The position numbers were made by a program, and so were the translations under genes. The notes below the pieces were generated by a model. It saw only the letters and a list, made by a program, of their open reading frames with translations. It had not been told where the DNA came from and made no database searches. From Candidatus Hadarchaeota archaeon (lineage in GTDB: Archaea > CAYQAE01 > CAYVLA01): DNA of 64,000 nt. Each line of letters starts with the position of its first letter. Position 1 is the first letter of the stretch. The DNA lies in the NCBI GenBank assembly GCA_964621445.1, contig CAZUNO010000011.1, positions 1 through 64,000 on the forward strand, in the 5' to 3' direction. Positions 1 through 64,000 of this stretch are shown here, piece by piece.

Positions 1-8
1 GTAAAATG

Positions 9-92
9 TGCGGGGGGTGGGGTTCGAACCCACGGAGGCCTTCGCCACTGGATCTTAAGTCCAGCCCTTTTGACCAACTCAGGTACCCCCGC
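9..92 (-). tRNA. tRNA-Leu (anticodon UAA), no intron, CCA not encoded
   Basis: Reverse complement gives GCGGGGG/CCCCCGC acceptor stem, anticodon arm CTGGA-CT-TAA-GA-TCCAG, long variable arm, GTTCGAA T-loop and discriminator A. Confidence 0.96.
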
Positions 93-172
93 GGCGGTCT
101 GGGATGCACCCAGGAACTGAAAACTGTTAGCTGGGACAAGATCTTTATCTGTTTCCGCCGGGCATTACCTCC

Positions 173-283
173 ATGGACCCCGGCCTAACCGACTCAAACA
201 TGCTGGCAAACATCCTTCTAGGCCTCATAGCCGCAGTCCTCCTGGTCATCGTTTACAGGTACGCTTCGGAGAGGCTGAGCTGA
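173..283 (+). CDS. Small single-pass membrane protein (36 aa), not in ORF track
   Basis: MDPGLTDSNMLANILLGLIAAVLLVIVYRYASERLS; one hydrophobic helix followed by basic residues; TGA abuts the ATG of the next gene. Confidence 0.55.
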   Translation: MDPGLTDSNMLANILLGLIAAVLLVIVYRYASERLS

Positions 284-1363
284 ATGGTCGAGCACACGGA
301 GTTCGACTCCTACGTGGTCGGTGAGCTGCCCGAGGGCTGCCGGCTCTGTACCCAGGGTGCAAAACTGGTGCTCTTCGCCACCGGTTTGTGTTCCCGTAAC
401 TGCTACTACTGCCCGCTCTCCCCCCAGCGCAAGGGGAAGGACCTGGTCCTGGCCAACGAGAGGCCGGTTAATAACGACCAGGACATACTTGAGGAGGCCA
501 GGGTCATGGACGCCCTGGGCACCGGCATCACCGGGGGCGATCCCATGGTCGTCCCCGAGAGGACGCTGAGGGTTCTGTCCCTGCTGAAGTCGGAGTTCGG
601 ATCCTCCCATCACGTCCACCTGTACACCGCGGAAACCGGGATAGGGAACGATGTTCTGGGCGCCCTTGGTAAAAGGGGTCTCGACGAGCTCAGGTTCCAC
701 GCCCGGCTTTCCCACCGGGATGTGATATCCCGCGCCGTGGCTGCCGGGCTTAACGTGGGGGTGGAGATCCCGTCCATCCCCGGCGAGGCGGAGAGGATGA
801 AGCGGGTGGCAAGCATGGCCGATCGCTGCGGGTGCAAGTTCATGAACCTAAACGAGCTGGAGGTCTGCTCGACCACCGCCGAGGCATTCCGGGAGCGAGG
901 CCTGAGGGTGGTCAGCGACGAGTCCAGCGCGTTGGAGGGAAGCCTGGAGGATGCACTGGAGGTGGCCGATTTCTGTCAGGACAGCACCTCGCTGGATGTG
1001 CATGTCTGTCCCTCCTCCCTCAAGGACCGTTTTCAGCTAAGGAACCGGCTGGGCAGGATGGCTAAAAATGTCCTAAAGCCCTACGAGGCCGTGGACGAGG
1101 ACAACCTGCTGGTAAAGACCCTGGTATCCCCCCGATCGGGTGAGCATGCCGGGCTCGGCCTTTTGACCAGGAGGATCATGAAGGAGCTCTCCCTGGAGGA
1201 TGAGATGGTGTACCATGATGCGGAAAAGGGGGTCATAGAGGCTCCTCCCCATCTGGCACGGAACATAGCGGACCTGGTGGACTCCAGGAGATATGAGGTC
1301 TCCCTGGTTGAGGAGTACCCCTCCTGGGACAGGCTTAGAACCGAGAAGATACCTTTGAACTGA
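284..1363 (+). CDS. Radical SAM protein (archaeal uncharacterised family)
   Basis: CSRNCYYC (CxxxCxxC) motif, N-terminal GCRLC, ITGGDP motif. Confidence 0.9.
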   Translation: MVEHTEFDSYVVGELPEGCRLCTQGAKLVLFATGLCSRNCYYCPLSPQRKGKDLVLANERPVNNDQDILEEARVMDALGTGITGGDPMVVPERTLRVLSLLKSEFGSSHHVHLYTAETGIGNDVLGALGKRGLDELRFHARLSHRDVISRAVAAGLNVGVEIPSIPGEAERMKRVASMADRCGCKFMNLNELEVCSTTAEAFRERGLRVVSDESSALEGSLEDALEVADFCQDSTSLDVHVCPSSLKDRFQLRNRLGRMAKNVLKPYEAVDEDNLLVKTLVSPRSGEHAGLGLLTRRIMKELSLEDEMVYHDAEKGVIEAPPHLARNIADLVDSRRYEVSLVEEYPSWDRLRTEKIPLN

Positions 1364-1449
1364 TCATGCCGTCACCGTCCGGCATATCCTTAACGGGCCC
1401 AGGATAATTCCATGGATTTTACTTCAAATATCTACACCATCTGGTCTGT

Positions 1450-3258
1450 CTATTCCACCATGACGAGGGCCTCGGTTACCTGACCCAGCCTATCGGAGTT
1501 CACGGAAACGTCGGCCGTCACGGCGTATCTGCCGGGCAACCTGCCGCCCCTGAGCTTGAGGGGAATCCTTCCGGTCTGACCGGGCTCCACTCTTACCTGT
1601 CCTGGGGGCGATGATTCCCAGCCCTCATGGGTGATCAGTTCGGCCTCCACCTTGATTGAATTTTTGTGGTAGTTGTGTATCTCGAGCTCCAGGTCCAGGG
1701 ACTCCCCGCGTCCGATCCTCGACTGGTAGGGAACCAGCCTGACCCACCCGGGGTTGACCCCCATCTCGTGTGGCTCGGGAAGGAGCATTTCGAACATCTC
1801 CCGGGTTTTCTTCGCCCTCTCCTCGACGCTCCCGATCTTCTCCGCGTCGACCTCGAAGACGTCGCCGTGGCCGTGGGCAATTATGTCCGGCTCCAACTCG
1901 GCCAGTTTCCGGGCGCATTTCAGGTGGCTCCCTGCGGTGATTATGTTCCTGTGAATTATGGGCTGCGCTAACCGGTCGCCGGCCCCGGAGAGGCTATCCC
2001 CGGTGAATGCCACCCTCTTGCCATCAACGTTCACGGCCATGGCCATGTGGTACTCGGTCTGTCCCGGAAAGTGAACCACCTTGAGCGAGTACTCCTCCCA
2101 CTCCACCTCCTTTCCCTCCCCGATGGGTCGATCCACCTTCATGGGAAAGGGAAGAAGGCAGGGAACGTTGTATTCATGGGGGTTTTCCAGGATGTTAACC
2201 ATCTCTTCCAGGGCCCACAGCTCCACCCCGTGCCTTGTCTGGAGGTGGGGTATACCGCAGGTGTGGTCATCGTGGTAGTGGGTGGGGATCACCGCATCGA
2301 TGGATTTAATGCCGTAATTCTCCTTTAGCTCCCTCAGGGAGTGCTCCACGAACCTCTGGACCTCCCAGGACTCGAAGTGCCTGAGATGTGAGTAGAAGTG
2401 GTCGGTGCTTGCCGCTCCGTAGTCGATTAGCAGGGCCTTCCCCGAGTCGCTGATGAGCACGTAGAAGGTGCAGCAGGAGTGGGGGGAGACCAGGAGGTGG
2501 GGCAGTACCCTCTTTAAGGTGCGGTCTATGGTCAACGGCTGTCCCGCGAGGTGATCGTAGTACTTCCTCAGGTTGCCGATGGTTTGATCGATGGCCGCTT
2601 CGGGGTTTCTCATGGGCTCTCCGTGGGAGGGCAGGAGGATATCGGGGTCCTCCCTGCCCAGGTCCCGGAGGGAAAATGAGTTCAGGTTGATGCCCTCGGG
2701 GCCCCCGTAGGAGTGTTGCAGCTCGGTCAGGCTCCGGACCTTTCCCGGGGAGTGGATCAGATCGCCGGTAAACGCGGTCCTGAGGCCGTCGATATCCGAG
2801 AGGAGAACGATCGAGCCGTGGGTGTGGCCCAGGGCGGGCAGCACGAAAAACTCATGGCCCCTCCACCGGAAGTTCCCGTAATCCGGCAGCGAGCGGTTGA
2901 CCTCGACGCTTTCGGTCAGGGTGAAGAAGGTGGACTGGTTGTTGTAGCTGTCGTAGACCTGCTTGTTCCTCCAGAAGTTCTCGACATCATCGAAGAGGGA
3001 GCGCTCGTGAAAGGGCACCGCTATCCTGGTCCGCTCGGGCATGAGATGGTCGCCCTGGCCCTGGTCCCTGTGGTGGTGGGTGTGGAGGACCCAGTCTACG
3101 CTGGAGATCCCCAGGTCATCGAGGTGTTCCAGGATCTGGCCGGATCCCGAGTCGATCAGGAGCGCGTGATTACCGTCCCTGACCAGGTAAACGTTGCACG
3201 TGTCCCTGAGCATGTAGAGGTGCTCCGATATCATCCGGGGCCCTTTGTTTTGCGGCAT
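1450..3258 (-). CDS. MBL-fold metallo-hydrolase with two tandem MBL domains (start may be 3234)
   Basis: Two metal motifs THHHRDQ and THYHDDH, plus GHT/GQT, FTGD and PSHG/HGHG motifs; beta-rich C-terminal domain. Confidence 0.85.
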   Translation of the reverse strand: MPQNKGPRMISEHLYMLRDTCNVYLVRDGNHALLIDSGSGQILEHLDDLGISSVDWVLHTHHHRDQGQGDHLMPERTRIAVPFHERSLFDDVENFWRNKQVYDSYNNQSTFFTLTESVEVNRSLPDYGNFRWRGHEFFVLPALGHTHGSIVLLSDIDGLRTAFTGDLIHSPGKVRSLTELQHSYGGPEGINLNSFSLRDLGREDPDILLPSHGEPMRNPEAAIDQTIGNLRKYYDHLAGQPLTIDRTLKRVLPHLLVSPHSCCTFYVLISDSGKALLIDYGAASTDHFYSHLRHFESWEVQRFVEHSLRELKENYGIKSIDAVIPTHYHDDHTCGIPHLQTRHGVELWALEEMVNILENPHEYNVPCLLPFPMKVDRPIGEGKEVEWEEYSLKVVHFPGQTEYHMAMAVNVDGKRVAFTGDSLSGAGDRLAQPIIHRNIITAGSHLKCARKLAELEPDIIAHGHGDVFEVDAEKIGSVEERAKKTREMFEMLLPEPHEMGVNPGWVRLVPYQSRIGRGESLDLELEIHNYHKNSIKVEAELITHEGWESSPPGQVRVEPGQTGRIPLKLRGGRLPGRYAVTADVSVNSDRLGQVTEALVMVE

Positions 3259-3377
3259 CGTTTGCCGTTTCGGTCGAATTCGGAAATATCTTGCCCCTCG
3301 GAAAACATATTAGGACCGCCGCCTCCTGGCGGGAATGGAGAACGACCTTGGCTCAGAGCGAGATCAGAGTTGACACC

Positions 3378-3809
3378 ATGGACCAGTCCCCGGAGAAGTA
3401 CCTGGAGGAACTGGGTCTGGGAGAGCGCATGGTTACCATCCTGACCGGGTTGGACGTGATACTGGATCCCGAGGCCAGCATGGACGAGGACTTCTGGGGG
3501 CTGGTGAAGTCGGAGCTGGGCATGGCGGGCCTGGACTACGACGACCTCCCGGGCCGGAGACACCTCTCCAGCGGAACGGGGACGGTTATGGTTCTCGAGG
3601 AGCGCGATCTGCCGGGGGTGCTGGAGGCGGTGCAGTCGGCGATCGACCACTGGATGGACAGGGGCCACAGCCCCCAGAGGGTGCTGGATATAGCCTTTCT
3701 GGTGGCCAAGGGGCGGGGGATGGAGAAGGCGGAGGTCCGGGGACCGGCCAGCTCCCTGAGGGACGCCCTGCTGATAGGCAGGGACGGGTTCTCGGAGGTC
3801 GGAAGCTGA
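3378..3809 (+). CDS. Hypothetical protein
   Basis: Acidic ORF with typical codon bias; ATG at 3378 preferred over the upstream TTG at 3291. Confidence 0.65.
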   Translation: MDQSPEKYLEELGLGERMVTILTGLDVILDPEASMDEDFWGLVKSELGMAGLDYDDLPGRRHLSSGTGTVMVLEERDLPGVLEAVQSAIDHWMDRGHSPQRVLDIAFLVAKGRGMEKAEVRGPASSLRDALLIGRDGFSEVGS

Positions 3810-3857
3810 TATTTTTGCTTTAGAGCAAACTAATATTACCTATATTTTAATCAATGC

Positions 3858-3883
3858 TTTATATAGAACTACATTTTTATATA
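3858..3883 (+). promoter_or_regulatory. Tandem TTTATATA TATA-like boxes upstream of the PhoU-family gene
   Basis: TTTATATA at 3858-3865 and 3876-3883 in an AT-rich spacer; the second lies ~30 nt before the ATG at 3909. Confidence 0.5.
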
Positions 3884-3908
3884 ATGACTCCAAGTTTAGC
3901 TGGTCACA

Positions 3909-4907
3909 ATGGAGACCAGGAGAGTACAGCTCATAGGCGGGTCGACCTACGTTGTTTCCCTGCCTAAGAAGTGGGTAACCAAGTCCGATGTCAAGAAGAA
4001 ATCGGAGATAGGTCTGGTTACCCAGAGCTCTGGCTACCTGGTCGTGGTCCCCAAGCCGGAATTGCTTGAGGGCCAGAAGGAGGGCATAGTCAAGGTGGCC
4101 AACGGGGACGATAAGAAGTACATCTCCCGGTCCATCATCGCCCGCTACCTGAATGGTTGCGACGTGATCAGGGTGGTATCCGACCAGAGGCTGGAGGTTT
4201 CCCAGATAGAGGAGATCAAGTCCACCACCCGCAAGCTAATCGGCCTGGAGACCATCGAGGAGGACTCCAACGAGGTATCCCTCCACAGCCTGCTGAACCT
4301 GGAGGAGCTGGAGATTCTAAAGGGCATCAAGAGGGCCCACGCAATAGCGTGCTCCATGCAGAAGGATGCCATTAGGGCCCTGAAGCAGGGTGACGCCGAG
4401 CTCGCCCGCAGCGCCATCCAGAGGGACAGCGACGTTGACAGGCTTTACTTCCTGACCCTGAGGCAGCTAAGGCTGGCCTGCACCAACCCCGAACTTTCCA
4501 GCAGGCTGGGATTGGCCCCCATAAACTGCCTGGATTACGAGCTGGTTATCAAGAGGATCGAGCACATCGCGGACCACGCAGAGCGCATGGCCGGTCACGT
4601 TCTGGACCTCTCGGAGCTGGACGTCAATAACGGCATAGTCACCACCCTTCTGGACGTCAACAACGACTCGCTCCAGATACACCGCGGGGCCATGGATGCC
4701 CTGTTCACCGGGAACGTGGAGCTGGCCAACCAGGTGATCGATCTCCGCGACGGAATAAGGGAGAAGAGAGAGGGCATAGGTGAGCACCTGGCCGACGAGT
4801 CGGTGATGGTCAACATCAAGATCAATGCCATGCTGGACAGCACCGAGAGGATCGCCGACTACGGGACGGACATAGCAGAGGTCGCCATTAACCAGGACAA
4901 GAGCTAG
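3909..4907 (+). CDS. phoU: Phosphate uptake regulator, AbrB-like N-domain plus PhoU domains
   Basis: RRVQLIGGSTYVVSLPKKW N-terminus; DVDRLY, IEHIADHA and ERIADYG PhoU repeats. Confidence 0.9.
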   Translation: METRRVQLIGGSTYVVSLPKKWVTKSDVKKKSEIGLVTQSSGYLVVVPKPELLEGQKEGIVKVANGDDKKYISRSIIARYLNGCDVIRVVSDQRLEVSQIEEIKSTTRKLIGLETIEEDSNEVSLHSLLNLEELEILKGIKRAHAIACSMQKDAIRALKQGDAELARSAIQRDSDVDRLYFLTLRQLRLACTNPELSSRLGLAPINCLDYELVIKRIEHIADHAERMAGHVLDLSELDVNNGIVTTLLDVNNDSLQIHRGAMDALFTGNVELANQVIDLRDGIREKREGIGEHLADESVMVNIKINAMLDSTERIADYGTDIAEVAINQDKS

Positions 4908-5410
4908 CTCCCGACCAGGTCACTGTACGAGCAGAGCACCAGGTCATCATCTTTTATTGAGAATTTTTTTCGCAGCTCGCGCGCTTTTCTCTCCGCGGAC
5001 GCAGGCCCTTCCTCCTCAACGGGCACCTCGAACTCGATGAAGCTCCCCAGGTCCCGGACCAGGTCCAGGTTTACCTTCACCCTTCCCAGGTAGTAAACCT
5101 CCCTGGTCTTTCGCACCACGACCCTGACCCCCAGGGCCGAGGCCAGGACCTTTCCCAGCTCTTCCGACCTCGGGTGCCGGTATATCTGGTATACGCAGTC
5201 CCTCCTGCCCCCGTTCTCCACCCTCTGGTAGTATATGAGCTCCGATGGCTGTCCCTCTATCTCTCTGAGCTTCAACCTCCCCTCGGGGACCCGGAAGTAG
5301 GTGTCCACCTGCTCCTCGGTCCTGAAAACCTCTGCCCCCATGTCCTCCAGGATGCCCCTGGCCGCCTCGCGGGCGGGGTACCGAGCCTTGAGCTCCACGT
5401 TCTCGGGCAT
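4904..5410 (-). CDS. cyaB: CYTH-domain protein (class IV adenylate cyclase CyaB-like)
   Basis: NVELKAR, QVDTYF, RLKLRE, VRKTREVY and LGSFIEFE motifs. Confidence 0.88.
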   Translation of the reverse strand: MPENVELKARYPAREAARGILEDMGAEVFRTEEQVDTYFRVPEGRLKLREIEGQPSELIYYQRVENGGRRDCVYQIYRHPRSEELGKVLASALGVRVVVRKTREVYYLGRVKVNLDLVRDLGSFIEFEVPVEEEGPASAERKARELRKKFSIKDDDLVLCSYSDLVGS

Positions 5411-5499
5411 GGTGATTCCGGGAGATTCCCGTACCTACATAAATCCGTTCCCTAGAATAGAATATCGATGTGCCGGGGAATTCCCCTCACAAGCCGGGC

Positions 5500-5919
5500 C
5501 TAGAATCCGGGGCTCTTCAGGTACTTGAAAAGCTTGTCCAGGTCGGAAAGCACCTGGTTCATTCTCTCCACGGCGTTCTGGAGCTCCTGGACGTCCCCCT
5601 GTGTGGCATGTATCTTGGTCTTCATGCGGGGAATCTCGCCCAGGCGGGAGTTGACCTCCCCGAGCATGGCGTGCATCTCGCTTATCTTGGACTGCATCTC
5701 GGCCATCTCAGCCCTCATCTCGGTGGTTTTCTGGTCCACTGCGGAGTTCTTCTCGTCGAGCTTGAGAAAGATGCTCTGGAGGGTCTGGTAATCCTGCCTG
5801 GCCTTTGATAGCTGCTCGGATACGTCGGCCAGCTTACCCAGGATATCCCCAGCGCGGAGTTCTCTTATCTCATCGATGGCTTCGTCTGATTTTTTCTTGC
5901 CCAACCCTAAAGGTGGCAT
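5500..5919 (-). CDS. Hypothetical coiled-coil protein
   Basis: 139 aa with heptad pattern; fills the gap between neighbouring genes. Confidence 0.7.
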   Translation of the reverse strand: MPPLGLGKKKSDEAIDEIRELRAGDILGKLADVSEQLSKARQDYQTLQSIFLKLDEKNSAVDQKTTEMRAEMAEMQSKISEMHAMLGEVNSRLGEIPRMKTKIHATQGDVQELQNAVERMNQVLSDLDKLFKYLKSPGF

Positions 5920-6058
5920 TGGGCCGAGTCACGGAAGATAGGATAAAAAGGTTTTGCGTGGGCCTTTAATTGACGTTGCCGGATGCCCGGGGGGCGATTA
6001 ATCTAGCCCTCGCGCCAAGGGGTACCCGAGTGAACGTATTGAGGAGGAGGTCCCGGGG

Positions 6059-7663
6059 TTGAAGGGCCCTGCCTGGCTGGTCATAGCGGTAAACGAGTAC
6101 CGGATCAGGATCAACAGGGTACCCTCCCTGAAACCCTATTTTCCCTACCTGGCGCCCCTGTTCCTGGTCATACACGCCCTGTTCGTCGCCCCCCTGTTGG
6201 CCGACCTCTTCGCCGGGGGCTTCCTGGGCCTGATGGTGTCCAGGTCGGCCCTTTCCTTCGTTGGGATAATCCTGTTCGTTATCTTCCTGTACTTCATAAT
6301 CCTTCCCGTAACCCACACCCTGCGTGACCTGGACGCCGGGGGGTTCGAGCACTACCTCTCGGCCCCCGTGAAGCCCAGCCACCTCCTGCTGGGCGAGTTC
6401 CTGGGCGAGATGCCCTTCTACTCCCTGATAGTGGGCGTGCTGGCCGCCCTGTTCGCCGCCGCCCTCCGACCCCTGGGGCTGGGCCGGGTGCAGCTGGGCG
6501 TGGTGGTCCTGGTGTTTGTCATGGTCTTCATGTCCAGCTCCTGGATCGGGAACCTGGTTGCCGCCTTCCTCAGGTCCAAGGTCCGCAGGAGCGGTAGGGG
6601 GAGGGACATCGGGAGGGCCGTTTCCTTCATTCTGCCCCTTCCCCTGGTGTTTCTGGTGTATGCCATACAGTTCGGGGGTCTGCTTGAGGCCCTGTCCGAC
6701 CCGGCCACCAAGGGCTGGGTGAGGACCCTGCTGGGGGCTCTTCCCAGTTCCTGGGGGGCCAGGACCATCACCGCCATCGCCCGGAACCCGGGCCAGCTGA
6801 TGGCCGCTCCCTACGTCACCTTCGGCCCCTTCCTGGCCCTTTTCCTTTTTCTGGCTGGGTCCCTGTGGCTGGGGGTCAAGCTATCCGACTGGGCCTACAA
6901 GGTGGAGCCGGGGTCCCTGTCCCCCTCCATGGCCGGGGCCGAGGGGAGGCTTTCCAGGGCGGTGCGACTCCTTGCCGCCGGCGGGTCTCTGGGGGTCATA
7001 CTACTGGGGTTGCTAAGGATCTACTTCCGGCGTCTGGAGAACGTATCCAAGATAACCTATATCGGGGGCCTGACCGTGTTCCTCTCAATCTTCCTGGGGG
7101 GCCCGGAAAACGGGGAATTTGGGGTTCTGGTTCCCCTGATGGCCGTGCACTTCATGCTCCCCATGTTCACGGTGTTCGTGGTGGGCGGGGTGACCATCAG
7201 GGGAAAGGACATGCTAATGGTCTACCGCAAGGCCCCTGGTGGGGTGGCCCGTTTTATCGAGGCCTCCCTGGTGGAGAAGCTCCTGGTTGTGGCTCCGCTG
7301 GGAATGGTAGTGGGCGTGGCCTCGGTGGTGGTCAACGCCGATGCCCGGCTGTCCTCCACCCTTCCCAACCTGGCGCTTCTAGTCCCCTTCTCGGTGGCCG
7401 CGGTGGCCTTCGTGCTGGGCCTGTTCCTGGCCAACCCCGCCTTCTCGGAGAGGTCGGGCAAGTTCATACTGAACCTGTTTCTGGCAATGACCATATACGG
7501 GATCCTGCTGGTGGTATCCCTGGCCGGCGTGGTCGGGACCATCGAGGGCGGAGACCCCTGGCGGGGTATGCTCGAGCTGCAGATGGTGTACACGGTGACC
7601 ACCTCCCTGGTCGCCGTGCTGGCGCTCTACGCCGGGTGGTCCAGGTTCAGTGCCGTGGAGTAG
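6059..7663 (+). CDS. Polytopic membrane protein, putative ABC-2-type exporter permease
   Basis: About 12 hydrophobic segments; YLSAPVKP and LPSSW motifs seen in ABC-2 permeases; GGAGG upstream of the TTG start. Confidence 0.7.
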   Translation: MKGPAWLVIAVNEYRIRINRVPSLKPYFPYLAPLFLVIHALFVAPLLADLFAGGFLGLMVSRSALSFVGIILFVIFLYFIILPVTHTLRDLDAGGFEHYLSAPVKPSHLLLGEFLGEMPFYSLIVGVLAALFAAALRPLGLGRVQLGVVVLVFVMVFMSSSWIGNLVAAFLRSKVRRSGRGRDIGRAVSFILPLPLVFLVYAIQFGGLLEALSDPATKGWVRTLLGALPSSWGARTITAIARNPGQLMAAPYVTFGPFLALFLFLAGSLWLGVKLSDWAYKVEPGSLSPSMAGAEGRLSRAVRLLAAGGSLGVILLGLLRIYFRRLENVSKITYIGGLTVFLSIFLGGPENGEFGVLVPLMAVHFMLPMFTVFVVGGVTIRGKDMLMVYRKAPGGVARFIEASLVEKLLVVAPLGMVVGVASVVVNADARLSSTLPNLALLVPFSVAAVAFVLGLFLANPAFSERSGKFILNLFLAMTIYGILLVVSLAGVVGTIEGGDPWRGMLELQMVYTVTTSLVAVLALYAGWSRFSAVE

Positions 7664-7711
7664 GCCGGGCACGGCAACATATATAGAATCCCGGCAGGAA
7701 CCCGGGCATCG

Positions 7712-9391
7712 ATGAATGATGATAATCTGGAGTCACTGATACGGGGGTTCGCCCTGAGAAATGCCGTCGACCACGGGGGTGAATGCCGGCTGTCCTCGGT
7801 CCTGGGCTCCGTTTTCTCGGCCCGGGAGGAGGCCAGGTCGAGGGCCGGGGAGGTAAGCAAGGAGGCCAAGCGCGTGGTCCGGGAGGTCAACTCCATGTCC
7901 CCGGACCAACAGAGGAAGGAGTTGGAGGCCATCGAGCTCCCCGAGGACCAGGAGGAGGAACCGGAGGAGGGACTCCCTCCCCTGGAGGATGCCGAAAAGG
8001 GCCAGGTGGTCATGAGGTTGGCCCCCTACCCATCCGGCCAGCTCCACCTGGGGAGGGCCAGGATGGCCATACTCAACGACGAGTACGCGAAGCGGTACGA
8101 CGGGAAGCTGATCCTGGTCATCGATGACACCGCGGGGTCGGCGGACAAGATACCCATACAGGAGGCCTACAAGGGCATCCCCAGGGATCTGGACTGGCTG
8201 GGGGTGGAGTATCAGGAAACGGTGTACAAGTCGGACCGCCTGGAGATTTTCTACTCCTACGCGGAGAGGTTCCTCAAGGAGGGATGGGCCTACGCCTGCA
8301 CCTGCAGGGCCAAGGAGCTCAGGGAGAACAGGGCACAGGGACGGGAGTGCGACTGCCGTTCCCAGTCGGTGGAGAAGAACCTGGAGGGGTGGGAGAAAAT
8401 GCTCTCCGGCCACTACGAGCAGGGCGAGGCCGCGATCCGCCTCAAGACCGACATGCAGCACCCCGACGCCGCCTTCAGGGACCGGGTACTTCTCAGGATC
8501 AGCGAGCGCCCCCACCCCAGGGTGGGGACCAGGTACCGGGTGTGGCCCATGCTGGAGTTCTCCTGGGCCATAGACGACCACCTGCTGGGCATAACCCACG
8601 TGCTCAGGGGAAAGGACCTGATGATGGAGGACAAGATGGAGAGGTTCATGTGGGACCTCCTGGGCTGGGAGGAGCCGGTCATCATCCATCACGGCATGCT
8701 GGGCATCGCCGGGGCCAAGATGAGTAGCTCTGAGTGCAGGAGGAGGATAGAGCGTGGCCAGTACGAGGGATGGGAGGACCCCCGTACCTGGAGCATCGTC
8801 AGCCTCAAGGCAAGGGGGATCAGGGCCAGGGCCATCAGGGAGTTCATACTTTCCTGCGGGCTCTCCCTGACCGACGTCAAGGTACCGGTGAAGAGCCTGT
8901 ACGCCGAGAACAGGAAGATCATAGACCCCGTGGCCAACCGGTATAACTTCGTGAATCGGCCGGTTCGCATCTCGGTCAGGGACCCTCCCGGCATTGGCGG
9001 GGCCGAGCTCGAGTTTCACCCGGATTTCGAGGAGCGGGGAACCAGGAGCGTCCCGGTGGACCCCGGCTCGATCTACATCGACGGCTCGGACTTCGAGGAG
9101 ATGGAGGGCAGCGTGGTCAGGCTGAAGGAGCTCTACAACGTGGAGCTGGAATCCGAGGCCCCCTACAGGGGCGATGACCTGGTGTCGGAGATGGCCAAGA
9201 TCCAGTGGGTCTCAAACCCCAACCTGCCGGCGAAAGTCATCATGCCCGACGGCTCGGTCCTCATGGGTCTGGCCGACCCAGGGATCCGGGATCTCCGCCC
9301 TGGCTCGGTGATACAGTTCGTGCGTTTCGGGTTCTGCAGGCTGGACTCCCGTGAGGGGGAGGAGCACCTGTTCAGATTCGCACACCGCTAG
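7712..9391 (+). CDS. gltX: Glutamate--tRNA ligase (archaeal type)
   Basis: RLAPYPSGQLHLGR (HIGH-like), DDT, THVLRGKD, KMSSS, GWEDPR and QFVRFGF motifs. Confidence 0.95.
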   Translation: MNDDNLESLIRGFALRNAVDHGGECRLSSVLGSVFSAREEARSRAGEVSKEAKRVVREVNSMSPDQQRKELEAIELPEDQEEEPEEGLPPLEDAEKGQVVMRLAPYPSGQLHLGRARMAILNDEYAKRYDGKLILVIDDTAGSADKIPIQEAYKGIPRDLDWLGVEYQETVYKSDRLEIFYSYAERFLKEGWAYACTCRAKELRENRAQGRECDCRSQSVEKNLEGWEKMLSGHYEQGEAAIRLKTDMQHPDAAFRDRVLLRISERPHPRVGTRYRVWPMLEFSWAIDDHLLGITHVLRGKDLMMEDKMERFMWDLLGWEEPVIIHHGMLGIAGAKMSSSECRRRIERGQYEGWEDPRTWSIVSLKARGIRARAIREFILSCGLSLTDVKVPVKSLYAENRKIIDPVANRYNFVNRPVRISVRDPPGIGGAELEFHPDFEERGTRSVPVDPGSIYIDGSDFEEMEGSVVRLKELYNVELESEAPYRGDDLVSEMAKIQWVSNPNLPAKVIMPDGSVLMGLADPGIRDLRPGSVIQFVRFGFCRLDSREGEEHLFRFAHR

Positions 9392-9395
9392 CCGG

Positions 9396-12300
9396 CTACT
9401 CGCCGGGGTGGTAGTAGTCAATGGAGTTTATGCTGACCTCGCCCTTCTTTAGGTTCTCTATGGCGCTGATGGATGCCCGGGCCCCGGCCAGGGTGGTTAT
9501 GTAGGGTATCATAAGGTCCACGCTGGCCCTCCGGATCTTGAATCCGTCCCTGGACGCGCTTCCCCCCTTGGTTGGGGTGTTCACGATGAGGTCCAGCTCC
9601 CGGTCCCAGATCATCTCCAGTATCTCCGTGCTCCCCTCGCTGATCTTTCGCACCACCTGGATCGGTATGTCCGGGTGTTTGCTCCAAACGGCCTCCGCGG
9701 TGCCGTCGGTGGCAAGGATCTCGAATCCCAGCCCGTGGAAATCCTGGGCTATGTCAGGGATCTGTTCGTTGTCCTCGCTTCTGACCGATATGAGTATCTT
9801 GCCCGAGCTGGGCAGTTTCATGCCCGCCGAGACCTGTGACTTGTAGAAGGCCCTGCCGAAGTCGCTGTCTATTCCCATGACCTCTCCCGTGGACTTCATC
9901 TCCGGCCCCAGCTTGGGGTCCACGCCGGGCAGCTTTATGAACGGGAACACGGCCTCCTTGACAGAGAAGTGCTTGATATCCTTCCTGCCCACCATGCCCA
10001 GGTCCTTTAAGGTGTACCCGACCATGACCTGGGTGGCGATCTTGGCCAGGGGAACGCCCACCGACTTGGAGACGTAGGGTATGGTTCTCGACGCCCTGGG
10101 ATTGGCCTCCAGGACGTAGACCTGGCCGTCCTTGACCGCGTACTGTATGTTCAGGATGCCCACCACCTCAAGCTCCACGGCGATGGCCCTGGTGTAGTCC
10201 TCGACCTTCTCCAGAACCTCGTCCTCCAGGGACTGGGCGGGTATCACGCAGGCGGAATCGCCCGAGTGAACCCCGGCCTGCTCTATGTGCTCCATGATGG
10301 CCCCTATGAACACCTCCTCGCCGTCGGAGACGGCGTCCACGTCGAGCTCGATGGCGTTGTCCAGGAAGCGGTCGATGAGTATGGGGTGCTGGGGGGATAC
10401 GGAGACCGCCTCGTCTATGTACTCCTTCATTTCCTCCTCGTCATGCACGATCTCCATGGCTCGTCCCCCGAGCACGAAGCTGGGCCTGACCAGCACCGGG
10501 AAGCCGATCTCCATGGCTATTTTCATGGCCTCATCCCTCTTCATGGCGGTGCCGTAGGGGGCCTGGGGGATCTCCAGCTTGTTGAGTATCTCGGTGAACT
10601 TCTCCCGGTCCTCTGCCTTGTCTATGCTCTCCGGAGGGGTGCCCAGGATGTTAACCCCGGCCCGGGCCAGCTTGCCGGCCAGGTTGATGGGGGTTTGTCC
10701 GCCGAACTGAACGATGACTCCCCAGGGTTCCTCCCTGTCGATGACGTTCATCACGTCCTCGAAGGTCAGGGGCTCGAAGAACAGCTTGTCGGATATGTCG
10801 AAGTCGGTTGAGACCGTCTCCGGGTTATTGTTGATGACGATTGACTCGTAGCCCTCCTCCTCCAGGGTCATCACCGAGTGAACTGTGCAGTAATCGAACT
10901 CTATGCCCTGCCCTATCCTGATGGGCCCGCCCCCGATTATGGCCACCTTCTCCTTTTCGGAATCCGAGTGGAGCGCCTGGTCGGAACGGGGTTCGTAGGT
11001 GGAGTAGTAGTATGGCGTCCGGGCCTTGAACTCGGCGGCGCAGGTATCCACCATCTTGTAGGAGGGGGTCACTCCCTTTCTCTTCCTGGACCTTCTCTGC
11101 TCGAACTCATCGCTGTCCACGGCGTGGGCTATCTGCACGTCAGAGAAGCCCTTGCGCTTGGCCTCCCGGAGGAGCTTCTCGGGGACATCGCCCTTCTCCT
11201 CGCACATCCCAAGCCTGCGCTCGATGGACAGCAGGTCGTGCAGCTTGTCCAGGAACCAGGGGTCTATGCCGGTCAGGTCGTGGACCTCGTCCACGGTCAT
11301 CCCCCTGCGGAACGCCTCGTGTATGTAGAATATTCGCTGGTCGGTGGGCTCGGTTAGCTCGGTGACCAGCTCCTTCTTGGAGACCCGGGAGAACGCCTCC
11401 TGCTTGGGGTCGCAGCCGAAGCCGTACCTCCCGATGTCCAGGCTCCGTATGGCCTTCTGTATGGCCTCCTCGAAGGTCCTGGCCAGGCTCATGGCCTCCC
11501 CCGTGCCCTTCATCTGGGTTCCTATCCTGGTATCCGCGGTCCTGAACTTGTCGAAGGGCCACCGGGGTATCTTTGCCGCGATGTAGTCCAGGGTTGGCTC
11601 GAAGCTTGCCGGGGTCTCCTTGGTCACCCGGTTGGGTATCTCGTCCAGGGTCATGCCCACAGCGATCTTGGCCGATATTCTGGCTATGGGATAGCCGGTG
11701 GCCTTGGAAGCCAGCGCCGAGCTGCGGGAGACCCTGGGGTTGACCTCGATAACGTAGTAATCCCCGGTCTTGTTGGAGAAGGCGAACTGTATGTTACATC
11801 CCCCGTGAACCTTGAGGGCCCTGATTATCTTGAGCGAGGCCGTCCTCAGCCTCTGGTGGTCAACGTCGCTGAGGGTCTGCAGGGGGGCCACCACTATACT
11901 GTCCCCGGTGTGTATCCCCATGGGGTCGAAGTTCTCCATGGAGCACACTATGTTGCAGTTGTCATCGGCGTCCCTCATGACCTCGTACTCCATTTCCTGC
12001 CAGCCCTTGACCGACCTCTCGATCAGGACCTGCTTGGCTATGCTGGACTGAAGGCCACGTTCCACTACCTTTCTGAGCTCGGTATCGTTATCCGCCATGC
12101 CTCCCCCCGTTCCTCCCAGGGTGTAGGCGGGGCGGATGATCACCGGGTACCCGATATCCTGGGCGGTGTAGAGGGCCTCGTCCACGGTGCTCACCGCCCT
12201 GCTCTCGGGTATGGCCTCGCCTATCTTCAACATGAGGTCCCTGAACTTCTCCCGGTCCTCCGCGGTCTGTATGGTCTCCAGTGGGGTTCCCAGGAGCTCC

Positions 12301-12658
12301 ACGTTGTTCTCCTCCAGGACCCCCAGGGTACCGAGCTGGGCGGCTAGGTTTAGACCGGTCTGGCCACCGATGGTAGGCAGTAAACCGTCAGGTTTTTCCT
12401 TCTCGATTATGCCTGATACGATATCGGGGACCAGGGGCTCTATGTACACCTTGTCGGCCATCCCGGTGTCAGTCATGATGGTCGCCGGGTTGGAGTTGAC
12501 TAGAATTACCTCGTAGCCCTCTTCTCTAAGGGACCAACAAGCCTGTGATCCGGAGTAGTCGATTCCGAGGGCCTTGAGCCCTATTCGGCGGCTTGTCCGA
12601 TCACGATCGGTCCCGATCCTATGACCATTATCCTGTGGATGTCATCTCTTTTGGGCAC
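9396..12658 (-). CDS. carB: Carbamoyl-phosphate synthase large subunit, two exons (12658-12583 and 12562-9396), 1080 aa after splicing
   Basis: Exon 1 reads MPKRDDIHRIMVIGSGPIVIGQAAE from a GTG with upstream GGAGG; joined to exon 2 it gives F-DYSGSQAC...VNSNPATIMTD; duplicated ATP-grasp domains and a C-terminal MGS domain follow. Confidence 0.95.
12563..12582 (-). other. 20-nt archaeal bulge-helix-bulge (BHB) intron within carB mRNA
   Basis: mRNA CCGA-AU^A-GGGC-UCAAG-GCCC-UCGG-AA^U: 4-bp central helix CCGA/UCGG and two 3-nt bulges; cutting after the 2nd bulge nucleotide restores GAA-UUC-GAC (E-F-D). Confidence 0.88.
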
Positions 12659-12826
12659 CTGTCTCCTTCCTCCATGGAGTTTCACCTTTACTGGTGGTGA
12701 TTCAACCACATGGTTAGGGGTTAGAATAAAAATATGGCCATCAGGGCTTTTTGGCTCGGCAATTGACAATGAGGGGGGTGAATTAACGCTTTTATTGCCC
12801 AGACCGAATGTGGGCCGAGGTCTGGA

Positions 12827-12997
12827 ATGGAGGTCACTGCTAAATGTCCCTACTGCGGCAGATTGAGCACTTACCGGGTTAAGCCCAACGTGCGGAGGCT
12901 GGTCTCCTGTACCTGCGGTAAGGGGAGTTTCTACCTCAAGAGGGTGGATCGCATCGAAGTACTTGAGAGTACCGGGAATAATGGAGGGGTCGGATGA
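12827..12997 (+). CDS. Small zinc-finger protein (56 aa), not in ORF track
   Basis: MEVTAKCPYCGRLSTYRVKPNVRRLVSCTCGKGSFYLK...; CPxCG plus CxCG pair; GAGGT upstream. Confidence 0.7.
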   Translation: MEVTAKCPYCGRLSTYRVKPNVRRLVSCTCGKGSFYLKRVDRIEVLESTGNNGGVG

Positions 12998-13027
12998 ACC
13001 GGCTCCCCAACGGTTGCAGTGAGCTCG

Positions 13028-13580
13028 ATGAGGTTTCATGGATGGTGGCGGGAGTTCTGCCTGGGTCTGCTTCTGGTCCTGGCCTATACCGCGGTGAACC
13101 TGGCGTCCAGGGACCGGCGCCAGGTGGCCATGGAACACTCCCGGGACCTGATCCGTCTGGAGCAGAGGGCGGGATATTCGCTGAGCCCGGTTCAGGAACG
13201 TTTTCATCCTGTTCTCCCTAGCCTGCTTCCTGGTTTTCCTGCTGTATCCCTGGGCCTCTCCCCGGCTGATGGAGGGCTACGGGTTCGTGGACCTGTTGGA
13301 GCTGAGTTCGCCCCTGAGCTAGGGGACCGAGGGCCTCAGCCAGGCCCCAAACCCCTACGCCTCCATGCCCAGCGTCGCGCTCTTTGACGGCCTCATCTTC
13401 CGGGTGGCGGCCTTGTCCTACCCGGTGCTCATGCTGGTCTCCATCATACTGTCCGCCAACCACCTTTTCGTGGACTGTGCGGCCTCATTTGCGCTCCTGG
13501 TGCCCCTTGCTCACCTGGAGTCCAGGGACCTGACGAGATATTTAAAATGCCGCATCCAGAGGGCATTAGTAAAGCCGTAA
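13028..13580 (+). pseudogene. Decayed PAP2-superfamily (inositolphosphorylceramide synthase / PAP2_3-like) membrane protein
   Basis: Family-like pieces lie in different frames (LIRLEQRAG, LLYPWASPRLMEGYGFVD, NPYASMPS, SANHLFVD), with frameshifts, an in-frame TAG at 13320-13322 and loss of the MPS-LH histidine. Confidence 0.65.
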
Positions 13581-13590
13581 GGGCGATGAA

Positions 13591-14754
13591 TTGAGATTTC
13601 ACACTGCGGACGATGAGGAGATAAGGGCTGGAGGAACCGCGGACATATACTTCCAGCGTACGGTGCGCATAATAGAGGAAAAGAACTGGGACCGGCCGGT
13701 GGTGGCCGAGGTCACCGCCAGTTCCCTGCCCCCCGGGTGGTCATGGGCCCTGCTGGGGGGCATGGAGGAGGTCGCCCACCTCTTCGAGGGCCGGGGCCTG
13801 GACGTCCTGGCCATGCCCGAGGGCAGCATCCTGCACCCCTTCGAGCCGGTGATCAGGATAGAGGGGATGTACTCCGAGTTCTGCGAGCTGGAGACCCCCC
13901 TCCTGGGCCTGGTGTGCCAGCCCTCGGGTATCGCCACCGCCTCGGCCAGGTGCAAGCTGGCCGCCTCCTTCAAGCCGGTATACAGCTTCGGGATCCGCAG
14001 AATGCACCCCGCAATCTCCCCCATGATCGACAGGGCGGCCTACATAGGGGGTGCCGATGGCATATCGGGTCTTTCCGGGGGCAGGCTCATGGACATTGAC
14101 CCCGTGGGGACCATACCCCACGCCCTGATAATACTGGTCGGGGACCGGAAGAGGGCCTGGCGGGCCTTCGACGAGATAATTGACGAGAAGGTGCCGCGAA
14201 TAATGCTCGTGGACACCTTCTCGGATGAGGTCGTTGAGTCCCTGGCCGCGGCCCAGGCCCTGGGCCAGAAGCTGGCCGCGGTCCGGCTGGACACCCCCTC
14301 AAGCAGAAGGGGGGACATGAAAAGCATAATCCGGGAGGTGCGCTGGAAGCTGGACGCCGAGGGTTTTCCCTCGACCAGGATATTCGTTTCCGGCGGGCTG
14401 AACGAGGACTCACTGGCCGAGCTCTCCCACGTGGCCGATGCCTTCGGGGTGGGAACGTCCATTAGCTCCTCCAGGACCGTCGATTTCGCCCTGGACATAG
14501 TGGAGGTGGAGGGAGAGCCCGTTGCCAAGAGGGGGAAGCTGTCTGGGGCCAAGAACGTCTTCCAGTGCCCGGGCTGTTTCAATAGGGAGGTAACCCTGGA
14601 GAAGGAGGCCCCCACCTGCACCTGTGGCCGCAAGATGGAGAATCTACTAGCTCCCCTGGTTACGGGAGGAAAGGTGGCCGACCTGCCCGGGCCGGAAGAG
14701 ATAAGGCAGAAGGTAATCGAGAGTTTGAAGGAAAGGAAACTCGGTCTAGGATAA
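13591..14754 (+). CDS. pncB: Nicotinate phosphoribosyltransferase
   Basis: [41 protein letters not shown] and FGVGT motifs; C-terminal zinc ribbon. Confidence 0.93.
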
Positions 14755-14768
14755 TTGGAAGTGAGAAA

Positions 14769-16079
14769 GTGGAAACATCGATAGTTAGCGTAAAGGCCAG
14801 AGAGATACTGGATTCCAGGGGCAACCCCACGGTCGAGGTGGACCTGGAAACCGAGAAGGGCTTCGGCCGGGCGGCCGTGCCCTCCGGGGCCAGCACCGGG
14901 GAACACGAGGCCCTGGAGCTAAGGGACCAGGACCCCCAGAGGTTCAACGGCAAGGGCGTGCTCAAGGCGGTCTCCTCGGTCAACGAGGTCATAGCGCCCG
15001 CAGTGGTGGGCATGGACGTTGCCGACCAGGAGAGCATTGATAGGGAGATGATAGATCTGGACTCGACCGAGAACAAGGGGAACCTGGGGGCCAACGCCAT
15101 CCTGGGAGTCTCCCTGGCCGCCTGCCATGCCGCCGCCGACACCCTGGACGTGCCCCTGTACGAGCACCTGGGCACTATGGCCTTCGGGAGAAGGTCGGAA
15201 AAGTACCTCATGCCCCTGCCCATGTCCAACGTGGTGAACGCCGGGAAGCACGGCGGGGGAGAGCTCGAGCTTCAGGAGTTCATGATACAGCCGGTGGGGG
15301 CCGGCAGTTTTGGGGAGGGTATCAGGTGGATCGCCGAGATATACCACCAGCTGCGCCAGGTCCTGGTCTCCAAGTACGGGGAGTCCATGAAGAACGTTGG
15401 CGACGAGGGAGGGTTCTCGGGACCAATAGATCACGTCGAGGACGTCCTTGATGCCCTGATATCGGCCACCGAGAACGCCGGTTACCAGCCCGGGAAGGAG
15501 GTCTCCATAGCCTTGGACCCAGCGGCCAGCGAGTTCTACTCCGACGGCACATACACCGTGGAGGGCAAGCCCCACAGCTCCCAGGAGCTTGCCGATTTCT
15601 TCGTGGACCTGGTTGACAGCTACCCCATATACTCGATCGAGGACGCCATGGCCGAGGACGACTGGGAGGGATTCAGGGACCTCACGGAAAGACTGGGGAA
15701 CAAGATCCAGATAGTGGGCGATGACCTGTTCGTGACCAACACCAAAAGGCTGAAGCGGGGCATAGAGATGGGTGCCTGCAACGCCCTGCTGCTCAAGGTA
15801 AACCAGATAGGAACCCTGTGGGAGGCCATGGAGTCCGCCAAGATGTGTATGGACAACGACTACGGGGTGGTCATAAGCCACAGGAGCGGGGAGACCGAGG
15901 ATACCACCATCGCCGACCTGGCGGTGGGCCTGAACGCGGGGCAGATAAAGACCGGCGCCCCCTGCAGGTCGGAGCGCAATGCCAAGTACAACCAGCTGAT
16001 CAGGATAGAGGAGGAGCTGGGGGACAGCGCGTTCTACGCGGACGGTGACTTCAGGACCGGTTACCTGAAGTTCATCTAG
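14769..16079 (+). CDS. eno: Enolase
   Basis: [37 protein letters not shown] and SHRSGETED motifs. Confidence 0.98.
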
Positions 16080-16794
16080 TCCCATTTCGGCCTGTAGACC
16101 AGGGAGGCCACCAATATTCCCAGCTCGTAGAGCACGTACATGGGTATGGACACTATTATCTGGCTCACCATGGTGGGATCGGGGGTTATCACCGCGGCCA
16201 CCACCAGGATTCCGATGACCGCCAGCGGCCTGTTCTTTTTCAGAAATCCCGGCGAGACGATGCCCAGCCTGGCCAGCATGGCGGCTATGAGGGGGTACTC
16301 GAACACCGAACCGAAGACCAGTAGCATGAGGAAGATGAGGAGATGGTCTTGTCGACGGCCCACATGTTCTCGATCAGGGTCTCGTCGAACATGGTGCGGA
16401 GGAAGTCCATGGTGAAGGGGACCATGATCAGGTAGCCGAAGCCCAGTCCCAGGAGGAAGAGGACGGTGGCCGGGGGGATCAGCATGATCACCAGCTTCTT
16501 CTCGCTTGGTTTCAGGGCGGGGACCACGAAGGAGAAGAACTCGTAGGCCAGCACCGGGAGGGCGATGACCATCCCCACCACCAGGGAGATCTTCATCCTG
16601 GCCAGCGCCGCTGCCAGGGGGGTCAGAGCCTTCAGTCTCATCCCCCCCAGCACGTCATTCTCCATGGTGAGCAGGATGCGCTCGACCAGAAATATCCAGC
16701 CGATGCCGAACCCTGCCCCCACCGCCACCAGGGAGACCACGAGACGGCGCCTGAGTTCCTCCAGGTGATCGAAAAAGGACATTTCACCGCTCAT
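16076..16794 (-). CDS. tatC: Twin-arginine translocase TatC, split by a single-base frameshift near 16340 (sequencing error or pseudogene)
   Basis: HLEELRRRL and [11 protein letters not shown] in one frame; FGSVFEYP and AAVITPDP...YELG in another; adding one base gives a 239-aa TatC. Confidence 0.85.
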
Positions 16795-16860
16795 CTTCGA
16801 TTTGCCGGATATCCAGAGGACTGGGTCCTTAAATCTGCCACGATTGTGGGGCCCAAGGGC

Positions 16861-17220
16861 TCATTCCTCGCTCTGGTCCTCGGTGGCCGGGGGCTGGTCG
16901 GAGTATATGACCTCCATGATATCGCTTCTAAGACGTTCCCGGTCCTTGCCCTCGGTCTCGATACCCAGCCTGTGGGCCGCCTCCTGGAGGCTGTCCAGGG
17001 GTAGCTTCCTGTGCTCCAGGGCCTCCCGTTCCTGGTCCTGGTCGGGTCGTTTATCCTCCCGCTCCTGGGCCGTGAGCTCGTTCATGAGCTCGTTGCCGGC
17101 GTTCCTGAACCTGGCAACCGCGGTCCCCAGCTGCCTGGCTATCTCCGGGACCTTCCTGGGACCGAATAGAATCACCGCTACCAGTATGACGATGATCTCC
17201 AGCGCCCCTACGACCGGCAA
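16861..17220 (-). CDS. tatA: Twin-arginine translocase TatA/TatB-family subunit
   Basis: GALEIIVILVAVILFGPRKVPEIARQLG motif; adjacent to tatC. Confidence 0.88.
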   Translation of the reverse strand: MPVVGALEIIVILVAVILFGPRKVPEIARQLGTAVARFRNAGNELMNELTAQEREDKRPDQDQEREALEHRKLPLDSLQEAAHRLGIETEGKDRERLRSDIMEVIYSDQPPATEDQSEE

Positions 17221-17285
17221 GGAAAAACCCGTGGTAAGTGGTTTCAAAGGCAAGATAAATCTTTGTGAAATAGCCCTCTACCGAC

Positions 17286-17705
17286 CTAGGTGGACCGGCT
17301 GTCGAAGTACAGGGGAAGAACCATGGAAATCACCAGAACCGATCCTATGGCCAGTATGCCCATTTCCATGCCCTGCAGGAGGCGAAAGAAGTCGTTGACC
17401 TTAACCCCGGAGACCATCCATCCCTGCTCCCCGTATGGACGAACGTTCTCCTCCCCCAGCCTGGACCTGAACAGGTTTCTGGCCCTCCGGTCCCGTACGA
17501 GTATGGTTGTTGAATAGCTGCTCCTCTCGCTGGCGTCGGCAAGTATGAAGGATGCTGGCCGGTCGCCGAAGGTGCTCATGTAGTAGTTTGCCATCATCAC
17601 GTACCCTCCCTTCAGCACTCCGCCCGTGGCACCGATCTGGTAGATTGAAAGCAGGGACATGGTGAAGAACAGAAATACGCATATCCCGGCAACCGTGGTC
17701 CTCAT
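17286..17705 (-). CDS. Hypothetical membrane protein
   Basis: Hydrophobic helices at both termini; lies in the trmI-tat run. Confidence 0.6.
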   Translation of the reverse strand: MRTTVAGICVFLFFTMSLLSIYQIGATGGVLKGGYVMMANYYMSTFGDRPASFILADASERSSYSTTILVRDRRARNLFRSRLGEENVRPYGEQGWMVSGVKVNDFFRLLQGMEMGILAIGSVLVISMVLPLYFDSRST

Positions 17706-17737
17706 CGGGGCAAGAGGGGAGGGCTAGCTCAAAAATG

Positions 17738-18496
17738 TTAATCGGTTTTGGCTCCAATTCCTCTCCTTCCCAGCACCATGTACCCTGTATGCACGGTCTG
17801 AGTGGTCCTGGGTCGGGTTCCTCCCTTCCGGGTTTCGTACTCCCTCTTGACCAGCTCGCACATCTCGGGCTCCATGGCCCCGGTTTCCGTGAGGGCAACC
17901 AGGCAGTCCCTGGCCTCCTCGATGAACGGCGCGTAGGCCACCAGGAAGCCGCCGGGGACCAGGCATCTGAAGGCTGATTCCACGTATTTAGAGGGGCGAG
18001 CCAGGTCGAGGAGGAAGAGGTGGCCGGTGAGGGCCCGGTCCATCTCCGCCAGGTCGGAGTTAACCAGCTCCACGTTCCTGCACCCAAAGCCCTCTATGTT
18101 ATCGGCTGCCGTTCTGTGTATGCTGGGTCTCCTCTCGAAGCTGATCACCCTCCCTGAGGGTCCCACCGCCCTGGAAAGAAATAGGGTCGAGCACCCGCTT
18201 CCCGTGCCCGCCTCCACCGCCGTCTGCCCCTGACGTAAACCGGTCCTGGTTATGATGTAGCCGATGTCCTCGAAGTGAAGGGTTCTGGTGGGCCGGTCCA
18301 TCCTCTCCACGTAATCCCTGAGACTGGGCTCCACCAGGACCGCGGGGTGACCAAGATGGCTCTCTATAGATAGGGGGGTCTCCGGGTCCCGGGGTATCTG
18401 ATATATGCCCAGGTCGGTCTCCAGGCCTCTATCCCCCTGGGTCAGGTACTTCTTTCCCCTGTGGTCGATCAGCAGGAACCTAGTATTCAAAGCCAC
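17738..18496 (-). CDS. trmI: tRNA (adenine-N1)-methyltransferase TrmI/GCD14-like
   Basis: VEAGTGSG SAM motif, GRVISFERR, LLDL..P and HTGY motifs; start estimated. Confidence 0.88.
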   Translation of the reverse strand: MALNTRFLLIDHRGKKYLTQGDRGLETDLGIYQIPRDPETPLSIESHLGHPAVLVEPSLRDYVERMDRPTRTLHFEDIGYIITRTGLRQGQTAVEAGTGSGCSTLFLSRAVGPSGRVISFERRPSIHRTAADNIEGFGCRNVELVNSDLAEMDRALTGHLFLLDLARPSKYVESAFRCLVPGGFLVAYAPFIEEARDCLVALTETGAMEPEMCELVKREYETRKGGTRPRTTQTVHTGYMVLGRRGIGAKTD

Positions 18497-18623
18497 ACCG
18501 TGACCTGTGAGTGATTCCCCTGATATGTAGTTTTCCCCTCCCGTGGGGAAGTTCGGAGATGGCACCGATAACTGCGAAAAGGTTTATTAGATGCACATCT
18601 TTCCTCTGAAACAGAGGATGGTC

Positions 18624-19172
18624 ATGGCAGAAAACGCCAATCCAGCATCGCTGGGACTTATGGGTTTCGGAATGACAACCGTCCTGCTTAACCTTCACAA
18701 CGCCGGCCTCTTCGCCCTGGGCAGCATGATACTGGCCATGGGCGTATTCTACGGTGGACTGGCCCAGGTTATAGCAGGGATCATGGAATTCAGAAACGGT
18801 AACACATTTGGAACGACGGCTTTCACTAGTTACGGACTTTTCTGGTTATCGCTGGTGGGGCTTCTGGTGTTCCCCGAGTTGGGATGGGGACCGGAAGCAG
18901 AGCCCTCGGCGATGGCCGCCTACCTGGCCATGTGGGGGTTCTTCACGGCCTGGATGTTCGTGGGAACCCTGAAGCTGGGGCGGGGGCTGCAGCTGGTCTT
19001 CTTCACCCTGACCATACTTTTCTTCATGTTGGCCGCCGGGGAGTTCATATCATCCTCCCTATTCCATACCATAACCGGTATCGAGGGGATAATATGCGGC
19101 TTCACGGCGATTTACGTGGCCATCGGGGGCCTATGGAACGAATACTATGACCGGATAGTACTCCCGATATAA
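18624..19172 (+). CDS. satP: Acetate uptake transporter (SatP/YaaH, GPR1/FUN34 family)
   Basis: ANPASLGLMGFGMTTVLLNLHN, FYGGLAQ and GNTFGTTAFTSYG motifs. Confidence 0.95.
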   Translation: MAENANPASLGLMGFGMTTVLLNLHNAGLFALGSMILAMGVFYGGLAQVIAGIMEFRNGNTFGTTAFTSYGLFWLSLVGLLVFPELGWGPEAEPSAMAAYLAMWGFFTAWMFVGTLKLGRGLQLVFFTLTILFFMLAAGEFISSSLFHTITGIEGIICGFTAIYVAIGGLWNEYYDRIVLPI

Positions 19173-19184
19173 ATTGGTGAGAAT

Positions 19185-21155
19185 ATGGCAAAAACAATCG
19201 AGTCTCTGATGAAGGAGAAGAGGGTCTTTGAACCCTCCGAGGAAATTGTAGAACAGAGCAATGTCAAGGAGTTCATGGACGAACACGGCATAGAGACCGT
19301 GGAAGAGCTTTACGAGAAGGCCCAGGACCAGGAATGGTTCTGGGGAGAGCTGGCCAAGGAACTCGACTGGCACGAGGACTGGGACACGGTTCTTTCCGGA
19401 GAGGCGCCCTACTTCAAGTGGTTCGAGGGCGGAAAGACCAACATAGTCCACAACGCCCTGGACAGGCACATAAATGATGGAAAGGCTGACAAGATAGCCT
19501 ATATATGGGAGGGCGAGCTGGGCGAGGTCAGGAAGATAACCTACGGCGAGCTCAATAAGGAGGTCAACAGGCTGGCCAACGGGCTGAAGAGCCTGGGCAT
19601 AGAGAAGGGGGACCGGGTGGGAATCTACCTACCCATGATACCCGAACTGCCCATGGCCATGTTGGCCTGTGCCAAGATCGGGGCCGTTCACTCCGTGGTC
19701 TTCTCCGGATTCAGTCCCAAGGCCCTCCAGGACCGCCTGGTTGACGCGGAGTCCGTGGCCCTGATAACCGGGGACGGATACTACCGAAAGGGCTCCCCCC
19801 TGAACCTCAAGGAGAAGGCTGACGAGGCCATAGATGGTTCCCCCACGGTTGAGAACGTGGTCGTGGTCAACCGCATGGGTGACGAACTGGACGTTGATAT
19901 GACCGATGGACGGGACGTATGGTGGCATGAACTCGCCGAGGACAAATCCGAACAGTGCGAGACCGAGGTTATGGACGCTCGAGACCTGCTTTTCCTGATG
20001 TACACCTCGGGTACCACCGGAAAACCGAAGGGCGTCATGCACGTCCACGGAGGTTACCAGGTGGGTACCTCGCAGACCCTTAAGTTCGTATTCGACCTCA
20101 AGGAGGACGACATCTGGTGGTGCGCGGCCGACATAGGATGGATTACCGGTCACAGCTACATCGTTTACGGCCCGCTGATACTGGGAGTGACCTCGGTTCT
20201 CTACGAGGGCGCGCCGACCTATCCGGAGCCCGACAGGATCTGGGACATGGTGAGCAAGTACAACGTGTCGGTGTTCTACACCTCACCCACCGCCATCCGG
20301 CTTTTCATGCGCTACGGCGAGGAGTGGCCCGATAAGCACGATCTGAGCTCGCTGAGGCTCCTGGGTTCGGTGGGTGAACCCATCAACCCAGAGGCCTGGA
20401 TCTGGTATCACAAGGTGATAGGGCAGGAGAAATGCCCCATAATGGACACCTGGTGGCAGACCGAAACCGGGCAGTTCATAATCACCCCTCTTCCTGTTAC
20501 CCCGCTGAAGCCGGGCTCGGCGACAAAGCCGTTCCCGAGTCTGGACGCCGCCGTTTACGACGACGATGCCAACCCGGTGACCGGACAGGGAGGCAACCTG
20601 GTGATCACCAAGCCTTGGCCCGCCATGCTGGCCGGTCTGTACAAGGAGGAGGAAAGGTACAAGAGGACCTACTGGTCCAGGTTCCCGGGAGTCTACCTGG
20701 CCGGTGATGTGGCCAGGGTTGACGAGGACGGCTATTTCTGGGTGCAGGGAAGATCCGACGACGTCCTGAACGTCGCCGGGCACAGGATAGGCACCGCCGA
20801 GGTTGAGTCTGCCCTGGTTTCACATCCCAAGGTCGCCGAGGCTGCCGTGGTCGGCAAGCCGGACCCGGTTAAGGGCCAGACCATACAGGCCTTCGTTATC
20901 CTGGTCGAGGGATGGGGGCCCGGCGAGGATGTAAAGAAGGAGCTGGTCAAGCACGTATCCAAGGAGATCAGCCCCATCGCAAGGCCCCAGAACATAACCT
21001 TCGTCCCCGACCTGCCCAAGACCCGTAGCGGTAAGATAATGCGCAGGGTTATGGCCTCCCTGGTAAAGGGAGAGTCACCCGGCGACGTTACCACCCTACG
21101 GAACCCGGAGATCGTGGAAGAGGTAAAGAGGCTCATCGAGGAAGAGCAGCAATAG
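19185..21155 (+). CDS. acs: Acetyl-CoA synthetase (AMP-forming)
   Basis: [35 protein letters not shown] and [11 protein letters not shown] motifs. Confidence 0.97.
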
Positions 21156-21169
21156 AAATCCATCGTTTT

Positions 21170-21217
21170 TTCGGGGCGATCCCCGGGGCGTTACTTTTTT
21201 TGCCCCGGGGGACCGAA
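21170..21217 (+). terminator. GC-rich hairpin with T-tracts after acs
   Basis: CCCCGGGGC(G) pairs with (T)GCCCCGGGG, outer TTCGG/CCGAA; T-runs before the stem and in the loop. Confidence 0.45.
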
Positions 21218-21317
21218 CTATTTAAAAAGTCAAGCCGGGAACTCGGCGCAAATAGGCCTAGTACGTACTAGCGATCATACTGACCCAGAATAATTGGGTT
21301 CGGCCGGCGGTGAATGC

Positions 21318-22217
21318 TTGTCACAGCAAACGGAAGATGAATCTGAACTTCCCTCCTTCTTGGACGTCACTCGGATATCATGGAAGCAAATGCTAATCAT
21401 ACCCATGCTATTTCTGGCCCTTAACCTATCGGTTCTGGTCCTGAATTACGTGGAAACCGGGAAGTTCGTCCACTACGGGATAGACTTCACCGGCGGGACC
21501 CTGATCAGCTTCCCCAACTGCTACGAGCTGGGTCCCGGCGAGATTAAGGATGAGCTGGAAACCGAGCTGGAGCTGGAAGAGGTATCTGTGAGGAAGGGAG
21601 GGGGCACCCTGAACGTGGAGACCCCCGGCGGGGAGCAGGATATCATGAACTACATGATGGAGAACTACGGGAAGACGGGGACCAGCGATACCCTGGACGT
21701 ACCCCTGGCCGAGACGTTCAAGAAACAGGCTCCCGTGGTGCTCTTCGCGGCCTTCGCGGGCATGGCCATCGTGGTTTACGTGGTCTTTCGTTCGCCTTTG
21801 CCCTCCATAGCGGTTCTAGCGGCCGCCATTCTGGACATTACCGGAGCCATGGGCCTCATGACCCTTTTCGGGGTAAGGATGTCCTTGGCCACGGTTGCCT
21901 CGCTCCTGATGCTCATCGGGTACTCGGTGGACACCAACATCCTGCTAACCTCCAGGATGCTGAAAAGGCGGGAGGATCTAAAGGACCGGCTACAGGGGGC
22001 CCTGAAGACCGGCCTGACCATGAGCGCCACCACCATATGCGCGGTGTCCGCCCTCTACATCTTCTCGACCTCCGACGTGCTGGACTCCATTGCACTGGTG
22101 CTCATATTTGGACTGGTGGCCGACCTCATGAATACCTGGCTTTTCAATGGGGGCCTCCTCCGGTGGTACCTGGAGAGGAAGTTCAGCCTCCTGCGCAGGA
22201 GGGGTAGAAGGAGATGA
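21318..22217 (+). CDS. secF: Protein translocase subunit SecF
   Basis: GIDFTGGT and LLMLIGYSVDTNILLT motifs; GGTGA before the TTG at 21318. Confidence 0.93.
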   Translation: MSQQTEDESELPSFLDVTRISWKQMLIIPMLFLALNLSVLVLNYVETGKFVHYGIDFTGGTLISFPNCYELGPGEIKDELETELELEEVSVRKGGGTLNVETPGGEQDIMNYMMENYGKTGTSDTLDVPLAETFKKQAPVVLFAAFAGMAIVVYVVFRSPLPSIAVLAAAILDITGAMGLMTLFGVRMSLATVASLLMLIGYSVDTNILLTSRMLKRREDLKDRLQGALKTGLTMSATTICAVSALYIFSTSDVLDSIALVLIFGLVADLMNTWLFNGGLLRWYLERKFSLLRRRGRRR

Positions 22218-24337
22218 GGATAAGGAACGAGCTCCTCAGGGACTGGAGGGTCCTGCTGCTAATAGCGGTGGACCTCATGGCCATCTTCGCGGTCCTCCCA
22301 AGGGTGGGCCGGTACTCGACCGATCTGGCCCTCACGGACGTCAATTCATCTTTAATCGTCAAGGATCTAATGGAATCGGAGTACGATAACGTAACCCACC
22401 TGTTCACCCAAAGCAGGACCGGGGAGAGCATTCAGGGATATTCCTTCGATCTATACTCAGCCCAGGAGTACAGGGACCTGGTCGGCGACCTGGACCTGCT
22501 GCTGACCGGGATGATGCCCAGGGACCGGGAGCCCCAGGTTTCCATCACCGCCATGACCCACGTAGAGGCCAATGTAACGGTTAGTGACCAGGACGTGATG
22601 ATAACCTACCTTGAGGACGGTATGGGAGTCAAGGTCACCTCGGTGTCGGTTACCGGGGAGGCCCTGAACCTCCGCCTTAACCAGAAGGTGGACAGGGCCA
22701 ACCTCACCCAGCTACTGGGAACCAAGGCCAGGATAGAGAGCTTCGAGACCCCCAGAAGCCTGAAGACCAATCTTAAGATGGGCATCGATTTTCTGGGCGG
22801 GTTCTACTACAACGTCAAGCCGGTGGGCGTTACCTGGGAGACCCAGGCCAAGGCCTCGAACATAACCCCCAGCCTGGCCTCCGATTTCTTTGCCCAGCCC
22901 GCCGAGCTGAAGGACCAGACCGGCTCCATAATCACCATCGAGGTCCAGAACCCGGAGAACGTGACCCAGGCAGACTTCATGAGGTACATAGTCGATGACT
23001 TCTTCTCCACCTACCCCAGCCTGAGGCGGGTGGATTTCAACTTCAATAACGCCAGCTCCGATATCGTGATGAACGCCAGCAACGTGAATGCACTCCGAGC
23101 GGTTCTCAACCGCACCCTGTCCGAGAGGTGGGACGTGGTCGGAGGCAGCGAGGAGAGCGGGATGTTCACCGTGGAGGGCAAGGGCTCGGAGGCCACCCGC
23201 CAGGAGATCGAGGCCAACGTCAGCGATTACCTCCAGGTCCTGGACTACGAGTCCAAGGTCTCCTCGGAAACCATGTCCGAGGTGGAGAAGATGATCAGGT
23301 CCAGGTCAAACTTCCTGGGAGTCTCCGACGTCAGGATCAAGAGGGCCGGCAACGAGTACATAATGGTGGAGTCCCCGGAGAGAATCGCCAAGGGGAGCTC
23401 CATACTACAGCCCATAGATTTCGAGGCCAGGTTCTGGACGTCTGAAAACGAGACCGTCCTAGCCTTCGGGGCCCAGGATGTGGCCAGGGTGGAGCACTTC
23501 TACTACTCCGGCGACGGCTGGGCGGTGCCCCTAACCCTGAAGTCGGGCTCCTCCAAGAGGGTCAGGGACCTGGCCGAGCAGGTGGGTGCCATCAGCGAGG
23601 ACGCCGAGGTGCGGGACCAACACCGCCTGGGCATGTTCTTCAACGGGGTTGAGGTCTATAACGCCTCCTTCTCCGAGGGACTGGCTGCCACCATGCGCGA
23701 GGAACCTGCGGCCATGTTCCTGGCCATAACCGGTGGACCCCAGGAGAACGAGCAGGCCAGAAAGAGGGCCGAGGAGCTCTACATCAACCTGGAGGCATCC
23801 TTCCCCACCAAGCTCAGAACGGCAGGAGAGGGGGAGATACCCCCGGTCCTGGGGAGGGACTTCTCCAGACAGGTCGCGGCCGCCGCGACGGCGGCGTTGA
23901 TAGCGGTTTCCATGGTCATATACATAAGATACAGGCGTCCCAAGCTGGTGCTGGCCATCCTCACCGTGAGTCTGAGCGAGATCCTGATAATTCTAGGATT
24001 CTCAGTGCTCATCGGCTGGTACCTGGACCTGGCCAGCGTGGCGGCAATTATCGCGGTCATGGGTACCGGGGTCGACCACCAAATAGTTATTACCGATGAG
24101 GCCGTTCACAAGGGCAGGGGAAGAAAGAGATTGGTAATAGCCACCAGGATATCCCGGGCATTCTTCATCATATTCACAGCGGCAGCCACCACCATAATAG
24201 CCATGTCACCCCTGGCCTACGTGGGCCTGGGAAGACTTAGGGGCTTTGCGGTGGTCACCATCGTGGGTGTCCTGGCCGGCATACTGGTAACCAGGCCTGC
24301 CTACGGCAGGATCGTCAGACGGGTAATAGGTGGGTGA
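22214..24337 (+). CDS. secD: Protein translocase subunit SecD with a long extracytoplasmic domain
   Basis: LKMGIDFLGG, GTGVDHQIVITDE, LRGFA and TRPAY motifs. Confidence 0.92.
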   Translation: MRIRNELLRDWRVLLLIAVDLMAIFAVLPRVGRYSTDLALTDVNSSLIVKDLMESEYDNVTHLFTQSRTGESIQGYSFDLYSAQEYRDLVGDLDLLLTGMMPRDREPQVSITAMTHVEANVTVSDQDVMITYLEDGMGVKVTSVSVTGEALNLRLNQKVDRANLTQLLGTKARIESFETPRSLKTNLKMGIDFLGGFYYNVKPVGVTWETQAKASNITPSLASDFFAQPAELKDQTGSIITIEVQNPENVTQADFMRYIVDDFFSTYPSLRRVDFNFNNASSDIVMNASNVNALRAVLNRTLSERWDVVGGSEESGMFTVEGKGSEATRQEIEANVSDYLQVLDYESKVSSETMSEVEKMIRSRSNFLGVSDVRIKRAGNEYIMVESPERIAKGSSILQPIDFEARFWTSENETVLAFGAQDVARVEHFYYSGDGWAVPLTLKSGSSKRVRDLAEQVGAISEDAEVRDQHRLGMFFNGVEVYNASFSEGLAATMREEPAAMFLAITGGPQENEQARKRAEELYINLEASFPTKLRTAGEGEIPPVLGRDFSRQVAAAATAALIAVSMVIYIRYRRPKLVLAILTVSLSEILIILGFSVLIGWYLDLASVAAIIAVMGTGVDHQIVITDEAVHKGRGRKRLVIATRISRAFFIIFTAAATTIIAMSPLAYVGLGRLRGFAVVTIVGVLAGILVTRPAYGRIVRRVIGG

Positions 24338-25029
24338 ATACATTGTATGTGGTTGTAGTTGGCGCCGGTCGCATAGGGTACAACCTGGCCAGGATTCTCA
24401 TAGAGGGGGGTAACGAGGTTACACTCATCGAGAAGGACGAGAGGAGGGTGCGAGAGGTGGGATCCCTGGACGCCTACGTCCTCCACGGCATGGGCACCAA
24501 CCCGGCGGCCCTGGAGTCCCTGAACATCGAGACCGCGGACGCCATAGTTGCGGTCACCGGGGACGACTCTGTGAACCTGGCATCCTGCCTGATCGCCAAG
24601 AGGATCGTGGCCAGGGACCGGAACGGCAGGGACCGACCGTTCATGACCGTGGCCCGGGTATCCAACATCGAGATGGAGAGGATTTTCCAGGAGCTGGGTG
24701 TGGACAGGGTAATAAGCCCCGAGAAGGCGGCCGCCGAATATATATCCCGGCTCATTAGGAGCCCCGGCGTGGAGGACGTGACAGCCATGGGGCAGGCGGA
24801 GATGTTGGAACTGCAGATAGACGAGGACTCACCGGTTATCGGGAAGACCCTGGCCGAGATGTCGGCCATCGGTGACATGTCCACCAGCACCGTAGTGGCC
24901 CTAATAGAGGACGGCGACCTGATAATACCCCACGGGGATACCACCCTGAAGGCGGGGATGAAGGTGCTTCTGTTCACCAAGATAGAGGAGTCTAGAAAGG
25001 CGAGAAATCTATTCCTGGGCTTTGAATAG
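24334..25029 (+). CDS. trkA: TrkA-family K+ uptake regulatory subunit
   Basis: GAGRIG Rossmann motif, TGDDSVN, TrkA-C domain (IIPHGDTTL). Confidence 0.9.
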   Translation: MNTLYVVVVGAGRIGYNLARILIEGGNEVTLIEKDERRVREVGSLDAYVLHGMGTNPAALESLNIETADAIVAVTGDDSVNLASCLIAKRIVARDRNGRDRPFMTVARVSNIEMERIFQELGVDRVISPEKAAAEYISRLIRSPGVEDVTAMGQAEMLELQIDEDSPVIGKTLAEMSAIGDMSTSTVVALIEDGDLIIPHGDTTLKAGMKVLLFTKIEESRKARNLFLGFE

Positions 25030-25084
25030 GAAAGAGTAAATAGGTGACCAGGGCTATCCCGGGATTGAAGGAGGTCCATTTAAT

Positions 25085-25558
25085 TTGGTTTCAGAAGAAG
25101 TCATAGCCGCGCTTGCCATTGGTCTCGCGGTGACCATTCCCGGCATAATGTCAGCTATCAGCGTTTCAACGGTGGGTGTGGCCGCAGCGGGCCTGGTCTC
25201 CGAGGAACCAAAGAAGTTTTCCAAGGCCTTTATCCTGGAGATCCTGCCCGGAACCCAGGGTTTCTATGGTTTCATAGGCGGTATGCTGGTCATGATAGCT
25301 CTCGACTGGTTGGGTGGTAGTCCACCCCCCCTGGCAGAAGGCATGGGGCTGACGGTCCTGGTGGCTGCGGTGCCCGCGATTCTACAGGGCTTCACGTCCT
25401 ACTACCAGGGACTGGTGGCCACTGCCGGTGTTTCCTCGATCGCCAAGAAGGAGGAGACATTTGGAAGCTGTGTGCTGATGTCGGTAATGGTGGAGACCTA
25501 CGCCATTCTCGGTTTCCTCAGCACTTTTCTCCTGTTGATAGGCCTTCAAATATGGTAA
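25085..25558 (+). CDS. atpK: A/V-type ATP synthase proteolipid subunit K (c), 4 TM
   Basis: LPGTQGFYG, YQG and VETYAILG motifs as in NtpK-type c subunits. Confidence 0.93.
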   Translation: MVSEEVIAALAIGLAVTIPGIMSAISVSTVGVAAAGLVSEEPKKFSKAFILEILPGTQGFYGFIGGMLVMIALDWLGGSPPPLAEGMGLTVLVAAVPAILQGFTSYYQGLVATAGVSSIAKKEETFGSCVLMSVMVETYAILGFLSTFLLLIGLQIW

Positions 25559-25576
25559 GGCCGGGTCCCCAGGAGC

Positions 25577-25909
25577 ATGCCGGAGAGTGACCACTTGGAA
25601 GACGAACTTGAGCTAGTTTTCGAGGCCGAGAAAAAGGTCGAGAATATCGTTTCGGAGGCCGAAGGTAAGGCCAGAAGACTGAAGTCCGAGGCTGAGTCGG
25701 AGGCCGAGGAGATCGTTTCCCGGTTCCGGGAGGAGGCTGAGTCGGAGGCCGAGGAGATGATCTCGGAGAAGGTCTCCCAGGCCCAGGAGAAGGGCCAGGA
25801 GCTCCGCCGAAAGCACGAGTACAGGATATCAAAGATGGAAATGGCCGCGAAGTCCAACATGGAGGAGGCGGTCGACATCATAATCAATTCCGTTATAGAG
25901 GAGAGCTAG
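25577..25909 (+). CDS. atpH: A/V-type ATP synthase subunit H (G)
   Basis: Charged helical protein with EAE repeats at the operon position before subunit I. Confidence 0.8.
   Translation: MPESDHLEDELELVFEAEKKVENIVSEAEGKARRLKSEAESEAEEIVSRFREEAESEAEEMISEKVSQAQEKGQELRRKHEYRISKMEMAAKSNMEEAVDIIINSVIEES
25688..25758 (+). repeat. 26-nt perfect direct repeat, 45-nt period, within atpH
   Basis: GAGGCTGAGTCGGAGGCCGAGGAGAT at 25688 and 25733, encoding EAESEAEE twice. Confidence 0.8.
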
Positions 25910-25910
25910 T

Positions 25911-27980
25911 TTGTTCAAGCCGAGGTCCATGAGCAAGGTAAGTATTCTTCTTCTCGACCAGGACCTGGAGCGGTTTACCCGCGAGGCCCAGGAGAGGGGT
26001 TTGCTCCAGTTTACCGAGTCACCCTCCGTGGAGTCCATGGAGAGGCAGGATGTCCGCGACATGCGGAGCAGGATCGCGGACCTGCAGTCCAAGGTGGACA
26101 GGGCCGTTTCGGTGCTCGAGGATGCCCGGGAGGAGAAGGCCGAGGCCGGTGGCATGTCCCAGCGACTTAAGGGCATGGTAGGTATCCAGGAGCCACCGGA
26201 GCCCCTGGAGCTTGAGTTCGGATCCGTGGAAGACCAGACCGAGTGGTGCTCCTCCAAGGTGGAGGACATACACGAGGAGGTCCAGAGATTCGGCAACACA
26301 ATGGAGAGGATAGCCGATCAGAGATCCAAGCTGGAGGCCGCCCTGGGACTGATCAGGGAGATGCTCCCGGTGAAGGTGCCCCTGAGCAGGTTCCGGGAGT
26401 CGGACCTGACCTCCACCTTCTTCTTTCACCTGCCCTCGGAGACCGTCGAGCCCCTGACCCAGGCCTGCAAGGACAACCTGGACCCGGTCCACGTTACCGT
26501 GGTCTCGGGAACGGCAACCGTCCTGGTCATGGCCATGTGTCTGGAGGAGGACAGGAACAGGCTTCTAACCCAGATACACCGTTTCGAGGGCGAGATCATA
26601 GAGCTGCCCTCCTATGACGGCAGGCCGAGAGAGATTGAGGAGGACATTCTCTCCGAGCTAGAGGAACTCGAGGAGGAGAGGTCGGAGGTCACGGACAGGA
26701 TATACACCATAGCGGCCGAGAGGCTGGACGATCTCAAGATAACCCAGGAGGTCCTGGGGATAGAGGAGGAGAGGCTCGAGACCCTAGAGATGCTTTCCAG
26801 AACCGAGAGCGTTGTCTACGTCAGGGGATGGGTCCCAGAGGACGAGCTCCGTGAACTGGACGAGCTGGTGTCCAGAACCACCAGCGGAAGGTACGTGCTC
26901 AGGAGCGATTCCGAATTCGAGGAGGGGGAGGACCCGCCGACCGACCTGGACAACCCGGGGGTTTTCTCCAGCTTCGAGTGGATAACCAAGATGTACGGCA
27001 TGCCCAACTACGGCGAGGTCGATCCCACCATCTTCGTGGCCCCCACTTTTGCCGTGTTTTTCGGCACCTGTCTCACCGATGCCGGTTACGGGATCATCCT
27101 GGCCCTGGTGAGCTTCCTGGTTTTGAGGAAGGCCTGGGGCAAGGAACTGGGAACCGCCTTCACCCTGTGCGGCTTGGGCACGGTGCTGATGGGCTGGCTC
27201 ACCGGGGGCTGGTTCGGTAATATACTTTACAGCGGTCAGTACGGATATGGACCGCAGCTCGCCTTTTTCAAGGCTCCCTGGATAGATCCCATAGAGGATC
27301 CCGTTTCGCTGCTGGTTTTGGCCCTCATGATGGGGATTGTCCACCTCATGCTGGGGCACGCCACGGCCATCATGTCCTCCCACCGGAAGGGCAATCTGGT
27401 CCAGGGCCTCATAACCCATATCGGGTGGCTGTTAACCCTTTCATTTGGAAGCATATTCATAACCTGGTACCTGGAGATCACCACCGCCAACGCCTTCTGG
27501 AGGACTATAAGCACCTGGGGGACCGGCATAGGGGCCTCCATGGGGATAATCGGATACATACTGGAAAGGGAGGGGAGCGCCATGGTGGCCAGCATTCCCC
27601 AGTTTCTATACGACATACTTTCGCACATAGCGGACGTTATCTCATACTCCAGGCTCCTGGCCCTGGGCATTTCAACCGGGGTCAACGCCCTTCTAATAGA
27701 CTATATCGTGGTTGACATAGCCTGGCCCAGCCTGAGCTCCGGAGCCGGGGCGGGGGAGATAGCGATATTTGCCCTGGTCAGCGTGGCCCTGGCCCTGGGA
27801 TTCGTGGTCCTCCACCTGGTAAACATGGCCCTCAACTGTCTCACCGGGTTCGTACACACCATGAGGCTGGAGTTCGCCGAGTATTTCGGTAAGTTCTACG
27901 AGGGGAACGGGGATGAGTTCAGTCCTCTCAAGGCCGAGAGAACCCTCACCAAGAGTGCCAATCCGGGGGGCGGGAACTGA
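25911..27980 (+). CDS. atpI: A/V-type ATP synthase subunit I (a)
   Basis: GWVP, PPT, YGMPNYGEVDPT, DAGYG, SYSRLLAL and RLEFAEYFGKFY motifs. Confidence 0.95.
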   Translation: MFKPRSMSKVSILLLDQDLERFTREAQERGLLQFTESPSVESMERQDVRDMRSRIADLQSKVDRAVSVLEDAREEKAEAGGMSQRLKGMVGIQEPPEPLELEFGSVEDQTEWCSSKVEDIHEEVQRFGNTMERIADQRSKLEAALGLIREMLPVKVPLSRFRESDLTSTFFFHLPSETVEPLTQACKDNLDPVHVTVVSGTATVLVMAMCLEEDRNRLLTQIHRFEGEIIELPSYDGRPREIEEDILSELEELEEERSEVTDRIYTIAAERLDDLKITQEVLGIEEERLETLEMLSRTESVVYVRGWVPEDELRELDELVSRTTSGRYVLRSDSEFEEGEDPPTDLDNPGVFSSFEWITKMYGMPNYGEVDPTIFVAPTFAVFFGTCLTDAGYGIILALVSFLVLRKAWGKELGTAFTLCGLGTVLMGWLTGGWFGNILYSGQYGYGPQLAFFKAPWIDPIEDPVSLLVLALMMGIVHLMLGHATAIMSSHRKGNLVQGLITHIGWLLTLSFGSIFITWYLEITTANAFWRTISTWGTGIGASMGIIGYILEREGSAMVASIPQFLYDILSHIADVISYSRLLALGISTGVNALLIDYIVVDIAWPSLSSGAGAGEIAIFALVSVALALGFVVLHLVNMALNCLTGFVHTMRLEFAEYFGKFYEGNGDEFSPLKAERTLTKSANPGGGN

Positions 27981-28591
27981 TGACCACCGGTCTGGATGCC
28001 ATCCGGGAGACAATAATCCGGCAGGGCGAGGAGAAGGCCGAGGCCATGATCCGCGAGGCCGAGGAGGAGAAGGAGAAGACCCTCGACCAGGCCCAGGAAC
28101 GGGCCGAGGAGGAAAGGCAGAGGATATTGGAGGAGGCCAAACCTAGGGCCCGTACCAGGTACGAGGAGAAGCTAGGCTCCATAAGGAGCGAACTGAAGAG
28201 GAAGCTGCTGATAAAGAGGGAGGAGCTGATCGACAAGGCCTGGAGAAGGGCCGAGGACGAGTTAAAAAAATACGTGAAGAGCGACGAGTATTTGGAGGAC
28301 CTGAAATCCATGGTGGTCTCTGCCGCCGCCCAGATAGAGGCAGATTCATACCGGGTATCTGCCAGGCCCGATGACCTGGAGAGGCTCGAGGAAATGAAGA
28401 AGGAGATCGAGGACCAGCTGGGAGATCCGGAGATGGTCCTGGGGGAGGAATTGGATTGTATCGGGGGCGTCAAGGTCTCGGACCCGGAGGGGAGAATAGT
28501 CCTGGACCGTACCTACGACTCGAGAATGAGCCGCATGAAAGCCGAGCTCAGGCCCAAGCTGGCCAAAATACTCACCGAGGGGGCCGATTGA
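27980..28591 (+). CDS. atpE: A/V-type ATP synthase subunit E
   Basis: N-terminal coiled coil, IGGVKV...LDRTYDSR; operon position. Confidence 0.9.
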   Translation: MTTGLDAIRETIIRQGEEKAEAMIREAEEEKEKTLDQAQERAEEERQRILEEAKPRARTRYEEKLGSIRSELKRKLLIKREELIDKAWRRAEDELKKYVKSDEYLEDLKSMVVSAAAQIEADSYRVSARPDDLERLEEMKKEIEDQLGDPEMVLGEELDCIGGVKVSDPEGRIVLDRTYDSRMSRMKAELRPKLAKILTEGAD

Positions 28592-29709
28592 TGGTGGGGT
28601 ACGAGCTACCCCTGATAATTGGAGGGATCGCGGCGGTCTCGGTGGCGGTTGCCAGCAAGGCCCGTTCCGTGACCCCCTACGCCTACATAATGGCCAAGAT
28701 GCGGGCCTGGGAATCCAGGATGCTGAGCGATGCCAAGATGAGATCCCTGTCGGAGTCCGGTTCGATCCCTGATTTCATAAACGGCCTCCGGGATACCGAC
28801 TACCAGGAGGACCTGGAGGGTCAGGAGGAGGAGGTCGAGATGGTGGAGAGGGCGCTTTCCCGGCACCTGCTGGACACCTACCAGGAGATATTTCCCCTTC
28901 TCCCCGAGGAGACCCGGGATTTCTTTCAAAAGTTTTCAGAAAGGCTGGACATGGGGAACCTCTCCCTGGTGGTTCAGGCGGCCGCGGGCCGGGTTGATCG
29001 GGATGTAGTGGTCTCCCATCTGGTGGACGGGGTATCATTCAGACGGGAAAGGCTGGAGGTGATGTCCGGGAGCGAGGGGATCGAGGAACTGGTGGAACAT
29101 CTCAGCGAGACCTCATATTACCAGGACCTGAGGCCCTACCTGGAGCCCGGGGAGGGGGATGCTCAGGAGCTCATGCGGGCCATCAGGCACTCATTCTACG
29201 TTTCACTGTGGAGAAAGAGCCAGGAACTGGGCCGGAAGAACCGGTCCATAGCCAGGGACCTGGTCGGCCTGGAGATAGACCTGGAGAACGTCAAGCTGAT
29301 CCTCAGGCTCAAGCTGAACCAGCTGCCGGCCGATGTGATAATGAAGAACGTGATACCCGTGGACTGCAACCTGACCCAGGACCTCCTTCGGAGCTGTGCC
29401 CAGGCCGAGGACCTGGAGGAGGTCAAGTCCGTGCTGCTAAAGAGCCCCCTGAGGTCGATCCTGGGGGAGGTTTTCGAGTCGGCCAGGGACCAGGTGGCGG
29501 AGGTGGAGAGGCTGTTGCAGGAAGCCCTGCTGAATCACGGAAAGATGCTCTCCCTTTCCAAGCCGCTGACCATAGCCACCCCTCTTTTCTTCCTGTACCA
29601 GAAGCATGCAGAGGTCCAGAACCTGAGGGGCGTGGCCAGGGGTGTGGCCGATGGCCTGGAAAGCGAGGATATAGAACGAACACTGGTGGGGTCGGGCAAA
29701 ATTGAGTGA
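28591..29709 (+). CDS. atpC: A/V-type ATP synthase subunit C (d)
   Basis: YAYIMAKMRA, EIDLENVKLILR and EVQNLR motifs; ATG at 28591. Confidence 0.9.
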   Translation: MVGYELPLIIGGIAAVSVAVASKARSVTPYAYIMAKMRAWESRMLSDAKMRSLSESGSIPDFINGLRDTDYQEDLEGQEEEVEMVERALSRHLLDTYQEIFPLLPEETRDFFQKFSERLDMGNLSLVVQAAAGRVDRDVVVSHLVDGVSFRRERLEVMSGSEGIEELVEHLSETSYYQDLRPYLEPGEGDAQELMRAIRHSFYVSLWRKSQELGRKNRSIARDLVGLEIDLENVKLILRLKLNQLPADVIMKNVIPVDCNLTQDLLRSCAQAEDLEEVKSVLLKSPLRSILGEVFESARDQVAEVERLLQEALLNHGKMLSLSKPLTIATPLFFLYQKHAEVQNLRGVARGVADGLESEDIERTLVGSGKIE

Positions 29710-30031
29710 GGTCGTGGTCATAGGGGATCGGGACACGGTAACCGGGTTCCGCCTGGCCGGGATAGAGGGGACCCAGGTGGGCGAGAATGCTAACGAGATA
29801 CGGGATTTCATTCAGAGGTCTCTGGATAGGGACGTGGGAATAGTAATCATAACCAGGTCAAGGGCAGATATGGTTAGAGAATACCTGGACAGGGTCAGAA
29901 GGGAGAGGGCCCTGGTTAAGCCCGTTTTCGTGGAGATACCAGACAAGGGAGGATCACCGGAGGAGGGGAGACTGGAACATCTCATAAAGAGGGTTCTGGG
30001 AACCGAAGTATCATTGGAGTCGATAGGATGA
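29702..30031 (+). CDS. atpF: A/V-type ATP synthase subunit F
   Basis: [16 protein letters not shown] and VEIPDKGG motifs. Confidence 0.93.
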
Positions 30032-31776
30032 TTGAAGGATCAGTTCAGAGGGTTGCCGGTCCGGTCGTGACCGCCAAGGGGTTGGCCGGGTCCAAAATGC
30101 ATGACATCGTTTACGTCGGAGAGGATGAACTCATAGGGGAGATAATCAGGCTCAGGAGCGACACCGCCGAGATACAGGTCTACGAGGAGACGGCGGGGGT
30201 CAAGCCCGGGGACGTCATCAACTGCGTCCAGAGGCCGCTCTCGGCCGAACTTGGCCCCGGCCTTATCGGAAACACCTACGACGGCGTGCAGAGACCCCTG
30301 GAGGCCATACAGGAGAAGACCGGGAATTTCATCTCCCGCGGGGTTGGTGCCGACGCCCTGGACCGGGACGCCAAGTGGAAGTTCGTGCCGGCGATCGAGG
30401 AGGGAGATGAGGTCAGCGGGGGGCAGTTCCTGGGCAAGGTCCCCGAATCGAAGATAGTCGACCACAAGATCATGGTTCCCGTGGGCCTGGAGGGGATGGT
30501 CGAGGACATCGTCCCCGAGGGGGAGTACCGGGTGGAGGACCGGGTGGCCACCATAGACGGCACCGAGGTCTCGATGATGAGCTTCTGGCCGGTTCGAAGG
30601 CCCAGGCCAGTGAGCGAGAAGATGGACCCCACCATCCCTCTGGTCACCGGGCAGAGGATATTCGACACCTTCTTCCCCATAGCCAAGGGGGGGACGGCCG
30701 CCATACCCGGGGGCTTCGGAACCGGAAAGACGGTCTCCCAACACCAGCTGGCCAAGTGGAGTGACGCGGACATAGTGGTCTACGTCGGCTGCGGTGAGCG
30801 GGGAAATGAAATGGCCGAGGTGCTGAAGGACTTCCCGGCCCTAGAGGACCCGCGACACAACGTTCCCCTCATGGAGCGCACCATACTCATAGCAAACACC
30901 TCCAACATGCCGGTGGCGGCCAGGGAGGCCTCGGTGTACACCGGGATAACCCTGGCGGAGTACTACCGGGACATGGGCTACGGCGTGGCCCTGATGGCGG
31001 ACTCCACATCCAGGTGGGCCGAGGCCCTCAGGGAGATCTCCGCCCGGCTGGAGGAGATGCCGGGGGAGAGGGGCTTCCCGGCCTACCTGGGGAGCAGGTT
31101 GGCCGAGTTCTACGAGCGGGCCGGGAGGGTCACCACCTTGTCCGGCGATCAGGGATCGGTCTCCGTGGTCGGTGCCGTGTCACCGGGCGGGGGGGACTTC
31201 TCGGAGCCGGTTACCCAGAACACCCTGAGGATAACCCAGGTTTTCTGGGCCCTGGACTCCGACCTCGCCCAGCGAAGGCACTTCCCGGCCGTGAACTGGC
31301 TGGACAGCTACTCCAAGTACGTGGACCAGCTGGCTGACTGGTACAGGGATAACGTTGGTGACCTGACCCAGGTTAGGTCCAGGAGCCTGGAGCTACTACA
31401 GCGTGAGGACGAGCTCCAGGAGATCGTGCAGCTGGTGGGCCCGGACGCCCTGCCGGAGAACGAGAGGCTGCTACTGGAATGCACCCGGATGATAAGGGAG
31501 GACTTCCTACAGCAGTTCGCCTTCCACGAGGTCGATACCTACTGTCCGCTGTCCAAGCAGTTCGAGATGATGAACGTAATCTTCGAGTTTTACGATTCGG
31601 CACGCAAGCTGGTGGAGTCAGGAATCAGCGTGGAGAGGATCAAGGGCATGAAGGTGAGAAATGATATAGCCCGGATGAAGAACATTCCCACCGAGGAGTT
31701 CGAGGAACAGGCGAGGAAGATCAGGAAGAGAATTGACGATGAGATGCGCCAGGTAAGGGAGGGGGACCAGGAATGA
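30028..31776 (+). CDS. atpA: A/V-type ATP synthase subunit A (no intein)
   Basis: GGFGTGKT P-loop, [23 protein letters not shown] and [12 protein letters not shown] motifs. Confidence 0.98.
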
Positions 31777-33170
31777 GCACCGACAAGGTCTACAACACGG
31801 TTTCCGAGGTATCCGGACCCCTCATCGTGGTCGAGGACGTGGAGGGGGTGGGCTTCGACGAGGTCGTGGAGGTCAGGACCCCCGACGGCCAGGAGAGAAT
31901 GGGAAGGGTCCTGGAGGTGGGAGAGAACGCGGCCGTGGTGATGATATTCGAGGGCACCTCCGGGCTGGACACCAACCGGACCAGCGTGCGGTTCTCGGGT
32001 GAGACCCTGAAGCTGCCGGTTTCCATGGAGCTCCTGGGACGTGTCTTCGACGGGATGGGCCGACCCCGCGACGGCGGCCCGGACGTGGTTGCAGACGACC
32101 GCCGGGACATAAGCGGTGCCCCAATGAACCCGGTGTCCAGGGAGTACCCGGAGGAATTCATACAGACCGGGATATCGGCCATTGACGGCATGAATACCCT
32201 GGTCCGGGGCCAGAAGCTGCCCATTTTCTCGGGATCGGGCCTGCCCCACAACCAGATCGCGGCGCAGATTGCCAGGCAGGCAACTGTCCTGGGCGAGGAG
32301 GAGGACTTCGCCGTGGTCTTCGCGGCCATGGGGATAACCTACGAGGAGGCCAACTTCTTCAGAAAGGATTTCGAGCGCACCGGGGCCATGGAGAGGATCG
32401 TTCTGTTCCTTAACCTCGCCGACGACCCGTCGGTGGAGAGGATCATAACCCCCCGAATGGCGCTAACCGCCGCCGAGTACCTGGCCTTCGACCAGGGGAT
32501 GCACGTCCTGGTAATCAGGACCGACATGACAAACTACTGCGAGGGCCTGAGGGAGATAAGCGCCGCTAGGGAGGAGGTCCCGGGTAGAAGAGGTTATCCG
32601 GGCTACATGTATACCGATTTGGCTATGACCTACGAGAGGGCGGGAAGGATGAAGAACAGGAAGGGGAGCGTGACCCAGATACCCATCCTCACCATGCCCG
32701 ACGACGACATCACACACCCCATCCCCGACCTGACCGGCTACATAACCGAGGGCCAGATAGTCCTCTCCCGGGCCCTGCACAAGAGGGGCATATACCCACC
32801 CATAGACGTCCTTCCCTCCCTCAGCCGTCTGATGAAGAGGGGGATCGGCGAAGGGCACACCAGGGAGGACCACGCCGACGTTCAGAACCAGCTCTACGCG
32901 GCCTACGGCGAGGGATGCGACCTCAGGGACCTGGTGGCCGTGGTGGGGGAGGAGGCCCTGAGCCCCAGGGACCGGAGGTACCTTAACTTGGCCGATGTGT
33001 TCGAGAACGAGTTCCTGAAGCAGGGACCGAACGAGAACCGGTCCATAGAGGAGACCCTGTCCCTGGCATGGGACGTGTTGTCCAACCTTCCCGAGTCCGA
33101 GCTGAAGAGGATTGATCAGGATTATATCGACCACTACTTCCCGGAGCAGGAATCCGAGGAGAAGGAGTAG
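31773..33170 (+). CDS. atpB: A/V-type ATP synthase subunit B
   Basis: [28 protein letters not shown] and [15 protein letters not shown] motifs. Confidence 0.98.
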
Positions 33171-33178
33171 GTGTTGCC

Positions 33179-33832
33179 ATGCCTAAAGGTGGCCTAGAGG
33201 ATGTAAAACCCACCCGGATGGAACTCCTGCAGCTCAAGAAGAGGGTGGAGCTGGCGGAGAAGGGACGTGACCTGTTGGAGGAGAAGAGGGACGCCCTGAT
33301 GATGGAGTTCTTCGACGCCATGCGCCTGGTCCGGGACCGGAGGGAGACCGCGAACCGTGTTCTACAGAGGGCGCACAGGGATCTCTCCCTCTGTTTCTCC
33401 ACCATGGGTACCCAGGAGACCAGGCAGGTATCGACCTACACACAGGCCGAGATCAACGTTTCCATCGGTTCCAAGAACGTCATGGGGGTGACCATACCAA
33501 CGGCGGAGGTGGGGGATATAAAGAGAGATGCAAACCAGAGGGGGTACCCCTTCCTGGGCAACACCGTGCGTCTGGACGAGGCGGCGGGGTCTTTCGAGGA
33601 CGCGCTGCAGGCCATCGTGGACCTGGCGGCGGCCGAGGAGACCGCGAGAAAGGTGGCCTCGGAGCTGGAGAAGACCAAGAGGAGGGTCAGCGCCCTGGAT
33701 AACGTGGTGGTGCCCAATTTGCAGTCCACCATAAAGAGGATTCAGGACAAGCTCGAGGAGCAGGAGAGGGAGAGCTTCGTCAGGCTCAAGAAGGTAAAGA
33801 GCCTGCTAACCGACGAGGAAGGCTTACTCTAG
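33179..33832 (+). CDS. atpD: A/V-type ATP synthase subunit D
   Basis: KPTRMELL, LLEEKRDAL, KTKRRVSAL and ERESFVRLK motifs. Confidence 0.96.
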   Translation: MPKGGLEDVKPTRMELLQLKKRVELAEKGRDLLEEKRDALMMEFFDAMRLVRDRRETANRVLQRAHRDLSLCFSTMGTQETRQVSTYTQAEINVSIGSKNVMGVTIPTAEVGDIKRDANQRGYPFLGNTVRLDEAAGSFEDALQAIVDLAAAEETARKVASELEKTKRRVSALDNVVVPNLQSTIKRIQDKLEEQERESFVRLKKVKSLLTDEEGLL

Positions 33833-33892
33833 GCGGGCTCTCGAAACATTTTTCTTCATTTCACTACGGGCATGTGCAGGGCGAGGGAGGAT

Positions 33893-34201
33893 ATGGATGG
33901 AAGCTCCTCGGGAAAAATTGTCCTGCTAGCGGCGATAGGAGGACCGGTCGGTAATCTTGTCCTGGTCTCGGGAGCCATGTCCCTGGTAATGATCCTTCTG
34001 GACGTCGAACTGCTGGTGATGGGGATGGCCATATTTGGCCTGTACTCACTGGGCCTTTCCCTGATCTACCTGGTGATGAGGCCGGCTCTGGAGGCCATGG
34101 AAGCCACCCGTTTGTTCCAGGCGGCGATGGTGGTGGTTACCATTGCCTTCCTGTCTTTCACCCTAACCTTCCTCCTCGACATGGAGATATTGAATTGGTG
34201 A
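33893..34201 (+). CDS. Small hypothetical membrane protein (3 TM)
   Basis: Three hydrophobic segments; stop overlaps the start of the CBS gene. Confidence 0.6.
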   Translation: MDGSSSGKIVLLAAIGGPVGNLVLVSGAMSLVMILLDVELLVMGMAIFGLYSLGLSLIYLVMRPALEAMEATRLFQAAMVVVTIAFLSFTLTFLLDMEILNW

Positions 34202-34617
34202 CCACTGCTTACGACTTGGCGACGGCCTACGATATCAGCCGAAAGGAATTGGTGTTCTGCAATGCAAACGACCCGGTCCGAAAGGTGGCCAGGGACTTTT
34301 ACGAAAAGAAGATCGGGTCCATGATAGTGGTCAGGGACGATGAGTATATCGGTTTCGTGACCGACGAGAACATATTCCAGGCCATCGCCGAGGATGTGGA
34401 CCTGCTCACCTCCAAGGTGGGTGACCTCAAGCTTGACGAGCTTCACAAGATCGACAGGGACGCAACCCTTTCCGAGGTCTCCGACAAGTTTGCCCAGACC
34501 CAGGCCACCCGGCTGGCCGTGGTTGACGAGCACGGAAAGGTGGTGGCGGTGGTAAAGAAGAAGAACCTGGAGCTACTGGACCGGTTCAGTTTCGTGGACC
34601 GACTAATGAAGGGCTAG
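34195..34617 (+). CDS. CBS-domain protein
   Basis: IGSMIVV...IGFVTDENI and RLAVVDEHGKVVAVV form a CBS pair. Confidence 0.85.
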   Translation: MVTTAYDLATAYDISRKELVFCNANDPVRKVARDFYEKKIGSMIVVRDDEYIGFVTDENIFQAIAEDVDLLTSKVGDLKLDELHKIDRDATLSEVSDKFAQTQATRLAVVDEHGKVVAVVKKKNLELLDRFSFVDRLMKG

Positions 34618-35891
34618 TCCTGTCCCCCTCCCTCCCCGGCTTCCCGGTCCCTTTCCTGTTTTGATTTTATCACGTAGTACATTATGGGGTTCTTTATTCG
34701 ACGGCAGGTCTCGTCGGGGTCGCACAATGAGGGGACCTCCCTCCGGATCTTTTCGCAGTTCGGCGGGATATACCAGGTGGAGTTACCGGAGTCCACAAGC
34801 CGGGGGCTCTGAATCAGCCCGAAGCCTAGGTGGTAGAGAATGTTGGCCTTCTCCAGCGGCTGGTCCTCGAAGAGCGGCGGGTTGCACCTGGATCCGGCCT
34901 CGTATATACGGGGTACTATCTCCTCCTCCACTATGGACATGTCGTCTATGAAGTCGGATATCTTGGCATCTCCGGCCAGGGGGGATATCCGGGCGTGGGA
35001 GAAGAAGGAGGTCAGTAGAACGGTGATGGCGTAGTTACGGCTGCCCGCCTCAACGCCCTGTTCGGCCTTCCTGATGCATGGCGGGAAGAGTTCCTCCCTG
35101 AGCTCACCTCCCATGGCCACCAGGTCCTGGTGGCTGCGGCGGGCGATATCCGATACTATCTCCCCGATCCGCCTGAACACCGGGTGCGGTTTCATGCCCG
35201 CCCTCTTCATCTTCAGGTGGACCTTATCGATGTACTCCTCCATGTGCCGGGCTGTTCTCTCGGCCAGCACCTCCAGTGCATCATTTGGCGACAGGAATGC
35301 CCACCCGTCCTTGATGTAGAAATCCACCATCTCGTGGGCCGTTCCCAGCAGGTTGGTCCACCTGAACTTGTACTGGATCTGGTCCAGGTCCGAGTATGAG
35401 GCCTTCACGCTTCGGCGGGATGTGAACTTCCTGAGGGCCATAACCTTGTATCTGTCCTCCTCGGGCATGTCTCCCTGTTCAACCCTTCTCAGCCCGATGT
35501 CTGGTATGAGGCCGACTATGGAGCCCCTTTCCCTGACATAGGCCCGTTTCAACCTCCTTCTGATGATCTCCCTGTAACCGGATATCACGGTTCGTGACTC
35601 GAAGGAGGTGGGTGAGAAACAGGCGGCGCAGGACTGCATGAGCAGGTAGAGAACCGCGATCTCGAACCTGGGGTCGGGGGGGTTTACGGCCTCCTCGGGC
35701 GGTGATTTCTGGACCATTGTCGGCTGATCGTCCTCCCCCACGCTGGGCTTGGACTGCCACTCGATTCTCTGCCTGCAGGCCTGTATGTATCTCTGGCCCA
35801 GACTGTTGATTGGTGGGGTTTCCTTGGCCAGTTCCCGGGCGGGCTCTGAGAAGGGGTCCAGAAGAGCCCTCTGCACATCGATCCGAGCCAC
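34614..35891 (-). CDS. priL: DNA primase large subunit
   Basis: FPPCI, GSRNYAITVLLTSF, CNPPLF, YIPPNCEK..LCDPDETC..IKNPIMYY (Fe-S cysteines); start estimated. Confidence 0.9.
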   Translation of the reverse strand: MARIDVQRALLDPFSEPARELAKETPPINSLGQRYIQACRQRIEWQSKPSVGEDDQPTMVQKSPPEEAVNPPDPRFEIAVLYLLMQSCAACFSPTSFESRTVISGYREIIRRRLKRAYVRERGSIVGLIPDIGLRRVEQGDMPEEDRYKVMALRKFTSRRSVKASYSDLDQIQYKFRWTNLLGTAHEMVDFYIKDGWAFLSPNDALEVLAERTARHMEEYIDKVHLKMKRAGMKPHPVFRRIGEIVSDIARRSHQDLVAMGGELREELFPPCIRKAEQGVEAGSRNYAITVLLTSFFSHARISPLAGDAKISDFIDDMSIVEEEIVPRIYEAGSRCNPPLFEDQPLEKANILYHLGFGLIQSPRLVDSGNSTWYIPPNCEKIRREVPSLCDPDETCRRIKNPIMYYVIKSKQERDREAGEGGGQD

Positions 35892-35931
35892 GGTGTTAGG
35901 CAGGTTCCGGGGGATAAAAATCGTGCCCAGT

Positions 35932-36597
35932 CTAGTCCCAGGCGATGAAGCTGGACAGTCCATTCCCCAGGAAGTATATCCCCAGGAGAACTAGAAATAT
36001 GGAGCATCCTACCAGAACCCCCCTGTAGACCACGTCGTTTATGTGTTTGGTTCCGGTGGCGACTCCGGCCGATATCAGGCTGAACCAGGCCAGATCCGAT
36101 AGTATGTGTCCCGAGTAGAATGCCGGGAGTCCAAGCGGCCCGGCCTCCGAGGCCATTGCTATGTAGGCAAGTCCTATTGTTGCCCACCAAAGCATCCAGT
36201 AGGGATTAGAGGCGCTGGTCACTATGCCCTCGATCACCGGCCTGAGCACGGACTCCTCCCTCGCGGAATGGCCCGAGTCGGGCCGGGATGGCAGCTCGGC
36301 CTTCCCGGTCTTGACCTCGTAGGCTATCATGGCACCTAGGGCCACCAGCATGAGGCCACCAACTATCAGTATGGTGTTCATCACCGCTTCCCTCCGCAGG
36401 ATCTCGCCCAGGCCGGCCAGCACCGCGGATATTAGCCCAACCTCGATTATCCCGTGCCCCAGGACCACCAGTGGCCCGGCCTTAAAACCCATGCGGGCCG
36501 AGCGGTTTATGGTGGCCACCAGTACCGGACCGGGCATCATGGCTCCGCTGAGACCCACCACGAAGGCGCTACCGAACAGAAACGGGAGGGAGGCCAT
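35932..36597 (-). CDS. LysE-family transporter
   Basis: GLSGAMMPGP, GHGIIE, SNPYWMLWW and GHILSD motifs. Confidence 0.9.
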   Translation of the reverse strand: MASLPFLFGSAFVVGLSGAMMPGPVLVATINRSARMGFKAGPLVVLGHGIIEVGLISAVLAGLGEILRREAVMNTILIVGGLMLVALGAMIAYEVKTGKAELPSRPDSGHSAREESVLRPVIEGIVTSASNPYWMLWWATIGLAYIAMASEAGPLGLPAFYSGHILSDLAWFSLISAGVATGTKHINDVVYRGVLVGCSIFLVLLGIYFLGNGLSSFIAWD

Positions 36598-36601
36598 GGC
36601 T

Positions 36602-37756
36602 CTAGAGGCCCAGGGAAGTGCTGATAACTCTATTCTCCCTGCTCTGCAGGGATCGTCGGCAGCCCTCCATGGTACTCTCGCGAGCGGTTACCGTGCACAG
36701 CGGGGATCCGGCTTTCACCCTAGTTCCGGGCCTGGGCCTGTCCTTGACGAAGGGGAGGAACAGGGAGCTTGAGGCCACGAGGTCGGCGGGCGCGTAGACC
36801 ACCTTGCGGCCCCAGAACCCCGGGGCCCTTTCACCCTTCCTGGGGAGTCCCTGTCCCCTGCAGGCCCTGACGTGGAGGTCGAAAACGCTGAGACCAGAGG
36901 CCCCCTCTACCACCTCCAGGCTGCCCTGAATCCTGGGGTTTACCTCAAGCAGGTAGGGGTGGTCATCCCTTATTGCGAAATCTATGCCGTTACAGCCGAC
37001 AAGCTCGTACTCGCGGGCCACCAGGCGGGCCGCACCCAGCATCTCCTCCTCAACCGAATTTGGGACATCGAGCGGGGCTATATTGCCGCCGTACCTGAAC
37101 CCGCAGGTGGAGCTGCCGACGAGCTGTCTGGTGGTGCTCAGCGGCAGGAACTGGTCCCCATTACACACGAAGGAGAGGGAGGCCGGGATCCCGGGAACCA
37201 ATCTCTGGACGAGCGCTGGCCTGTCCCGCCACCTGTTGAGAAGCCCTGGTGAGCCCATTACCTGGTCCAGCCTCGCTATGCCGTGTCCCCCGCCTGATTT
37301 CAGCGGCTTGACCAGGAATTCTCCCTCTTCCGTGAATCCGGGGTCCAGGTCCCCCAGGCGGTCCACTACGCGGGTCGGAGGAAAACTGATTTTCTCGCTC
37401 GCCAGAAATTCGAACAGCTTTTCCCAGTCTCTAACCCTTCTCAGGGTCCTGGCGGAGTTGCCAAATATCGCCTTCCCATCACTGACCCAGCCTTCAACCA
37501 GTTCGGGGTGGTTCTCGAACCCGGACCCGTACACCACCTCGGTGAAGTCCAGATCCTTGCTGCAGAGGTAGAGCTTTTCGGTTGCCGAGCCCGGGAGCGC
37601 GTGGAGATGCTGGAAATCCCTCATCAGGGAGTAGCTTGGATAGATACGGGATAGGTCGAGGTCTCCAAATATGTCCAGTACAAGGAGATTGTACCCCGTC
37701 CTGGCCGCTGATTCGGCAGCGGCACGGGCGCTGATGGTGACCAGAAGCATGGCCAT
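36602..37756 (-). CDS. ATP-grasp domain protein (family often linked to H4MPT/methanofuran C1 genes)
   Basis: DIFGDLD, GSGFEN, KPLKSGGG and GCNGIDF...LEVNPRIQGS motifs. Confidence 0.85.
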   Translation of the reverse strand: MAMLLVTISARAAAESAARTGYNLLVLDIFGDLDLSRIYPSYSLMRDFQHLHALPGSATEKLYLCSKDLDFTEVVYGSGFENHPELVEGWVSDGKAIFGNSARTLRRVRDWEKLFEFLASEKISFPPTRVVDRLGDLDPGFTEEGEFLVKPLKSGGGHGIARLDQVMGSPGLLNRWRDRPALVQRLVPGIPASLSFVCNGDQFLPLSTTRQLVGSSTCGFRYGGNIAPLDVPNSVEEEMLGAARLVAREYELVGCNGIDFAIRDDHPYLLEVNPRIQGSLEVVEGASGLSVFDLHVRACRGQGLPRKGERAPGFWGRKVVYAPADLVASSSLFLPFVKDRPRPGTRVKAGSPLCTVTARESTMEGCRRSLQSRENRVISTSLGL

Positions 37757-37822
37757 TCCGCTTTTCTCTCCCTGACGGTTAGATGTTGAGAGATTTAATA
37801 ACTAGCACTCCCTTTTCCATAT

Positions 37823-37888
37823 GGGTGGATGAAGACGCCTACAGCGGAGGAGTTAACTCGATGACTGATGATGGGCGGGCCGACACCC
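37823..37888 (+). ncRNA. Candidate C/D-box small RNA
   Basis: Terminal stem GGGTG/CACCC, C-like ATGAAGA, internal CTGA/TGATGA, D-like CCGA; TTTAATA ~28 nt upstream and a pyrimidine tract downstream. Confidence 0.45.
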
Positions 37889-37993
37889 TTTCCCCTTTCC
37901 GGATTTCAGATTTCCACCTCGGGGGTTGGAACAGCAATTTATAAGCCATCAACATGACCTATCGACGGGAGCTGACCCTATTTCTCGGAACGG

Positions 37994-38578
37994 GTGTCTA
38001 AATTGGAAGAGGTCATGGAGCCTGAGGATAAATACGCCGTAATACGTGATGCGCTGTACCGACTGGGCGGAAGAGTTAGACATGACGTCCTGGAGGGCGA
38101 GGTCTGCGGACGAAAACATCGCTGGAGATCCGAGCCCGTGGTACTTTCCAAGCGGTCATTCAAGATATACCTGAAGATCCTAATTCTGAAGGGGCACATA
38201 CTGAAGGACGAGGTCGAGACCCCGGTGGGGAATAACGTGTACTACGAGTTGACCTCGAAGATATCGAGGAGGATAGAGGTCCATCGGTACGCGGTGGTGG
38301 CCGGCATACTACAGGCCGGTTACCAGCTGCCACCGGTCCTGGAATCATTACGCAAGACCGCGGTATCTCTAATGGAGAGCTACCCCCATCTGGTACCCGA
38401 GCTGGGGGAGTACGGGTCCAAGAGGTATGTCACCTGGATGTCGACCCAGTGGAGCTCGGAGGCCCGGGAGACCCTAACCCAGATACTGGCCAGAAGGTAC
38501 GTCCTGGTGGCCGGTGAGATGATAATTCCGCTCAAGGAACTTAATCCCGGGATGCGGGAAACCCTGATGATAGACTGA
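37994..38578 (+). CDS. Hypothetical protein, possible winged-helix N-domain
   Basis: LSKRSFKIYLKILILKGHILK...NVYYELT resembles a wHTH recognition helix and wing. Confidence 0.65.
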   Translation: MSKLEEVMEPEDKYAVIRDALYRLGGRVRHDVLEGEVCGRKHRWRSEPVVLSKRSFKIYLKILILKGHILKDEVETPVGNNVYYELTSKISRRIEVHRYAVVAGILQAGYQLPPVLESLRKTAVSLMESYPHLVPELGEYGSKRYVTWMSTQWSSEARETLTQILARRYVLVAGEMIIPLKELNPGMRETLMID

Positions 38579-38624
38579 TTTCCGGACGGGAACCGCCCGA
38601 TCGCTGCTTGATGGTCAAAGATAA

Positions 38625-39440
38625 TTGAGAACATGTGGTGCTGTGAAAGGCGAAACCAGGATCAAGGAAGTCGTGTGCAAGACGGCGTTGAGTCCCTGCG
38701 GTCTGCCGGGGTTCGATTATTCCCTGAATCCCTACCGGGGATGCGGACACGGATGCGTCTATTGCTATTCACCGGCGGTGATAAGGGAGACCAGGGAGTG
38801 GGGGACCTTCGTTGATGTCAAGGTGAACATCCCCAACGTTCTGGCAAAGGAGCTGGGGCGTAAGAGGGAGGGAATTATATGGCTGGGAAGCGTGTGTGAT
38901 GCATATCAGCCAGCCGAGGAGAGGTTCGCCCTGACCAGGAAGTGCCTGAGGCAGCTGCTCAGGGTCGATTGGTCCATCTCCCTTCTCACCAAGTCCTCCC
39001 TATCTGCCCGGGACTTCGATCTGATGGCCGATTTCTCAGATTTTGATCTCGGGTACAGCATAACCTCCGACGATGATTCCCTGCGCAGGAAGATGGAGCC
39101 TGGCGCCTCCTCGGTGGATGAAAGGCTGGAAGCCATGGCCAGGGCCAGCGATAGGGGGCTCGACCCGTGGGCATTCATAGCTCCCATCATTCCCGGAAGG
39201 ACCGACCGGGTCGGGGATATGGAGTCCCTTATAGAGGCCCTGGCCGATGCCGGGGTTGAGAGGGTCGGTTTTGATCCTTTCCGTTACAAGTCCAGGTGCT
39301 GGCCCAGGATGAGGGAGTTTCTGGGGGAGGGGTCGGTGGAGGATTTCAAGGAGGCCCTGAGGAGTCCGGAGCACTTCCTCTCCGTGGCGAGGACCATTGA
39401 GCAGGAGTGCAGCAAACGGGGCATGAAGTTGGTGGCCTAG
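38625..39440 (+). CDS. Radical SAM protein, spore-photoproduct-lyase-like family
   Basis: LNPYRGCGHGCVYCY, DAYQPAE, LTKS and MEPGAS motifs. Confidence 0.9.
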   Translation: MRTCGAVKGETRIKEVVCKTALSPCGLPGFDYSLNPYRGCGHGCVYCYSPAVIRETREWGTFVDVKVNIPNVLAKELGRKREGIIWLGSVCDAYQPAEERFALTRKCLRQLLRVDWSISLLTKSSLSARDFDLMADFSDFDLGYSITSDDDSLRRKMEPGASSVDERLEAMARASDRGLDPWAFIAPIIPGRTDRVGDMESLIEALADAGVERVGFDPFRYKSRCWPRMREFLGEGSVEDFKEALRSPEHFLSVARTIEQECSKRGMKLVA

Positions 39441-39800
39441 TTGAAATCGAAACCTAATCTGGTGCTGGTAAGCAGGAACCTGCAAAGCCGCTCCTACATA
39501 AGGGCCCAGCTGATCGAGGAGGGCATAGAGGTGGCAGCGTTTAGATCGCTGGACGATGCCAGGCACTGGATGTTCGTGGGAGGGAGGGTACCGGACCTGG
39601 TCCTGGTGGATATCTGGAGAATGCCCCTGGAACCCGAGTTCATCAATTGGATGGAGGATTTGAGTGACCGGGCCCCGCTCCTGTTCCTCACCGGCGCTCG
39701 CCAGAGACTACCTCAGGCGATCCAGGGCCTGGGAGACGCAATCCGACGGCCGGCGAGCGTGGGACAGGTCGTGAGCAGGGTGAGGTCAACCCTGGATTGA
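39441..39800 (+). CDS. Stand-alone receiver (CheY-like) domain protein
   Basis: PDLVLVDIWRMP and LLFLTG motifs; the N-terminal acidic pair and conserved Lys appear degenerate. Confidence 0.7.
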   Translation: MKSKPNLVLVSRNLQSRSYIRAQLIEEGIEVAAFRSLDDARHWMFVGGRVPDLVLVDIWRMPLEPEFINWMEDLSDRAPLLFLTGARQRLPQAIQGLGDAIRRPASVGQVVSRVRSTLD

Positions 39801-39906
39801 GGTGAATTGGCTCATTCAAGCCTTGGAACCCCTTTTTTATTCGGGAAAGTTACCTTTTAATCTCCACATGGAATAGCTATATTGGAGATCTCCGGGGAGC
39901 TTTTAG

Positions 39907-41577
39907 TTGTCCTCAGAACTGGAACTCGACTTCTACACCACCATGCGTGATATTGAGTCCCGGGAAGAAGACCTACGGGAGGCCGGTGAGAGGAATGAAG
40001 AGAGTCAGTCGTTTCTAGGTAGGAAATCCGGTCTTAGGACTCTTTTGGTGGCGATTTTAGCCATTCTGGTAATTGCCCTGGTTGTATACCTCCTGCATCT
40101 GGCTGGGTTTTTCGCGGCTCCCCGGGGCCAGCTTCTTTGGCGCGGTGCTTACCGCTCGCTGTCCGACGATTACCAGGAGCTGGAATCGCTTCACGGCAAT
40201 CAGTCCCGATCGCTGAGCCAGGCTCGTGAGGAAAAGGAGAAATGGGAGAATGAGGCGGAATGGTTGCGGTCGGCCCTGGAGGCCAGGGAATCAAGGCTGG
40301 ATGAAATCCAGGCGGAGATCGAGATCTGCAGGGAGGAGCTGGGCCGGACCAGGGGTGAGCTGGAAAAGGCCCGGTGCGAATACCTTCGGGCAGCCGAGCT
40401 GCTGAATCGGACCAGGAGGGAAAGGGACGATTACCGGTCATTATCCTCGGTCCTGAGGCATGAACTCTGTGTAACCCGATCAAACCTAACTGCAGCCAGG
40501 CGGGAGCTTGAGATTCGCATGGCCGAGCTAGCCTCGCTCCGGGAGGAGGTGAAAGGGCTCCAAGAACAATTGGAGGCCAGCCGGGACGATAGGGACCAAT
40601 GGATATCCAGACTCCACGAACTGGAACTGGAATACCAGGAGCTCATGTGCAGGCTTAAGATCTGCGAGCTCGAGGAGGCCAGGTGGAGGGACCTATACCT
40701 CGAGGAGCTGGCCGAGCTTGAGGAGGCCCTTGAAAGATGCGGAAATCGGACCAGGTCCCTTTCCCAGGCCCTGGATGACTGCAGGTCAAGAAACCGGGAA
40801 TTGAGGGCGGAAAATGAGGAGGTCCTCCTGGAGCTGGAGCGGGTAATTTCCGAGCGGGACAGGTGGAAGGAGGCCTACCGGGAGCTCAACCGGTCATACA
40901 GGTTGCTCCAGGAGGAGCTGGGGGCTCTCAGGGAGAGGTGTGCAAATATCAGCGCTGCCCTGGAGGAGGTCACGCGGGAGAGGGACCGGTGGGAGAACCT
41001 GTACGGTGAATTGGAGGCGAGCTACCGGACCTGTCTCTCAAGGCTGGAATACTGGAGGAACAGGTGTGATGAGCTCATGGCTGACCTGGAGACCGTCCAG
41101 GCCGAAAACGAGGAGCTATCCGACCAGCTGGAGGAATGCAGCTCCCGGGTGAACGAGCTGGAGGCCACCTGCGACTCACTCCAGGAAGAACTTGACCAGG
41201 CCCTTTCCAGCGTCGAGTACTGGCATGGACTGTACGATGGGCTATGGAACATCACCCTCTCGCTGGAGATCGGGAACATATCGGTCCTGGACCGGGAGTG
41301 TGGAAAGCCATCAAGGATTTCGGCGGAGATAATGGCCTGCGTGAGCACCACGGAATCCCCCATGTACCTGTTTCTTGAATACTGGGCTGAACCATTGGAC
41401 TGCGTCTGGGGATATGGGACCATTACCGAGGAAGTTTCCCAATGGGAATCAACGTGCAAGACCTTCAATGTCACCCTCGATTTCGGTACCGGGGTGGGAC
41501 CCTACAAGGTGATATCCAAGGGCAGGCTTCAACCAATCCATGGGGCGGCGGAAGCCGAGAAGCGGGGTCCGGATTAA
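39907..41577 (+). CDS. Membrane-anchored long coiled-coil protein, Cys-rich, with a beta-rich C-terminal domain
   Basis: One TM near residues 45-70, ~360 aa of heptad repeats, several N-x-S/T sequons. Confidence 0.75.
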   Translation: MSSELELDFYTTMRDIESREEDLREAGERNEESQSFLGRKSGLRTLLVAILAILVIALVVYLLHLAGFFAAPRGQLLWRGAYRSLSDDYQELESLHGNQSRSLSQAREEKEKWENEAEWLRSALEARESRLDEIQAEIEICREELGRTRGELEKARCEYLRAAELLNRTRRERDDYRSLSSVLRHELCVTRSNLTAARRELEIRMAELASLREEVKGLQEQLEASRDDRDQWISRLHELELEYQELMCRLKICELEEARWRDLYLEELAELEEALERCGNRTRSLSQALDDCRSRNRELRAENEEVLLELERVISERDRWKEAYRELNRSYRLLQEELGALRERCANISAALEEVTRERDRWENLYGELEASYRTCLSRLEYWRNRCDELMADLETVQAENEELSDQLEECSSRVNELEATCDSLQEELDQALSSVEYWHGLYDGLWNITLSLEIGNISVLDRECGKPSRISAEIMACVSTTESPMYLFLEYWAEPLDCVWGYGTITEEVSQWESTCKTFNVTLDFGTGVGPYKVISKGRLQPIHGAAEAEKRGPD

Positions 41578-41708
41578 CTCGGGTTCCCGGCTAGGATGGA
41601 ATTTTCATCATAAATGGCACTATTTCAACACGTTTTTGCCCCATATTCAAGTTGAATTTAGCAAATGGATACTAAATAGAGGCTAGAGCCCTTTCTTTTA
41701 GGGTTTCC

Positions 41709-41724
41709 CGATAACTTTTTAAGT
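41709..41724 (+). promoter_or_regulatory. BRE/TATA-like promoter upstream of the large structured RNA
   Basis: CGATAAC-TTTTTAAG about 25-30 nt before the first paired base of the RNA. Confidence 0.55.
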
Positions 41725-41744
41725 TAGAATGACATATATTCATT

Positions 41745-42400
41745 CCCTGTCGTGGCCGGCAGGGCAGGTAGGAAGCAGACAGTCACGGGAAATGGTTCGA
41801 TGTCCTTTGGATGTCGAGCCGGTGACGAACGCCTCTTTCCAGGGCCTATGTCCGTGGGAAGTCGCGTTCCAAGCCACGGGATTGATCGGCTGCGATCGAT
41901 TTCCCCGAAACCAGTCGAAAAAAGTGGCCTCCCGTAAAGGGTCTCGCTCCGTTGAGGTACGAGCCATCGTCGAGTATCCCTGGTACAGTGGCTTTCTCGG
42001 TGCGAGCAAAGGAGCAGGTATCCAGGTCCGAGCCTCAGAAGAGGACTGGTGACTTGCTTTACGTCGCTTCCCTGCAAACCTGCCGGTTTGACGGGCACAG
42101 GAGCGGTAAGGAGACGGATGCTGCCGGGAACAAGCAACAGGTTCCGGCTTGTTGCTTGGTGGAAGTTGATGGGTGTGTGAACACGCATCGGCAATGCCGC
42201 CGGGAGCACCTTCGTACCTTCTGATGTTTCCTCAGGTGGTATGGAGAAGGCGGCAATCCGTAAAAGGATCCGCCCGTTGAGGCGGAGTCGAGCACAAACT
42301 CCCAAGTAAGTTCGACTTCTAACGGGCGGAAGGAACGGACCTCCACGCCAAACCTCAAGAGAGGTGTGGCGGTCTGTTTTGTCCGTCTCCCCGCAATTCC
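41745..42400 (+). ncRNA. Large (~650 nt) highly structured non-coding RNA of unknown class
   Basis: Two closed domains (41746-42095 and 42103-42394) with more than 12 helices; mismatches are G-U on the + strand; GNRA loop; no credible ORF; TATA box upstream. Confidence 0.75.
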
Positions 42401-42535
42401 CTATTTACACATCCCTTCTGGACTAGTTGTGGCTACATTTCTTCTCATTTTTTGATACTAATGGCGTAACACTGCGTATATTCCGGCAGGTTTTTATCGT
42501 CCAAAAACGGTCATTATCCCTGGGTAGGTGATGAT

Positions 42536-43714
42536 TTGCCGAAATACATGTACGCGGATTCGACCGAGTTCGGTCTGCAGCGTGACTTCATAGATATACT
42601 CGAAAGGTTCTCGGACGCGGCGATAGAGGCCATTCCAGACCAGCGGGAAATCCTGGAGTTGAAAGAAAAGATAGCCAACAAGGAGTCGGAGAAGGAGTCC
42701 ACCCTTACCAGGATAGACAAGTATGGCCAGGAGATAGATTCCTCGATAGAGGACGTGACCAGGCGTTTCGGGGCGGAGGAGTTTGGCCCGGTCCTAGAGA
42801 GGATGAAGGCAGCGGCCTCGGAATACGTCAATGACTTTCGGCAGGCCAGGCTTGAGGCCTTTGAGAAGGAGATGAGCTCCCTGAAGGACAGCCTATCCAA
42901 GAAACAGGCCAGCCTGCTCCAGGTCCTGCAGGACTTCCTGTACCATGACCCCCTGAAGATGGAGCGTCTGGTGGTCGAGGCCTCTCTGGATGGTGAAAGG
43001 TACGATTCCAGGGCCGAGACCTCCTGCCAGAACGGCGTGTTCTACGTATTCAAGCTGGACTTCTTCGACAGAAAAATGGAAGTTAAGGATCTGATAGAGA
43101 AGAAGGTGGAGATACCGGCAGCCATGAAGAAGACCATCATGGGGAAGGAAAAGAAGCCCCGGTTTATCTCCCTAGATGACTGGTGTATAGAGGACCTGAG
43201 GTACGAATCGAATGGGGAGACGGTTCTCAGAGCCACCCTGACCGGCGAGCCGGGCAAGGAGGACTCCCCTAAACTGCAGCTAACCCTGACCCCGGGGGAG
43301 GAAAGGGTTGAGTCGGTTGTGTACACGGACGAGGATGGGGATAGCCTGGACATACTGAAGGACCCCGAGCTCAGGAAGCACGTGGACGAGAACCTGGAGG
43401 AGTATGCCAAGTTCCTCCTGGGCCACTGCTTCACCCTTACCAATAGGAAGAAGGACATGGTCGATGTCCAGATGGACGACCAGGGTCTGGTGGAGAACGA
43501 CCTGGCCGAGAAGTTCATGGTAAGATGCGCAAAGGAATACGCCCCCACCGTGGCCAAGATAAGGGAGAAGGGCCTGGTGGACAAGGAGCTCAACCTGAAG
43601 GTAGAGGACGTCGAGGGCAGGAGAACTGAGCTTTATATGGATATAGAGGAATACAGGTCCAAGATGAAGGCCATCCCTCGCGGGTCAGAGATGTGTTCCA
43701 TCATGGGTCTGTAG
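42536..43714 (+). CDS. Hypothetical protein (392 aa, acidic, N-terminal coiled coil)
   Basis: Long ORF with typical codon usage; AGGTGA upstream of the TTG start. Confidence 0.85.
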   Translation: MPKYMYADSTEFGLQRDFIDILERFSDAAIEAIPDQREILELKEKIANKESEKESTLTRIDKYGQEIDSSIEDVTRRFGAEEFGPVLERMKAAASEYVNDFRQARLEAFEKEMSSLKDSLSKKQASLLQVLQDFLYHDPLKMERLVVEASLDGERYDSRAETSCQNGVFYVFKLDFFDRKMEVKDLIEKKVEIPAAMKKTIMGKEKKPRFISLDDWCIEDLRYESNGETVLRATLTGEPGKEDSPKLQLTLTPGEERVESVVYTDEDGDSLDILKDPELRKHVDENLEEYAKFLLGHCFTLTNRKKDMVDVQMDDQGLVENDLAEKFMVRCAKEYAPTVAKIREKGLVDKELNLKVEDVEGRRTELYMDIEEYRSKMKAIPRGSEMCSIMGL

Positions 43715-43725
43715 AGGTGCTGATC

Positions 43726-43998
43726 ATGGCATCGAGGTATTACGAGATACGTAGAAGGAAATCTCTCCAGAAGCTGGAAGAGGTGAAGTCCGAGAAGAGG
43801 TCCCTCGAGGCACTGATCGAGAACAGGAGCAAGCTTGACCAGGATGTCCAGTCCAAGTTGGAGGAAGTGGATAAGCTGATAAGCGACTCGGAAGGCCTGC
43901 ACGAGAAATACGATTTCATGGAGTCCTTCAACAGGAGCAAGCGAGCCCTCAAGTTGCTCAAGGAATTGGATTACCTGGTTCTGGCCTCCAGGAAATGA
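43726..43998 (+). CDS. Hypothetical small helical protein
   Basis: GAGGTG upstream of the ATG at 43726; closely follows the previous gene. Confidence 0.7.
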   Translation: MASRYYEIRRRKSLQKLEEVKSEKRSLEALIENRSKLDQDVQSKLEEVDKLISDSEGLHEKYDFMESFNRSKRALKLLKELDYLVLASRK

Positions 43999-44003
43999 TC
44001 AGA

Positions 44004-44063
44004 TGGGATGATGACGGGTTTTCGTTTATTAGTGGAGGGTACAGGCAATTCCAGCGGTGACCA
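44004..44063 (+). ncRNA. Weak candidate C/D-box small RNA
   Basis: Perfect C box ATGATGA at 44008, D-like GTGA at 44057, TGG/CCA terminal stem, 60 nt in an intergenic gap. Confidence 0.3.
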
Positions 44064-44077
44064 CGGGAGATTAGGAT

Positions 44078-44608
44078 TTGATTCCCAGGAAGGTTTTCTT
44101 CACCAAGGGAGTTGGTAGAAACTCCGAGAAGCTTTCCTCCTTCGAGGAGGCCCTGAGAGATGCCGGGGTAGAGGAATGCAACTTCGTTCACGTTTCCAGC
44201 ATCCTTCCCCCGGGGTGTGAGGTAGTGGATAGGTCGGAGGGCGTGGCCCTGCTGGAAACCGGTCAGATAACCTTCGTGGTCATGGCCGAGAACTCCTCGT
44301 GCGAGCCCGGGACCCTGGTATCAGCTGCCATCGGCCTGGCCAGGCCGGCGAGCGATGGTTACGGGTATCTCTCCGAGCACACCAGCCTGAAACAGCCCTC
44401 AGGCGAGCACGCAGAGGACCTGGCGGCCACCATGCTGGCCACTGCACTGGGTATCGAGTTCGATCCCCAGGACGATTGGGACCAGAGGAAGAGGACCTAC
44501 CGGGCATCTGGAAAGATAATCAAGACCAGCAACATATCCCAGTCGGCCCGGGTTGGTGAGGATGGCCGGTGGACCACGGTTCTGGCCGCGGCGGTCTTCG
44601 TCCTGTAG
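44078..44608 (+). CDS. pdaD: Pyruvoyl-dependent arginine decarboxylase
   Basis: [21 protein letters not shown] (Ser-Ser cleavage site), GYLSEH and AEDLAATML motifs. Confidence 0.93.
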
Positions 44609-44690
44609 GGCAGATCGATGGCCGCGTTTGGACTGGCCACAATATTTTAGGCTCCAGAGATAACCGGTTATCGGTCCCTTACTCAGCAAG

Positions 44691-46238
44691 GTGGAAATCA
44701 CCCTGGTATCAATCAAGATCTTGGTCTCGACCGTCATACTGATAGCCACGGTTACCGTGGGAAGCGTGGGGTTTCACCATTTCGAGAGGGGGCAGAACCT
44801 TACCTGGACCGATTCCGTATACTTCACCATCGTGACCATTACCACCGTGGGGTACGGAGAGATCCATCCCCAGACCGATGCGGGAAAGCTGTTTGCCATC
44901 CCGGTGATTACAATAGGCGTTTCCTCGGCCCTCTCCACCCTCACCGTACTCTTCGGCGCTCTGCTGGAGGACCGCGTCAGGAGGGCGGTAACCGGCCTGT
45001 CACAACCGGAGAAGTACGAGGACCACGTCATACTCTGCGGGTCAGGTGACCTGGCGGAGATAGTTGCCAAGGAACTCAGGCTGAACAACGTGGATTACGT
45101 CCGCGTTTCCAGAGAGGAGATACCAGGGCAAACAAGGCTCATAGTGGGAGACCCCGGCGATGAGGGGATCCTAAAACGGGCAGGTATCATGAATGCAGTA
45201 TCCCTGGTAGTTCTACTGGAGGACCGGGAGGAGTTCTTCGTTACCCTTGAGGCCAAGCGCCTGAGGCCCGATCTCCGGGTGGTGACGGCGGTTGAGGACC
45301 CCGAAAATAAGACCAGGCTGGAGGAGGTGGGGGCGGATCTGGTGGTTGCATGCGATACCCTGTCGGCAAGGCTGTTGGCCATGGCCTCGGAGAGGCATTT
45401 CTCCATGGGCTTCTTCGATACCGATATATCGCCCAGGCCTATAGCTCTCAGCGAGATCTCCATACCTGAGGGGAGCCCGGTGGTGGGGAAGACCCTGGCC
45501 GAACTTTCCATCCCCGAGAGATTCGGCCTGTCGGTGGTAGCTCTCACCAGGGGTAAGAAGCTGGAGCCCAATCCGGATCCATTCCAGGAACTGGAGGCCG
45601 GGGGCCAGATAGTGGTATTCGGCGAGAAGGAAAACGCGTCCGATCTCAAGGCCTACGCATCGGGTGGTAGGGCGGGGACGGGTGAGGTGGAGATTCCACG
45701 GGTCGAGAAACGTAAGGGGCTTCCCACAGAGATCCGGTCCCGGGGACCGAGGATGATGACCAACCTATTCCTGATAGTGCTGGTGATGGTCTTCTACCAG
45801 TTCATCTCCCCCGTTTTCTCTGCAGCGGGCATTACCCTTAATCTCCAGGAGATGTTTAACCTGGCCATATTCTTCGTGGTGCTGGCCGCCATAGGCTATC
45901 TCCTGTTCTCGGTTCTATCCGACTTCAAGATACTGGTGGATGCTGGGTTCCTGACCGCCAGTGGGTTGGACAGCGTGGTTCAGGCCAGTGGGGTGAGGAG
46001 GATCATCAGGAATGGAGTATTCATGGCTCTGATTGTGGTGCTGGGCCTGGTGGTCGGCCCCCTCCTGGGATCGATGGGGGGAGGCGCCGTCTGGGTGGCG
46101 GGGGCCATACCCTGGATATGCCTGGGGCTTCTCCTGGTGGTCCTCTACGACATGGGCTCCTTCCTCCACGGGGCCATGATCCGTTTCGTGAGAAGGGTGG
46201 CCGAGACCTTTGCTAGGTCCATAGAGGAGGGTGATTGA
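44691..46238 (+). CDS. Potassium channel (2TM pore) with RCK domains and an extra C-terminal membrane domain
   Basis: TITTVGYG selectivity filter, TrkA-N and TrkA-C domains, four further hydrophobic helices. Confidence 0.9.
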   Translation: MEITLVSIKILVSTVILIATVTVGSVGFHHFERGQNLTWTDSVYFTIVTITTVGYGEIHPQTDAGKLFAIPVITIGVSSALSTLTVLFGALLEDRVRRAVTGLSQPEKYEDHVILCGSGDLAEIVAKELRLNNVDYVRVSREEIPGQTRLIVGDPGDEGILKRAGIMNAVSLVVLLEDREEFFVTLEAKRLRPDLRVVTAVEDPENKTRLEEVGADLVVACDTLSARLLAMASERHFSMGFFDTDISPRPIALSEISIPEGSPVVGKTLAELSIPERFGLSVVALTRGKKLEPNPDPFQELEAGGQIVVFGEKENASDLKAYASGGRAGTGEVEIPRVEKRKGLPTEIRSRGPRMMTNLFLIVLVMVFYQFISPVFSAAGITLNLQEMFNLAIFFVVLAAIGYLLFSVLSDFKILVDAGFLTASGLDSVVQASGVRRIIRNGVFMALIVVLGLVVGPLLGSMGGGAVWVAGAIPWICLGLLLVVLYDMGSFLHGAMIRFVRRVAETFARSIEEGD

Positions 46239-46924
46239 TGGTACAGGGAGTAGTGATATGCGGGGATGGGCCACTGATCCCCAGCGTTTGCATGTACCTA
46301 TTAAAGTCACACAGGAGGGTAAACCTCATCAGTCCCAACCCCTCCCTGGCCATTGAGGGCGTGGATTTCACGGAGGGTGACCCCACGGACTCGGGGGAGC
46401 TCTCGCGGGCCGGGGTGGGTGATGCCTCGGATATCATTGTGATATGCGCGGAGGACTGGGACGCCGCCGTTATAGTCATGAATGCCAGGAAGATCAATGA
46501 GGAGGCCACTATAGTGGTCAATGTGAATAGAGAAAACAGCGCCCAGAAGCTTTACTCACTGGGCGCCTCCAGGGTGGTGTTTCCCCTCTCGGTTAGCGGC
46601 CACCTGATAGCCAGCGCGGCCTCATCGCCAGTGCTGGCCGAGTTCATGGATCGGATAATTCTCACCCAGGATATCGAGATAGGACATATCGAGATAGACG
46701 AGGACAGCGATATGGTGGGTAAAAAAATCGGTGACCTTAAATTGAGGGAGATGACCGGTTGCTGGGTGTTGGGCATCGTCAGTCCGGGCAAGGAATTCGT
46801 TCCCAATCCGGGGTCTGAGGCCGAGATCCAGGACGGTCAGACCCTGATATGCCTGGGTTCCTCTGAGGGTCTGAGGGATTTCTTCGAGTCGGCCAAGTCC
46901 TCCTACCGGGAGGGCGGGGGATAG
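46235..46924 (+). CDS. Soluble RCK/TrkA-family protein
   Basis: GDPTD..L.RAGV, LGASRVVFP and TrkA-C (VPNPGSEAEI) motifs. Confidence 0.85.
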   Translation: MMVQGVVICGDGPLIPSVCMYLLKSHRRVNLISPNPSLAIEGVDFTEGDPTDSGELSRAGVGDASDIIVICAEDWDAAVIVMNARKINEEATIVVNVNRENSAQKLYSLGASRVVFPLSVSGHLIASAASSPVLAEFMDRIILTQDIEIGHIEIDEDSDMVGKKIGDLKLREMTGCWVLGIVSPGKEFVPNPGSEAEIQDGQTLICLGSSEGLRDFFESAKSSYREGGG

Positions 46925-47176
46925 TCGTATGGGATTATTACGGGTTTTTCGGGGGAGCGAAAGGCGATAACGCCCTATTGGGGATGGATCGGGCTGCTCC
47001 TATGTCTGGTGGCAATGGCGGCCAGCGCCTGGCGGTTCGCCGAGAGCGGAAACCCGCTGCTGATCCTGATAACCCTGGTGGCCGGCCTACTTGCCCACAG
47101 GTTGTCACGGTAGCTCACGGAAAGCTTCATATCCATCCCCTGCCCGAGAAGGGGGTGGAGTGACCGAGGTGGTAGA

Positions 47177-49543
47177 GTGGAAAATCATGACGATCGAGAT
47201 TGGGTAGTATCTATCCCGGAGGGTTGCCTACTGGACGGGGGAGTAAGGGTTTGTCTTCGAGATCTAAAGGACAAGGCGCGGGAAATAGGCATTAGCATTG
47301 AAGTCGGTTCAGGGGTGAGGGGGAGAAACATGTTGATAGTGGGCGATACCTCGAGGAACCCGCTCACCGCCGATCTGGTCAGCCGAGGCCTGATAAAAAC
47401 CAGGGAGGTCTCTACCCAGGGATATGAGATCCTGAACACGGCTTTTGAGGGGACTAGAGCGGTCGTGGTACGCGGCGGATCGCTGACCGGTGAGATCTAT
47501 GGACTCTATGATATCATGGATGGGATAAGTATCTCCAATCGAATCGACCACCCTGATTCCAGGAGGGAACCCGACCTAAAAATGAGGTACACACGCATCC
47601 CGGTGAGGTGCAAGAGGGACGTCCAACGGGCTTTCAGATATCGGCTTAACATGGTATTCGGGGAGAACCCGCTGAACCTCCTGCCTTGGGGAAGCGATGA
47701 CCTGCGGGAGAGGAACCGGATGTTGAGAGAGGAAACACGAGACCTGGCCCGCTATGCCCACTCCCTGCACATGAAGTTCCTGGCCATGGGCACAGAGTTC
47801 ACCTACCACCCCGATCTCCTGGACGAGTTCAAGGCCTCCCTGGACCCATCTGATCCCGGGCTCTGGGAGGCCTTTCGGGCCAAGTTCAGGCGCCTGCTGG
47901 AGGCAGTACCGGAGCTGGACGGCGTGTGCACCTTCACCGGGGAGGAGCAGAGATACTGGGATCCATTTCGGACCTTTGACCTCGTGCACGGGGGGGCGGA
48001 GTGCGGCTGGTCCCTGGAGAGGCGGTTCCGTACCTATGTCAAGGCCCTGTGGGATGTCGTGGTCGGGGAGTTCGATAAGCTCTTGGTGGTTCGCACCTGG
48101 AATACCAATTCATATGAGCAGCATTCCCAGCCCGAGGTCTATGCTGGGATTTTCAATGAGGACGTTCCCAGGAGGAACCTGTACCTGGTTCCCAGCTTCA
48201 CCCAAAACGATAGATGGTGGTTCCAGGCCTATAACCCTACCTTCAACCTGACTTCACACTCTATGATGACCGTATTCGAGACCATGGATTACCATGATGG
48301 GGGTCAGTTCTTTCCCACCTTTCCGGGATTCTACTTCCAGGCCGGGCTGGAGCATATCATGGGCGGGGGTGAAGGAAACCTCGAGGGCGCCAGTCTGGAC
48401 CTACCCCGGGAGGAGGGCTGGGATACCCGGAACCTGACCGCCTACACGGTCACCCGGCTCATGTGGGATCACACGGAAGAGCCGAGTAGGATAGCCGAGG
48501 ACTTCTGCGCGGTCAAATTTGGCAAGGAGGTCGCTCAGGAACTGGCGGAGATCCTCCTCCTCTCCCCGGTGGCCTACAAGTACGGACTTTACATAGAGCC
48601 GGTGACCAGGGGCAGTTTCAGCAGCCTGACCCATATTCGCACAGGCGGGTTCATAGTGGACGGTTATCCGAAAATCGATAACGGCAGGGCCCACCTGGAG
48701 TTTCTTAGGGGCATATACCTCCGGTGCAAACCCTGGATGGCGGAAAACATGATGTACCTGGACCACGGGCTGGACACCGCGAAGATGATGGAGGCCAAAT
48801 TTGATGAAATCGAAAGCCGGGTGGAGAATGGGGAGGAGGTTGAAAGGTCCTTGAGATACATGCGGCTTCTTATCGAGGTGAACAATCTCTATGTAAGGAC
48901 ATTCACTAGCTATTTTGAGTATATGGAGAACCCGACGGAGGAGATCAAAGGGAGCCTGGCGAAACTGCATGAAGGGCTCCGCGCCAATCTCCGGTGCTTC
49001 ATGAACTGCCCGTGCTTTGAATTCAGGACCCACGGGGTTGACCGGCTCCTAGCCAGTGTGGAGGATGCACTCATGGACCGAGATGCGGCCCGGAGAAAGC
49101 TCGCGCGGTCACCGACCACCGCAGAGATCGAGGAGAGGGTCCTGGAACAGCAAAAATGCCACCGTGAGATAATCCATGATCAGGGCGACGGTCTAGTCGA
49201 TCTAGTAAAAGTCATGTATTGGGAGGGAAGGGTGGACGGCAGGGATATACTATCCATACAGGAGGATAACCTGAGCGTCGAACACCTGCGATGGGATCAT
49301 ATCTCACATGAGAGCAGCGAGTTTTTCTCCCCACTCCCCAAGAGAGAGGGATCAGTGATAATTGAGGACATCGAATCCCAATATATGCACCCCTTCGTGA
49401 TCCAGCAACCCACTCGTGATAACGATTTCACCGCCAGGATCTACCTGAATGACGTTCCGGGGGGTGCACACTGGTGCAGGTTCAATCTTTACTTCATTAG
49501 CAGGAGACCAGAAAAACTGGGACTCGATTTTTGGGAGGAATGA
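47177..49543 (+). CDS. Hypothetical protein, glycoside-hydrolase-like architecture
   Basis: N-terminus QGYEI...VVRGGSLTGEIYGLYDI resembles the GH20/GH67 N-domain; a TIM-barrel-like region follows. Confidence 0.65.
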   Translation: MENHDDRDWVVSIPEGCLLDGGVRVCLRDLKDKAREIGISIEVGSGVRGRNMLIVGDTSRNPLTADLVSRGLIKTREVSTQGYEILNTAFEGTRAVVVRGGSLTGEIYGLYDIMDGISISNRIDHPDSRREPDLKMRYTRIPVRCKRDVQRAFRYRLNMVFGENPLNLLPWGSDDLRERNRMLREETRDLARYAHSLHMKFLAMGTEFTYHPDLLDEFKASLDPSDPGLWEAFRAKFRRLLEAVPELDGVCTFTGEEQRYWDPFRTFDLVHGGAECGWSLERRFRTYVKALWDVVVGEFDKLLVVRTWNTNSYEQHSQPEVYAGIFNEDVPRRNLYLVPSFTQNDRWWFQAYNPTFNLTSHSMMTVFETMDYHDGGQFFPTFPGFYFQAGLEHIMGGGEGNLEGASLDLPREEGWDTRNLTAYTVTRLMWDHTEEPSRIAEDFCAVKFGKEVAQELAEILLLSPVAYKYGLYIEPVTRGSFSSLTHIRTGGFIVDGYPKIDNGRAHLEFLRGIYLRCKPWMAENMMYLDHGLDTAKMMEAKFDEIESRVENGEEVERSLRYMRLLIEVNNLYVRTFTSYFEYMENPTEEIKGSLAKLHEGLRANLRCFMNCPCFEFRTHGVDRLLASVEDALMDRDAARRKLARSPTTAEIEERVLEQQKCHREIIHDQGDGLVDLVKVMYWEGRVDGRDILSIQEDNLSVEHLRWDHISHESSEFFSPLPKREGSVIIEDIESQYMHPFVIQQPTRDNDFTARIYLNDVPGGAHWCRFNLYFISRRPEKLGLDFWEE

Positions 49544-49601
49544 ATTCAGGGCTGTTACCGATGGGCAAACTATTAATTCCAGGTTTATCATAATAGATTC
49601 G

Positions 49602-50825
49602 TTGAATTCAAGGCGAGTTTTGCTTTTCATCATGGTTATATCGGTCATGACGATCGATGCCTCAACCCCACGTACGGACCCCGAAACCAATGTGATTCGG
49701 CTACTCCACATTGGAAAGGCATGGTACAAGCCAGGAAGCCCGGGACCGACATTTCTTAGGGATCCCAGAATCGACTGGAATCCGGTCCCGGCCCATGCAT
49801 GGTCCCTGGGGGATAGGGCCTTCCGCATGTTGAGATTGTACCTGCCAAGATCAAAGAGCAGGTTTTTCGAGGAGTTCGATGTGGTGGCCATAGGAGGAAT
49901 GGAGGCCCTCCATTTGAGGCTGGATTTTCAGGGCTGGCTCAAGGATGGAATGGAACAGGAGGGGATGGGCTTCGTGATGTCGGACGATTCGTCATCCTTT
50001 GGCACAAGCGGAAGCCACACGTCCTGGTACCTGGTTCCCCTGGGTGAATTGCTTCCGGTGGACGACAAACCGGTCGGAGGGTCCCCATATGGAGATGAGG
50101 AGGCCTTCCACGTGGTCCCGGTCATACCAGGCCATGAGTTTACCCGCCAAATACCCTGGCAGGAGGTATGGTTCGAGGCTAATAACCGGCCTTGGCCCAA
50201 GCCGGGGTCAACGACGGTTACCAGGATGTCAGAAGAACACGTCATCAACAGGAATAAGCCCCAGATGGTCCATTGGGATTTGGGAACTGCTAAAGGCAGG
50301 TCCGTGGCCTGGATACATGCATGGAACTATAGCCCCGATTTTTGGAGATGGAGATTTGCCCATGACGTGATAGCTCATGTAATCTACTTTACCGCTCAGG
50401 TCCCCATACCGGAAGACCTGCTTCTAATTCACACCATCAGGGAGAAAATCGGCGATTTCCACTTCGCTAGAATGTACGCACTATCCACCATAGAGTTTGC
50501 GGACAAGTTTCGAGCAAACACCATTTCAGTGGAGATAATGCTCAAGGAAGCAATGGATGGAAAGCAGGAGGCAGACCGTCTCTTTCTTCAACAGAACTAC
50601 GAGGAATCGGCAGATATGTTGGATGACCTCCTTGTCGATATTGACGAGATCATAAAGGAAGCAATTCGAGCCAAGGATAAGGCATTGGCATGGTTATTTG
50701 CGATAGAGTGGCTAACGGTGTCATCCACGAGCCTGCTCGTGGGGGCAATAATCTGGACGTTGATGGTAAAGAGGAGATTGTACAAGGCTGTTGGCGAAAC
50801 CAGGTTGAGAACCCGCGATTCCTAG
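49602..50825 (+). CDS. Hypothetical secreted, C-terminally anchored protein (class I GATase-like fold possible)
   Basis: Signal-like N-terminus from TTG 49602, FDVVAIGG..GMGFVM segment, C-terminal TM followed by KRR. Confidence 0.7.
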   Translation: MNSRRVLLFIMVISVMTIDASTPRTDPETNVIRLLHIGKAWYKPGSPGPTFLRDPRIDWNPVPAHAWSLGDRAFRMLRLYLPRSKSRFFEEFDVVAIGGMEALHLRLDFQGWLKDGMEQEGMGFVMSDDSSSFGTSGSHTSWYLVPLGELLPVDDKPVGGSPYGDEEAFHVVPVIPGHEFTRQIPWQEVWFEANNRPWPKPGSTTVTRMSEEHVINRNKPQMVHWDLGTAKGRSVAWIHAWNYSPDFWRWRFAHDVIAHVIYFTAQVPIPEDLLLIHTIREKIGDFHFARMYALSTIEFADKFRANTISVEIMLKEAMDGKQEADRLFLQQNYEESADMLDDLLVDIDEIIKEAIRAKDKALAWLFAIEWLTVSSTSLLVGAIIWTLMVKRRLYKAVGETRLRTRDS

Positions 50826-50874
50826 GCCTTAATTCTTCCCCCATGGAACCCGTCATCCTTTACCGGTCATTGTG

Positions 50875-51663
50875 CTACCTGTAACAAGTGATTCCGGCAT
50901 CCATATCGGACGGTGTCTCGTCATTGGCAGTTATCTGGAATCCATCCCCGGATGCCCGGTATACCCGGGGCTGGAATGCCTCGGCGCTGGAGGCCACGCT
51001 CCTCTTAATGGGAAGCAGGTACTTGGCCTTCCTCTCCCCAGATGAGACCCCCCACAGAAGCGAGGCATCGGCGAGGTGAATCATCCTGGCCTTATAGGTT
51101 TCCGGATGGGAGTACCAGTCGGCCATGCCTATCACCGTGCCCTTCCTGGATTTCAAGCCGGACAGGAGGTGGGCGAACAGGGAGATGTGTTCCCGTTCCC
51201 CCATATCCATGGCTATATCTGTGAGGTTGAACTCCAGACCCAGGAAGTCATGGGGGTTGGACTCCCGCCATAGCTCGTGTATTACCTCCCTCAATGAGCC
51301 CGGTCCGCTGGTTGCGCTGGTGTCCACGACATACCTGAGGTCATGGTTCTTGTTTCTGTCTGGAGTGCCGAATAGCTGGAGATTTGCCGAATGACAATCC
51401 AGGAAGTGGAGCCGTTTGCCCAGTTCGGTCATCATTTCCCAGGACCCGATTTCGAGATCCCCCACCCTTTCCAGGAATTCGTCGATGGTCCAGCAGGTGG
51501 AAAGGACCACCAGGTCCCTTGCGGTCCCCTCCATCAGGAGCCAGGTGGAGACCAGTCGTAGGGGGTCCAGATGGGTCTCGGGCATTACCCAGAATAACGT
51601 ATAGCCGGGCGAGGGGATGGGAAACCATCCCTGGAATAAACCTGAAGATGAGTGAGCATTCAT
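50875..51663 (-). CDS. Hypothetical protein, possible degenerate KaiC/RecA-like fold
   Basis: LHFLDCHS and RMIHLADASLLW resemble KaiC-like C-terminal motifs; no Walker A. Confidence 0.5.
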   Translation of the reverse strand: MNAHSSSGLFQGWFPIPSPGYTLFWVMPETHLDPLRLVSTWLLMEGTARDLVVLSTCWTIDEFLERVGDLEIGSWEMMTELGKRLHFLDCHSANLQLFGTPDRNKNHDLRYVVDTSATSGPGSLREVIHELWRESNPHDFLGLEFNLTDIAMDMGEREHISLFAHLLSGLKSRKGTVIGMADWYSHPETYKARMIHLADASLLWGVSSGERKAKYLLPIKRSVASSAEAFQPRVYRASGDGFQITANDETPSDMDAGITCYR

Positions 51664-51749
51664 CCGTATTTCCAGAGGCGAAATGATCCATTATGGTGTT
51701 CCAGGGCCGAGGCGTGCCTATTCAAAAAAGGATTTTGGCCAGCCCGGGG

Positions 51750-53006
51750 CTAGGTTCCGGTCTCCCAGCTCTGGATATACTCCCTCTGCTCATCGGTCAT
51801 CTCGTCGATCTCGATTTCCATGGTGGCCAGCTTCCTCCGGGCCACCTCCTCGTCGATCTCCGGCGGAACCGACAGTACCTTCTCGCGATCCAGTTCCTGA
51901 CTGTTCTCCTTGAGCCAGCGAGCGGTGAGTGCGTGAACGGCGAAGCTCATGTCCATAACCTCGCTGGGATGCCCGTAGGCCAGGGCCAGGTTTACCAGCC
52001 GGCCCTCGGCCAACAGCAACAGTCTACTCCCATCGGATAGGGTCCTCTCCTCCACCATGTCCTGGATCTCCCGGCTGCTCTCGGTAAGGGAGTCCAGGTC
52101 CTCCAGGGATATCTCGACGTTGAAGTGACCAGCGTTGCACATGATGGCACCGTCCTTCATCCGGGCCATGTGCTCCTTCCTTATAACGTCCCTGTTCCCG
52201 GTGGCGGTGATGAAGACGTCCCCCAAAGGGGCGGCCTGGCTCAGGGATGCCACCTGGAAACCCTCCATAGTGGCATTCAAGGCCCGGTGGGGATCGACCT
52301 CGGTCACTATGACCTGTGCTCCCAGTCCCCTGGCCCTCATGGCGATACCCCGGCCGCAGTGCCCGAATCCGCACACCACTACCGTCTTCCCGGCCATCAG
52401 TATCTTGGTCCCGTTGAGGATCCCGTGAATCGCGGACTGACCGGTCCCGAAAACGTTGTCCATCTCCCACTTCACCTTGGCATCATTAACCGCCACCACG
52501 GGGAACTTCAAAACACCGTCCTTCTCCATGGCCCGGAACCTGATGACCCCGGTGGTCGTCTCCTCCTGGCCCCCCAGCACCTCCTCGATCCATTCCGGGT
52601 CCTCTTTGTGGATGTGGGATATGAGGTCCGCTCCATCATCCATGATTATATGGGGCCTTATTGAGGAGACCTGTTCGATGCACCAGTAGTAGTCCTCGGT
52701 GCCGAGTCCCCGCCAGCCATAGACCTTTATCCCCCTGCTGGCCAGTGATGCGGCCACATCGTCCTGGGTGCTCAGTGGGTTGGAGGGACATAGGGCCACA
52801 TCGGCTCCTCCCTCCCTGAGGGCCAGGACGAGGCTCGCGGTTTCCTTTGTTATGTGGAGGCAGGCCCCGATCCTCAGGTCCTCCAGCGGCTTCCGGGATC
52901 CGAAATCCGATGATATCTGATTCAGGACGGGCATGTTGGCCTGCGCCCATTCCACCGAGAGATCTCCCTCATCCGAGAGGTCCATGTCCTTTACCTTGTA
53001 ATCCAT
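51750..53006 (-). CDS. ahcY: Adenosylhomocysteinase
   Basis: CLHITKET, SNPLSTQD, DDGAD, EETTTG, GHFNVEI, EGRLVNL and GHPSEVMDMSF motifs. Confidence 0.97.
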   Translation of the reverse strand: MDYKVKDMDLSDEGDLSVEWAQANMPVLNQISSDFGSRKPLEDLRIGACLHITKETASLVLALREGGADVALCPSNPLSTQDDVAASLASRGIKVYGWRGLGTEDYYWCIEQVSSIRPHIIMDDGADLISHIHKEDPEWIEEVLGGQEETTTGVIRFRAMEKDGVLKFPVVAVNDAKVKWEMDNVFGTGQSAIHGILNGTKILMAGKTVVVCGFGHCGRGIAMRARGLGAQVIVTEVDPHRALNATMEGFQVASLSQAAPLGDVFITATGNRDVIRKEHMARMKDGAIMCNAGHFNVEISLEDLDSLTESSREIQDMVEERTLSDGSRLLLLAEGRLVNLALAYGHPSEVMDMSFAVHALTARWLKENSQELDREKVLSVPPEIDEEVARRKLATMEIEIDEMTDEQREYIQSWETGT

Positions 53007-53150
53007 ATTCTCACTGTCCGTCCTAGGGAATTCACCCTCATTAATTTGCCCGCCACCCGGAGAGGAATTGTTGGAGCTAACTAACAGGTCAGCGATCAAA
53101 ACTCATTTTTATGTGCCGTTGCCTAGTGGTAACGATCAAAAGGTGATTTA

Positions 53151-54104
53151 TTGAATAGCGAGCTTCCCTGGATAGAGAAATACAGACCGAGAAAGCTCGC
53201 GGATGTGGCAGGTCAGGAGGGCAACAAACGCATACTCTCCTCCTTCATAGAGGGCAAGAGGATGTCGCACCTCATCTTCGCGGGGCCAGCCGGGGTGGGC
53301 AAGACTACCTGCGCCCTCATCCTGGCCCGTGAGCTGCTGGGGGACACCTGGAATAGTAATTTTCTGGAACTCAACGCCTCGGACGAGAGGGGGATAGATG
53401 TGGTGAGGACGAAGATCAAATCCTTCTGCCGATCAATGGTCCTTGGCGATGCGCCATTTCGAATAGTCTTTCTGGACGAGGTTGACAACACCACCAGCGA
53501 CAGCCAGCACGCTCTCCGCCGGGAGATGGAGCAGTATACATCCACGAGCAGATTCATACTTTCATGCAACTATGCAAGCAAACTGATCTCTCCCATCCAA
53601 TCCCGCTGCGTTATCCTCCGGTTCACGCCTCTCAAGCGCCAGGAGCTTGTTCAGGCCCTACGCAGGATAGCCGAGCTCCAGGAACTTGACATCGAGGACC
53701 CGGCATACGACGCCATATTCTACGTCTCCCAGGGCGATATGAGGCAGGCCACCAACATACTCCAGGCCGCCCATTCCTTCGGGGGAACCATAACCAACGA
53801 GATGATATACAAGATATCCGGGGAGGCCAACCCCGGGGATATCAGGCGACTGCTGGCCATCAGCCTGCAGGGCGAGTTCGAGACGGCCAGGGAGAAGCTC
53901 AGGGAGATCATCTTCGATCAGGGCCTTTCCGGCCTGGACCTGGTGAGCCAGATGCACAGGGAGGCGTCAAACATGGACCTCAACAGGAATAAGCTCTCCC
54001 GTCTGCTCCGCCTCCTCGCGGACTACGAGTTCAGGCTGGTGGAGGGTAGCAATGACCTGATCCAGAGCGAGAGCCTGGTCGCCGAGATATGTAGCCTGGA
54101 GTGA
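53151..54104 (+). CDS. rfcS: Replication factor C small subunit (no intein)
   Basis: PWIEKYRP, GPAGVGKT, ELNASDERGIDVVR and PIQSRC motifs. Confidence 0.96.
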   Translation: MNSELPWIEKYRPRKLADVAGQEGNKRILSSFIEGKRMSHLIFAGPAGVGKTTCALILARELLGDTWNSNFLELNASDERGIDVVRTKIKSFCRSMVLGDAPFRIVFLDEVDNTTSDSQHALRREMEQYTSTSRFILSCNYASKLISPIQSRCVILRFTPLKRQELVQALRRIAELQELDIEDPAYDAIFYVSQGDMRQATNILQAAHSFGGTITNEMIYKISGEANPGDIRRLLAISLQGEFETAREKLREIIFDQGLSGLDLVSQMHREASNMDLNRNKLSRLLRLLADYEFRLVEGSNDLIQSESLVAEICSLE

Positions 54105-55372
54105 TTCCCGAATTGTGGACTGAGAAACACCGGCCCAGAGAGCTATCGGAAATAAGGGGACAGGACCAGGCGATTAGCAACATCCGTAGCTGGGCCCGGT
54201 CATGGGAAGGGGATAAGCCCAGTTCCAAGGCCGTACTGCTATACGGTCCAGCGGGCACCGGCAAGACCTCGGCGGCACTGGCCTTGTCCCAGGAGATGGA
54301 ATGGGATGTGGTGGAGGTAAACGCCAGCGATAAGAGGTCCAAGTCGTCTCTCGAGGAACTGGCGAAGTCCTGCAGGACCAGGTACAGCATCCTGACCGGG
54401 AGGGGCATAAAGCTCGTAGTGCTGGACGAGATCGATGGCCTTAGCGGGACCCAGGACCGGGGCGGGGTCAAGACCATATCCAAGATGATCCGGGAGACGG
54501 TGAACCCCATAATAATGACCTGCAACGATTACTACTCATCCAAGCTCAGGTATCTACGGCGCAAGGTTAAGGGTATCGAGTTCAAGAAGCCCAGTACCCG
54601 TGATGTGCAGAACGTCCTCCGGGAGATCTGCCGGGATGAGGGAATACCGGTGGACAACCTGGCCCTGAGAACCCTAGCCGAGAGGTGCCAGGGCGATCTG
54701 AGATCGGCGATCAACGATCTCCAGGCGCTCACCGTGGATGGAGAACTATCCCGGGAGGACCTGAGAACCCCCTCTACCAGGAACCAGGAGACCGATATAT
54801 TCCGGGTCCTGGATCTAATCTTCGAGGGGGATCCTGATGCCATAAGTAAGGCACGGGACCTAAATATGAGGCCGAGTCAGCTTCTCAACTGGATTGCCGA
54901 AAACGTCCACAAGAGGTTCAGGGACCCCGGTACCAGAGCCGATGCCTACGAGGTGCTCTCCACGGCTGATATATACCTCTCCTGGGTCTACAGGCGTATG
55001 CACTGGGGTTTCTGGGGGTATGCTACGGAGATAATGACCCGGGGGCTGGGCGCCCTCACGGGCAGAAGGTATTCCTCGTTCAGGAGAAGGTATCGTTACT
55101 CCTACCCCAGCAGCTATCTTCGCTACCGGGTACTGATGAAGAACCTGCGCAGGGCGGGCGACAAGGATTCCAGTGGCAGAGGCGATCTGGGGGACGAACT
55201 TGATGTGGCGAGAATGATAGGTAAGAGGTGCCACATGTCGGCGAGGGCCGTCCACAGGGATTTCCTGCCCTACCTTAGGGTCATCCAGGAAAACGACCCC
55301 CAGATGGCGGGGGGAATACTAAGGTCAGTGGGAATAAGCGAGGAGGAAATGTGTGATCTTCCATATGGATAG
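54101..55372 (+). CDS. rfcL: Replication factor C large subunit
   Basis: WTEKHRP, GPAGTGKT, EVNASDKR, LDEIDG and GDLRSAINDLQ motifs. Confidence 0.94.
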   Translation: MIPELWTEKHRPRELSEIRGQDQAISNIRSWARSWEGDKPSSKAVLLYGPAGTGKTSAALALSQEMEWDVVEVNASDKRSKSSLEELAKSCRTRYSILTGRGIKLVVLDEIDGLSGTQDRGGVKTISKMIRETVNPIIMTCNDYYSSKLRYLRRKVKGIEFKKPSTRDVQNVLREICRDEGIPVDNLALRTLAERCQGDLRSAINDLQALTVDGELSREDLRTPSTRNQETDIFRVLDLIFEGDPDAISKARDLNMRPSQLLNWIAENVHKRFRDPGTRADAYEVLSTADIYLSWVYRRMHWGFWGYATEIMTRGLGALTGRRYSSFRRRYRYSYPSSYLRYRVLMKNLRRAGDKDSSGRGDLGDELDVARMIGKRCHMSARAVHRDFLPYLRVIQENDPQMAGGILRSVGISEEEMCDLPYG

Positions 55373-55374
55373 GT

Positions 55375-56604
55375 GTGAGAATGGTAGTTAAGGAGATAGT
55401 GTTCAAGGGACACGTAATCGACAGCAGAATTTTGCCCGATGTACTGGACCTGATAATGGATCTGGAAGGGGAGTTCGAGTTCCTGGATTTCGAGGTCGGG
55501 AAGAAGAAGACTGACAAGTCATACGTCAGGATGCTCCTCAAGGGAAGGGACAGGGAACACCTGGACGCCATGCTCAGCGAGCTGAGGGAACTGGGAGCGG
55601 AGCTCCCGGAGATGGAGCCGCTGAGCACCGAGGAGGCCCTGGATGACGGCGTCCTGCCCCGGGGATTCTATTCAACAACCAACCACCCAACATTCGTCAA
55701 TATAGAGGGCGAATGGGTTGAGGTGGAGAACGTGGAGATGGATTGCGTTATCCTGATAAAGGGCAAGCAGGCCCGGGCCGTACCCATGGGACAGGTGAAG
55801 AAGGGGGAGTCGGTGGTAATCGGCAACGGGGGTATCAGGGTGGTTCCACCGGAAAGACCCCGGGACGCGACCGGGATATTCGAGTTCATGACCAGCAACG
55901 CCAGCTCCGAGAAACCGGTGGGTACCCTGGTCTCCCGTCTGGCCCGCGAGGTCAACAACCTCAAGGAAAGAGATGGTAGAATCGTGGTGGTGGCCGGGCC
56001 GGCCGTGGTACACACCGGTGCCGGAAGTTCCCTGGCCTGGATGGTGAGGAATGGATACGTGAGCTGCCTTCTCTCGGGCAACGCCCTGGCAGTGCACGAT
56101 GTGGAGAGCTCCCTGTACGGTACATCGCTGGGTACACGCATCGCATCGGCGGACCGACACGAGGGAGGTCACAGGCACCACCTGATGGCCATAAACGAAG
56201 TCCGGAGGGCGGGTGGCCTGGAAGGAGCCGTGGAAAACGGGGTATTGGAGGGGGGGATAATGTACGAGTGCGTTAGGAACCGGGTTCCCTTCGTACTGGC
56301 AGGATCGATAAGGGACGATGGACCGCTACCCGAGGTGATAACCGACGTCATGGAAGCTCAGCAGCAGATGCGGGAGATGCTTAAGGGAGCGGACATGGTA
56401 ATGATATTCTCAACCATGCTGCACGCCATCGCGGTAGGCAACCTGTTGCCCTCCTCGGTGAGGACGGTTTGCGTGGATATCAACACCTCGGCGGTGACCA
56501 AGCTGCTCGATCGCGGCTCGGCCCAGGTTCTGGGAATCGTTTCCGATGTCGGTGTATTTCTGCCCCTCCTGGAGAGGGAGCTAAGCGCATTGGTGGATAA
56601 ATGA
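55375..56604 (+). CDS. TIGR00300 / LOR-SDH bifunctional-domain family protein (ornithine cyclodeaminase-like)
   Basis: GHVIDS, FYSTTNHPT, EMDC, GNALAVHD, GSIRDDGPLP and TKLLDRGS motifs. Confidence 0.9.
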   Translation: MRMVVKEIVFKGHVIDSRILPDVLDLIMDLEGEFEFLDFEVGKKKTDKSYVRMLLKGRDREHLDAMLSELRELGAELPEMEPLSTEEALDDGVLPRGFYSTTNHPTFVNIEGEWVEVENVEMDCVILIKGKQARAVPMGQVKKGESVVIGNGGIRVVPPERPRDATGIFEFMTSNASSEKPVGTLVSRLAREVNNLKERDGRIVVVAGPAVVHTGAGSSLAWMVRNGYVSCLLSGNALAVHDVESSLYGTSLGTRIASADRHEGGHRHHLMAINEVRRAGGLEGAVENGVLEGGIMYECVRNRVPFVLAGSIRDDGPLPEVITDVMEAQQQMREMLKGADMVMIFSTMLHAIAVGNLLPSSVRTVCVDINTSAVTKLLDRGSAQVLGIVSDVGVFLPLLERELSALVDK

Positions 56605-58004
56605 GGCTGGTGATGAAGTTCGGCGGGGCCCTTCTGGCCTCGGCGTCGGGCATAATGAGATGTGCTAACCTGGTCAAGAGCGAGGTGGAGAGAGGAAATC
56701 AGGTCGTGGTGGTGGTGTCAGCGGTCCGGGGGGTGACCGACCGGTTGCTAACCGGCGCCCGAGAGATAATCGAGCTCGAGCGGGATGAAGCGGAGGGCTG
56801 GATAGAGGATTTCTGCACTAAAATTGGCGATACCCACCTGTCACTGCTATGTGAAATGGTCCCCGACCAGGGACCGCTCCCCCATATCGATGAGATAGCC
56901 GATTTCCTGAAGGAAGCATTGGCTGCTTACCATGATGACCGCTCCGAGCATTCGCTGGATGCCATAGCCTCCATCGGCGAGAGGTTTTCGGCCCCCCTGT
57001 TTTCCCTGGCCCTTTCCCAGGTTGGAATAGAGTCCCGATCGATGCTGGGGGGTGAGGCGGGAATAATCACAGACTCGAACTACAGGAACGCGGTTCCCGA
57101 TATGGACATGTGCCGGGTTGAGGTGAGGGGTAAGGTCGGGCTTCTCCTAGATCGTGGAATCACCCCGGTGATAACCGGTTTCGTGGCCCGGGACCAGGGG
57201 GGCAGGATAACCACCCTGGGCAGAGGGGGCTCGGACTACACCGCGTCCATACTGGGGGCCTGCCTGGATTCCGACGAGATATGGATATGGAAGGACGTCG
57301 GGGGCATAATGACCGCCAACCCCGATCTCATACCCGAGGCCAGGACCGTACCCAGGCTCTCCTACACCGAGGCGGCCGAGCTTGCACATTTCGGGGCCGA
57401 GGTGCTTCATCCCAAGACCATGGCCCCGGCCATGGAGGGTGGCATACCCATACGGGTAAAGGACTCCGGCAGTCCCGAGTCCGGGGGAACCCTCATCAGC
57501 GAGAAAACCATGAGCGTTTCCACGGCCGTGAAGGCGGTGACCAGCATAGACCGGGTTGGGTTGGTATCGGTGTCGGGCACCGAGATGGCGGGGGTTCCCG
57601 GGGTGGCGGCCAGCGTGTTCGACAGGCTTGCCGATGCTGGCATAAACGTGATGATGATATCACAGAGTTCATCCGAGATCAACATAACCCTGGTGGTCCC
57701 CGGCGGAGAGGTCTCCCTGTGTCGGAGGACCATGGCCAGGGATTTCGAGGAGCACGATCTGGTGGAGGACATAGAGTTCGACGAGGATATCTCCATAATC
57801 TCCGTGGTGGGGGCCGGAATGAGGGGCACGCCGGGGGTGGCGGCAAAGGTATTCCAGTCCGTGGCCGACGCTGGGATTAACGTGATAATGATAGCTCAGG
57901 GTTCCTCCGAGGTCAATATATCCTTCGTGGTATCCCGCGAGGATTCACCGAGGGCCGTGGAAGCCATCCACCGCAGTTTCAAGCTCGGTCAGCCGTTTCA
58001 GTAG
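56601..58004 (+). CDS. lysC: Aspartate kinase
   Basis: [20 protein letters not shown] and [10 protein letters not shown] motifs; two ACT domains. Confidence 0.95.
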
Positions 58005-59076
58005 TCGGGGTCTCGGACTCCAGTCCCAGGTAGTCTGCCACGTCCTCCACCCTGGGTGGGAGGGCGTCCGGCTCCTCTATGAGCCCGATGGCCATGTCGG
58101 GGTCCTTGAGCCCGTGCCCGGTGAGAATGCAGACCGCGCTGTCGCCGGTCCGGACCTCTCCCCTCTCCAATGCCTTGGCAAGGCCGGCCACCGAGGCGGC
58201 TGAGGCCGGTTCCACGAAGATGCCCTCCCGGGAGGCCAGTGCCCGGTAGGCCTTGGTTATCTCCTGGTCGGTGACCGCGGTAATTGAGCCATCGGATTCA
58301 TCGGCGGCCCTCACCGCCTTATCCCAGCTGGCGGGGTTGCCTATCTTTATGGCCGTGGCCAAGGTCTCCGGTTCCTCGACCTCGTGGCCCAGGACTATGG
58401 GTGCCGCTCCCGCGGCCTGGAATCCCAGCATCTTGGGTGTCCCCGGCGACCTCCCGCCAGCGGCGTACTCCTTGAACCCCTTCCAGTAGGCGGTTATGTT
58501 GCCGGCGTTGCCCACGGGTATGCACAGGCAGTCCGGGTTGGTGCCCAGCTGGTCACATATCTCGAAGGCCCCGGTCTTCTGGCCCTCAATTCGGTTGGGG
58601 TTTATGGAATTGACCAGGGTCACCGGGTACTGGTCGGTGATGGATCGGACAATCCTCAGGGCGTCGTCGAAGTTGCCCTCTATGGCGATAACGATGGCAT
58701 TGTGGACCAAAGCCTGGGCAAGTTTGCCCTTGGCTATGGCCCCCTTGGGGATCACCACCGCGGCATCGATCTCCGACCGGGCTCCATAGGCGGCTGCAGA
58801 GGCCGAGGTATTGCCGGTGGAGGCACACATTATCATCTCCGAACCCTCCTCCATCGCCTTGGAGACCGCCATGGTCATGCCCCTATCCTTGAAGGACCCC
58901 GTGGGGTTCATGCCCTCCATCTTGAAGTAGAGTTCTATTCCCGCTCTGGGTCCTAGATAGGTCGATTTCACCAGGGGCGTGTTTCCCTCGTTCAGGGTTA
59001 CCACCGGCGTTTCCTCGCTAACCGGCAGGAATTCCCTGTAGGTTTCGATCACTCCGGGCCAGAATTCGTCCTTCAT
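57979..59076 (-). CDS. thrC: Threonine synthase
   Basis: [16 protein letters not shown] (PLP lysine), [16 protein letters not shown] and TGHGLKDP motifs. Confidence 0.96.
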
Positions 59077-60377
59077 AGTTCATCCTCCACTCTGATACAA
59101 GATCCAATGCTCTCGACAACTTCCAGCTTGCTCATCCTGGAAAGGGCCTCGGTTATGTTGCCTTCCCTGGCCTTGTGGGTCATGAACACCAGGTCCACCA
59201 CCCTTCCCTTTTCCTCGGCCTGTCTCACGCTGGCCAGGCTTATATCCTCCTCACCGAACACCCCTGCTATGCTTGCCAGGGCCCCGGGGCGGTCAATAAC
59301 CCTGAGCCTCATGTAGTATTTGGTCTCCAGCTTCCCGATGTCCATCACGTTTTCGGCCCTAGCCGTGGGCAGTCCGCTCTCGAATCCCACCTTTGAGTCT
59401 GAGAGAAGGGATCTGGAGGCGTCGAGTATGTCGGCCACCACGGCGCTACCGGCCGAGGGACCTCCGGCACCGGTGCCGTAGAAAAGACCGGGACCAGCGG
59501 AGTCGGTGTTCACGAAAACCGCGTTGTAAATGCCGGTGACCGAGGTCAGGAGATGATCCTGGGGTATGAGGGTTGGATGGACCCTTATCTCGAGTCCACC
59601 CCGTTCTTTTTTACCCACGGCCAGAAGCTTTATGGTGTAGCCCAACTCCCGGGCGTAGCCTATGTCCTTCTGGGAGACCGAGGTGATTCCCTCCCTGAAG
59701 ACACGGTCCAGGGTAACCCAGCCCCCGAAGGATATGGAGGCCAGAATTGCCATCTTGTGGGCGGCGTCGATGCCCTCTATGTCGTAGGAGGGGTCGGCCT
59801 CGGCGTAGCCCATCCTGGTGGCCTCGTCAAGCGCCTCCTGGAATTCCATGCCCTCCACGGACATCTTGCTCAGTATGTAGTTGGTGGTCCCGTTCACGAT
59901 CCCGTAGATCTGCTCCAGGTTATTCCCGGCCAGTCCCTGGTGGATCCCCCTGAGCAGCGGTATCCCGCCTCCAACCGAGGCCTCGAAATACAGGCCGGAC
60001 CCGCTTTTCCTGGACAGGGAGACTAGCTCAAAACCGGAGTTGGCCATTACCTCCTTGTTGGCGGTGACCACCGTTTTGCCGGATCTCAGTGCCCTCTCCA
60101 TGAATGATCGGGCGGGTTCAAGTCCCCCTATCAATTCCACTACTATGTCAATTTCCGGGTCATCAAGCAGTTCTCCGGCCTCGGTGGTGAAGACCTCGCT
60201 CGGGATGTCGAGCTCCCTTCCGAGCTCCTCTCTTCTGTCGGCCACTTTGGCCACCCGTATCTCGGCACCGGTTCGGGACCGCAACCTTTCCCTCTGGTCC
60301 CTGAGTATCCGGTAGGTGGCGGCACCCACGGTGCCCAATCCTATAATGCCCACTTTGATGGTCTTCAACGGACTCAC
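59073..60377 (-). CDS. hom: Homoserine dehydrogenase with a C-terminal ACT domain
   Basis: [35 protein letters not shown] and DRPGALA motifs. Confidence 0.96.
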
Positions 60378-60378
60378 C

Positions 60379-61182
60379 TCAAATTACATCGATGTTCTCG
60401 CTGATCGTCTGGAACTCTCTCAGCTTCTCGTTGGAGGGGCTTTCCACCTTGAACACGCACCTCTCCTGGTAATTTGCCAGGCACTCCACCTCGGTAACAT
60501 GTACCTCTTCCATCATTATTTGGGAAAGGATGCCCTCGAGTATGCCACACACGGCGAAGCAGGAGGGGCCCTTTCCCCGGAACTCCCGGGAGGAGAAGCA
60601 GTTCTCTATTATTACCAGCCCGTTGTCCACATCTATGGTAACGCTGTCCCCAATGGCTCTGGACTCCAGTATCTTCTCCCATACCGGCAGCTTGTTTGTC
60701 AGTTCGCCTATCTCATCCAGCCAGTAGTCGGCCATGACCTTTCCGAAATCCCTTCCCATGTTCCTGAGGACCTCGGGGTCCACGTGGGGTTTCATTCTGG
60801 ACCATTCATTCAGACCTATGGGTAGTATGTCCTGGTCGAACATCCGCAGCCCCTTGAAATGAGAGTCGAAAATCACGTCCTTTGACTCGTTTATCTCAAT
60901 GGCGTAGATTACGTTGGTGAACTCTATCTCCTTCCTGACCTGCTTCATGTCCACATCGCTATCGGTTATATCCACGAAAGCGCTGTACCTGCCGGAAACG
61001 CCCCTCTCGGCGGTATCGAACCAGCCCAGCTTGAGGTCGATCCCGTGTTTGGCCAGAATGGAGAGCACCTTGCTCTGGGACCCCGGAACGTCCTCCAGGG
61101 TCATGGATATCTGAGCGAGCTTTCTTCCCTTTGCCGTGTAGTATATACCTATATCACGGTCACCGATTTCATCTTCTTCCAA
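60379..61182 (-). CDS. ACT plus V4R domain protein (putative small-molecule sensor)
   Basis: DVPGSQSKV ACT-like motif; CF..G.SC..CGILEG..EVECLA...CVF V4R cysteines. Confidence 0.8.
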   Translation of the reverse strand: MEEDEIGDRDIGIYYTAKGRKLAQISMTLEDVPGSQSKVLSILAKHGIDLKLGWFDTAERGVSGRYSAFVDITDSDVDMKQVRKEIEFTNVIYAIEINESKDVIFDSHFKGLRMFDQDILPIGLNEWSRMKPHVDPEVLRNMGRDFGKVMADYWLDEIGELTNKLPVWEKILESRAIGDSVTIDVDNGLVIIENCFSSREFRGKGPSCFAVCGILEGILSQIMMEEVHVTEVECLANYQERCVFKVESPSNEKLREFQTISENIDVI

Positions 61183-61200
61183 TTAGTCCCCCTCGGACTT

Positions 61201-62103
61201 TCACCTAAATATTTTAGTAAGCGGGTGTCCCTGGGCCGGTTTGGTACGGTATTCCCATCTGTTCTGGTAGGCTGAAAAGGCGTCAACTGCGGCGATTGCC
61301 CAGGTGATCCAGCGGGCGTAGCCGATGGGCCCGTACATCACGAAGTCGCATCCCATGACCACCGAGGTTATGGTGGAGGCCACGTGTGCCGAGCGATATA
61401 TATCCTTGCTCTTCCTGGCCTTCTTCCACTGTGTGGTGGCGTTGCTGGCCCCGCAGCCCACGGGGAGGCCGAACTTCTCCTTTACCAGGTAGCATGCTTT
61501 GCTGGCAGTCCCTATGCTGGGAACGTCAAGAACCATGGTGTCCACCAGGAACTTCTCGAATCCTACCTCCTTGGCCACCGGCAGGAGCTCGTTCTCAAGA
61601 ATATCCAGCCTTCCTCCGGCCGACATGACCTTCTTGTCGAAGGTTAGAAGCACGCAGGTCTCCAGATTCAGGTCCTTCACCTGCTCGATCTCGTCCTCGG
61701 TGTAATCTGGAGAAATTGAGTTGTATATTGCCCTCTTCTCCAGGCCCACCTCGGAGCAGTGCTTGGCCACCGGTAGCCTCACGTCGGCGGTGATACCGTC
61801 GACCAGGAAGGGAACCTCGGTTTTCTCGGCGACCCAGTCAACGTAGCGTTCCAGGGCCTCCGGGTGGTTGCCCACAACGTCAAGTATGTAGGGGGTTCCC
61901 GTTTCATCCTTCAGAGAATCAACCCTGTTAATGAGCTTCTCGGCCTTCTTCTCGTCGAAAAGCCCCTTCTTTTCGTCCTTAACGATGCTATGTCCGGTGA
62001 AGAATATGCTGGGGATGGCCACGGTTGGGTTGGTGCCCGGCTGTCCGCCAATCTTCACTTCACCTATGTCATATACGGTCTGTTCCACTGGGTATTTGAA
62101 CAA
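61201..62103 (-). CDS. mtrH: MtrH-family pterin-binding methyltransferase (stand-alone)
   Basis: IGGQPG.NPTV..SIF..GH.IV.DEKKG.FD, YNSI, FGLPVGCGASN and YGPI motifs. Confidence 0.88.
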   Translation of the reverse strand: MFKYPVEQTVYDIGEVKIGGQPGTNPTVAIPSIFFTGHSIVKDEKKGLFDEKKAEKLINRVDSLKDETGTPYILDVVGNHPEALERYVDWVAEKTEVPFLVDGITADVRLPVAKHCSEVGLEKRAIYNSISPDYTEDEIEQVKDLNLETCVLLTFDKKVMSAGGRLDILENELLPVAKEVGFEKFLVDTMVLDVPSIGTASKACYLVKEKFGLPVGCGASNATTQWKKARKSKDIYRSAHVASTITSVVMGCDFVMYGPIGYARWITWAIAAVDAFSAYQNRWEYRTKPAQGHPLTKIFR

Positions 62104-62131
62104 ATGGTCCTCCTCCTTTCCGTTTTCTGAA

Positions 62132-63577
62132 TCAGCCCTTGGTTACGGCCAGAGGCCTCAGCTTGGCGACTTTTCTGCTTATTCCCACCTTGTGGCAGAC
62201 ATCTACAACGTTATTAATGTCCTTGTAAGCGCCGGGGGCTTCCTCCGCGATCACCGGCATACTTGCAGCTTTAACTATGATTCCCTCCTTTTCCAGATCG
62301 CTCTGCACGGTCTCTCCCCAGAAGTTCTTCTTGGCCTTGGTGCGGCTGAGTATTCTGCCGGCGCCGTGACAGGTGGAGCCGAATGTCTCGTTCATGGCGG
62401 TCTCCGTTCCCACCAGCAGGTAGGAGGCGGTGCCCATGTCTCCGGGTATGATCACCGGCTGTCCTATCTCCGAATAGTCGTCGGGTATGGAGTCGCTTCC
62501 CGGGCCGAAGCTACGGGTTGCTCCCTTACGGTGTACGCATAGTTCCATATCCTCTCCATCTACGGTGTGATACTCCATCTTCCCGATGTTGTGGGCCACG
62601 TCGTAGACCATGCTCATGTCCAGGCTCTCCGGGCTCTCGCCAAGCACGTCCTGGAAGGTCTCCCTCACCCAGTGCATTATCATCTGCCTGTTGCCCCATG
62701 CGTAGTTGGCCCCTGCTGACATGGCCGCCATGTAGGAGTCGGCCTCCGGGGTGCCAAGGGGTGCACAGGCCAGCTCGCGGTCCGGGATGTCTATGTCGTA
62801 CTTCTTTACCGCTTTCTCCATAACCTTGAGGTAGTCGGAGCATATCTGGTGCCCGCAACCCCTGGAACCGGTATGTATCATGGTTGTTACCTGGTTCTCG
62901 TGATCTATCCCCATCACTTCGGCGGCTTTCTGGTCGAAGATCTTGTCCACGTACTGGATTTCCAGGAAATGGTTTCCGCTACCCAGACTTCCCAGCTGGG
63001 GGATCCCCCTTTTCTTGGCCCTGTCGCTGATAACCGAGGAGTCGGCCCTTTCCAGAGACCCGTTTTCCTCCATATGCTCCAGGTCCTCGTCCCAGCCGTA
63101 GCCGTTCTCCACGGCCCAGGCGGCACCTCTCTCCAACACCTGTTCTATCTCCCTGCTGTCCAGCTTCACCCTGCCCTTACTGCCCAGTCCGGAGGGGACA
63201 TTCTTGAAAGCTGTGTTTATTAGGGATTTCAGGTTGGACTTTATGTCCTCCTTGTCCAGGTTGGTGCGGAGCAGCCTGACTCCGCAGTTGATGTCATAAC
63301 CTATTCCACCGGGGCTTATTACCCCGTCCTCTGAGTCGAAGGCTGCCACCCCTCCGATGGGAAAGCCGTATCCAAGGTGGACATCCGGCATGGCCATGGA
63401 GTAATTGACGATGCCCGGGAGGCATGCGATATTGACCACCTGGCCTATGGTCCGATTGTCGATTTCCTTCAATAATTTCGAGTCAGCGATTACCCTCCCC
63501 GGCACCCTCATACAGTCCTTGTAGCTGGCGGGGATCTCGTGAACGAGTTCGGATATCTTCTTCATTTGGTTGCTCAT
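62132..63577 (-). CDS. rtcB: RNA-splicing ligase RtcB (no intein)
   Basis: [45 protein letters not shown] and EEAPGAYK motifs. Confidence 0.97.
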
Positions 63578-63732
63578 GTATGTCTACCTTCCCTAGAATA
63601 GGCGTTCCTTACTGGAATGGTTCATCTTTGGATTTGAAAACTCTTTTCCATCAGCGGGGCAGGTGCAGTTTGCCCTCAAGGGGCTCAAATACTTATCTTG
63701 AATGAGCCATCTCACAGCATATGCGGGACCAG

Positions 63733-64000
63733 ATGGATGACATAAACACGGTTTGGAGAGACCCTGAGAGGTTGAGGGCCCCGGCCTTCAACATAATTGG
63801 AAATCTTTACTACGTGGGGAATCGGGATGTCAGCAGCCACCTCCTGGCCTCGGACCAGGGACATATCCTTATAGATACAGGTTTCTCGTCCACGGTGCCC
63901 CTCCTCCTGGATAGCATAAGGTACTTGGGGTTCGAGGAGCAGGACATCGAACTCATAGTCAATACCCACGCGCACGAGGACCACGCGGGTGGCAATCGAA
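63733..64000 (+). CDS. MBL-fold protein resembling subclass B3 metallo-beta-lactamases (runs off window; start may be 63721)
   Basis: Hand translation MDDINTVWRDPERLRAPAFNIIGNLYYVGNRDVSSHLL...HILIDTG...THAHEDHAGG. Confidence 0.8.
   Translation, partial: MDDINTVWRDPERLRAPAFNIIGNLYYVGNRDVSSHLLASDQGHILIDTGFSSTVPLLLDSIRYLGFEEQDIELIVNTHAHEDHAGGNR

Follow-up and report, generated by a model that had tools for sequence, protein, structure and literature searches.

The only carB gene found in the genome of this Candidatus Hadarchaeota archaeon is split near its 5' end by a 20-nt insert that has the strict hBHBh' form of an archaeal bulge-helix-bulge (BHB) intron. Very probably, the insert is an intron within the carB coding sequence that is removed from the pre-mRNA by the splicing endonuclease EndA together with the ligase RtcB and that has been inherited vertically; cleavage and ligation in vivo are what we infer from the sequences. 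This reading, put forward in an earlier note on the same DNA, is backed by inserts at the same site in relatives, covariation of the RNA helices, selection on both exons, a single-copy carB, and the presence of both enzymes in the genome. The window referred to below is the whole stretch of DNA that was analyzed (64,000 nt, positions 1 to 64,000 of contig CAZUNO010000011.1), and the coordinates of the features are collected in Table 1.

Table 1. Features of the interrupted carB gene and of the predicted splicing machinery. Positions are those of the window unless a contig of the host genome (G000) is named.
Feature	Position	Strand	Remarks
Shine-Dalgarno-like AGGAG	12663..12667	-	4 nt ahead of the carB GTG
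carB exon 1	12583..12658	-	GTG, 24 codons PKRDDIHRIMVIGSGPIVIGQAAE, and the U that opens the Phe codon
Candidate BHB mini-intron, 20 nt	12563..12582	-	Runs from the last base of bulge 1 through the inner hairpin and the central-helix 3' strand to the second base of bulge 2
carB exon 2	9396..12562	-	UC that ends the Phe codon, 1054 uninterrupted codons, stop
Complete h-B-H-B-h' motif	12557..12593	-	Unconstrained MFE fold and three-species consensus fold
Extended exon-exon helix, 9 bp	12545..12604	-	GUGAUCGGA 12604-12596 (exon 1) with UCCGGAUCAC 12554-12545 (exon 2)
rtcB, expected exon ligase	62135..63442	-	PF01139 positions 1-426 of 426, E 3.9e-183, no internal stops
Two-unit EndA, 373 aa	G000 C2:82920-83723 (L044:1468-2589)	-	Best full-length matches are dimeric enzymes
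Three-unit EndA, ~403 aa	G000 C9:29229-29699 (L045:832-2043)	+	End-to-end match with PDB 4FZ2, E 2.6e-74

The gene lies on the minus strand, and its GTG start codon (12658-12656) was read from the sequence; a GGAGG-type motif precedes the start codon in every clade member in the printed alignment. The earlier note had described an insert that divides the conserved GQAAE/FDYSG motif by 20 nt (12582-12563), with an in-frame UAG and a frameshift, and this description was confirmed base for base. The UAG (12583-12581) is composed of the exon-1 U and the intron AG, and the frameshift follows from the 20-nt length. Once the 20 nt are left out, the junction reads GAA-UUC-GAC (Glu-Phe-Asp), and a codon count of both exons (1 + 24 + 1 + 1054) gave the 1080-aa CarB that had been predicted from the cut rule. 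The GQAAEFDYSG motif is unbroken in the 21 intronless archaeal carB loci that were printed. Both sides of the insert are recognizable as CarB: a profile search matched the 25-residue exon-1 peptide to Pfam CPSase_L_D1, the pre-ATP-grasp domain, over positions 2-20 (E 6.5e-5), and exon 2 to the NCBIfam carB equivalog over profile positions 27-1051 of 1058 (E = 0).

Unconstrained MFE folding of positions 12610-12545 (-23.6 kcal/mol, with z at -2.2 and an equally good value in 3 of 200 shuffles) matched every detail of the structure that had been drawn beforehand. The outer helix AGCCG/CGACU pairs 12593-12589 with 12561-12557 and consists of 2 bp, one C-A mismatch and 2 bp, while the central 4-bp helix CCGA/UCGG pairs 12588-12585 with 12568-12565. 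Bulges of 3 nt lie on opposite strands, AUA at 12584-12582 and AAU at 12564-12562, and the inner hairpin occupies 12581-12569. EndA cleaves BHB motifs in their bulges, between the second and the third base of each. By our own reading of a motif scan, the same rule applied to the introns of the host tRNA-Phe(GAA), tRNA-Gly(CCC) and tRNA-Gly(UCC) (16, 15 and 18 nt, respectively) yields canonical 7-nt anticodon loops. Introns were called by aragorn in 26 of 42 host tRNAs, although these calls are noisy, with a strict motif of the same length present in only 10 of the 20 short ones in the motif scan. Several of the called tRNA introns are at non-canonical positions and a few are implausibly long (hundreds to 2214 nt), and the tRNA set looks heavily interrupted.

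Outside the motif itself, the two exons can also pair in an extended 9-bp helix, the role of which is uncertain because one of its pairs is lost in relatives with GGU. Exon-exon pairing was additionally considered as a mark of intron carriers and was dropped, since carriers and intronless genes overlap in pairing energy and G+C content acts as a confounder.

On the BHB-intron reading, the pre-mRNA would fold, from the last part of exon 1 through the intron into the first part of exon 2, as the strict helix-bulge-helix-bulge-helix, EndA would cleave both 3-nt bulges behind their second base, and RtcB would ligate the exons into an mRNA that carries GAA-UUC-GAC and encodes the full 1080-aa CarB. 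A ribosome translating an unspliced copy would be expected to halt at the UAG of the 5' splice site after 25 residues. Because the sole carB is interrupted after codon 25, arginine and pyrimidine synthesis most likely requires splicing of the carB mRNA. The intron is located only 76 nt into the coding sequence, where ribosomes under coupled transcription-translation could unfold the motif.

The enzymes expected to carry out these steps are encoded in the host genome, with rtcB located in the window itself. For EndA, PF01974 scored above the cut-off at two host loci, one predicted to encode a two-unit and the other a three-unit enzyme. PDB 4FZ2, to which the latter aligns over its whole length, is the epsilon2 enzyme of ARMAN-2; it has three units and cuts strict as well as relaxed motifs (PMC3488258). 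The occurrence of both EndA types within one genome seems unusual.

The earlier note had proposed that relatives be compared for variable inserts at the same carB site with compensatory pairing, and this comparison bore the proposal out, every clade member having an insert (17-21 nt) and the inner stem showing compensation. As represented in the genome collection, the phylum comprises five species. The sister species G003 and G001 carry inserts of 18 and 17 nt at the same carB site. For G002, a third family member with a 91% complete genome, the carB contig stops at residue 207 and a search with a 206-aa query did not recover the N-terminal part, and in G004, the one genome of the other family, carB is uninterrupted with carA upstream. 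Metagenome contigs were scanned with a pattern that specified only the flanking codons and a gap of 12-42 nt, with no structural requirement, and 32 loci with an insert at the same carB codon were recovered, 12 of them in the host clade. The BHB geometry fits all 32 inserts, and a complete fit from a structure-blind pattern indicates that the motif is more than chance. Over all loci, the same-site inserts range from 17 to 39 nt.

Within the clade alignment, all 15 rows have an insert at this site, with lengths of 17, 18, 19, 20 and 21 nt, and all 10 distinct sequences have intact flanks. These introns share a 5' AGGG and a 3' CCC-U/G-CGGAA, their loops vary, and the BHB cut restores Glu-Phe-Asp at every insert length. 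A CarB tree of 59 rows, from which rows shorter than 250 aa (L065 and L080 among them) were left out, grouped the host-clade rows, 13 of 13 with the intron, with a support of 100 and the intronless G004 as their sister. In a small other phylum of which 17 genomes were scanned, the carB site was contiguous in all nine carB genes found. The comparison of these sequences places the intron in the clade ancestor, from which it would have been inherited vertically since.

Covariation was evaluated in an alignment of 12 distinct phase-1 sequences, with the structure supplied by the analyst. Standard pairs filled 96.5% of the cells, four pairs were changed on both sides, and the covariation score was reached by none of 500 shuffles; in a control with the partners slid by 1-3 columns, pairing was only 25-46%. 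Among the same 12 rows, the central helix was paired in 97.9% and the outer helix, including its C-A mismatch, was invariant in 12 of 12. The inner helix, of 3-5 bp, showed compensatory changes, with the fourth inner pair seen as C-G, G-C, A-U and U-A. When all 32 inserts are considered, the exon strand of the central helix tracks the Ala, Gly or Glu codons of its host gene (GCCG, GCGG, GGCG, CCGA, CUGA) and the intron strand complements it; all four central pairs are standard in 29 inserts, with one mismatch at the outer end in the other three. An A-G mismatch at the last pair of the central helix in G003 and in a relative of ~95% identity represents a departure from the strict motif.

These data also bear on the possibility that translational recoding, i.e., bypassing, frameshifting or stop readthrough, carries the ribosome across the insert without splicing. 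Phage T4 gene 60 has an arrangement of take-off and landing codons for bypassing, and the carB insert is superficially similar, with a GAA followed by UAG and a hairpin, and a second GAA 21 nt downstream. However, landing on the second GAA would leave the ribosome in the wrong frame (UCG ACU next), and the matched codons that restore the frame in a gene 60-type bypass are absent. The clade lengths of 17-21 nt span all three values modulo 3, and a single recoding event cannot serve all of them, while readthrough would add 6-7 residues in place of the Phe of the invariant GQAAEFDYSG. Recoding also leaves the covariation of the helices unexplained, and we consider it very unlikely.

Synonymous sites are near-invariant for ~21 nt on either side of the intron (12545-12604, minus strand). 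Third positions are variable in 4 of the 14 junction-proximal codons, seven on each side, vs 54 of 60 codons farther out, and the Fisher value of 8e-6 for this comparison is an overstatement, as the sequences are kin and one of the 14 codons is fixed by the search pattern. RNA structure, or alternatively past gene conversion, seems to restrict codon choice around the intron.

The host genome was assembled from a metagenome as a draft of 89 contigs, its completeness estimated at 96% and its contamination at 4.2%, and a draft of this kind invites the question of whether the insert is an assembly or sequencing artefact. The earlier note had held that DNA lacking the 20 nt would point to such an artefact. 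In a second sample of the same study, one contig runs across the insert with 0 differences, and contigs from another study, ~95% identical, keep a 20-nt insert with three substitutions and no indel; two of the substitutions are in the loop, and one makes an A-G out of the A-U pair that ends the central helix. Among the DNA contigs aligned there, none skips the insert, and the sequencing runs listed for window positions 12300-12900 included none of RNA. Since these independent assemblies retain the insert, and since three species genomes and 12 clade metagenome contigs carry it with differing loops, the probability of an artefact is negligible. A second intact carB, which had been named, in combination with a lack of spliced transcripts, as weighing against splicing, was sought in the host genome and none was found.

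An in-frame stop and a frameshift, in a clade where carA no longer adjoins carB, might alternatively be taken as signs of a dead or dying gene whose resemblance to a BHB motif is incidental. The pattern of substitutions does not agree with a pseudogene. Across the 10 distinct clade sequences, variable sites at the first, second and third codon positions numbered 3, 2 and 16 in the 24 codons of exon 1, and 20, 9 and 89 over the initial 100 exon-2 codons; this strong bias towards third positions indicates that purifying selection maintains each exon as a protein-coding sequence in its own frame. The 1054 codons of exon 2 are open, with an amino-acid identity of 77-80% between species, and the insert is kept with intact flanks in 10 of 10 distinct clade sequences. 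Additionally, carA is intact in the host, on another contig, with no second carB in the genome to take over, and the splice geometry fits all 32 same-site inserts. A decaying gene is accordingly very improbable as an account of the locus.

The two parts of the gene could in principle be made separately, as a 25-residue exon-1 peptide and a truncated CarB that act jointly or alone. Exon 1 comes with a start codon and a Shine-Dalgarno motif of its own, and in the exon-2 frame the longest ORF that opens with a start codon, an ATG at 12476, would encode 1026 aa. Such a truncated CarB, however, would be without ~54 pre-ATP-grasp residues, the invariant GSGPIxIGQAxEFDYSG among them, and the 28 codons from the intron to this ATG are conserved as protein. 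A split protein would also leave the covarying RNA structure unexplained, and we give this alternative hardly any weight. Removal of the insert as a BHB intron is the explanation retained in what follows.

Beyond the host clade, the 20 remaining inserts fall in at least five further CarB clades that are interleaved with intronless ones, and the CarB tree needs eight state changes, at least six of which are forced by well-supported branches. At 18 of these 20 loci the insert is in phase 0, i.e., one base earlier, and the outer helix is nearly absent, as in relaxed forms of the motif. Loci L076 and L085 have the phase and the outer helix of the host clade, but their central helix is CUGA/UCAG.

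At seven of the 20 non-clade intron loci, carB is immediately preceded by an endonuclease gene of the same orientation. These genes are located between carA and carB, ~60-1400 nt upstream of the insert, and end shortly before exon 1 in another frame; the distance from the carB-linked endonuclease gene to the intron is about 75 nt. They represent two families, one LAGLIDADG-like (L076, L085, L084 and, by blastp only, L064), with members 31-61% identical and associated with both intron phases, and one with HNH repeats (L072, L077 and L082). The exon-1 frame of L072 has stops ~100 nt before the insert, and this copy may be N-terminally degenerate. At 26 intronless loci, the largest upstream ORF was carA (22), FtsZ (2), NurA (1) or thiolase (1), with no endonuclease among these largest ORFs. 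A homing-endonuclease gene within or beside the intron was likewise not found in the host clade, in contrast to the seven of 20 same-site introns of other lineages. A tblastn search for endonuclease remnants with the seven carB-linked endonucleases gave a best E of 0.49 near carB at 10 clade loci, and nothing at E <= 1e-3 genome-wide.

These associations suggest, tentatively, that the Glu/Phe codon of carB is a recurrent archaeal landing site of a two-part selfish cassette, consisting of a free-standing homing endonuclease just ahead of carB and a BHB mini-intron that interrupts, and so shields, its presumed target in the sequence coding for the invariant GQAAEFDYSG, and that the host intron is an orphan which became fixed across a phylum-level clade after loss of the endonuclease. 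We hold this origin to be possible, with the odds somewhat against it. Under such a scenario, both parts would spread through repair of cut intronless alleles, the host tRNA-splicing machinery would bear the cost, and the codon usage around the host intron would by now be locked by the RNA fold. In the 'collaborative homing' of T-even phages, a free-standing homing endonuclease is paired with an endonuclease-less intron, and the endonuclease genes directly upstream of 7 of the 20 non-clade carB introns are reminiscent of this arrangement. The two systems differ in that the carB intron would be a protein-spliced BHB intron rather than a group I ribozyme and that the cutting of intronless carB by the endonuclease is putative. 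They differ further in that the host clade has no endonuclease gene near carB or, by tblastn, genome-wide.

Canonical archaeal tRNA introns carry the BHB at position 37/38. The carB insert shares their geometry, cut rule and approximate size (cf. the 16-, 15- and 18-nt host tRNA introns above), and differs in that its substrate is an mRNA in which coding sequence supplies one central-helix strand and both outer-helix strands. With coding strands inside the motif, codon choice and RNA structure constrain each other.

The archaeal mRNA intron named in the earlier note, that of cbf5 in Crenarchaeota, agrees with the available portions of PMC2738675 and PMC7714728. In Desulfurococcales and Sulfolobales, the gene for this pseudouridine synthase contains an intron of 16-44 bp with a BHB-like fold that is processed by EndA, as described in the accessible text of these reports (Watanabe 2002; Yoshinari 2006; Yokobori 2009, PMC2738675). 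As far as those accounts extend, the carB and cbf5 introns are alike in being short, in lying in coding sequence, in being too small to encode anything, in their recognition (predicted for carB) by EndA, and in their gain or loss among related lineages. They differ in the host gene, in the occurrence of the carB intron outside Crenarchaeota, and in its strict 3-4-3 motif with both flanking helices, compared to a motif called 'BHB-like' in the part of PMC2738675 available. The same text links that motif to a heterotetrameric EndA, whereas the carB host has a two-unit and an epsilon2-type enzyme. Splicing of cbf5 has also been demonstrated experimentally, according to these sources, whereas that of carB is deduced.

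In the text available of Schwarz 2020 (PMC7714728), cbf5 is given as the only reported case beside the intron that these authors describe in the 5' UTR of Haloferax volcanii HVO_1309. That transcript is likewise an EndA mRNA substrate outside Crenarchaeota, but, as presented there, its intron is located in an untranslated leader, whereas in carB the coding sequence is broken. A 2025 structural paper on splicing endonucleases (PMC12397907) cites the three cbf5 papers. The IRE1-dependent splicing of HAC1/XBP1 (PMC4090602, available in part) offers a further parallel, as a short non-spliceosomal mRNA intron with joining by a tRNA ligase and a change of frame; its endonuclease is IRE1, its RNA motif is another one, and it serves regulated stress signaling. 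A full-text literature search, with a coverage that ends short of subscription journals, found no description of a BHB intron in carB, and in the literature searched the only archaeal BHB introns in coding sequence were those of cbf5, in Crenarchaeota only. The mechanism and the motif are already known; the novelty lies in the gene and the lineage that carry the intron, in how strict the motif is, in its recurrence at a single codon, and in the association with endonuclease genes elsewhere.

As a second gene beside cbf5, carB would demonstrate that the splicing of mRNAs by the tRNA machinery is no isolated case. CarB is a single-copy enzyme of central metabolism, the lineage is distant and uncultured, and several unrelated CarB clades have been hit at the same codon. 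Gene callers are expected to report a broken or truncated carB in these genomes, and arginine and pyrimidine auxotrophy may be scored wrongly as a result. The natural variants of 17-21 nt would provide a compact substrate set for studies of EndA specificity and of a race between splicing and translation.

The suggestion that other apparently broken genes of the host might hold BHB inserts was not borne out by a genome-wide ab initio screen, which returned 12,926 loose motifs vs 13,026 for a mirror-image control motif. No excess emerged after open-frame and codon-usage filters either (12 vs 15 at score >= 0.2), and the screen has little power because carB itself ranked only about 25th. The host cbf5, metK and rtcB genes were examined for interruption and all were uninterrupted. 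Together with the lack of an excess in the screen, these three genes give no ground for regarding mRNA splicing as general in the host. The top candidate of the screen (C1 45134-45156) was rejected, as it looks, from the sequences alone, like the boundary of two adjacent MrpF/MrpG-like membrane-protein genes. A 21-nt BHB-like stretch with an in-frame stop was observed at C57:6785-6805 on the minus strand (L092), between 320 and 836 open codons, and may represent a second interrupted gene or two adjacent genes.

In the clade, the upstream neighbors of carB are a small zinc-ribbon ORF and then a divergent PAP2_3 gene. A 208-aa ORF at 12581-13207, in the exon-1 frame, was rejected as a shadow frame, with a family match only at its exon-1 end and an antisense position to the zinc-ribbon and PAP2 genes. 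The zinc-ribbon ORF of the host (window 12827-12997, plus strand), located between PAP2 and carB, encodes 56 aa with CPYCG and CTCG motifs; it is kept in the sister genome G003 and is without a family assignment. The PAP2_3 membrane-phosphatase gene (window 13019-13580, plus strand) is 245-276 aa long in relatives, and in the host it lies in two frames (ORFs 13019-13387 and 13365-13580), being either frameshifted or affected by a sequencing error.

Follow-up and report, generated by a model that had tools for sequence, protein, structure and literature searches.

A structured archaeal RNA with two homologous modules, each closed by a conserved bulge-helix-bulge motif

To our knowledge, large and intricately folded RNAs of unknown function have been known almost only from bacteria. 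The bacterial OLE, ROOL, GOLLD and raiA RNAs (Rfam families; bioRxiv 10.1101/2024.12.08.627333) are long molecules with many conserved helices, GNRA-type loops and pseudoknots, as well as invariant single-stranded motifs; they have a limited phylogenetic distribution and no known function. In archaea, the bulge-helix-bulge (BHB) motif serves as the substrate of the splicing endonuclease. BHB motifs flank the 16S and 23S rRNAs and lead to circular pre-rRNAs, and the rRNA operon combines one promoter with two tandem structured RNAs, each enclosed in a long stem with a 3-4-3 BHB motif and ligated as a product (PMC7714728). Non-rRNA substrates of the endonuclease that end as circles include tRNA introns and a BHB intron located in the HVO_1309 5′ UTR, which measure 46–103 nt and lack an elaborate conserved fold (PMC7714728). 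The permuted SRP RNA of Thermoproteus is an RNA of ∼300 nt that is neither rRNA nor tRNA and is matured by BHB cleavage and circularization (PMC4731332).

An RNA gene at positions 41745–42400 of the window, that is, of the whole 64,000-nt stretch of Candidatus Hadarchaeota archaeon DNA that was analyzed, resembles each of these systems in part. It shares length, multiple conserved helices, GNRA-type loops, pseudoknots, invariant single-stranded motifs and narrow distribution with OLE, ROOL, GOLLD and raiA, but it is archaeal, consists of two homologous modules with BHB sites and matches none of them in sequence or structure. It shares the tandem arrangement and the BHB stems with the rRNA operon, but the enclosed RNAs are ∼300 nt long, homologous to each other, not rRNA and without an Rfam match, and their processing is predicted. 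Unlike the small intron circles, the modules have an elaborate conserved fold. Unlike the Thermoproteus SRP RNA, which is a known universal RNA, the modules miss the SRP model, and the genome contains a canonical SRP RNA.

The known RNA families do not account for the region. At the gathering thresholds of Rfam 15, which covers OLE, ROOL, GOLLD, HEARO, raiA, group I/II introns, RNase P, SRP and other families, the region at 41745–42400 has no match, and the sole Rfam match in the window is a tRNA at positions 9–92. When E values of up to 10 were admitted, the best scores for the region (13.4 and 13.1 bits) were noise, far below the respective thresholds of 90 and 104. The canonical archaeal RNase P RNA (G000:C17:11560–11900, 203 bits) and the canonical SRP RNA (G000:C16:48115–48423, 196.5 bits) are located on other contigs of the same genome, so that the RNA at 41745–42400 is neither a diverged RNase P RNA nor a diverged SRP RNA. 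A first-pass annotation of the window had likewise recognized neither RNA here and had called the RNA undescribed. Both statements hold, as no Rfam family matched and no published description was found in a literature search of partial coverage. The RNA family is previously undescribed and has no known relative, and the processing route predicted for it is of a known kind.

The RNA gene lies in a GC-rich block with AT-rich flanks, between a 556-aa ORF (39907–41577) and a 392-aa ORF (42536–43714). The + strand of 41745–42400 folds with a minimum free energy (MFE) of −321.3 kcal/mol, compared with −246.8 ± 4.7 kcal/mol in dinucleotide shuffles (n = 20), which corresponds to a z-score of −15.8 with 0/20 shuffles as good. 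The − strand reaches an MFE of only −259 kcal/mol and a z-score of −4.3 against dinucleotide shuffles. Given this difference between the strands, the signal reflects RNA read from the + strand and not DNA palindromes, in agreement with the annotation's observation that the imperfect pairs are G-U pairs on the + strand. The region represents a real structured non-coding RNA gene on the + strand with its own promoter. All RNA features below are located on this strand.

Most of the helices that the annotation had listed are present in the MFE or the consensus structure. They include both closing stems, the helices GGUUCGA/UCGAGCC, UGCCGCC/GGCGGCA, UUCGUACC/GGUAUGGA, UCCGCCC.../...GGGCGGA, GAGUCGAGC/GUUCGACUU and GGAACGGACC/GGUCUGUUUU, and the hairpins CCC-GUAAA-GGG, CCUC-AGAA-GAGG, GUGU-GUGA-ACAC and ACCUC-AAGA-GAGGU. 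Three listed helices lack such support. CCAGGG/CCCUGG and CCGUGG/CCACGG are supported by neither structure, and in place of the long-range AGUCAC/GUGACU helix, GUCAC pairs locally with GUGAC at 41822–41826 in a helix that covaries (consensus helix 4).

The fold is conserved among nine homologous copies with pairwise identities of 53–79%. RNAalifold assigned 169 pairs to six copies, 68 of them with compensatory changes. When the nine-copy alignment was scored on the consensus structure from the six full-length rows, standard pairs filled 87.3% of 1507 pair cells, compared with 35–50% when the 3′ partners were slid by 1–3 columns. Changes on both sides were observed in 82 of 195 consensus pairs, compared with 43.4 ± 4.2 in column shuffles (0/500 reached 82) and 16–36 in the slid controls; these counts overstate independence because the structure came from the same related sequences, nine in number and from one family. 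Even with this kinship, the real pairing exceeds the slid controls by a wide margin, and covariation of the kind that the annotation had proposed to look for is present.

The two domains delineated by the annotation are homologous modules that arose from a tandem duplication. Positions 176–338 of the query, from module 1, match the second half (module 2) of a relative's RNA (nhmmer E = 5e-15), and modules 1 and 2, when cut apart, align over their whole length. Both modules contain a GNRA-type hairpin (CCC-GUAAA-GGG), the segment CCGUUGAGG, a variable UCCC-loop hairpin, the segment GAGCAAAGGA, the hairpin CCUC-ANNA-GAGG, which is invariant and nested in a CCAG/CUGG stem, and a closing stem that precedes CYGCAA. 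Module 1 carries one hairpin more than module 2. The invariant hairpin has the sequence CCUC-AGAA-GAGG in module 1 (42033–42044), where it is enclosed by the CCAG...CUGG stem with its asymmetric loop of 7 nt, and CCUC-AAGA-GAGG in module 2 (42353–42364). The stem letters are invariant in 16/16 module cores. The internal loop of the CCAG/CUGG stem was also inspected as a candidate K-turn, which was rejected by eye because tandem G-A pairs are absent from it.

Each module is further joined by tertiary pairing. Pseudoknot B is formed between a GGRAN motif and a hairpin loop of the type NUYCC, and all five pairs are formed in 15/15 modules. In module 1, GGGAU (41878–41882) pairs with the hairpin loop AUCCC (41976–41980), and in module 2, GGGAG (42202–42206) pairs with the loop CUCCC (42299–42303), so that the two modules differ by compensatory changes. 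The variants comprise two compensatory changes and two wobble intermediates, and one module has GGAAG/CUUCC. As a control, only 95 of 210 mismatched motif–loop combinations pair fully. Candidate pseudoknot A would pair the CGGGAAA bulge to the loop of the hairpin that follows. The bulge GGGAAAU of module 1 (41787–41793) is complementary to positions 41899–41905, and the bulge GGGAACA of module 2 (42126–42132) is complementary to positions 42225–42231. One copy contains a multi-base compensatory variant of this candidate, which is weakly specific, with matched bulge–loop pairs averaging 6.9 bp versus 6.2 bp for mismatched ones.

Each module is closed by a BHB motif. In both modules, the 5′ bulge is located between the central and inner helices, and the 3′ bulge is located between the central and outer helices. 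In module 1, the outer helix pairs 41746–41763 (5′ strand) with 42079–42095 (3′ strand) and is found in the MFE structure and as consensus helix 1, which has 11 pairs, 5 of them changed on both sides, with 98.5% of cells paired. The 5′ half of the motif consists of GCAG (41764–41767) and the bulge GUA (41768–41770), and the 3′ half consists of CUGC (42072–42075) and the bulge AAA (42076–42078); cuts are predicted after 41769 and 42077. The outer, central (41764–41767 with 42072–42075) and inner helices of module 1 contain 10, 4 and 6 bp, respectively. In module 2, the 5′ half consists of GGA (42100–42102), GCGG (42103–42106) and the bulge UAA (42107–42109), and the 3′ half consists of CCGC (42391–42394), the bulge AAU (42395–42397) and the outer strand UCC (42398–42400); cuts are predicted after 42108 and 42396. 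The outer, central (42103–42106 with 42391–42394) and inner helices of module 2 contain 3, 4 and 11 bp, respectively.

The core geometry of these motifs is strictly conserved. The 4-bp central helix and the 3-nt bulges have exactly the same sizes on the 5′ side of module 1 in 6/6 copies containing that part and on the other three sides in 9/9 copies. The pattern of each module 1 half is the same throughout these copies, and in the 5′ half of module 2, the central strand and the bulge length are the same in 9/9. The central helices, GCAG/CUGC in module 1 and GCGG/CCGC in module 2, are paired at 4/4 positions in the window copy. Their strands recur in all copies, one of which (G002) has an A-C mismatch at one pair. 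Judged by eye, most copies have 3–5 bp in the outer helix of module 2, and the G001 copy forms this helix poorly; because of this short helix, endonucleases that strictly require the full motif might cut poorly there. Among the bulge nucleotides, those predicted to stay in the products show no variation (A at position 3 of the 5′ bulge, AA at positions 1 and 2 of the 3′ bulge), and those predicted to be lost differ among the copies. This invariance could also stem from something other than retention in the product.

The positions of the predicted cuts were taken from tRNA introns of the same genome. In four of them (Val, two Gly and Phe), the outer helix is the 5-bp anticodon stem, the central helix has 4 bp, the handedness is the same as in the motifs of the RNA, and the splice sites follow the second nucleotide of the bulge. 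By this rule, the products would be a 308-nt RNA from module 1 (41770–42077), consistent with its BHB geometry and covariation, and a 288-nt RNA from module 2 (42109–42396), consistent with its BHB geometry and its homology to module 1. Among the tRNAs of the genome, aragorn predicted introns in 26 of 42, some of them implausibly long, and strict BHB geometry was found in only 5 of 20 short aragorn introns, including the four described above. Real substrates may therefore be looser than the test, or many of the aragorn predictions may be wrong. The genome encodes the enzymes that such processing would use. Two PF01974 matches mark EndA-like loci, one on G000:C2, where the endonuclease is encoded at 82920–83723, with two domains in a 387-aa frame and one on C9, and the ligase RtcB is encoded within the window at 62135–63442 (609 bits).

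Considering these features together, we favor, as the somewhat better-than-even reading, an independently transcribed precursor with two tandem modules that is cut by EndA into RNAs of ∼308 and ∼288 nt, each of which is circularized by RtcB. EndA would cut after the second nucleotide of each 3-nt bulge and thereby release 41770–42077 and 42109–42396. RtcB would then join the ends of each released RNA into a circle, as for archaeal pre-16S and pre-23S rRNA. After circularization, the inner helix would be capped by a loop of 7 nt, made up of three A residues and the 3′ strand that had belonged to the central helix. Both circles would be made in equal amounts from one precursor, and we guess that they act as stable folded RNAs, either as protein scaffolds or as partners of each other.

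The annotation had instead compared the locus with OLE and its like as one molecule of ∼650 nt. The alternative of a single linear two-domain ornate RNA of that size, in which the BHB-like irregularities are structural elements and not processing sites, draws on the fact that the whole transcript folds as two closed domains; moreover, the outer helix of module 2 is weak, and cleavage is a prediction. Against it, the 3-4-3 geometry is exact and of the right handedness in both modules and in all copies, amid 15–23 indel runs per copy pair in the rest of the RNA, the kept positions are invariant and the discarded positions vary, and EndA and RtcB are present. With two homologous tandem modules, each framed by a BHB motif that indicates excision of two ∼300-nt RNAs, we consider the single linear molecule unlikely. 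The reverse assignment, in which the modules are BHB introns to be discarded and the functional RNA consists of the leader, spacer and trailer after ligation, is permitted by the geometry, and in rRNA operons, the flanks too become ligated after BHB cleavage. This assignment is highly improbable, as conservation is found inside the modules, with their invariant loops, pseudoknots and hairpins, but the leader, spacer and trailer are variable in sequence and length.

If the precursor is cut and circularized as proposed, the co-production of two paralogous folded RNAs at a 1:1 ratio would suggest that the two module RNAs work together. The tandem-paralogue design likewise suggests a heterodimeric RNA architecture, which would be suited to structural study. 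One study reportedly found that the bacterial OLE, ROOL and GOLLD RNAs form homo-oligomers; if the module pair assembles, it would be an intramolecularly encoded counterpart of these. A bolder version of the reading, which we put forward tentatively and hold to be possible but rather doubtful, is an archaea-specific ornate RNA in which tandem duplication and the tRNA-splicing machinery yield a DNA-encoded 1:1 pair of viroid-sized circles that assemble into a pseudo-symmetric RNA machine with a catalytic or scaffolding activity unlike that of known families. If true, it would be the first class of large ornate RNA restricted to archaea. With an archaeal family, the picture of such RNAs would extend beyond bacteria. 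The two conserved predicted tRNA-splicing-endonuclease sites around products that are neither rRNA nor tRNA provide a testable biochemical handle. Should these sites be used, the splicing endonuclease would gain further natural substrates, and a class of stable, circular, structured RNAs of ∼300 nt would join archaeal biology.

The upstream region supports independent transcription. A BRE-like purine-rich stretch and a TATA element (...TTTTTAAG), read from the sequence at 41709–41723 on the + strand, form an archaeal promoter. A purine-rich element followed by TTTTTAAG or TTTTATAG is located at the same distance upstream in 6/6 copies with a 5′ flank, and the TATA box that the annotation had noticed is therefore real and conserved. 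In these copies, the element ends ∼17–22 nt before the start of the RNA as delimited here, and such a gap is the spacing expected of a promoter with the archaeal BRE/TATA consensus. The predicted primary transcript would span 41745–42454, with its start placed by the distance from the TATA element and its end at a T-run at either 42402–42406 or 42449–42454. T-runs follow the 3′ end in most copies.

The copies fall into two locus types, and both types are syntenic across genomes. In one type, the window copy and the G003:C24 copy are flanked by the same two genes, one for a coiled-coil protein and one for the 392-aa protein, and the RNA of G003:C24 is turned around with respect to the two genes. 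The flanking 556-aa protein has coiled-coil matches only. The 392-aa protein has no family match, and no conserved protein partner was found for the RNA. In the second type, the other copies (four to five) lie 60–140 nt upstream of, and on the same strand as, a fumarase operon with the order fumarase alpha/beta, MOFRL-family kinase and endonuclease III. The surrounding genes have housekeeping functions and encode the primase large subunit, LysE, an ATP-grasp enzyme, a radical SAM enzyme, arginine decarboxylase and a potassium channel. Near the loci, no gene for a reverse transcriptase, a transposase or an integrase was found.

The fumarase loci alone would be compatible with a cis-regulatory leader of the downstream gene, such as a giant riboswitch or a protein-binding leader, given the short distance and the shared strand. 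However, the window copy precedes the unrelated 392-aa gene, the RNA of G003:C24 is directed away from this gene, the RNA is followed by T-runs, and a separate TATA-like element precedes the fumarase gene in at least four of the second-type copies. A mobile or selfish element as the source of the RNA, be it an intron, a retroelement or a viroid-like RNA copied into DNA, was one of the identities that the annotation had offered and would explain the presence of two copies per genome, the inverted copy and predicted products that are viroid-sized and possibly circular. This proposal is contradicted by the restriction to two syntenic loci among housekeeping genes without nearby element genes and by the lack of a match to any Rfam intron family, and nhmmer did not confirm the single match of the search motif in viral contigs. 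The own promoter, the T-runs, the two syntenic locus types and the housekeeping neighbors argue against both proposals, of which we regard the leader as very improbable and the mobile element as scarcely credible.

Protein coding does not explain the conservation of the region. Antisense stop-free frames of 183–218 aa are found in 5 of 6 full copies and would be the basis of a minus-strand protein-coding gene, but these long frames arise because the minus strand holds only 7 stop trinucleotides among 654. The antisense ORF of the window has no Pfam match. Substitutions are distributed evenly over the codon positions (0.376, 0.388 and 0.391; p = 0.67), which indicates no codon periodicity, and 13–20 of the 15–23 indel runs per copy pair are not multiples of three. 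The flat codon positions and the frame-shifting indels bear out the annotation's judgment that the overlapping ORFs are spurious, and the conservation is of the covariation type and not of the codon type. The probability of a minus-strand coding gene is negligible.

Homologs were found in a small group of archaea. A second full-length copy is present in the same genome on the minus strand of G000:C29:24909–25570 (nhmmer E = 1.9e-55). A blastn-type search of 61 genomes matched 4, including G000, all from one archaeal family, and none of the 57 other archaeal genomes. The other three genomes of the family contain one or two copies apiece. A covariance model (R1) built from the 16 module cores, whose E values are rough, matched 4 of 5 species genomes of the phylum, these five being all in the collection used. 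Across 151 genomes sampled from the archaea, R1 recovered the family members and one 18-bit match in G026. The latter lies antisense inside a MiaB-like methylthiotransferase gene (a 410-aa ORF with 415 bits to TIGR01578) and, given this placement, was taken as a chance match.

Pattern searches extended the set to further contigs. A degenerate 22-nt motif occurred in 34 stretches among ∼185,000 species genomes, and nhmmer confirmed 4 of these, which reside on contigs of three metagenome-assembled genomes, two assigned to Candidatus Hadarchaeota archaeon and one to an uncultured Thermococci archaeon. In viral contigs, the same motif occurred in one stretch, the match mentioned above. A stricter motif retrieved 7 stretches from metagenome contigs, and nhmmer confirmed 7/7. 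Overall, 11 of the 42 loci recruited by sequence pattern were confirmed. The homolog search proposed in the first-pass annotation thus yielded nine homologous copies, from four genomes of one small archaeal family and from metagenome contigs, and the RNA was found only in this one archaeal family in the searches made.

Two of the metagenome copies, L054 and L057, are divergent and cut by contig ends. They share an identical stretch of ∼123 nt, after which they diverge, and both contigs stop at the same point. In addition, paralogues within a genome have features in common that the orthologues lack. These two observations suggest sequence exchange between the two RNA loci.

In a comparison with DNA contigs from four runs, pieces that are 95–99% alike were found in runs labelled hypersaline lake metagenome. 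Under the consensus structure, 9 of the 18 strain differences keep a pair, 3 break a pair and 6 are unpaired. Under the MFE structure, the corresponding numbers are 9, 6 and 3. The strain differences, from contigs at low depth, are mildly supportive of the predicted fold.

Outside the window, the source genome encodes the RNA once more, as a full-length paralogue on the minus strand of contig C29 (positions 24909–25570). The gene row immediately 3′ of this paralogue encodes fumarase alpha and beta, a MOFRL kinase, endonuclease III and a MarR-like protein, and the same downstream row is retained in three further genomes. In the window, the RNA is bordered by a 392-aa gene (42536–43714, plus strand) and a 556-aa coiled-coil gene (39907–41577), both of which border the RNA in two genomes. 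On contig C24 of G003, another genome of the same archaeal family, the RNA (9378–10027) has the flanking gene pair seen in the window, and its orientation relative to this pair is reversed. The 392-aa ORF has no match in Pfam or NCBIfam, nor does a 788-aa ORF further along the plus strand (47177–49543).

A long open frame lies antisense to the RNA (41724–42305, minus strand). Stop trinucleotides are scarce on the minus strand, which accounts for this frame; it does not represent a gene.

Divergent copies of the RNA are carried by two metagenome contigs, L054 (2530–2948) and L057 (8093–8507). The two contig ends coincide inside module 1, and the sequences are identical over ∼123 nt and diverge beyond. 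This pattern looks like either an assembly break at a repeat common to two paralogous loci or a recent gene conversion.

Two loci of the source genome resemble the splicing endonuclease EndA (C2:82920–83723, minus strand; C9:29229–29699, plus strand). At each locus, one reading frame (387 aa on C2, 512 aa on C9) contains both of the two matches to the PF01974 domain. A gene for the RNA ligase RtcB is located ∼20 kb downstream of the RNA (62135–63442, minus strand; 609 bits), and its presence in the same window is probably a coincidence.

Across the whole source genome, 26 of the 42 tRNA genes contain an intron according to Aragorn's predictions. Several of these predicted introns have a non-canonical position or an implausible length (up to 2214 nt), and among the 20 short introns only five conform to a strict bulge-helix-bulge motif. 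A tRNA gene with a long variable arm is found at window positions 9–92 (minus strand; 61.8 bits).
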